The notes beneath the pieces were generated by a model. It ran no database searches, had not been told where the DNA came from, and saw nothing but the letters and a program-made list of their open reading frames with translations. The position numbers and the translations under genes are program-made. Positions 1-30,241 of a stretch of DNA of 30,241 nt are shown here, piece by piece. The stretch is taken from the NCBI GenBank assembly GCA_937883785.1, contig CALGDE010000005.1, positions 1 to 30,241 on the forward strand, in the 5' to 3' direction. How positions within the stretch are numbered: the first letter of the stretch is position 1; every line of letters starts with the position of its first letter. The DNA comes from an uncultured cyanobacterium (lineage in GTDB: Bacteria; Cyanobacteriota; Cyanobacteriia; CACIAM-69d).

Positions 1-308
1 CTCTTACTCAAGCGGCTGGCGTCATAAATTAGACTTTTCAGACGTCCTCTAAGGTGTTCGTGGACCTTCTCCCAAGTGCCATCGTCACGCCACTGAGCAA
101 AGTAGTGATAGACGGTTTTGTACTTGGGGTAATCGTGGGGCAGATAGCTCCAGGGGCAACCACCCACCAACACGTAGAGAATGGCGTTAATCACCTGTCT
201 CAAATCCACACTTCGAGGGCGTCCGCCTAGTTTAGCTGGGGGCAGAAGAGCTTCTAGTAAACTCCATTGGTCGTCAGTAAGGTCGCTGGGATAGGCTTGG
301 TTCATAGC
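1..308 (-). mobile_element. IS5-family (IS427/IS1031-like) transposase gene, N-terminal portion only; the ORF runs off the window start
   Basis: Minus-strand translation from the ATG at 306-308 reads MNQAYPSDLTDDQWSLLEALLPPAKLGGRPRSVDLRQVINAILYVLVGGCPWSYLPHDYPKYKTVYHYFAQWRDDGTWEKVHEHLRGRLKSL... This is the typical HTH (DUF4096-type) N-terminus of IS5-family transposases (LTDEQW..IEPLLP..RGRPR...R.V.NAI.YVLRTGC.WR.LP.DFP.W.TVY.YF..W..DGTWE). It is absent from the ORF track because no stop lies inside the window. Confidence 0.7.
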
Positions 309-363
309 TAATGGGAACTGTGTTTTTTCGTAATTACAGATTAACCTCCGTTAGCTTTCTTAC

Positions 364-380
364 TTTTCAGACGTCCTCTT
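364..380. repeat. 17-bp exact direct copy (cttttcagacgtcctct) of a sequence inside the transposase gene at 34..50; putative IS terminus or transposase-binding repeat
   Basis: Identical 17-mers at 34-50 and 364-380. The second copy lies about 55 bp upstream of the transposase start codon, between the IS and the acsF stop. Confidence 0.5.
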
Positions 381-490
381 AGCGACCACCCGTATCCCAA
401 CCCCCTAAACGTGACAGTCAAAAGCCCCCATCCGCATCCGCAGTTGAGGGCTTCACCTGGTCCGATAATCAGTGGGGGCGGTGGTGTACC

Positions 491-1570
491 TTACCGAACC
501 GGATTTGCTTGGTTCGCCAAATCAGTGCGAATGGGCTTAATAAAGTACATCCGAATTAGGTTGACGCCGGTGTTGATATACAGCGGCAGTTTGCGCACAA
601 ACTTGAGAGCCTTGGGACCGTTAGACTCAGCAATCTCCCCAAGCTTGACGTTGTTAGCTGCACACTTCTCCAGCAAGCCGTAGAAGTTAGGATGATCCAC
701 GTCCAAAACAATGGGGAACACACGACCCGCCGTTTCGTTGGTTTTCTCAATCACCTCTTTGTCGTAGGTGCGCGCATCTATTCCGATGGACTTGTAGAAG
801 CCGCTACGCATCAGGTCATTCAAGTACATGGTGGCGAACACTGACAATAGGAAGAAACGGCACCATAGACGAGCCTTGATTCCGTTTAAAAACTGGGGAT
901 TTGCCTGAAGCAGCGCATCAAAGAAATCGCCGTGGCGGTTCTCATCTTGGCACCAGTTTTCGAAGAAGCGGAAGATCGGGTAAATCTGATCCTCGGGATG
1001 CTGCTCCAAGTGACGATAAATCTTGATGTAGCGCCAGTATCCAATACGCTCCGATAGGTAGGTGGCGTAGAAAATAAACTTAGGTGCAAAGAAGGTGTAT
1101 TTCTTCGACTTAGTTAAGAAGCCCAGGTCCAGTGCCAAATTGAAGTCGGACATGGCTTTGTTGATAAAGCCAGCATGACGAGCTTCATCACGGGACATAA
1201 GCTTGAAACCTTCCGCCAAAATTGGGTTCCGTTCCTTGAGCTTTCGGGACAGCTCTTTGTACAGCAGGAACCCAGAAAATTCGGCGGTGCAGGAACGCTC
1301 TAGGAACTCAATAAATAATTCACGGGTTTCTCCCTGAATTGAATCCCAGGACTTTTCAAATTCGGCGTCGCGCACAAAATGGTGGCGATTGTAGTCCACC
1401 CGAAATTCCTCGATGATGGCTTTCAGCTCATCTTCGTTGACGGAGATGTCCATCTCCGCCATTTCTTCGAAGTCGGTGGTGTAGAAGCGCGGCGCTAAAA
1501 TCGTTTCTTTTGCCGGCGTCTTCGAGTCTACTTTTGGCGACGCTGCCTGCTTTTCGAGGGAGTTAACCAT
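491..1570 (-). CDS. acsF: Mg-protoporphyrin IX monomethyl ester (oxidative) cyclase, aerobic type (AcsF/ChlE)
   Basis: 359-aa ORF with an ATG start. Diiron carboxylate motifs and the characteristic AcsF blocks ([56 protein letters not shown]) are present. Confidence 0.93.
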
Positions 1571-1979
1571 GAATATTTACAACTCTATTGAGACTCTAGT
1601 CTTGGTTTTATTTTCGGGTATTCCTAACCCTACACTGCCGGTGGAGCCGCGAGGGCATCAGCCGAACCATTGTTTCTAATACGCCATAGTTTACCAAGGC
1701 TCTTTTATTGCAGTGTGGATTTGACGTTAAGTGTTACTAAAACTTCTTCTTTCCAGTAAGAGTCCTCGCAATTTTTGGGCATGTCACTATTTTTGTTGCC
1801 CCTGCAAACAAGGCGAAAAAGGAGTCCTGTGTGGTTGGCGAAATTACCGAGGGCGGTTGGGTCGGGGACTGTTGAGAAGGTGGTTGGCAGTGCCCAGCGT
1901 TCAGGGGCGGCCGCGCTACAGTTAAAACAAGCAAATTTGTTAAAGCTGCAGGTATGGCGAGTGAAAATGGTGGGCTGAA

Positions 1980-2516
1980 ATGGTGGGAAATATGAACAGG
2001 AGTCGGCGGGCGATCGCCACGAAAAATCCTAAACCCGTGTCGGGACAAACCAGTGTGGGTACCAGCTATCTGCTGTGGTTGGTCTGTCTCTTTGGCGTTT
2101 CCGGCGTCCACCGGTTTTACAACGGCAAAGTGGGGACGGGCATCCTGTGGCTAATCACCTGGGGTTGGTTTGGCTTTGGGCAGTTTATTGATCTGTTTCT
2201 GATTCCGGAAATGGTTGATGAACATAACCTTAAGCGCCGCTCTCTGCTCAGTGGCTACTATCCCGGCGTGGGTAACACTCAGCCCGTGGCGGCGGTGCCA
2301 AAAGCGGAGCCCACCAATGGAGAAATGATGATGCAGTTGGTGCAGGCGGCGAATAAGTATGGCGGCAAATTATCGGTGACCCAAGGGGTCATGGCAACGG
2401 GGCTTGAGTTCGACAAGGTGGAAGAGGTGCTGTCCCAGATGCTGAAGTCTGGCTATGTAAGCATTGGAAATGATCCGAACAGCGGCGTTGTTATTTACGA
2501 CTTCCACGAACTGTAG
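1980..2516 (+). CDS. TM2 domain-containing membrane protein with a C-terminal soluble extension
   Basis: Two predicted TM helices carry the TM2 signature (LWLVCLFGVSGVHRFYNGKVGTGILWLITWGWFGFGQFIDLFL). ATG at 1980, alternative ATG at 1992. Confidence 0.7.
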   Translation: MVGNMNRSRRAIATKNPKPVSGQTSVGTSYLLWLVCLFGVSGVHRFYNGKVGTGILWLITWGWFGFGQFIDLFLIPEMVDEHNLKRRSLLSGYYPGVGNTQPVAAVPKAEPTNGEMMMQLVQAANKYGGKLSVTQGVMATGLEFDKVEEVLSQMLKSGYVSIGNDPNSGVVIYDFHEL

Positions 2517-2558
2517 TGCGCTTCGTCGGCGTTTTTGAAAGAAAACTTCGGGCGCGAT

Positions 2559-3575
2559 TTATCGGTTGCCATAGGGAGGGCGCCCGTTATTTCTCTGGTT
2601 TTTGCTGGACTTTTCCGGTGGACGTTTTTCGTCGTGTTTTTCATAAGCCGCCACAATTCTCTGCACCAGGGGATGGCGCACCACATCCGATTTAGTGAGA
2701 TTGCAAAAGGCGATGCCGTCGGTGCCGTCCAGGATTTTCTGGGCGATCGCCATTCCTGACTGTTGATAACTGGGTAAATCCGTCTGGGTGATATCCCCTG
2801 TTACCACCATGCGCGACTGCCACCCCAAGCGAGTCAACACCATTTTCATTTGAGCCGGCGTGGTATTTTGCGCCTCATCCAAAATCACAAAAGACCGGTT
2901 TAACGTGCGTCCACGCATATAGGCGAGGGGCGCGATCTCGATAATTCCCCGCTCCATCAGACTATTTACTTTTTCTGGATCCACCATTTCGTGGAGAGCG
3001 TCGTACAGTGGGCGCAAATAAGGATCGACTTTTTGCTGCAAATCCCCTGGCAAAAAGCCTAGCCGCTCTCCCGCTTCCACTGCCGGGCGAGTCAAGATAA
3101 GCCGCTCAAATTCACCAGCCAGCAGTGCTTTTAGGGCTAGGATCGCGGCTAAGAACGTTTTTCCCGTTCCTGCCGGTCCAACGCAAAAGATCAGGTCTTG
3201 TTTACGCAGCGCTTGAATATACTGACGCTGGCGAAAAGTCTTGGCGCGAATGACCTCTCCTCGGCGAGTGGTGGCGATCGCGTCCGTTTGAATCGATTGC
3301 AGCTCCGCCTGCCGCTGGGTATCTAGGGCATGGCGGGCGGTCAGAATATCAGCACCATCAACGCGCTGACCTTTGGACCAGTAAGGCTCTAGCGATCGCA
3401 CCAAAGTCTCGCATTGGACCACCTGTTTATCCTGACCGGAAATGCAAACCTGCTGCCCCCGTAGCACCACCGTGGTGCCCGTCAAGCGAGCCAACTGTTT
3501 TAAATTTTCCTCGCGATAGCCTGCCAACGCCACAGCGCTTTCGGGGGTTGGCAATTCCAAATTAAAATTTGCCAA
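2559..3575 (-). CDS. phoH: PhoH-like ATPase (PhoH/YbeZ family)
   Basis: Walker A motif VGPAGTGKTFLA and a PhoH-family C-terminal domain. The ORF begins with TTG at 3573-3575 and there is no upstream in-frame ATG. Confidence 0.88.
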   Translation of the reverse strand: MANFNLELPTPESAVALAGYREENLKQLARLTGTTVVLRGQQVCISGQDKQVVQCETLVRSLEPYWSKGQRVDGADILTARHALDTQRQAELQSIQTDAIATTRRGEVIRAKTFRQRQYIQALRKQDLIFCVGPAGTGKTFLAAILALKALLAGEFERLILTRPAVEAGERLGFLPGDLQQKVDPYLRPLYDALHEMVDPEKVNSLMERGIIEIAPLAYMRGRTLNRSFVILDEAQNTTPAQMKMVLTRLGWQSRMVVTGDITQTDLPSYQQSGMAIAQKILDGTDGIAFCNLTKSDVVRHPLVQRIVAAYEKHDEKRPPEKSSKNQRNNGRPPYGNR

Positions 3576-3699
3576 TGAAATTTTTGCCGACTTTGAACAA
3601 AACCAAACTACTTTCAGACTAGATCATCTGAAATTTTCTAGCCATGAATTTTTGCTCATTGGATCAGCAATGACCCGTGAATGACCATTAATCAAGACA

Positions 3700-4089
3700 C
3701 TATTGCTGATCACGGCGGCGCGGCCGTGGTGTGGAGCGTGATGACGGTCCTCGACGAGGCGATGATCGCCCAGGCCGGTCACCATCCCCTCGACTTTGGG
3801 AGCGTTCCCCATACACTTCCACCGTTGCCCGCTGTCCAGCCACTACTGCCGCTTGACCCACCACAGCTTTCAACGCCTGTAGGGTGCGACCGTCTCTTCC
3901 GAACGCTCGACCGCGATCTTCCGCCGCTAACGCTACTCGAACCCATACGCGATTGCGACTGGGAACCGATTCACAATCAACGGTCAACGAATCTGGTGTA
4001 TCTAATAGCGGCTTAAGAAAAAAACGCACCAACGCTGAATAATCAGGTACGGCTGGATTTTCGGGAGAAGAAGACACAGATCTCACCAT
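3700..4089 (-). CDS. khpA: KH-domain RNA-binding protein (KhpA/YlqC-like) with an Arg/Ser/Pro-rich C-terminal tail
   Basis: The KH core (LVRFFLKPLLDTPDSLTVDCE...VWVRVALAAEDRGRAFGRDGRTLQALKAVV) sits immediately downstream of rpsP on the same strand, as in rpsP-khpA operons. ATG start. Confidence 0.7.
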   Translation of the reverse strand: MVRSVSSSPENPAVPDYSALVRFFLKPLLDTPDSLTVDCESVPSRNRVWVRVALAAEDRGRAFGRDGRTLQALKAVVGQAAVVAGQRATVEVYGERSQSRGDGDRPGRSSPRRGPSSRSTPRPRRRDQQ

Positions 4090-4192
4090 TAACTAAACTG
4101 CCAACACAGCAGGGAAATCACGCTGAGATAGCAATAAGCCCGCTAAGACACACTGCTGAGGTGTCAAAAACTCCCCAAAACAGCCCGTAAGC

Positions 4193-4459
4193 CTAAGCTT
4201 CAGCCTTACTCGCAGTTTTCACCTGTTCAAAAATATTAGCCTTTTCCAAAATGCTGCGAACTGTATCAGTGGGCTGGGCACCCTGCTGCAAACGACGCAC
4301 GATCGCGGGCACTTCTAGGCGCGTCTCATCAGTGCGAGGGTTGTAATATCCCAGCTCCTCCAGGGGGCGACCGTCACGGCGGGAGGTGCTTTGGGCAGCG
4401 ACGATACGGTAGCTAACCTCGCGTTTTTTTCCGAAGCGCTTAAGGCGAATCTTAACCAT
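4193..4459 (-). CDS. rpsP: 30S ribosomal protein S16
   Basis: 88 aa, [43 protein letters not shown]..., canonical S16. ATG start. Confidence 0.95.
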
Positions 4460-4568
4460 TACTTAGGTGTTGAAGGCGGTATAAACAAATTGACAGACAA
4501 CCATAATACTCCGTCCTGTTCTTTTTCCCCACCGTTCTCTACGGAAAAATGCTGCAAGACAGTGGGCG

Positions 4569-6119
4569 CTACTGTGAGTCCTGTAGGCTAACCAAATCTG
4601 ACAGCAGGTTATTCAAGCTGCCGCGCACTTCAATGCCGTTCACCTTCTCAGCGATGCGCTCTAGCACTTCCATTTCTTTAAGGCGCATGGCCATGGGGTT
4701 GTTTTCCATGACTCGCGCTGTGTTCAACATACTGCGGGTGGCGGCGGTTTCTTCTCGACGGCGGATTACGTTGGCTTGGGCGGATTTTTCCGCTTCCACC
4801 ACCTGGGCCAAAATGGTTTTCATTTCGCCGGGCAGAATGATGTCCTTGACCCCCACTGAGGCGATCGCCACGCCATATTCCTCGGCTTTGGGCTGAATGT
4901 ACTGCAACACTTCCCCATCGATCGCCCCTTTGTCCTCCAGCAATTCATCGAGGGTCTTGGTGCCGATCGCCCCGCGTAACGCAAACTGTAGCTCTTTGTA
5001 GAGATACTCCTGCACGTTTTTCAAGGACGACAGCGCCAAATTGGGATCGGTAATGCGATAGCCAGTGGTGAGGTTTAGGCGCAGAGCCACCTTATCCTTA
5101 GTCAGGATTTCTTGCCCCGACACCTCCAAAACTTGCAGACGTAGGTCAACAACCTCGGTCTTCATAGAGCGTCCCACGGACCACCAGCTATGCCAGCCGG
5201 GCTCGAGAGTCTCCGCTAAGGTGCCCGATTCGTAAAACAAACCTACGTGTTGTGGCGCCACTTCGATCGCCGTCACCAAAGACATTGCCATGCGTTTTAC
5301 GGGGTCGCGTCCCAGAATTAATTCCTTGATTTGGCGATCCGTTAGCTGGGGCTGGTCTTGGGTGTTAATCGCCTCAATGGTCACCCCTTTCCAAAACAGT
5401 CGACGGCTTCCCGGCGGCAGAATATCAATCACGTTGCCCTGGTCGCGCACGATCGCAATTTCCGTTTCGGACAGGGTGGCGATTTCGCAATATTCTTCGA
5501 CAAATTCGGGATGATTGTCGATCAAATTTTCCGTATCTTTGACGGTCAAAATCCCCCCTAGACGGCGACTACGCTGCATATGCAACTCTTGGTTAACGTT
5601 CCAGAATGCATATCTGCCTGGGGTAAGCAATTGTAAAAAATTGCCGTCACGGTAAAGCAATTCCACTTCATCTTCCTGTACGTTGACAAACTGGATAGCG
5701 GGACTTAGCCCTTGACGATGCTGAATTTGAGATACCAGGTTGGTCGAGATTTCTAGGGTGTCGTCCAGGTTAAACCGATGCACCGTAACCGGGTTGGCTC
5801 GATTCCACCCGCGCCAGAATGCCGCCGTTTCGTCCCGCTCCACTACGTACCACTGCAACGGCGTCTTCACCAATGCCGCTTCGTTGTAGCCCGTGCGCAC
5901 AATTTCGCAGTGTTCGGAAAAGGCGTCTCCATGCTCTTGGAGCAAAAACTCCAGGTTGCGCAGGGTTAGCCGCGATTCCTGCACATCAAAAACCTGCACG
6001 TTCCAGCGGCGACCAATGAAGCGGTGGATTCCGGGGTTCAAAATCTGCTTGAAGTCACTGCGGCGGAAGAGCAAACCGCGCTCAGTGGGCTTGATGTAAA
6101 AGGTTTTGAAGAAGAACAT
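4569..6119 (-). CDS. SPFH/band-7 (stomatin/prohibitin-like) protein with a long N-terminal region of four degenerate internal repeats
   Basis: The C-terminal 250 aa is a clear SPFH domain (VVDLRLQVLEV...LRGAIGTKTLDELLEDKGAIDGEVLQYIQPKAEEYGVAIASVGVKDIILPGEM...). The track ORF begins at 6200 with TTG. I prefer the in-frame ATG at 6117-6119 (MFFFKTFYIK), which also avoids overlap with the non-coding repeat array. Confidence 0.8.
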   Translation of the reverse strand: MFFFKTFYIKPTERGLLFRRSDFKQILNPGIHRFIGRRWNVQVFDVQESRLTLRNLEFLLQEHGDAFSEHCEIVRTGYNEAALVKTPLQWYVVERDETAAFWRGWNRANPVTVHRFNLDDTLEISTNLVSQIQHRQGLSPAIQFVNVQEDEVELLYRDGNFLQLLTPGRYAFWNVNQELHMQRSRRLGGILTVKDTENLIDNHPEFVEEYCEIATLSETEIAIVRDQGNVIDILPPGSRRLFWKGVTIEAINTQDQPQLTDRQIKELILGRDPVKRMAMSLVTAIEVAPQHVGLFYESGTLAETLEPGWHSWWSVGRSMKTEVVDLRLQVLEVSGQEILTKDKVALRLNLTTGYRITDPNLALSSLKNVQEYLYKELQFALRGAIGTKTLDELLEDKGAIDGEVLQYIQPKAEEYGVAIASVGVKDIILPGEMKTILAQVVEAEKSAQANVIRRREETAATRSMLNTARVMENNPMAMRLKEMEVLERIAEKVNGIEVRGSLNNLLSDLVSLQDSQ

Positions 6120-6424
6120 GGGAGCAGGAGTCAACAAAAAAATTTTGAAAGGGATGAAGCGATCGCCCCAAACGGAGCCGCAACGGGCGATCACGGTCAA
6201 AGCTCAGGAGAACGGCTGTTTCGCCCGGTAAGCCATAGCAAGCTACGGACAAACCAAAGCTGAAAGAGACCGACTTGTAAACAATGACGGGCTAATCGCG
6301 CGGGTCACTTTTCCGATGCCTACCGCTTCCATTTCCGCCGTTTAACATTGCCGCTCCCGTAGGTTTGGCATTGCTATTCCATTGGATTTGGTGGCGGGTG
6401 GCTCGAGGCGATCGCTCCAGTCCC

Positions 6425-6520
6425 AAAAAACGCGGAGTCGAACCGCAACGCATTTCTGCGTTTTGCCATAGCTCGTTCCGAAGACGAGTGACTTTCCAGT
6501 AGAAAGTCGGGTTAAACCTT
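6425..6520 (-). other. tRNA-like 3' part in module A: hairpin, anticodon-like arm (loop CUUCGGA, anticodon UCG), long variable arm, T-arm GCGG-TTCGACT-CCGC, then a U-run
   Basis: The minus strand reads ...CTCGT CTTCGGA ACGAG CTATGGCAAAACGCAGAAATGCGTT GCGGTTCGACTCCGC GTTTTTTGGG. It has C32, U33 and a purine at 37 like a real anticodon loop. I could not find a pairing 5' acceptor strand. Confidence 0.4.
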
Positions 6521-6535
6521 TTCAGGGTTTGGGGT

Positions 6536-6609
6536 TTAAAAGTGTAGGACTCGAACCTACTACCAATAGATTAAGAATCTATCGCTCTACCAAATGAGCT
6601 AACTTTTGG
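6536..6609 (-). tRNA. tRNA-Lys(CUU)-like gene, module A position 1
   Basis: The minus strand folds with canonical numbering: CAAAAGT TA GCTC-ATTTGGTA-GAGC G ATAGA-TTCTTAA-TCTAT TGGTA GTAGG-TTCGAGT-CCTAC ACTTTTA A. The D-arm and variable loop resemble bacterial tRNA-Lys. The acceptor stem is A/U-rich with a C1:A72 mismatch and CCA is not encoded. Confidence 0.5.
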
Positions 6610-6613
6610 GTTG

Positions 6614-6684
6614 TGGCGGCCAATACGGGAGTCGAACCCGTGTTTCTCGGGCAAAGCCCAGGTGGAACCATTCCACAAAAGAGA
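6614..6684 (-). pseudogene. Defective tRNA-like gene, module A position 2
   Basis: It ends ...ACGGG-TTCGACT-CCCGT ATTGGCC G CCA (T-arm, 3' acceptor strand, encoded CCA). The 5' part (TCTCTTT TG TGGAATGGTTCCACC...) does not pair with the 3' acceptor strand and no anticodon arm is recognisable. Confidence 0.35.
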
Positions 6685-7159
6685 CAGCGCAAACCCTTGG
6701 CATACGCAGGCGCACACAGTGCCGCGCACCGAGTAGGCATACGGAACCAACTCGCAAAGGGTTGTATGACTCTCCCTTCAAACCGTTTAGATCAGCCATG
6801 GCTGTCAATATTCTAAGCTCGGTTTTTGTGAGAGGCGCTGGTTTAAAAATTCTGTTATTTCCCGATGGTCAGTAGGGAGTAGGGATGGAGCGATCGCCCC
6901 AAACGGAGCCATAACGGGCGATCGCGGTCAAAGCTCAGGAGTGCGGCTGTTTCGCCCGGTAAGCCACAGCCAAGCTACGGACAAACCAAAGCTGAAAGAG
7001 ACCGACTCGTAAACAATGACGGGGCGATCGCACGGGTCACTTTTCCGTTGCCCCCGTCCCGTCCCCGCCGGTCCAGCATTACCGCTCCCGTAGGATTGGC
7101 GCTGCTATTCCTTTGGATTTGGTAACGGTGGGCTCGGGGCGATCGCTCCAGTCCCAAAA

Positions 7160-7237
7160 AATGCGGAGTCGAACCGCAACGCATTTCTGCGTTTTGCCAA
7201 TAGCTTGCGTGACAGGCAAGTGCCACCGAAGTGACGT
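7160..7237 (-). other. tRNA-like 3' part in module B: anticodon-like arm CTTGC-CUGUCAC-GCAAG (anticodon GUC), long variable arm, T-arm, U-run
   Basis: Same architecture as in modules A and C, but the anticodon-like stem-loop has a different sequence with compensatory stem changes, and a different upstream hairpin (GTCAC-TTCG-GTGGC). Confidence 0.4.
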
Positions 7238-7324
7238 TGGTTAAAAGACAGGACTTGAACCTGCACGGGCTTTACGCCCAATAGAACCTGAATCTATCGC
7301 CTCTACCAATTTGGCTACTTTTGT
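7238..7324 (-). tRNA. Type-II tRNA-Leu(CAG)-like gene, module B position 1
   Basis: The minus strand reads ACAAAAG TA GCC-AAATTGGTAGA-GGC G ATAGA-TTCAGGT-TCTAT TGGGCGTAAAGCCCGT (long variable arm) GCAGG-TTCAAGT-CCTGT CTTTTAA... The D-arm, anticodon loop and variable arm resemble bacterial tRNA-Leu(CAG). The acceptor stem is irregular, with mismatches at its base. Confidence 0.45.
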
Positions 7325-7400
7325 TGGTTCTCGATGCAGGAGTCGAACCTGCGTCAACTGGCAACTTAAGCCAGCGCGTCACCCGCTGCGCCAATCGAGA
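7325..7400 (-). tRNA. Canonical 76-nt class-I tRNA with anticodon AAG (unusual), a Pro-like D-arm, A73 and encoded CCA, module B position 2
   Basis: Minus strand: TCTCGAT TG GCGC-AGCGGGTGA-CGCG C CTGGC-TTAAGTT-GCCAG TTGAC GCAGG-TTCGACT-CCTGC ATCGAGA A CCA. The acceptor stem is a perfect 7 bp, the T-loop is TTCGACT, and it directly abuts B1 with a 0-1 nt spacer. Confidence 0.55.
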
Positions 7401-7807
7401 GATGTGAACACTTGGAATACGCAGGGGCAATGGATAGCGCCGCGCACCGACCGAGCATACAGAACCCAAGTCATAAAATGCTGCACGGTCACTATTCTAA
7501 GGATTTAAATGGTGGCGTAAAAATTTTGAGAGGGATGGAGCGATCGCCCCAAACGGAGCCGCAACGGGCGATCGCGGTCAAAGCTCAGGAGTACGGCTGT
7601 TTCGCCCGGTAAGCCACAGCCAAGCTACGGACAAATCAAAGCTGAAAGAGACCGACTCGTAAACAATGACGGGGCGATCGCGCGGGTCACTTTTCCGTTG
7701 CCTGCCGCCGCCATACTCGCCGGTCTAGCATTGCCACCCCCGAAGGATTGGCGCTGCTATCCCTTTGGATTTGGTGACGGTGGGCTCGGGGCGATCGCTC
7801 CAGTCCC

Positions 7808-7895
7808 AAAAAATGCGGAGTCGAACCGCAACGCATTTCTGCGTTTTGCCAGGGTCTCGTTTAAAAGACGAGTCAAACCTTTTCAGGGTTTGGGT
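7808..7895 (-). other. tRNA-like 3' part in module C: anticodon-like arm CTCGT-CUUUUAA-ACGAG (anticodon UUU), long variable arm, T-arm, U-run
   Basis: Same architecture as modules A and B. The upstream hairpin AAACC-CTGAAAA-GGTTT is shared with module A. Confidence 0.4.
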
Positions 7896-7970
7896 TGGTT
7901 AAAAGCGCAGGAATCGAACCTGCGAATGACAGAACCAAAATCTGTTGCCTTACCGCTTGGCTAGCTTTTG
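7896..7970 (-). tRNA. tRNA-Gln(UUG)-like gene with A73 and encoded CCA, module C position 1
   Basis: Minus strand: CAAAAGC TA GCC-AAGCGGTAA-GGC A ACAGA-TTTTGGT-TCTGT CATTC GCAGG-TTCGATT-CCTGC GCTTTTA A CCA. The D-arm and variable loop match those of bacterial tRNA-Gln as I remember them. The acceptor stem is A/U-rich with a C1:A72 mismatch. Confidence 0.55.
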
Positions 7971-7972
7971 GG

Positions 7973-8043
7973 ATCTCGATACGGGAATCGAACCCGTGAA
8001 TGCTGGATCCTTCACCAGTGCCTTACCGCTTGGCTAATCGAGA
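7973..8043 (-). pseudogene. Defective tRNA-like gene (4-bp anticodon stem with 8-nt loop), module C position 2
   Basis: Minus strand: TCTCGAT TA GCC-AAGCGGTAA-GGC A CTGG-TGAAGGAT-CCAG CATTC ACGGG-TTCGATT-CCCGT ATCGAGA T. The acceptor stem is the same as B2 and the D-arm and variable loop are Gln-like, but the anticodon arm is aberrant and there is no CCA. Confidence 0.35.
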
Positions 8044-8155
8044 AATGCAAACACTTGGAATACGCAGGAGCAATGGATAGCGCCGCGCACCGACCGGGCA
8101 CACAGAACCCAAGTCAAAAATGCTGCACGCCGATTATTCTAACGAGGACATTTCC

Positions 8156-8566
8156 TCAGTTGTTCTCCTCTGGCGCTGGCACTTCTTCCGCGCGGTAGAA
8201 CACAAACTGAGTTGCGACACCGAGGCTTTCCACCTCATAGCTCGGCAGCTGCCCCGACAAAAAATCTGGCAATAGCGAGCTCGCCGTTAGCGTGGTTTTG
8301 TAATGGCTTACCACGCCTAAATTGGTCCGCTCAGTACCCGACTCAATCAGCCCCTTAAGCTGGGGTCTCAACTCCGCCACCACATTGCGACACTGCTCCT
8401 GAAGGTTAATTCCGAAGGTATTGGATAACTCAGAGCACGTTTCCGTCTGCAACTTCTCCACTAACTTGTGGCTCGCCTCCTCCGCGTAGGCTTCCGGCGA
8501 TGGATTCGTTAGTGCCAACCCCCCGCCCACTGCCACCAACGCCACCAAGCCAGCAATCAATTTCAT
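8156..8566 (-). CDS. Small secreted or membrane-anchored hypothetical protein (possibly the cyanobacterial DUF4359 family)
   Basis: N-terminal hydrophobic signal (MKLIAGLVALVAVGGGLALT). The track ORF starts with TTG at 8569; the ATG at 8564-8566 is preferred. Confidence 0.55.
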   Translation of the reverse strand: MKLIAGLVALVAVGGGLALTNPSPEAYAEEASHKLVEKLQTETCSELSNTFGINLQEQCRNVVAELRPQLKGLIESGTERTNLGVVSHYKTTLTASSLLPDFLSGQLPSYEVESLGVATQFVFYRAEEVPAPEENN

Positions 8567-8817
8567 CAATCACTCCCCAAAAATTGTCACAACATTACAA
8601 TCCCTGCATTTCTAATCTATCCAACTCAATGACCCCGGCTTTTTTTCGCAACTTAATGGGATTGATGTTGGGCGATCGTGTTACCCTAGTTCGGCTAATT
8701 CACAAATCGCACACCCAAGATTTCGGGTTTAGGCAGTGGCATTCGGGACTTTTTTACCCACGCTACAACGCTAAAAACAACTTGGGTGGAGGCTAAAACC
8801 CGAAAAGGAGAAAAATA

Positions 8818-9630
8818 ATGGCAGTAGTTTCTTTGGCGGAACTCCTGGAAGCAGGGGTTCACTTTGGTCACCAGGCCAGCCGTTGGAATCCAAAAATGGA
8901 TCCCTTCATTTTTACCGCCCGCAACGGCGTTCACATTATCGACCTGGTGCAAACCGCCCAGTGTATGGAGACGGCGTACCAGTACCTACGCACCGCCTCT
9001 GAGCAAGGCAAAAACGTTCTTTTCGTAGGGACCAAGCGTCAAGCTGCGGGCATCATTGCCCAGGAAGCAGCCCGCTGCGGTGGCTACTACGTTAACCAGC
9101 GTTGGTTGGGTGGAATGCTCACCAACTGGTCCACCATCAAAGGTCGGGTTGAGCGTTTGAAGGAGCTAGAGCGTCGGGAAGCCACCGGAGCTTTAGATCT
9201 GTTGCCTAAGAAGGAAGCGTCCGTACTACGTCGTGAGCTGGCAAAGTTGAAGAAGTACCTGGACGGTATTAAAAACATGCGTCGCCAGCCGGACATCGTT
9301 GTCATCATTGACCAACGTCGTGAGTACAACGCAGTTCAAGAGTGCATCAAGCTTGGTGTTCCCATCGTGTCTTTGCTGGATACCAACTGCGACCCCGACG
9401 TGGTGGATGTGCCTATTCCTTCCAATGACGACGCAATTCGTTCCATCAAGCTAATCATTGGCCGCCTTGCGGATGCCATCTATGAAGGGCGTCACGGTGA
9501 GCTGACCACCGATGATTATGACCAATACGATGCTGAGTCCTTTGAAGATGAGGTTTACGAGGGCGAGGAAGCTGCTCCCGAGGAATCTGCTGCTACAGAG
9601 GCGGAAACCGCAGAAACCGCTGCTGGTTAA
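8818..9630 (+). CDS. rpsB: 30S ribosomal protein S2
   Basis: [32 protein letters not shown]... with an acidic C-terminal tail. An aaggag SD lies 8 nt upstream of the ATG. Confidence 0.95.
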
Positions 9631-9837
9631 ACGCTGAAGTCAGTCGCGCTCTGTGGACAAAAAATCTTGCGGCTCTGGTTTTGCAGATTGCAAGTTTATG
9701 TAACTGGGCTGATTGTCATAATCCCCTCAACGTTTTTGTTGGGGGGACTTTAGTTGAAAGTGGCAAGATTGGCACCGTTGGGGTGATATTTCCCGCGATT
9801 CCCCATAGGATTAGGGTTGGACCTTTATTCATCCACC

Positions 9838-10473
9838 ATGGCGGAAATGGTTACGGCGAACCAGGTCAAGATCCTTCGGGCTCAAACTGGCGCGGGAATT
9901 ATGGACTGTAAGCGTGCTTTAGTGTCGACCAATGGTGATTTGGTTAGGGCGCTAGAGTGGTTGCGCCAGCGTGGAATTGCAGCGGAGACTCCGACGGTCG
10001 GTCAAACAACGGCGGAAGGGGCGATCGCCAGCTACATTCACACGGGCAACCGTATTGGTGTCTTGGTGGAGCTAAATTGCCAAACTGATACGGTGGCAAA
10101 GCATCCTGATTTTCAGGACCTGGCTCATAATGTCGCCATGCAAATTGCCGCCTGTTCTCAAGTTCAATATATTTCCATTGCCGATGTTCCTGGGGCGCTG
10201 ATTTTAAAGGAACAGGCGCTGGAGCTAGGGCGAGATGATTTAGCGGGGAAACCAGAAGAGACCAAGGCGAAAATTGCGGGGGAGCGGGTGCAAAAGCGAC
10301 TGGAAGATATGTGTTTACTTACCCAGCCCTACATTCGCGATCAAAGTATTAACGTAGAGGAGCTGGTTCAAAAGGCGATCGCCCGCTTTGGTGAGGAAAT
10401 TCAGGTGCGTCGCTTTAGCCGGTTTATTTTGGGCGAAGAGTTGGAAAATCAGCTAATCACTTATTCTGCTTAA
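9838..10473 (+). CDS. tsf: Translation elongation factor Ts
   Basis: MAEMVTANQVKILRAQTGAGIMDCKRALVSTNGDLVRALEWLRQRGIA... is a typical EF-Ts N-terminus. The track ORF starts 21 nt upstream at a TTG (9817); the ATG at 9838 is preferred. Confidence 0.9.
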   Translation: MAEMVTANQVKILRAQTGAGIMDCKRALVSTNGDLVRALEWLRQRGIAAETPTVGQTTAEGAIASYIHTGNRIGVLVELNCQTDTVAKHPDFQDLAHNVAMQIAACSQVQYISIADVPGALILKEQALELGRDDLAGKPEETKAKIAGERVQKRLEDMCLLTQPYIRDQSINVEELVQKAIARFGEEIQVRRFSRFILGEELENQLITYSA

Positions 10474-10566
10474 TCAAGAAGTAGGTTGCTAGCCATTCCA
10501 ATATGGACGCCAATAAGAGCAAAAAACTGAGAAGAACATCTGGGGCAATTCAACAATAATTCTTCT

Positions 10567-12198
10567 ATGGCTGACTCCATTCTTAATTTAAAAAATAAGT
10601 TGCGGGGATTATCAGTTGAAACCCAGGCGATCGCCCAGAAATTACACAGCGCTGACCGTCACTACTTAGCCCTATTGGGAAAAACCGCCCGGCAGCAATT
10701 GATCCTAGCTTGCTATCAGGTCTGTACAACGCAATACCCTGAAGAGTTCTTGGATCTAACTCCAGAACAAAAGCAAACCCTACAAAACAAAGTAAAAGCG
10801 TTAGGACTTGAGTTGCAGCAAAATCTATTGGGGGTTTTGGACTCGGCCTTGGACAAACAGCCAAAAAATCCCGACTCCTTTCAAGAATTTATAATCAGCA
10901 GCTTATTTTCCAACGCCAAAATTTCCCGGAAGCGCCGTAGGAACAGAAAAGGTAAGGCTAAGAAAGGCAGTGATTTTGATGGTGGCGACTTCGATGGCGA
11001 TAGCGACTTAGGCGAAAATAATAGAACCTTAGTCGTTTTAAGCGACGAAATTGCCTCAGAAGAACTGTCGGAAACGGGACTGTCTCCGGAGCGTCTAGCG
11101 GAAGCGCTAGCCAATGCCCTTGAGTCGGTTATGGGCGAAGATTCAGATGAAGATGGCAGCGATGAAAGTAAAAAAGATAATGATCCTAAAGGCTTAAATG
11201 ACGAAGAAGGTGAGGAGAAAAGAAACGAAAATAATGAAGATATCGAAGCAGAAAATATTGACGAAAACTTCGAGGAAGGTCCGGTAAAAGTTGGCGCCCT
11301 AGATGAATTTATAGCGGAAGAAAAAAACGTTTCATCAGAGGATTTTACGGACGAAATCTACGATCGCGACGACGAAGTTAATTCAGAGGGTGATCAGCAA
11401 GATTTAGAGACTCTGGAATCGGAGCAAGAGTTGGGGGATTTGGAGAAGGATCGTGAAGGAAGTGAGGAGACTGAGGGCGATCGCGATGCCAATCAGGACC
11501 CGGACAATACCTCCTCCAGCAGCGACGTTAGTAGCAGCTTTCTAGGGGAATATTTTGCAGAAAAGGGTCCCGAAGGAAATGCTGGGGACGAGAAAAACGG
11601 TGCCGATGGGAATGAAGTCGCCTCGATTGCCAGCAAGAATCAACCCTTGGTTATTCAGCCGAAATCAGAAAGTACTGGATTAAGCACCTTGGGGCTGGCA
11701 AGCTTAAGTTCATCGTTGCCGGACACTCCGCCGGTGGACATTACCAAAAGTGAAGTACCTTTTGACGTTATCCAGTGGCAGCGATCGTGGGAGCGTTTAG
11801 TGTTGTCCAGCCTGCAAAAAACCTCTTACCGTACCAACCGGCTTCTAAGGACCAGCAAGGCCATTCCCGAGCCCCTCGCCAATCCATTTATTGAAGGCGA
11901 CCTCTCCCTCAGCCGCGAGTCGTCTTCAAAAACTCCAAACTTACTCGCCCTAACCATTGAGCCCACGAAAGCCCCTCCCTTTGGCGATCGCCCGACTCCG
12001 ATGCGTGTGGTGGCGGTACACCTCAACTTAAGCGACCTGGAGCTGGTTAACCCTGAGTTGCGGCGGCGATCGCTCAAGATTCGCAAACTGTTTAGCCAGT
12101 TAGAGACCTTAAACCAGCAGCATCAGGATATTCAGAAAAAGCTCAATATTGCTCAAGCCGACATGGAATGGCGCAGCAGCTGGTCTGACGATAGCTAA
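10567..12198 (+). CDS. Hypothetical protein with structured N- and C-terminal regions separated by a roughly 250-aa extremely acidic (D/E/S-rich) low-complexity linker
   Basis: 543-aa ORF with an ATG start and no recognisable domain. The linker runs approximately residues 140-390; it is preceded by a basic patch (RKRRRNRKGKAKKG). Confidence 0.6.
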   Translation: MADSILNLKNKLRGLSVETQAIAQKLHSADRHYLALLGKTARQQLILACYQVCTTQYPEEFLDLTPEQKQTLQNKVKALGLELQQNLLGVLDSALDKQPKNPDSFQEFIISSLFSNAKISRKRRRNRKGKAKKGSDFDGGDFDGDSDLGENNRTLVVLSDEIASEELSETGLSPERLAEALANALESVMGEDSDEDGSDESKKDNDPKGLNDEEGEEKRNENNEDIEAENIDENFEEGPVKVGALDEFIAEEKNVSSEDFTDEIYDRDDEVNSEGDQQDLETLESEQELGDLEKDREGSEETEGDRDANQDPDNTSSSSDVSSSFLGEYFAEKGPEGNAGDEKNGADGNEVASIASKNQPLVIQPKSESTGLSTLGLASLSSSLPDTPPVDITKSEVPFDVIQWQRSWERLVLSSLQKTSYRTNRLLRTSKAIPEPLANPFIEGDLSLSRESSSKTPNLLALTIEPTKAPPFGDRPTPMRVVAVHLNLSDLELVNPELRRRSLKIRKLFSQLETLNQQHQDIQKKLNIAQADMEWRSSWSDDS

Positions 12199-12533
12199 GT
12201 TTTTCGCAAAAATATAGGTCTTTAAAACATAGGTTTGTGAACCGTCTGGGTCATAAGTTTTTAGGGTGGGAGGCAATCCTCACAAGGTTGGGCAGCCCAG
12301 CTGTTGGGATTAGTGTGTAGAAATATTTGTTGCCAATATTCCGCTTTGAAAATGCCCCTAAAAATTCGGATAAGGCTCCAAAATGCCCGTGATAAAGTAT
12401 TGGAGGTTCAGCGTAAACATTGGCTTTGTCCCCAACCAACGAACCGAAAAATTAGTTGGACGGGCTGCGCTAGCGTTTAAGAATCCAAAAACCAAATGCT
12501 GAACCGATGCGCCCTTCTTAATCCTGTGTAGTT

Positions 12534-13475
12534 ATGAGAATACTGATCACCGGCGGCGCGGGTTTTATTGGCTCGCACCTCATTGATCGCCTAATGAACG
12601 CCGACCATGACGTTATTTGTCTCGATAACTTCTATACGGGGCACAAGCGTAATATTCAACATTGGCTAGGCAACCCAAACTTCGAGCTAATTCGCCACGA
12701 CATTACCGAGCCCATTCGCCTAGAAATCGATCAGATTTACCATCTGGCTTGTCCCGCCTCGCCGGTGCACTACCAGTACAATCCGGTGAAAACGGTCAAA
12801 ACCAACGTTACCGGCACTCTGAATATGTTAGGGCTGGCAAAGCGCACCAAAGCCCGTATTTTGCTGGCGTCCACCTCTGAGGTTTATGGGGATCCAGAAG
12901 TTCACCCCCAAACGGAAGATTACCGCGGCAATGTGAACCCCATTGGTCCTCGCAGTTGCTACGACGAGGGTAAGCGTATTGCTGAAACCTTGACCTTTGA
13001 CTATCACCGCCAAAACGGCGTTGACGTTAGGGTCGTGCGAATTTTCAATACTTACGGTACCCGGATGCTGGAAAACGACGGGCGGGTGGTCAGCAACTTC
13101 ATCGTCCAAGCCCTACAGGGCAAGCCTTTGACCGTATATGGCGATGGATCCCAAACTCGCAGCTTCTGCTATGTATCTGACCTGGTGGAAGGGTTTATTC
13201 GCATGATGAACAACGAGGAGCACATCGGTCCGGTTAATTTGGGCAATCCTGACGAGTACACCATTCTCCAGCTTGCTGAAACTGTGCGGAGCTTAACGGA
13301 CCCCAGTCTTGACATTAATTTCAAGCCTTTGCCCCAGGACGATCCTCGCCGTCGTCAGCCAGATATTACCCGTGCGAAAAAGTGGCTAGATTGGGCTCCG
13401 ACAATTCCTCTGAACGATGGGTTGGACAAGACAATTAGTTATTTTCGTGAACACTTGAGTGAAAAGCAGGGTTAG
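12534..13475 (+). CDS. uxs: UDP-glucuronate decarboxylase (UDP-xylose synthase), NAD-dependent SDR family
   Basis: [16 protein letters not shown]...YxxxK...DGSQTRSF is typical of the UXS family. Confidence 0.88.
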
Positions 13476-13530
13476 GGTGTTTCATCAGTTAAGTGCTGGA
13501 AGCCTTACACAGTGGGGAGTACACGCCCCT

Positions 13531-13604
13531 TTAAAACAAAAAAGTCTAGGGGCTGAAACCCTGACGCTCAAAGGCTCTTGATTTTAGATGATGACAGCCC
13601 CTGG
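13531..13604. repeat. Dispersed intergenic hairpin element, copy 1 (A-rich leader, then 10-bp stem CTAGGGGCTG/CAGCCCCTGG enclosing ...TTTAGATGATGA)
   Basis: Related copies lie at about 16371-16432, 19232-19300 and 20471-20545 and share the core (G)GGCTGAA...TT(T/A)A(G/A)ATGATGACAGCC(C/T)C. Confidence 0.6.
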
Positions 13605-14090
13605 TAGAGGCAGAGTTGGCGAAAAGTGGACTTGCTTGAGCGTAAGCCCACGGGCGCGATCTCCCAGTATTGAGAACTAAGCAGCAACATCTCGGCTATT
13701 CTTCAGTTTTCACAGAGCCGTCTGCGAGTTTGGAGAATGCTTGGAAACGCGGTGGATAAGCTGGGAGGGGGCATGATCGTATGGGTCTTGTCTCCGGGAA
13801 AACTAGCTTAGAGAGCCAACCGATCTTCCCTGTTTAGGACTCCGTTCTGGTGAATAGTCAGCAAGGTGAAGGAAGAGTCTGTGCGATGATTTCACCGCGC
13901 CAAATTTCCTCCGCAATGTCTTTTATGTTGCCATTACGCCATAGGAGCCAGTTGCGTGACAGATTTGCTATGACAGAAGCGATAGGGTGAGCCATCGCCT
14001 GGTTCGATGTCCTGCGAGTCAGCCATGGGGCGTTCCGTCGGCACAGGGAAAATCCGTTAGAGAAAATTAGTTGTACAAAGGACTTTAGCT

Positions 14091-15446
14091 ATGCGCGTAT
14101 GTGTTATCGGTACCGGATATGTTGGCTTAGTAACAGGGGTTTGCTTGGCACACTCAGGGCACCAGGTCATATGCGTTGATAACAACGAGGAAAAAGTTAA
14201 GCTGATGCGCTCAGGACAGTCCCCTATCTACGAACCGGGGTTGTCAGAGCTGATGCAAAGCTCTATGCAAAAGGGCTCCATTGAATTCACCACGGATCTG
14301 GCCGCTGGCGTTGACCATGGCGAAATCATGTTTATTGCTGTGGGAACGCCGCCATTGCCCAATGGGGAAAGTGACACGCGGTATGTGGAGGCGGTGGCTC
14401 GTGGCATTGGCTCGAATTTGAAAGGCGGTAGTGAATTTAAGGTCATCGTCAATAAGTCTACGGTGCCTATCGGATCCGGTGACTGGGTTCGGATGATTGT
14501 GATGGATGGGTTTAATGAAGCTAACGAAGGCGCTAGCGAGCCGTCCTTTGCGGTGGTGAGTAACCCTGAGTTTCTGCGGGAAGGCTCGGCTGTTCATGAC
14601 ACCTTTAATCCAGATCGCATTGTGCTGGGCAGTAATGAAGCTCAGGCTTTGTCGATGATGGAGAAGTTGTATCAGCCGATTATTACCCGTGAATTTGCTG
14701 AGGATAAGGAGCTGCCTCAGGTGCCGGTGGTTAAGACGGACCTAAGCTCGGCGGAGATGGTGAAGTATGCGGCTAATGCGTTTCTCGCGACGAAGATTAG
14801 CTTTGTGAACGAGGTGGCGAATATTTGCGATCGCGTGGGGGCCGATGTGGTGCAGGTAGCCCAGGGGATCGGTTTAGATTCCCGTATCGGCGGCAAGTTC
14901 CTGCAGGCGGGGATTGGCTGGGGTGGCTCCTGTTTCCCGAAGGACGTGTCGGCGCTAATTCATACCGCCAACGATTATGGCTACGAAGCGCAGCTAATGA
15001 AATCAGCGGTGTCGGTTAACCAGCACCAACGCACAATCGCCATTGAAAAGCTTCAAAGCGAGCTAAAAATCCTGAAAGGTAAAACCGTCGGTCTGCTGGG
15101 GTTGACCTTTAAGCCCGATACCGATGATATGCGGGATGCTCCGGCTTTGACATTGATTGAGCAACTTAATCGCCTAGGGGCAAAGGTGAAAGCTTACGAT
15201 CCCATTGTGTCCCAAACGGGAATGCGCCACGGTTTGTCCAACGTCTATGTGGAGACGGATCCGGAGCGTTTAGCTGATAGCTGCGATGCGCTGGTGTTGG
15301 TGACCGATTGGTCCCAGTTTAAGACCTTGGATTACGGTGCCATGGCAAAGCTGATGAATATGCCGGTGATGATTGACGGGCGTAATTTCTTGGATCCTAC
15401 AGAGATGCGATCGCTGGGCTACCGCTATGTGGGTGTAGGTCGCTAG
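14091..15446 (+). CDS. ugd: UDP-glucose 6-dehydrogenase
   Basis: N-terminal GTGYVGL Rossmann motif, catalytic GGSCFPKD, UDPG/MGDP dehydrogenase C-terminal domain. It sits next to uxs, consistent with the UDP-Glc to UDP-GlcA to UDP-Xyl route. Confidence 0.9.
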   Translation: MRVCVIGTGYVGLVTGVCLAHSGHQVICVDNNEEKVKLMRSGQSPIYEPGLSELMQSSMQKGSIEFTTDLAAGVDHGEIMFIAVGTPPLPNGESDTRYVEAVARGIGSNLKGGSEFKVIVNKSTVPIGSGDWVRMIVMDGFNEANEGASEPSFAVVSNPEFLREGSAVHDTFNPDRIVLGSNEAQALSMMEKLYQPIITREFAEDKELPQVPVVKTDLSSAEMVKYAANAFLATKISFVNEVANICDRVGADVVQVAQGIGLDSRIGGKFLQAGIGWGGSCFPKDVSALIHTANDYGYEAQLMKSAVSVNQHQRTIAIEKLQSELKILKGKTVGLLGLTFKPDTDDMRDAPALTLIEQLNRLGAKVKAYDPIVSQTGMRHGLSNVYVETDPERLADSCDALVLVTDWSQFKTLDYGAMAKLMNMPVMIDGRNFLDPTEMRSLGYRYVGVGR

Positions 15447-15467
15447 AAGGCGCCTAAAGGTCAGCGT

Positions 15468-16202
15468 CTAAAAATCTAGGTCCTTTTGCACCAGGGTTTG
15501 TAGATGTCCTAAAAATCCCATAAGTTCTTGATCCGTTAATTCGGCACGGGTGCGCTTACCATAAGCTTCTTGCAGGTAAGCCACCCCTTGTTTTTTGTCC
15601 CAGCCCACTTGCCCCATCAGGAGGTCAATTTGGGCGATCGCATCGGATAAATCCGCCGGTAATTCTGGCGCCGAAGGGGCAGGTGTGGCAGAAGCAGGTG
15701 TGGCAGAAGCAGACGGCGATGATGAAACCGGAGACGCAATCGGCTCAAAATCCAGCTCTGGGATTTCCGTTGCCTGAACGTCTGATATTGGTTTCTTAAT
15801 AGGCGAAGGTTGAGAAGATTTTCCCGCCGGAGATTTGACTTTGGGCTTGGTGGAGGAATACTCCTTTGTCTCTGGCTTCTCAGGAGTGGTCTCCGGTGTA
15901 CTTTCCGCGGCTTCAATGCTGGGAACTGTTTCGGCAAGGAGCGGTTGAGTTGAGGCGGTGCCTGACAGTTGGGCAATGGGGCGGTTATTGGAGGGGAGAG
16001 CATTGGGGGGGGAGTCCCCCAGCAGCGTCACCGAGCCGTCATAGTCAATTTCCACCAATCCAAAGGCTTCCAAAGCCCGAACGCGAGCCCGATCCTCAGC
16101 TTCTTCCAGCGTATCCGCCGCCGCCATACCCGTGGCTAAAACTTGCCCCTCCTGTTCCACCGCCACCGTCACCACGTACTGCCCCTGGGTGAATTCCAGC
16201 AT
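15468..16202 (-). CDS. Hypothetical protein: a roughly 70-aa N-terminal domain and roughly 60-aa C-terminal domain joined by a Pro/Ser/Thr-rich linker
   Basis: ATG at 16200-16202 (MLEFTQGQYVVTVAV...); an alternative ATG lies at 16251-16253. The track ORF starts with TTG at 16301. No family recognised. Confidence 0.5.
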   Translation of the reverse strand: MLEFTQGQYVVTVAVEQEGQVLATGMAAADTLEEAEDRARVRALEAFGLVEIDYDGSVTLLGDSPPNALPSNNRPIAQLSGTASTQPLLAETVPSIEAAESTPETTPEKPETKEYSSTKPKVKSPAGKSSQPSPIKKPISDVQATEIPELDFEPIASPVSSSPSASATPASATPAPSAPELPADLSDAIAQIDLLMGQVGWDKKQGVAYLQEAYGKRTRAELTDQELMGFLGHLQTLVQKDLDF

Positions 16203-16370
16203 TTTCGATACTAAGCAGCCTGTGGGATACCGCGATCGAAATTCTGCAAACATAAATAGTGAAATTACTAGAGGTACTTGTTGACAGCGAGCCCCGCTCA
16301 AACTTGGGACAGATAACGTAACGCTAATGTAGCGTACCGGCTAATCTTTCGTTTTGTGGAGCTTCCCGTA

Positions 16371-16432
16371 AGGGATGATGAAACGCCCTAATGGTCCTTA
16401 AATTTAAATGGTGACAGCCCCTGACGCTGAAT
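16371..16432. repeat. Dispersed intergenic hairpin element, copy 2 (rearranged)
   Basis: GGATGATGAAACGCCC...TTAAATTTAAATGGTGACAGCCCCTGACGCTGA shares the TGATGACAGCCCC and CCCTGACGCT blocks with copy 1. Confidence 0.45.
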
Positions 16433-16817
16433 AAATGAAAATCAAATGAAAATTGTCTGCGATTTAACTCAACGACTTTCAACTCAGTTACTAACGAGTC
16501 GCTTTATGGCAAAATTGACTTGACAAATAACGTTAGCCCAACAAAAAACGTCGCCGTTAGGCGTTTAATTTGTCCCAACTTGCGTTTCACTGCGTTAGTC
16601 TGATTCTCCACAACTTTCGTGACCTTTCTTCGCTTTGGTGTCACTAATTGTTGTCGACGTTGAGAATTTTGTTTTTAGCTGCTTCAAGGCTTTAAGGTTG
16701 AAACTAGAAGTTTTGGTCTTTTGAATCGCTACGTTTAAATGGCGGCTAAATAACGTTATTGCTTGGGCGCTTATTTGGTTTTTATCGTTTGGTTTTACCG
16801 TTGGAGGTTTACGCGCT

Positions 16818-19133
16818 TTGGATTTTTCAATTGCTGCCCTTTTGTCTAGCTTTACTGGCGATAAGTCCTTAACGTCCAAAATTCTGGAGCAAAAACTGAA
16901 TTTGGAAGAAGGTACCGATAAAGAACATTTGGGTATTGCTTTAAAAGCGCTGGAAACTATCGGCATTGTGGAAAAAGAGCGGGGTCGGTATCGCCTCGCG
17001 CCGAAGCCCCAAGAGGAGTTGTTTGAGGCGAAGTTGCGCTGTTCGAGCAAGGGTTTTTGCTTTGCGATTCAGGATGATGATGATACAGAGGATGTGTATA
17101 TCCACGAGAATCATTTATCCAATGCGTGGAATGGCGATCGCGTCCTGGTAAAGGTGATTAAGGAAGGGGCTGGGCGCAATCGTCGCCGTAGTCCGGAAGG
17201 GGAAGTGTGCCTGGTGCTGGAGCGATCAAACCAGTCGGTGCTGGCGCGGGTAAAGAAGACCGATGGCGGTGAATTTCGCGCCACGCCGTTGGATGATCGC
17301 CTGCTGTTTGAGGTGGCGTTGGGGGAGACCGAAGGGGTGAACCTGGACGAGATTGTGGAGTATCTCGTCAGTGTTGATATTGATCGGTATCCCCTGGGGC
17401 GCATGTTGCCGAAGGGGAAAATCAACAAGGTGCTGGGGGTGGATGCCCAGGCGGCGCGGGACGTGGATATCGTTACCTGTAAGTATGGGCTGCTGGAACG
17501 GTTTGCTCCGGGGGCGATCGCCGCAGCGGAAAAATTACCTGCCCTGAAGAAAACTTTAAAAGCCGCAGATATCAAAGGACGCCTGGATGTGCGATCGCTG
17601 CCCACTGTGGCGATCGCCAACGGAGAAGGTGACGGCTCGGTGCCCATTTACGACCACGCCATTACGGTGGAAACCAACGGCAACGGTCAAATGCGCCTGG
17701 GGGTACATATGGCGGATATTGCCCACTATGTGCCTTTAGGATCTCCTTTGGATCGGGAAGCTCAGCGGCGGGGACTGGCTGCCTATCTAAGCGACGCGGT
17801 GTTGCCCCTATTTCCGCCGGAGGTGAGCGCCAGCCATGGCTCCTTTGTTACAGGACAGGATCGCCTTGGCGTTTCGGTGCTGTTGACCCTGGACGATGCA
17901 GGGCAGCGCGTGGGATTTGAAATTCAGCCCAGTGTGGTGCGTGCTGATGTGGCGTTGACCAGTCAGCAAATCAGCAACTTAATGAGTGAAACCGGTGACG
18001 AGCCTGACGTGTCAAAAGTTAAAGGCATTAAGGAACTGCTGCCCCAGCTTCAAAGCGTTGCCAACGGGCTAAAACAGCAGCGGCGCGATCGCGGTGGATT
18101 TGAGCTCCGGCGGGGACCGGAAGCGGAATCTACCCTTCAGCGGGAGGGCGTTCCGGGGGTGCCAGTGTTGCCCCCTAACAAGCAGCCATCGGAAGGACTG
18201 GTTAATGAGGTGATGATTGCCGCTAACCAGGGTATTGCTGAGCATCTCCAGGCTTTAGGCGTGCCTGCGTTGTATCGCTGCCAAACGGTGCCCCCCCTCA
18301 GCGAAGTGCAAGATGCCATCAAGCTGGCTAGCAACGTAGGGCTAACCTACACCCTGGACGATGACGCTGAAGTGAGTCCCAAAGCTTACCAAGCTTGCCT
18401 AGAAGAACTGGCCGAGTCCCCCAGCGGGAGCAAGATTCTCAATACCCTATTTTTGCCCACCCTGAAGTCCAGCTACTACAGCGTGACGCCCCGCCCCCAT
18501 TTTGGTTTGGCGCTACCTATGTACGCTACCGCCAATGCGCCCACCCGCCACTACGCCGATTTTCTGGTGCAGCATGTGTTGAACGCGGTGTTTGAAAAAG
18601 GGCGCGATCGCCGCACCACCCGCTCTAAGAAATCCGTCAACCTACGGGACCACACCTGTCACGGGGAAATTGATTGGAACGTATTGCCGCCGGATGTGCA
18701 CCAGGATTTGGACTCTCGCCTGGCAACCACGTTGACGAATTTGGGCGATCGCGAACGGGCAGTGCAAGACGCCGAGTCCGATATTATTGGACTCCAGCGC
18801 ACCGCCACCATGCAATCTCGCATTGAAGAAAGCTTTACGGGGTTGATTGTGGGCGTCCAGTCCTACGGATTCTTTGTGGAAATTGAAGAGCTACAGGTGG
18901 AAGGGCTGGTTCACGTTTCATCCCTAAAAGACGACTGGTACGAATATCGATCGCGCCAACAAACCCTGGTGGGTCGGAAAAACCGCCGCCGCTATGCTTT
19001 GGGCAACCCGGTCAAAGTGGAAGTGCGCGGTGTTGACTACTATCGTCAGCAAATTGATTTAGCGGCGCTGCCTGAGCAAGCAGAGGCAGCTGACGGAGAT
19101 GAAGGCGACACTAGCAACGACGAAGAGGAATAA
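16818..19133 (+). CDS. rnr: RNB-family 3'-5' exoribonuclease (RNase II/R type) with N-terminal HTH and cold-shock domains and a C-terminal S1 domain
   Basis: CSD-like SSKGFCFAIQDDDDTEDVYIHENHL, an RNB catalytic region and a C-terminal S1 domain (GLIVGVQSYGFFVEIEELQVEGLVHVSSL). The ORF begins with TTG at 16818, with a GGAGG 10 nt upstream. Confidence 0.88.
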   Translation: MDFSIAALLSSFTGDKSLTSKILEQKLNLEEGTDKEHLGIALKALETIGIVEKERGRYRLAPKPQEELFEAKLRCSSKGFCFAIQDDDDTEDVYIHENHLSNAWNGDRVLVKVIKEGAGRNRRRSPEGEVCLVLERSNQSVLARVKKTDGGEFRATPLDDRLLFEVALGETEGVNLDEIVEYLVSVDIDRYPLGRMLPKGKINKVLGVDAQAARDVDIVTCKYGLLERFAPGAIAAAEKLPALKKTLKAADIKGRLDVRSLPTVAIANGEGDGSVPIYDHAITVETNGNGQMRLGVHMADIAHYVPLGSPLDREAQRRGLAAYLSDAVLPLFPPEVSASHGSFVTGQDRLGVSVLLTLDDAGQRVGFEIQPSVVRADVALTSQQISNLMSETGDEPDVSKVKGIKELLPQLQSVANGLKQQRRDRGGFELRRGPEAESTLQREGVPGVPVLPPNKQPSEGLVNEVMIAANQGIAEHLQALGVPALYRCQTVPPLSEVQDAIKLASNVGLTYTLDDDAEVSPKAYQACLEELAESPSGSKILNTLFLPTLKSSYYSVTPRPHFGLALPMYATANAPTRHYADFLVQHVLNAVFEKGRDRRTTRSKKSVNLRDHTCHGEIDWNVLPPDVHQDLDSRLATTLTNLGDRERAVQDAESDIIGLQRTATMQSRIEESFTGLIVGVQSYGFFVEIEELQVEGLVHVSSLKDDWYEYRSRQQTLVGRKNRRRYALGNPVKVEVRGVDYYRQQIDLAALPEQAEAADGDEGDTSNDEEE

Positions 19134-19231
19134 ACGACCTGGTGGGCGGAAGCAGAGGCAAAAAGCGCTAGGGCGTGTCACCAAAGGACTGCTAGAAGCT
19201 TTACGCAATGGAAAGTCCATGCCCTAGCAAA

Positions 19232-19300
19232 ACAAAATTCACTAGGGTTGAAACCTGTGCGGCCAATAGCTTTGAGATTTAAATGATGATTTTGAGTCGC
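19232..19300. repeat. Dispersed intergenic hairpin element, copy 3 (degenerate; 3' stem half missing)
   Basis: GCAAAACAAAATTCACTAGGGTTGAAACCTGTGCGGCCAATAGCTTTGAGATTTAAATGATGATTTTGAG is about 70% identical to copy 1. Confidence 0.45.
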
Positions 19301-19398
19301 GTAATGCAGCTGAATCCGCACTACGTGCTTCGGAAACGCTTCGCAAACGATGACCATAACCCCTTTAAATTAACGGTCAGATGAATCAACGCCAGAGC

Positions 19399-20295
19399 CT
19401 AACCATGACGCTGACCGTTGGGCATAATGGTTTCCCGCAGCAGCGCGTTATTTAGGGTCACCTCCCACAGGTTGGCTTTATGCAGATTCGCCCCTTCCAA
19501 ATTGGTATCGACGAATTTTGCTTCCCGCAAGTTAGCCATGCTCAAGTTAGCCATGCTTAAGTTGGATCGCGACAAATCTGCATTGCTAAGGGTCACCTCC
19601 CGTAGATCCGCCTCTTTTAAAATGGCATCCACCAGGCTAGCCGTGTAAAGGTTAGCACCAATTAAATTTGCGCCAATTAACGTCGCCGCGTCTAAATTTG
19701 CGCCCATTAAGCTGGCTACGCACAGGTTCGCCAGGCTTAAGTTGGCCAAATTCAGATTCGCTTGGTATAAATTTGCCCCCACCATCGACGCCATACAGAG
19801 GATCGACAGGCTTAGGTTGGCGGATCGCAAATTCGCCTCCCGTAAATCGGTCATACACAGGTTGGCTTCCCGCAAATCCGCTCGAGAAAAATCCGTTTCC
19901 CGAAACTTCGCTCCCTTCAAAGCCGCCGTGTAAAAATTCGCCTCACGACAGTCCGCCCGACTTAAATCTGATTCGCGCACCGTCACCATACAAAGATCGG
20001 CACCCTTCAAAGACGCTTCTCGTAAATCTACCTGGCTTAGGGTGGCTTCCCGTAAATTAACCCCGGTCAGATCTGCGGTGTATAAATTAGCGTGGCGAAT
20101 GTCCGCCTTGGATAAATCCGCCTCTTCTAGAGACGCCATGCACAAATCCACATGGCTCAGATCCATCGTGCTAAGCCTTGCTTTTCGCAGATCTGCTTCC
20201 CGCAGATTTGGCTGAATTTTTGGGTTGTGTTGCCGCCAACGGTTCCAAACATCTGCCCCGTCCAGCAGTAGGGATAGATGCTCCCGGTTAGCCAT
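19399..20295 (-). CDS. Pentapeptide-repeat protein
   Basis: Over 40 tandem A(D/N)LxxA(N/D)Lxx pentapeptides. ATG at 20293-20295 (MANREHLSL...); the track ORF starts 5 codons upstream at a TTG. Confidence 0.88.
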   Translation of the reverse strand: MANREHLSLLLDGADVWNRWRQHNPKIQPNLREADLRKARLSTMDLSHVDLCMASLEEADLSKADIRHANLYTADLTGVNLREATLSQVDLREASLKGADLCMVTVRESDLSRADCREANFYTAALKGAKFRETDFSRADLREANLCMTDLREANLRSANLSLSILCMASMVGANLYQANLNLANLSLANLCVASLMGANLDAATLIGANLIGANLYTASLVDAILKEADLREVTLSNADLSRSNLSMANLSMANLREAKFVDTNLEGANLHKANLWEVTLNNALLRETIMPNGQRHG

Positions 20296-20470
20296 GGTCA
20301 GACACTCCAATGTCGTGGACAGGCATTTACGCTGTTTGCGTTTCTTTAGGATATAAGCTTAGCTTTCCCATCGAACCAGGTTTTAGCCGGTTGAGGGAGA
20401 CTAGGGCTTGTCATCAATGTCAATGCTGACTAAAAATGCCAGAAGCTTGGTGTAGTGGATGATGTACGCC

Positions 20471-20545
20471 TTTTTTGAACAAAAAATTTCAAAGGCTGAA
20501 GTCCATACAGTGATTGGCTTTGAAATTTAGATGATGACAGCCTCT
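20471..20545. repeat. Dispersed intergenic hairpin element, copy 4
   Basis: TTTTTTGAACAAAAAATTTCAAAGGCTGAAGTCC...TTTGAAATTTAGATGATGACAGCCTC, with stem AGGCTG/CAGCCT. Read on the minus strand, the hairpin is followed by a U-rich tract, so it looks like a terminator for that strand. Confidence 0.55.
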
Positions 20546-20902
20546 AATGTAAGCGATCCAGATAATGTCCGGATGGCCATAGCCAATTTAGGAAAGAAAC
20601 GATAGGTAGATGCACCCTGAATCCCTGGCTTTTCGCTGGGGATTTCTTCGTTCGGTTGTCTTTGTAGATGCGGCCAAAATTTGCCAGTACTTGTCAATTA
20701 AACGGTAAAAGCCAATGACAAGTAAATAGCCCAATGAACTTACATCAGCACTGGATACCGGGGTCGTTCTCTGAAGAACGTCACTGCTTAAGTGGGCTCC
20801 TCCCTTTTGCTTTTCGCAAGTCCCACAACCGACTCAACTTCTCCCGAAATAATGCAGCCTTACCAAGAGACTTAGTGTGAAGACTAAATGGAGTCAAAGT
20901 CT

Positions 20903-20952
20903 AGGACTTAGTTCAGGGCTTCGCAGATGACTCTTCCCAGGACTAAGTCCTT
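20903..20952. promoter_or_regulatory. Inverted repeat GGACTTAGT-N28-ACTAAGTCC in an 890-bp ORF-free region
   Basis: Perfect 9-bp arms. A third partial copy (gacttagtgtgaagactaaatgg) lies about 30 bp upstream. Confidence 0.3.
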
Positions 20953-21201
20953 GCTGCCTTATTTCATACAAGAGATGTAGCCAAAAGCTTACCAATTCAA
21001 TTAATCGTGACTCGAATTGAGACTGTGCCCATCAATGAATACTGAGGGGCGTTGTTCGCGCAGCTTTGGCAAAGTAATAGTGCGGGTACAAGTTCCGACC
21101 AGCCTACGGGCGACGCAGACACGGCGCAGATGACGCCCCTAGCCTGTAGTGGTTTTCGATGTCTCGTTTCTAGAGTTCAGCTATTGACTTCGCTGGCGTG
21201 C

Positions 21202-21954
21202 CTACCGGGCATAGACGAAGTAGGTGATCATTGGGATTGCTGTGGCTAGCACTAAGAGCACTACAACGATGGTTGTGGCGCTGCCCTGGTCCGTGTCTTC
21301 GGCGCTAGTGAAAGTGCTTTCAACGGCAACCTCTGAGGCAACAACGGGGGCTCCGGGGTCTGGATTTCCGCCCAAGACGGTGCCCAGGCGATCGCTAGTG
21401 CTTAAGAACGCTTCGTTGTAATTGCCGTCCCGAATGGGGGTCAGTAGGCTTTCCTGGGCAACGCTGGTGGCAATGTCTGGGGTTAGGACCTCTGGGACTG
21501 CCGAGCCCACTCGAATTGCGGAGGAGCTAGTTACAGCGTCCAGGGCAATCAGAATTTGATTTTGCTGAATTTCTTCAGTGGGAAACCAGGTGGAAAATAA
21601 CTTTTCGGTGAAGGTTTCAATGGTTTCCCCGTAGTCCAACCGGCGGAAGGTGACGTAGTTCACGTTGGTGCCGTTGGTGGCGGGATTGGTGGCGATCGCC
21701 GTTAGCTTCTTCTCCAGTTGCCCCTTCGTTAGGCGGCTAAACAGCTTGGCTTCATCGTAGACGTGGACATTTGCATCCACCGGCGGCATGTTGTACACCC
21801 CGGTGGCGGATGCGGGCTCAACGGCGGATCCCAGCACACCAAAGCCAGTGAGCCCAATAATCAACCCGGTAACCACAGCCAGTTGCTGCCACTTTGCTGC
21901 AGCTTCACGCAGGAAATTCAAAACGCCATTAATGGGCGAGATAGGAGAAGACAT
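21202..21954 (-). CDS. psb32: TPM-domain protein (TLP18.3/Psb32-like) with N-terminal signal anchor and C-terminal TM helix
   Basis: Architecture is an N-terminal hydrophobic segment, a central TPM-like domain, an acidic linker and a C-terminal TM (TTIVVVLLVLATAIPMITYFVYAR), as in the PSII repair protein Psb32. Confidence 0.65.
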   Translation of the reverse strand: MSSPISPINGVLNFLREAAAKWQQLAVVTGLIIGLTGFGVLGSAVEPASATGVYNMPPVDANVHVYDEAKLFSRLTKGQLEKKLTAIATNPATNGTNVNYVTFRRLDYGETIETFTEKLFSTWFPTEEIQQNQILIALDAVTSSSAIRVGSAVPEVLTPDIATSVAQESLLTPIRDGNYNEAFLSTSDRLGTVLGGNPDPGAPVVASEVAVESTFTSAEDTDQGSATTIVVVLLVLATAIPMITYFVYAR

Positions 21955-22279
21955 AAAAGAAACGCTAGTGAAACGGGGTAAACGGGATGGGACAATCTCT
22001 AGCTAGGATTCAATCATTAGCCAGTTTTTTAAGCCCTTTAGGATTTTAAAACAGCTCGTGCGCCTCAATGGCGTTGAGATGCCCGTTTGTCAGGGCGATG
22101 TTAAAGCGACGGGTTTCTTTGGGAGGTGCAATGGGCGGGCGTTTCCTTCTCCCCGGCACCCTGCTCCACCGAGCTTTCGACGTTACTTTGATTTTTGGTG
22201 GTGCCTTTAATTGCCTCTTCTCGCCAGTTTCCCTGACCAGCTTCTGCAACCAATTCTTCTATCGAGGTTTCCCCTCTCA

Positions 22280-23047
22280 ATGTTCTCCGTCCCCAGCCTC
22301 GTCGCTAGCCTAAACCTGGGCTCTCAACTGAGTGGAACCCTGATTAATGTGGCTACCGTGTGCGCGGGCACTGGGGTTGGGCTGCTGATGCGATCGCGCC
22401 TGCCCAAGCGGATGCTGTCCATCATTCCCCAAGGGGTCGGGCTGATTACGGTGTTGGTGGGACTGGAAATGGCGCGTCAGTTAACCCAGGTGCCCAGTGC
22501 CCTGGTGGATGGCATCGTAATTGGTCTAATGGCGCTGGTGGTCGGCGGATTGTTGGGGGAATGGTGGAATTTAGAAGGGCGTTTGCACCGTTTGGGAGAC
22601 TGGCTAAAACGGAAAGTGCGTGGCGGTGGACGATTTACTGAAGGCTTTGTGGCGGCCAGCCTATTGTTTTGCGTGGGACCGATGTCGATTCTAGGCAGTA
22701 TCAACAACGGAATCTCTGGAGACGATCGCCTGCTGATTTTAAAATCCACCATGGACGGGATGGCAGCGATCGCGCTGACCGGCAGCTTTGGCGTCGGCGT
22801 CGGCTTTTCCGCCCTTACCGTCTTGATTTACCAAGGGATTATTTCCCTCGCCGCCAGCGTTTTGGCCCAGGGGCTTCCTGACCCAGGCACCGATCCCCAC
22901 GTGCTGATGATGACCGGCGTTGGCGGACTCACCATTATTGGCATCGGCATTAACCTGCTGGAGATTGGCACAATTCGCGTGGCATCCCTGCTTCCGGCTT
23001 TGATTCTGGGACCCCTGTTTTACGCCATTATTCAGCAGTTTTCATAA
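22280..23047 (+). CDS. DUF554 (YqgA-like) integral membrane protein
   Basis: Multi-TM protein with a characteristic central loop (GEWWNLEGRLHRLGDWLKRK...TEGFVAASLLFCVGPMSILGSINNG). ATG at 22280; the track ORF extends upstream to 22211 and may be over-extended. Confidence 0.75.
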   Translation: MFSVPSLVASLNLGSQLSGTLINVATVCAGTGVGLLMRSRLPKRMLSIIPQGVGLITVLVGLEMARQLTQVPSALVDGIVIGLMALVVGGLLGEWWNLEGRLHRLGDWLKRKVRGGGRFTEGFVAASLLFCVGPMSILGSINNGISGDDRLLILKSTMDGMAAIALTGSFGVGVGFSALTVLIYQGIISLAASVLAQGLPDPGTDPHVLMMTGVGGLTIIGIGINLLEIGTIRVASLLPALILGPLFYAIIQQFS

Positions 23048-23120
23048 TGTTGTTTTTTGCGCAGTTTTTTTGTGCAGTTTTTTCGGATAGGAGCCCATCA
23101 TGCAGCGCCCTGCTGTAAAC

Positions 23121-25322
23121 CTACTCTGAGTCCAATGGCGTCAAATCCTCTGTTGCTGCCACCAGAGGCTCTTGATACAGGGGCATGCTGAAAGTTACCG
23201 TCGAACCCAGCCCTTCTCCCAAACTGTAAAAATTCATCTCGCCGCCCATAGCCTGCACCAATTGCTGAGACAGCACCAGTCCCAGCCCCGTGCCACCGAA
23301 CTTACGGGTACGGCGACCATCTGCCTGACTAAACGCTTGGAATAGCTTGTCCTGGTCGTCTAACGCCACCCCAATACCCGTGTCAATGATGCGGAACAGT
23401 GCCATCCCGGCATCAGGCTCTCCCAAAGGATCTTCCTCGTCTTCGTCCTCGTCCGTCCCTGACGACGTGATTAAATCCACGCTGACGGTCACGCCCCCCT
23501 CGTCGGTGAATTTAATGGCGTTGCCCGTCAGGTTCAAAATTACCTGTAAAAGTCGCTGGTAGTCCCCGTAGAGCAAAATCTCATCGTGGGTCTCCGGCAC
23601 TTCCACTTCGAAGTACAGCCCCTTCTCTTGAATTTGTGCCTGAATAAGGTTTTTGGTGGTGGTCAGCAGCGCCAGCAGCTTGACGGGTTCTCGCCCCACT
23701 TCTAGCCGATCCGCCTCAATTTTCGCCACATCCAAAATATCGTTCAGGATATTAAGCAAGTGCATGGCCGACTCGTTGGCCGTGGTCAGAAACTCCTCTG
23801 CTTCCTTAGGATCGTCCACCATGCCGTCCAGTACCAACTGGAGAGAACACAGAATGCCATTTAGGGGCGTGCGAATCTCGTGGGACGTGTTGGCGAGAAA
23901 CTCGCTCTTTAGCCGGGACACTTCTTCTGCCTGTTGTCGCGCGTCTTCCAGCTCCTGCTGTTTTTTCAGCAAGCTAAGGTTTTTCTCCCGTAGCTCATTG
24001 GTTAGGGTTTGGCTTTCCGTAAACAGTTTGGCGTGGGCGATCGCCGTACCCACCTGGTCAGACAATTCCCGTAGCAGCTCCAATTCTGCCCCGGTCCACT
24101 GACGCACGCGATCGCATTGGTACAGGGTGATAAATCCGTTCACCACTTCCCGATAGCGCGTAGCCACCACCACCAGGGACTGGTTGCCATACTTGTCATT
24201 GGGCGCCTGGGCGATCGCCACCGGATCACCACTTTCCATCGCCTGAATAAATCCCTGCCGGTCCGCCACCATCGCCGTTTCGCCGCGCATGGACACAAAA
24301 TCATCGCCCACATATTCCGCCGTCACCTCAATGACAACGTCTCCCCCTTCAATACCCCGGTCCCCCTCCACCTGGGGAGACCAAACCACACAGCGGCTAA
24401 CGCTCAGAGCCTGTCCCAGCCCCTCCACCGTTTGCTGCCAGATATTTTTCAGGTCCAGGGTGCGACGAATTTGCCGCGAAATCTTCGTCAGCAGAATTTG
24501 ATATAGCGCTGAACTTAAGGGCAAAGTGCGGCGAATACTGCGGGCAATACGGCTGAGTAAACGCTGGTGAGCCTCTAATCCCGGCTGGGACAACACTGGT
24601 CGATCCGTGCGCTGCAGCATGGCCACTTGTCCCGCCGCCTCCGTGTCCATTTGCACAGAGCGCCCCATTACCATTACCTGGCGAGCATGGCTTTCCGCCG
24701 TTAATACGGGACTCATCACCAGCTCAAAAGCCTGGGCGCGAATAAAGCTACCGTCAGACTTCACCTGAACCCCATCGAGAGGGTTAAGGTTCTGACTTAA
24801 ATTATCGGAAGGCTTCTCCTGGGATCGACTCTGGAACTGAATTACACAGTCAAAACGCTTGGGAACGCCGTGCTTTAATACCTGCTGAAGCTGGTCTAGG
24901 TACTCGGCGATCGCCACCGGAGTAAAGGTACAGTCCCCTAGTGCACAGCCACACAGATCCAGCGCACTTAGTCCGTGGTGCTCCGCCTCGCGCCAATAAA
25001 AATCCCAGTATTGCCCCGACGCATCCTGCACAAACGCCAGCTCCGCGCCGAAGCTCGCCAATGCAGTCGTTCCCATGTAAAGCCCCTGATCAGACCCAGC
25101 TTTGCCTTTGTGCATCGGAGAGACAGCGGTTTCTGAAGGGCGATGGTGCTCCCTCACACTCTCTCCCGCCTCAAAACGACCCCTCAAAGGATCGTTGCTG
25201 GAATCACCAGCGTCACCGTGGGAAAAATCGGATTGACCTGTGGAAATCTCTTGGGGCTTGTCCATCGCCTCTGTGGGGTTCTTAGGACCAGAGGACGGAG
25301 AAAACGGTGGGGGGGGAGCCAT
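23121..25322 (-). CDS. Sensor histidine kinase: roughly 280-aa N-terminal uncharacterised domain, GAF domain, coiled coil, HisKA, HATPase_c (acidic insert in the ATPase domain)
   Basis: H-box SHEIRTPLNGI and N/G1/G2 boxes (LTGNAIKFT, IIDTGIGV, GGTGLGLVLS). The GAF-like region is centred on LSVSRCVVWSP. No TM segments are visible, so it is probably cytoplasmic. Confidence 0.85.
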   Translation of the reverse strand: MAPPPPFSPSSGPKNPTEAMDKPQEISTGQSDFSHGDAGDSSNDPLRGRFEAGESVREHHRPSETAVSPMHKGKAGSDQGLYMGTTALASFGAELAFVQDASGQYWDFYWREAEHHGLSALDLCGCALGDCTFTPVAIAEYLDQLQQVLKHGVPKRFDCVIQFQSRSQEKPSDNLSQNLNPLDGVQVKSDGSFIRAQAFELVMSPVLTAESHARQVMVMGRSVQMDTEAAGQVAMLQRTDRPVLSQPGLEAHQRLLSRIARSIRRTLPLSSALYQILLTKISRQIRRTLDLKNIWQQTVEGLGQALSVSRCVVWSPQVEGDRGIEGGDVVIEVTAEYVGDDFVSMRGETAMVADRQGFIQAMESGDPVAIAQAPNDKYGNQSLVVVATRYREVVNGFITLYQCDRVRQWTGAELELLRELSDQVGTAIAHAKLFTESQTLTNELREKNLSLLKKQQELEDARQQAEEVSRLKSEFLANTSHEIRTPLNGILCSLQLVLDGMVDDPKEAEEFLTTANESAMHLLNILNDILDVAKIEADRLEVGREPVKLLALLTTTKNLIQAQIQEKGLYFEVEVPETHDEILLYGDYQRLLQVILNLTGNAIKFTDEGGVTVSVDLITSSGTDEDEDEEDPLGEPDAGMALFRIIDTGIGVALDDQDKLFQAFSQADGRRTRKFGGTGLGLVLSQQLVQAMGGEMNFYSLGEGLGSTVTFSMPLYQEPLVAATEDLTPLDSE

Positions 25323-25393
25323 AAGAGCTAGAGGAAAATTAAAAAACTAGCTGGAATTATCGGGAGAAACTAGAAGCTAATAACGCCAAATGT

Positions 25394-25462
25394 GAGTCTG
25401 ATTGGTTATTCAGACTGAATCTCCCAATCTGACTGGTTGAGTATCAGTCTGACAAATCAGAA
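25394..25462. promoter_or_regulatory. Cluster of at least 4 TCAGACTGA / TCAGTCTGA-type palindromic half-sites between the RHH gene and the histidine-kinase start
   Basis: gagTCTGATTGGttatTCAGACTGAATCtcccAATCTGACTGGttgagtATCAGTCTGACaaATCAGAag. The motifs alternate in orientation. Confidence 0.45.
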
Positions 25463-25573
25463 GTAAATGCATCTCAGCGAAGAGAAAACCCAATCATCGG
25501 GCAAAGCTCTGTCGAGGTATATCTTCCAAGTATATTCCCAACAACCGGGCGATTCTTATGTGCTATTCCTAAC

Positions 25574-25801
25574 TTAATCGTTCCACTCGCCCCGGGGAGG
25601 AACCATTGGATTTCGAGGCAAAAGACGAGTTAAGTCATCTTCACGATCACGATCACCTTGAAGCCACTGGCGCACCGCCGCTTCAATAACCCGACTGGGG
25701 TTGTCAGTTAAGTGCTCAATGCGATCTAGCAAATCCGGATCAATTTGAATTGATAGATCAACTTTCTTGCGACCGGACCGTGGAGAGATGTTGTTATCCA
25801 T
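25574..25801 (-). CDS. Small ribbon-helix-helix (CopG/Arc/MetJ-like) DNA-binding protein
   Basis: 75 aa; KKVDLSIQIDPDLLDRIEHLTDNPSRVIEAAVRQWL fits an RHH beta-strand plus two helices. ATG start. No toxin partner is adjacent. Confidence 0.55.
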   Translation of the reverse strand: MDNNISPRSGRKKVDLSIQIDPDLLDRIEHLTDNPSRVIEAAVRQWLQGDRDREDDLTRLLPRNPMVPPRGEWND

Positions 25802-25837
25802 AAAATCGTCGGGCGAAGTGTAACCCTGATAAAACGG

Positions 25838-25875
25838 TGGGAACAGTATTTAAAGTGGGAACAGTATCTAAACAG
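25838..25875. promoter_or_regulatory. Tandem direct repeat GTGGGAACAGTAT(T/C)TAAA x2, 35-75 bp upstream of the RHH gene start
   Basis: Two 18-19-bp copies separated by 1 nt; a candidate operator or iteron for the RHH protein. Confidence 0.4.
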
Positions 25876-26202
25876 TTAGCTCACCCTTTGATATTCGCCT
25901 TGTTGGTGTTCGCTGACAAATTTTTAGACGAGCTGATGAAACTACATGCTTTAACTTGATTCAGCGCTGCAACTTCAGCAAAAAGATCCGAGGTGAGTCA
26001 TCTTTAGCCAGCTTTGTTGCCAGTAAAGATTATCTATTGGGTTGCTCCAGGTTTGATTAAGCCAGATTGCAAAATCTCTCAAATTATATTTGGCATCCAT
26101 CAAAATAAATTTTGAATTTGAAAATTTTGAGTTTGGAGTCCGTGACGGCGACTTCCGCAGGGGGCGCCAGACCTGCCCATCTTGAAGTCCAGGAAAGATT
26201 AG

Positions 26203-26276
26203 AAGCGTCTAGGGCTGCCATTGTCTAAAACTCAAAGCCATTAACTACAGGGGTTTTAGCCCTAGACGCTTTTTTG
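26203..26276 (+). terminator. Strong hairpin (14-bp perfect stem AAGCGTCTAGGGCT/AGCCCTAGACGCTT, 41-nt loop) followed by TTTTTT
   Basis: It reads as an intrinsic terminator on the plus strand, although no plus-strand CDS precedes it. It may terminate an sRNA transcribed from about 25900. Confidence 0.45.
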
Positions 26277-26390
26277 AAAAGGGCGTGGCCTCCCCACTGG
26301 GTAAGGCTTCTTGGATTTGTATTGGTGACACGCCACAGGGGCACCTGCGAACTGCGAAAGTTGTCGTCACAGGCTTGATTCGAATCACCG

Positions 26391-26417
26391 TGATTGTGAT
26401 TGTGATTGTGATTGTTG
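26391..26417. repeat. Hexanucleotide microsatellite (TGATTG)x4.5
   Basis: tgattgtgattgtgattgtgattgttg, about 130 bp upstream of lepA. It is the source of the spurious NHNHNHNH ORF on the minus strand. Confidence 0.8.
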
Positions 26418-26473
26418 CTTATTCTGGTGTGGGCTAACCTCAAAACCTCTATTAGCATTACACTGCAAAGTAC

Positions 26474-26508
26474 GGCGAAGTTAATTCAATTAACTTATTA
26501 ACTTCGCC
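26474..26508. promoter_or_regulatory. Perfect 11-bp inverted repeat GGCGAAGTTAA-N13-TTAACTTCGCC, 40 bp upstream of the lepA start
   Basis: The spacer is itself partly palindromic (TTCAATTAACTTA). Confidence 0.45.
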
Positions 26509-26547
26509 AAATGCCTATCAGTCACCCAGCGCCACATTGCCCCATTC

Positions 26548-28362
26548 ATGACCGACGCACCTGTTTCAAAAATTCGCAATTTTTCCATCGTCGCCCACAT
26601 TGACCATGGAAAGTCTACCCTTGCGGACCGTCTGCTTCAGGATACCGGCACCGTAGAAGACCGGAAGATGAAGGAGCAGTTCCTGGACAATATGGATCTG
26701 GAGCGGGAGCGGGGGATCACCATTAAGCTGCAAGCGGCCCGCATGAATTACAAGGCGGAAAATGGTGATAACTATGTGCTGAATCTGATTGATACGCCGG
26801 GGCACGTGGATTTTTCCTACGAGGTGTCCCGCAGTTTGGCCGCCTGTGAGGGGGCGCTGCTGGTGGTGGATGCGTCCCAGGGGGTGGAGGCACAGACATT
26901 GGCTAATGTGTATTTGGCGCTGGAAAACGATCTGGAAATTATTCCGGTGCTAAACAAAATTGACCTGCCGGGGGCGGAGCCGGAGCAGGTGATTCAGGAA
27001 ATTGAGGAAGTGATTGGGCTGGATTGTTCCAATGCGATTATGGCGTCGGCGAAGACGGGCATTGGGATTCCTGAGATTTTGGAGTCCATTGTGCAGCAGG
27101 TGCCGCCGCCGGTGGATACGGTGGAAGATCCGTTGCGGGCGCTGATTTTTGATAGCTATTACGATAGCTATCGAGGTGTGATTGTGTATTTTCGGGTGAT
27201 GGATGGGACCCTGAAGAAGGGCGATCGCGTCAAGCTTATGGCGTCGGGGCAAGAGTACGAAATTGATGAGCTGGGGGTGCTGGCTCCCACGGAAAAGCAA
27301 GTGGGTCAGCTTCACGCGGGAGAAGTGGGCTATTTTTCGGCTTCCATTAAAAGTGTGGAAGATGCCCGGGTGGGCGACACGGTGACCATGGCACGGAAGC
27401 CAGCAACGGAGCCTTTGCCTGGCTACACGGAAGCTAAGCCCATGGTATTTTGCGGGCTATTTCCCACCGATGCCGACCAGTTCACTGAGCTACGGGAAGC
27501 GCTGGAACGGTTGAAGCTTAATGATGCGGCGCTGAGCTTTGAGCCTGAAACCTCCAGCGCTATGGGCTTTGGGTTCCGCTGTGGTTTCCTGGGGCTGCTC
27601 CATATGGAAATTGTGCAGGAGCGTTTGGAGCGGGAATATAACTTGGACCTGATTGCCACGGCACCGTCGGTGGTTTATCGGGTAACCACCGTGGAGGGGG
27701 AGGTGAGCTATATCGATAACCCCAGCGCGTTGCCTGACCCCCAATATCGGGAAAAAATCGAAGAGCCCTATGTGCAGGTGGATATGATTACTCCTGAGGA
27801 GTTTGTGGGGACCCTGATGGAGCTGGGGCAAAGTCGGCGCGGTATTTTTAAGGATATGCGCTATTTGACCAAGGGACGCACGACTCTGGTGTATGAGATT
27901 CCCCTGGCGGAGGTGGTGACGGATTTCTTTGACCAGCTGAAGTCGCGATCGCGGGGCTATGCCAGCATGGAGTACCAGTTCCTGGACTATCGCGCTGATA
28001 AATTGGTGCGGCTGGATGTGATGATCAACGCGGACCGGGTGGATTCGCTGGCGGCGATCGTGCATCAGGATAAGGCGTATCACGTGGGGCGGGCGCTGGT
28101 GACGAAGCTGAAGGAGTTAATTCCCCGCCACCAGTTTAAGATTCCTATTCAGGCGGGCATTGGGTCACGCATTGTAGCCAGCGCCCAAATTCCGGCGCTG
28201 CGGAAGGATGTATTGGCAAAATGCTACGGCGGCGATATTTCCCGGAAAAAGAAGCTGCTGAAAAAGCAGGCGAAGGGTAAAAAGCGCATGAAGTCTATTG
28301 GTACCGTGGATGTGCCCCAGTCAGCGTTTATGGCGGTGTTACAGCTTAAGCCTGAAGGGTAA
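26548..28362 (+). CDS. lepA: Elongation factor 4 (LepA)
   Basis: G-domain motifs [14 protein letters not shown] and NKID, plus the LepA-specific C-terminal domain. Confidence 0.95.
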
Positions 28363-28390
28363 ATTGATGGGACGTTAGGAGAAATCAGCC

Positions 28391-29149
28391 ATGGGCGATC
28401 GCCGACCCCCCCGCTACCGACAGGATTACCAAGATGGTTATCGGGACGACTACCGCGATGGTTATCAAGATGATTACCGGGATGATTATGGCGATAGCTA
28501 TGGGGACGACTATGGGGATGGGGCTCGCGATCGCCCCCAACGGTCCAGAATTCGTGACGGCTATGAGCGTGACAACAACGAGCTGAGCTATATTCCGCGT
28601 GCCCCCGTGTGGCGGCGAGGGGTGGCTACGGCGATCGACGGGATCGGCTGCTGGAGTTTGGGATCCATGCTCGGTCCCGCGTCCCACGTAGTCTTGTTTG
28701 TGGTGCTGTGGTGGCTGCTGCGGGTGGCGATGGTGGCCAACAATCGCGGGCAAAGCTTGGGGCGGCTGGCGATGAATATCAAAGTTATTGAAGGTCAGGA
28801 TTTCAACTATGCCGACGGAGACCAGGGGCGCTACGGGAGACGGGCTCCTCGTGTTCCCACCCTGCTGGAGCTAACTAAGCGAGAAGCTATTCTGTGTGGA
28901 GAACTGCTGTTGGGATTTATCTCCCTGGACCTAATTGCCCGCATCAATCCGGCGGCTTTGTTGACCGCTTCCCCGCTTGTGGCTGATTACGTGGTGGCTT
29001 ATTTGGATGAGGAGCGTCGCCAAGCAATCCACGATCGCGTAATCGACAGCATTGTGGTGCAGACGCGCCGAGGCTTTTCCCTACACATCAAAGGGCGGCG
29101 ATGGTTCGCCCAGCTTCTGGATCAATCGGAACGTTTTATGCGAAAATGA
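28391..29149 (+). CDS. RDD-family membrane protein with an N-terminal Asp/Tyr/Arg-rich tandem-repeat region
   Basis: N-terminal YRDDYRDGYQDDYRDDYGDSYGDDYGDG repeats are followed by an RDD-like TM core (RRGVATAIDGIGCW...HVVLFVVLWWLL...GQSLGRLAMNIKV). It lies 29 bp downstream of lepA on the same strand. Confidence 0.65.
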   Translation: MGDRRPPRYRQDYQDGYRDDYRDGYQDDYRDDYGDSYGDDYGDGARDRPQRSRIRDGYERDNNELSYIPRAPVWRRGVATAIDGIGCWSLGSMLGPASHVVLFVVLWWLLRVAMVANNRGQSLGRLAMNIKVIEGQDFNYADGDQGRYGRRAPRVPTLLELTKREAILCGELLLGFISLDLIARINPAALLTASPLVADYVVAYLDEERRQAIHDRVIDSIVVQTRRGFSLHIKGRRWFAQLLDQSERFMRK

Positions 29150-29369
29150 GCGCCTGCGCAAAATTCTGCTGTTGGAAAAAGTCCTTACGACAACAGAGTT
29201 GCACTATTTTTTTTGGCTAGTTTTTCGCTTTTCGGTACCCCCTTAGAACGGAATCCCTAGTTAAATTCCAATCGCTGTATCACCAAAGTTTTTGGTTGCC
29301 GATTTTGGTGCCGCTTTCGGTGGTCCCTGTGATTCGCAGTTGTCCATAACAGCAAAAAGGAGTGCCCCC

Positions 29370-29564
29370 GTGGCTAAGAGTAAAGACGTTCGCATTGTAA
29401 TTACCCTGGAATGCACCGAGTGTCGGACTAATATCGACAAGCGTTCCCCCGGCGTGTCCCGCTACACCACCCAAAAGAACCGCCGCAACACCACCGGTCG
29501 CATGGAGCTGAAAAAGTTCTGCCCCAACTGCAACCGCCACACCAATCACAAAGAAACCAAGTAG
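29370..29564 (+). CDS. rpmG: 50S ribosomal protein L33
   Basis: GTG start (reads [19 protein letters not shown]...[15 protein letters not shown]) with an AAAAGGAG SD 9 nt upstream. The track ORF is over-extended upstream to 29292. Confidence 0.9.
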
Positions 29565-29659
29565 TGCCATAGCGCCGGGATAATCCAGATTTTTGCCCCT
29601 GTGCTGCTGCCTTTTTCTTGTTTAGTTGTTTTTAGTTTTTTAGTTAAGTTTTCGAACCC

Positions 29660-29875
29660 ATGGCCTACTATCGTCGCCGCGTATCACCCCTTAAGCCTGA
29701 TGAGCCCATTGACTATAAGGATGTGGATTTGCTCCGTCGTTTTATCACTGAGCGTGGCAAAATCTTGCCCCGTCGCGTCACCGGTTTGACCGCCAAGCAA
29801 CAGCGCCGCCTAACCATGGCGGTGAAGCGGGCTCGCCTGTTGGCATTGCTACCGTTTATTAACCAAGAAGCCTAA
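29660..29875 (+). CDS. rpsR: 30S ribosomal protein S18
   Basis: [51 protein letters not shown]... is canonical S18. Confidence 0.95.
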
Positions 29876-30009
29876 TTTCCCCAGCCTTCGGCGAATCCTT
29901 GGGAATTAGTCAAGAGGGGTGGAAGCTTTAGATAGAGAAAGCTTTCATTCCTCTTCTTTGATCAGTCATGAATATGCTCAGGTACGAGCTTTGGAGCGAG
30001 GGCAGACTA

Positions 30010-30241
30010 CTAAACGGCAATTTTCCAGCCGTGTGATCGCATTCTGGCGTCCCATAGGCGTTGATACAGCCCCTGCTGCTCCAGTAGAGAGTCATGGCGA
30101 CCTTGCTCAACGATGCGTCCTTGATCCAGGACCAAAATTTGATCGGCGGTGGCGATCGTCGTTAGTCGGTGGGCTATGACAATTAGCGCTGACGGGGTGA
30201 CAAGAAGGCTAAAAGGCTTCCTGTATCTTCCTCTTAGCCCT
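30010..30241 (-). CDS. ABC transporter ATP-binding protein, C-terminal end only (the gene starts beyond the window)
   Basis: Minus-strand translation reads ...[58 protein letters not shown]. This is the H-loop and C-terminal region of ABC exporter ATPases. The stop codon is at 30010-30012. Confidence 0.75.

What the first reader, a model, noticed from the sequence alone, without database searches (positions are those of the whole stretch)
6138..8150. Tandem triplicated 620-730-bp module carrying swapped tRNA cassettes between conserved flanks
Three consecutive modules share a roughly 90%-identical framework: a roughly 400-bp HIP1-containing core, a tRNA-like 3' part, a roughly 90-bp leader and a tail. 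The two abutting tRNA bodies inside each module are completely different: Lys-CUU plus a defective body in A, Leu-CAG plus an AAG tRNA in B, and Gln-UUG plus a body with an 8-nt-loop anticodon arm in C. The swap points fall inside the acceptor stems. Unrelated tRNAs therefore share the same A/U-rich acceptor halves (CAAAAG/CTTTTA for position 1, TCTCGAT/ATCGAGA for position 2), and every position-1 gene has a C1:A72 mismatch. Identical acceptor stems on tRNAs of different identity would not be expected in housekeeping tRNAs. Simple divergence after duplication would not leave flanks near-identical and bodies unrelated. This looks like a cassette or gene-conversion system for tRNA-like genes, or a mobile tRNA array, wedged between an SPFH gene and a DUF4359 gene on the same strand as both. 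The anticodons (CUU, CAG, AAG) are uncommon in cyanobacterial core tRNA sets. I have no match for this architecture.
Basis: seen in the sequence. Interest (0 to 1): 0.9.

Follow-up and report, generated by a model that had tools for sequence, protein, structure and literature searches.

The report
Repeated tRNA-shaped RNA modules before slipin gene
Three tandem copies of a roughly 650-700-base RNA unit (promoter, conserved leader, two tRNA-shaped RNAs and a 275-base folded RNA) sit directly upstream of a membrane-scaffold (slipin) gene; the unit is conserved in at least nine cyanobacterial lineages, matches no catalogued RNA family, and its tRNA-shaped parts keep their fold but not their anticodons.

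Summary
On the minus strand, 6151-8141 holds three units of about 640-700 nt. Each has a -10 box, an ~85-120-nt two-hairpin leader, two abutting tRNA-shaped genes, remnants of a third tRNA and a ~275-nt closed multi-helix RNA. The last unit ends 31 nt before the ATG of a 516-aa slipin gene.

The "swapping or mobile cassette" reading is not supported. One to three such units lie upstream of the orthologous slipin gene in at least nine cyanobacterial lineages, including Spirulina sp. SIO3F2 and Calothrix sp. NIES-2100. The upstream neighbour differs between them. The three tRNA pairs (types A, B and C) are old paralogues that recur as orthologues across genomes. The core is homogenised within each genome (concerted evolution, unequal crossover).

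Covariation supports the core, the leader hairpins and the cloverleafs. Position-1 acceptor pairs 2-6 (AAAAG/CUUUU) do not vary in the six compared, and pair 1:72 is almost always open. Anticodons change on otherwise conserved bodies (Gln/His; Lys/Asn/Arg; Leu/Met/Trp). Position-2 loops are non-canonical.

Best reading: a new composite structured RNA or 5'-UTR whose tRNA-shaped domains act as structural or processing modules rather than decoders. This is inferred, not shown. Rfam has no matching family, and the four literature searches I ran found nothing.

The parts
8136..8141 (-). Module C: -10-like box TAGAAT
   Evidence: Read from the sequence. A TAGAAT/TAGGAT/TAAGAT hexamer sits at the equivalent place before the leader in most modules and relatives; L009_1, L019 and L020 have weaker matches.
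8044..8128 (-). Module C: conserved leader with two hairpins (hp1 has the 7-nt loop UCUGUGU; hp2 is GUGCGCGG/CUGCGUAU)
   Evidence: alifold on 11 leaders gives 17 pairs, 5 with compensatory changes. B/C-type leaders are 88-93% identical across genomes.
7971..8043 (-). Module C position 2: tRNA-shaped RNA with an 8-nt anticodon loop and acceptor UCUCGAU/AUCGAGA
   Evidence: ARAGORN reports 'anticodon aagg'. RF00005 scores 49.3 bits.
7896..7970 (-). Module C position 1: tRNA-shaped RNA with Gln-UUG anticodon, C1xA72, acceptor AAAAG/CUUUU and encoded CCA
   Evidence: 58.3 bits. The L002 orthologue has the same body with anticodon GUG.
7808..7895 (-). Module C spacer: hairpin a, anticodon-arm-like hairpin b (CUCGU-CUUUUAA-ACGAG), hairpin c, and a T-arm hairpin (7814-7830) followed by U6. 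This is a degenerate third tRNA and a terminator-like site.
   Evidence: Terminator scan; folds. The hairpin b stem shows compensatory changes in winB/L011_2 (CUUGC/GCAAG) and in Calothrix (CUACC/GGUAG).
7532..7807 (-). Module C core: about 275-nt closed multi-helix RNA domain holding 4 HIP1 sites
   Evidence: MFE z-score -7.45. Consensus structure of 66 pairs, 93.4% paired, 21 covarying pairs.
7494..7499 (-). Module B: -10 box TAGAAT, with TTTACG as -35 and a 16-nt spacer
   Evidence: Promoter scan.
7401..7486 (-). Module B leader
7325..7400 (-). Module B position 2: tRNA-shaped RNA with anticodon AAG, U at position 37 and a short variable loop
   Evidence: 50.5 bits. All six B-type position-2 orthologues have a pyrimidine at position 37.
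7239..7324 (-). Module B position 1: type-II tRNA-shaped RNA with Leu-CAG anticodon, a 6-bp acceptor with C1xA72, and encoded CCA
   Evidence: 40.2 bits. Orthologues in L009 and L003 show compensatory changes in the variable-arm and T stems.
7156..7238 (-). Module B spacer, with T-arm and U6 at 7162-7178
6882..7155 (-). Module B core RNA domain
6810..6815 (-). Module A: -10 box TAGAAT
6685..6803 (-). Module A leader. It is the longer A-type leader and has the same two hairpins.
   Evidence: It is 95% identical to L011 module 2.
6611..6684 (-). Module A position 2: degenerate tRNA-shaped element. The T-arm is intact, and the D-arm and acceptor are rearranged.
   Evidence: RF00005 scores 21.9 bits. 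The L009 orthologue scores 29.8 bits, and the L003 orthologue is a full cloverleaf at 35 bits.
6536..6608 (-). Module A position 1: tRNA-shaped RNA with Lys-CUU anticodon and C1xA72
   Evidence: 65.6 bits. Orthologues carry CUU, UUU, GUU and CCU.
6425..6535 (-). Module A spacer, with T-arm and U6 at 6431-6447
6151..6424 (-). Module A core RNA domain. It ends 31 nt before the slipin ATG.
4569..6119 (-). 516-aa slipin (SPFH/Band_7) gene, the conserved downstream partner of the array
   Evidence: Pfam Band_7 9.7e-34. Orthologues with the element upstream.

Best explanation
The locus is a vertically inherited, tandemly amplified non-coding RNA unit that belongs with the slipin gene downstream.

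What each unit contains. Each unit appears to be transcribed from its own promoter on the minus strand. The transcript would fold into five parts:
- a two-hairpin leader;
- two back-to-back L-shaped tRNA-like domains;
- the remains of a third tRNA-like domain;
- a roughly 275-nt closed multi-helix domain.
The last unit continues into the slipin mRNA as its 5' UTR.

Role of the tRNA-shaped domains. They are kept for their shape and for their invariant A/U-rich acceptor stems, not for decoding. The most likely role is as entry sites for RNase P and RNase Z, and as folding or stability modules. These would cut the precursor into a leader RNA, small tRNA-like RNAs and the core RNA (or core plus slipin mRNA). 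The T-arm followed by U6 would act as a leaky stop that sets how much transcription reaches the core and the gene.

Evolution. The three tRNA pairs are old paralogues (types A, B and C). The framework around them is kept alike within a genome by homologous recombination, which also changes copy number between 1 and 3.

What is shown and what is inferred. Shown: the anatomy, the conservation, the covariation, the synteny and the concerted evolution. Inferred: transcription, processing, and the regulatory or partner role towards the slipin.
For: Distribution and linkage:
- One to three units lie directly upstream of the orthologous slipin gene in the window/L001, L011, L002, L009, L003-L008, L019, L024, L020 and L023 (Spirulina sp. 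SIO3F2). A reduced version lies 1.1 kb upstream in L022 (Calothrix sp. NIES-2100).
- The upstream neighbour differs between lineages: DUF4359, carB, a methyltransferase, a metallophosphatase.
- No promoter-like site was found between the last core and the ATG, and the gap is only 31 nt.

RNA structure:
- Core: 66 pairs, 93.4% paired, 21 pairs with compensatory changes, against 4-11 when the partners are slid. Many G-U pairs place the structure on the tRNA/slipin strand.
- Leader hairpins covary.
- Position-1 cloverleaf: 93.7% paired, with 6 covarying pairs.
- Most tRNA-shaped elements reach the Rfam tRNA threshold of 29 bits. The exceptions are window A position 2 (21.9) and Calothrix position 1 (27.4).

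Evidence that these are not decoders:
- Anticodons differ on orthologous bodies. C type: UUG and GUG. A type: CUU, UUU, GUU and CCU. B type: CAG, CAU and CCA, on type-II Leu-like bodies in most cases (L023 carries CAG on a short-variable-arm body).
- The 'His' version lacks G-1.
- Position-2 loops have 8 nt or a pyrimidine at position 37.
- The Calothrix position-1 element has two hairpins inserted in its T-loop.
- Acceptor pairs 2-6 do not vary in the six position-1 sequences compared, and pair 1:72 is open (CxA, AxG) or a U.G wobble in those six; L020 (CxU) and L024_2 (CxC) are also open by eye.

Concerted evolution: core identity is 84-92% within the window/L011 lineage and 84% within L009, but 55-61% between the two, although both carry B- and A-type tRNA pairs.

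Promoters: a -10-like hexamer lies before every leader.
Against: There are no expression data, so transcription start sites, processing and read-through into the slipin gene are all inferred.

The T-arm plus U-tract is missing in L003, L011 module 1 and L019, so the attenuator step is not universal.

Processing signals alone do not explain three things: why acceptor-stem sequence (rather than just pairing) is invariant, why the leader is so strongly conserved, and why position-1 anticodon loops stay canonical (7 nt, U33, R37) in most copies.

The slipin family is widespread. At least one orthologue locus (Acaryochloris thomasi, L021) lacks the element, so the protein does not need it.

The core of L020/L023 cannot be aligned to the window core (44% identity; no nhmmer hit).
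Confidence: 0.5

Rival explanations
1. This is a small periodic operon of working supernumerary tRNAs (Lys-CUU, Leu-CAG, Gln-UUG and others), co-transcribed with the slipin gene as tRNAs are with tufB in E. coli. The tRNAs would supply extra decoding capacity, for example under stress.
For: Position-1 genes score 40-66 bits on RF00005 and have canonical 7-nt loops with U33 and R37. Several encode CCA, and all have A73, which is compatible with Lys and Leu identity. Each unit has its own promoter-like box. Cyanobacterial supernumerary tRNA operons with stress roles are known (PMC8421152, PMC10272220).
Against: Anticodons change on the same body between orthologues, and the identity elements do not follow the change: the GUG version has no G-1, and CAU and CCA sit on type-II Leu-like bodies. 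Pair 1:72 is open in nearly all copies, and the acceptor stems are A/U-rich. Position-2 loops are non-canonical. The Calothrix position-1 element has a disrupted T-loop. This reading also leaves the conserved leader and the 275-nt structured core unexplained.
Confidence: 0.17
2. This is the first reader's model: a cassette-exchange system or mobile tRNA array in which unrelated tRNA bodies are swapped between conserved flanks.
For: The flanks are near-identical and the bodies unrelated, with the break points inside the acceptor stems. Recombination between units does occur: the L011 chimera, and copy-number variation from 1 to 3.
Against: The same three body types sit in the same kind of unit in different genomes. 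There is one locus per genome, always by the slipin gene. No recombinase, integrase or transposase gene is adjacent. No copies occur in viral contigs, plasmids or phages.
Confidence: 0.05
3. The tRNA-shaped RNAs are dedicated non-ribosomal molecules. They could be aminoacyl donors kept away from EF-Tu by the open 1:72 pair and weak acceptor stem, or decoys or back-ups against tRNA-targeting toxins.
For: The open 1:72 pair and the invariant A/U acceptor stem are conserved while other stems covary. From established knowledge, C1xA72 keeps initiator tRNA off EF-Tu. Toxin-antitoxin genes (PIN, HigB, SocA/Panacea, HicB) lie just downstream of the slipin gene in L002, L023 and L020.
Against: No aminoacyl-transferase gene or tRNA nuclease gene is consistently linked. 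PADLOC finds nothing in the flanking proteins. The toxin-antitoxin neighbours differ between lineages and are absent from the window. The position-2 elements are too irregular to be substrates for aminoacyl-tRNA synthetases.
Confidence: 0.1
4. The whole unit, or its processed core, is a stable structured RNA that forms a ribonucleoprotein with the slipin, in the way that OLE RNA pairs with OapA or vault RNA with the major vault protein.
Against: At least one slipin orthologue locus lacks the RNA. There is no RNA-binding domain hit. The TM-scores to the vault protein are low (0.2-0.3), and the match may be driven by the SPFH shoulder and helix alone.
Confidence: 0.08
5. The array is an assembly artefact, or a coding region with small ORFs that has been misread as RNA.
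For: GC-rich repeats can be mis-assembled. Open frames of 45-120 codons occur in the cores.
Against: Independent assemblies agree. The best candidate frame has an in-frame TAG in all window and L011 copies, a 1-nt indel between window copies, and a frame break in L003 module 1. Covariation and G-U pairs fit RNA.
Confidence: 0.02

Closest known systems
Bacterial tRNA gene arrays: periodic 'A-arrays' and horizontally transferred 'L-arrays', e.g. the Anabaena PCC 7120 trn operon (PMC8421152, PMC10272220)
   Same: Same-strand clustered supernumerary tRNA-type genes in a cyanobacterium. The pattern is periodic, as in accretion arrays. Some members are non-canonical.
   Different: There are only two tRNA-shaped genes per period. 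Pairs are separated by about 560-650 nt of conserved leader and structured RNA, and each period has its own promoter. The locus is inherited vertically at one place next to a slipin gene. Anticodons are not conserved, and the acceptor stems are shared and A/U-rich.
tRNA-mRNA co-transcription units such as E. coli thrU-tyrU-glyT-thrT-tufB (own knowledge)
   Same: tRNA-type genes lie directly upstream of, and on the same strand as, a protein gene, with no evident promoter in between.
   Different: Those tRNAs are canonical and essential. They have no conserved leader, no large structured spacer RNA and no tandem repetition of the whole unit.
tRNA-like structures used as RNase P/Z processing signals (MALAT1-mascRNA, mitochondrial tRNA punctuation; own knowledge)
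   Same: tRNA-shaped elements with no decoding role that define the ends of neighbouring RNAs. This is the mechanism proposed here.
   Different: Those examples are eukaryotic or organellar. Processing has not been shown for this locus.
Bacterial Y-RNA-like YrlA (Rfam RF02553)
   Same: A non-coding RNA with an embedded tRNA-like domain. Weak sub-threshold hits overlap the tRNA-shaped parts (20.8 and 24.6 bits).
   Different: The scores are far below the gathering score of 69. No Ro/Rsr (TROVE) gene was seen among the called neighbours. The architecture is different.
OLE RNA with its membrane-protein partner OapA (own knowledge)
   Same: A large, highly structured non-coding RNA encoded immediately upstream of a membrane-associated protein gene.
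   Different: There is no sequence or structure match (Rfam). OLE has no tRNA-like domains, and OLE is found in Firmicutes.
Bacterial initiator tRNA (C1xA72; own knowledge)
   Same: The 1:72 position is unpaired.
   Different: There is no CAU anticodon in most copies and no run of three G-C pairs in the anticodon stem. The acceptor sequence is different.

Membership tests
Canonical decoding tRNA (Rfam RF00005 and standard tRNA rules) | Cloverleaf that scores above the Rfam gathering threshold of 29 bits | tested here: met
   Five of the six window elements score 40-66 bits, and the sixth scores 21.9. Relatives score 27-65 bits.
Canonical decoding tRNA (Rfam RF00005 and standard tRNA rules) | 7-nt anticodon loop with U33 and a purine at position 37 | tested here: inconclusive
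   Most position-1 copies meet this (L003_1 has G33). It is not met at position 2, which has 8-nt loops (C type) or U/C at position 37 (all six B-type copies).
Canonical decoding tRNA (Rfam RF00005 and standard tRNA rules) | Anticodon and matching identity elements conserved among orthologues | tested here: not met
   UUG/GUG, CUU/UUU/GUU/CCU and CAG/CAU/CCA occur on the same bodies. The GUG copy lacks G-1.
Canonical decoding tRNA (Rfam RF00005 and standard tRNA rules) | Watson-Crick 1:72 pair (elongator tRNAs) | tested here: not met
   CxA, AxG, CxU, CxC or a U.G wobble occur at 1:72 in position-1 copies. Only L024 module 1 has G-C.
Long tRNA arrays (L-arrays, PMC8421152) | Many tRNA genes (up to 43) with short intergenic distances, rarely periodic, patchy distribution through horizontal transfer | tested here: not met
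   There are two genes per period and 2-6 in total. The locus is strictly periodic and syntenic with the slipin gene across lineages.
Accretion tRNA arrays (A-arrays, PMC8421152) | Periodic repetition of closely spaced tRNA genes that grows by recombination or slippage | tested here: inconclusive
   Periodicity and growth by recombination are met. However, about 560-650 nt of conserved non-tRNA RNA separate the pairs, and I did not check that paper's distance threshold.
Mobile element (MITE, integron cassette, transposon) | Copies at several unrelated loci, and/or an adjacent recombinase or transposase gene | tested here: not met
   There is one locus per genome in 185,579 species representatives, found with the leader pattern. 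No other copy occurs in the window or in the fetched loci. No such gene is nearby.
T-box, tmRNA, RNase P RNA, 6S, OLE, GOLLD, ROOL and the other Rfam families | Match to the family covariance model | tested here: not met
   Only RF00005 passes threshold. Nothing else scores E<0.01 in the array or in the relatives. ARAGORN finds no tmRNA.
Y RNA-like (YrlA) with Ro/Rsr | Covariance-model score of at least 69 bits and a neighbouring rsr (TROVE) gene | tested here: not met
   Scores are 20.8 and 24.6 bits. No TROVE domain appears in the ten window ORFs scanned, which include both array-flanking genes, or among the precomputed Pfam hits for called genes in the relatives' loci.

The most novel reading that the evidence does not exclude
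The unit would be a new class of large composite RNA: leader, tRNA-like domains with a dedicated invariant acceptor stem, and a 275-nt core. Its products would work physically with the downstream slipin. That protein has a miniature major-vault-protein-like layout (beta repeats, SPFH shoulder, long helix). The result would be a bacterial membrane or cage ribonucleoprotein with tRNA-like RNA components. Alternatively, the tRNA-like RNAs would be EF-Tu-evading aminoacyl carriers for a non-ribosomal reaction.
Probability: 0.08. Interest if true: 0.9.

Novelty: new variant of a known kind. Interest (0 to 1): 0.62.

Why it matters
The locus defines an uncatalogued structured RNA: a leader motif, a 275-nt core and tRNA-shaped domains. 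Covariation supports it across at least nine cyanobacterial lineages, one of which is a cultured strain with a complete genome (Calothrix sp. NIES-2100).

It is a natural case of tRNA folds kept for something other than decoding. The fold and an invariant acceptor stem are conserved, the 1:72 pair is open, and the anticodons drift.

It also shows concerted evolution acting on part of a repeat while the embedded paralogues stay distinct.

It gives a first handle on the regulation, or on an RNA partner, of a widespread but uncharacterised family of slipins of about 510 aa.

Tried and rejected
- **Rfam.** Searches at gathering and at permissive thresholds on the window and ten loci returned only tRNA. 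Sub-threshold YrlA and Plastid-ycf2 hits merely overlap the tRNA-shaped parts.
- **Plasmid and phage collections.** blastn of a module found only generic tRNA-Leu similarity of about 60 nt.
- **Viral contigs.** A scan with the leader pattern gave 0 hits.
- **Metagenome scan.** Apart from the contig already known as L002, the five other hits (L012, L014-L017) share nothing beyond the pattern and carry no module tRNAs (L016 holds one unrelated tRNA-Gly about 300 nt downstream), so they are chance matches.
- **Exact-protein look-ups.** My own start-codon choices for the flanking genes failed; the annotated 541-aa form worked.
- **Small protein in the core.** A frame reading VTCA..HGRFAF..LLDFDGDRPSWLR looked conserved in L009 and L003. 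I rejected it because of an in-frame TAG in all window and L011 copies, a 1-nt indel between window copies, and a frame break in L003 module 1.
- **Permuted tmRNA.** I rejected this reading of the T-arm plus core because there is no G3:U70, no CCA, and no ARAGORN tmRNA call.
- **Leader-to-core pairing (CAUUGCC/GGCAAUG).** There is no covariation in L009, so I dropped it (read).
- **Leader CUUUUG pairing with the CAAAAG acceptor strand.** The complementarity is not conserved in A-type, L019 or L020 leaders, so it is unsupported.
- **A boxA-like antitermination motif in the leader.** This is only a resemblance recalled from memory and was not tested.
- **Defence systems.** PADLOC found nothing in the flanking proteins.
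- **Literature.** Searches for tRNA-like elements with SPFH or cyanobacteria found nothing describing this locus.

Full report
**1. What is in the window**

Every feature lies on the minus strand. ARAGORN finds five tRNA-type genes. They are Lys-CUU (6536-6608), Leu-CAG (7239-7324), Leu-AAG (7325-7400), Gln-UUG (7896-7970) and one with an 8-nt anticodon loop (7971-8043). The Rfam tRNA model scores them 40-66 bits. A sixth, defective body at 6617-6685 scores 21.9 bits. No other Rfam family matches the region, even at E up to 10, apart from weak hits that overlap the tRNA-shaped parts.

The units are C (about 8141-7532), B (7499-6882) and A (6815-6151). Leader, spacer and core are near-identical between units, and the tRNA bodies are unrelated. 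Identity resumes inside the acceptor stems: CAAAAG/CUUUUA at position 1, and UCUCGAU/AUCGAGA at position 2 in units B and C.

Read in the direction of transcription, each unit contains:
- a TAGAAT -10 box;
- a leader of about 85 nt (about 120 nt in unit A);
- tRNA-like position 2;
- tRNA-like position 1, directly abutting position 2;
- a spacer with two or three hairpins and a T-arm hairpin followed by U6, which the terminator scan picks up in all three units;
- a closed domain of about 275 nt whose ends pair.

The domain in unit C, folded together with its upstream spacer (7500-7900), gives a z-score of -7.45 against shuffles. The core of unit A ends 31 nt before the ATG (6119) of a 516-aa Band_7/SPFH protein. 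DUF4359 lies upstream on the same strand. HIP1 (GCGATCGC) occurs 43 times in the window, and 10 of these are in the 2-kb array. The HIP1 sites pair with each other in the core helices.

**2. The array is not an artefact and not mobile**

A second record of the same organism carries the identical array (L001). Six independent metagenome contigs of a relative carry the same two-unit version.

I scanned one genome per species (185,579 species) with the conserved leader pattern. It found three genomes, each with a single locus. The same kind of scan over metagenomes added only chance matches. Viral contigs gave nothing. Plasmid and phage collections gave only generic tRNA similarity. There is no further copy in the window.

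**3. The element travels with the slipin gene**

I followed orthologues of the slipin into their contigs.

| Locus | Slipin identity to window | Units upstream | Upstream neighbour |
|---|---|---|---|
| L002 | 87% | 1 | DUF4359 |
| L011 | close relative | 2 | DUF4359-like ORF (by position and size) |
| L009 | not measured | 2 | 590-aa ORF, not identified |
| L003-L008 | 67% | 2 | carB and two small ORFs |
| L019 | 60% | 1 | methyltransferase |
| L024 | 58% | 2 | HemolysinCabind-domain protein |
| L020 | 56% | 1 | metallophosphatase |
| L023, Spirulina sp. SIO3F2 | 56% | 1 | not identified |

A leader profile also finds a reduced version in Calothrix sp. NIES-2100 (L022). It has a leader, position 2, a position 1 with two hairpins inserted in the T-loop, and the anticodon-arm-like hairpin. 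It lies 1.1 kb upstream of the slipin, with an OmdA/DUF8412 gene in between. Acaryochloris thomasi has only a 180-nt gap upstream of its slipin gene and no trace of the element.

The conserved partner is therefore the downstream slipin gene, not the DUF4359 gene. The element is also older and wider than my exact-pattern scans suggested.

**4. The tRNA pairs are old paralogue types, and the framework evolves in concert**

The same three pair types recur across genomes:
- Type A (defective + Lys-like): window, L011, L009 and L003. The single units of L019 and L024 module 1 have A-like position-1 bodies.
- Type B (short Leu-like + type-II Leu-like): window, L009 and L003. L024 module 2, L020 and L023 carry B-like position-1 bodies (L023 lacks the long variable arm).
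- Type C (8-nt loop + Gln-like): window, L011 and L002.

The cores, however, cluster by genome. Identity is 84-92% among all window and L011 cores, and 84% between the two L009 cores. It is only 55-61% between window and L009, although both carry B and A pairs.

The first unit of L011 has a C-type leader and tRNAs joined to a B-type core and tail. That is what unequal crossover between units would leave behind.

**5. The RNA structure is under selection**

*Core.* The consensus structure over 10 cores has 66 pairs in 9 helices. Cells are 93.4% paired, and 21 pairs carry compensatory changes. When the 3' partner is slid by 1-3 columns, those figures fall to 36-53% and 4-11 pairs, and none of 500 shuffles reached the observed values. 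The structure was derived from these same sequences, which inflates the contrast somewhat.

The closing helix is the clearest case. It is HIP1-based in the window (GGAGCGAUCGCCCC/GGGGCGAUCGCUCC), but GGGGUGGUCAUG/CAUGGCCGCUCC in L009, with four fully compensated positions. Frequent G-U pairs place the structure on the tRNA/slipin strand.

*Leader.* It forms two hairpins, with covariation in the lower stem of the first. It is the most sequence-conserved part of the unit: 88-93% between genomes for B/C types.

*Spacer.* The hairpin CUCGU-N7-ACGAG becomes CUUGC/GCAAG in window unit B, and CUACC/GGUAG in Calothrix with the same loop CUUUUAA. Together with the T-arm, it looks like the remains of a third tRNA.

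*L020 and L023.* These share a different downstream domain that is also structured (only two sequences).

*Coding potential.* No open reading frame is conserved in the core.

**6. The tRNA-shaped parts keep their shape but not their meaning**

The position-1 cloverleaf is 93.7% paired in six distinct sequences. Compensatory changes occur in the D, anticodon and T stems. Acceptor pairs 2-6 (AAAAG/CUUUU) never vary. Pair 1:72 is CxA, AxG or a U.G wobble in the six aligned sequences; by eye it is also CxU in L020 and CxC in L024 module 2. The single G-C exception is L024 module 1. In window unit B and in L009, one acceptor pair has been lost from both strands together.

Anticodons differ on orthologous bodies:

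| Body type (position 1) | Anticodons seen |
|---|---|
| C | UUG (window, L011); GUG (L002, by a single substitution, with no G-1 for His identity) |
| A | CUU, UUU, GUU, CCU |
| B (type-II Leu-like, except L023) | CAG, CAU, CCA |

From established knowledge, bacterial LeuRS does not read the anticodon. A Leu-accepting body with a Met or Trp anticodon would therefore mistranslate if it reached the ribosome.

Position-2 loops have 8 nt (C type) or a pyrimidine at position 37 (all six B-type copies). In L002 and L020 the two genes overlap or abut with no room for two complete 3' ends.

These facts argue that most of these RNAs are not decoders. The invariant acceptor sequence points to a specific partner, either protein or RNA, that I could not identify.

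**7. Proposed mechanism and its limits**

The best-supported reading is a composite non-coding RNA or 5' UTR. The tRNA-shaped domains would serve as structural and processing modules (entry sites for RNase P and RNase Z). The T-arm plus U-tract would act as a leaky stop. The last core would be the 5' UTR of the slipin mRNA.

Transcription, processing and any effect on the slipin are inferred. The U-tract is missing in some lineages. The strong conservation of the leader and of the acceptor sequence is not explained by processing alone.

The rivals are listed with their tests in the rival-explanations section:
- working supernumerary tRNAs;
- non-ribosomal aminoacyl carriers, or decoys against tRNA-targeting toxins;
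- an RNA partner of the slipin.

**8. The slipin protein**

The C-terminal half is stomatin-like (PDB 3bk6, E 4e-25). An AlphaFold model (pLDDT 83.5) shows four N-terminal repeats of about 70 aa, each with five strands and a helix, then the SPFH domain and a long helix.

**9. Comparison with known systems and novelty**

The nearest known kinds are:
- cyanobacterial tRNA arrays (PMC8421152, PMC10272220);
- tRNA-mRNA co-transcripts;
- tRNA-like processing signals.

None of these has this unit architecture, the shared invariant acceptor stems with an open 1:72 pair, the conserved leader and 275-nt core, or the fixed link to a slipin gene. The four literature searches I ran found no description of this locus.

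I rate it a new variant of a known kind. It is an uncatalogued structured RNA locus built from tRNA-derived parts. Interest is moderately high (0.62).

Noticed in passing
[not shown]
   Followed up: partly
L002 10036-10371; L020 6632-8295; L023 4629-5310: Toxin-antitoxin-type genes lie immediately downstream of the slipin gene in three lineages: PIN in L002, SocA/Panacea and HicB-like in L020, and HigB in L023. None is present in the window. Some PIN toxins cut tRNAs, so this could bear on the tRNA-like RNAs, or it could be coincidence.
   Followed up: no
L022 2717-3020 and 3310-3350 (Calothrix sp. NIES-2100, AP018178.1): This cultured strain carries a reduced version of the element. Its position-1 tRNA-like has two extra hairpins inserted in the T-loop. 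A motif TTGTAGTATATGTATTA lies downstream of the element, and it matches the promoter region that sits upstream of the leader in L020.
   Followed up: partly
L003 6047-6295 and 6473-6688: Two paralogous small ORFs of 82 and 71 aa, both ending ...RGWL..., lie just upstream of the two modules in the L003-L008 lineage. They have no Pfam match.
   Followed up: no
window 8144-8157: A short hairpin (GAGGAAAUGUCCUC on the minus strand) lies right after the DUF4359 stop codon and just upstream of the module C -10 box, in its -35 region. It may be a weak terminator that separates DUF4359 from the array.
   Followed up: no
window 6151-8141 against the whole window: HIP1 (GCGATCGC) is about 3.5 times denser in the array (10 sites in 2 kb) than in the window overall (43 sites in 30 kb, with 0.6 expected by chance). 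In this lineage the core helices are built from pairs of HIP1 sites. In L009 and L003 the same helices use other sequences.
   Followed up: partly
window 10567-12198 (+): A 543-aa ORF downstream of tsf has no Pfam or PADLOC match. It is conserved next to tsf in L002 (553 aa).
   Followed up: no
window 7971-8043 and 7896-7970: The two tRNA-shaped genes of module C are paralogues of each other. They share an identical D-arm, UAGCCAAGCGGUAAGGCA, and are 78% identical over 54 nt. The pair therefore arose by tandem duplication of one Gln-like gene.
   Followed up: partly
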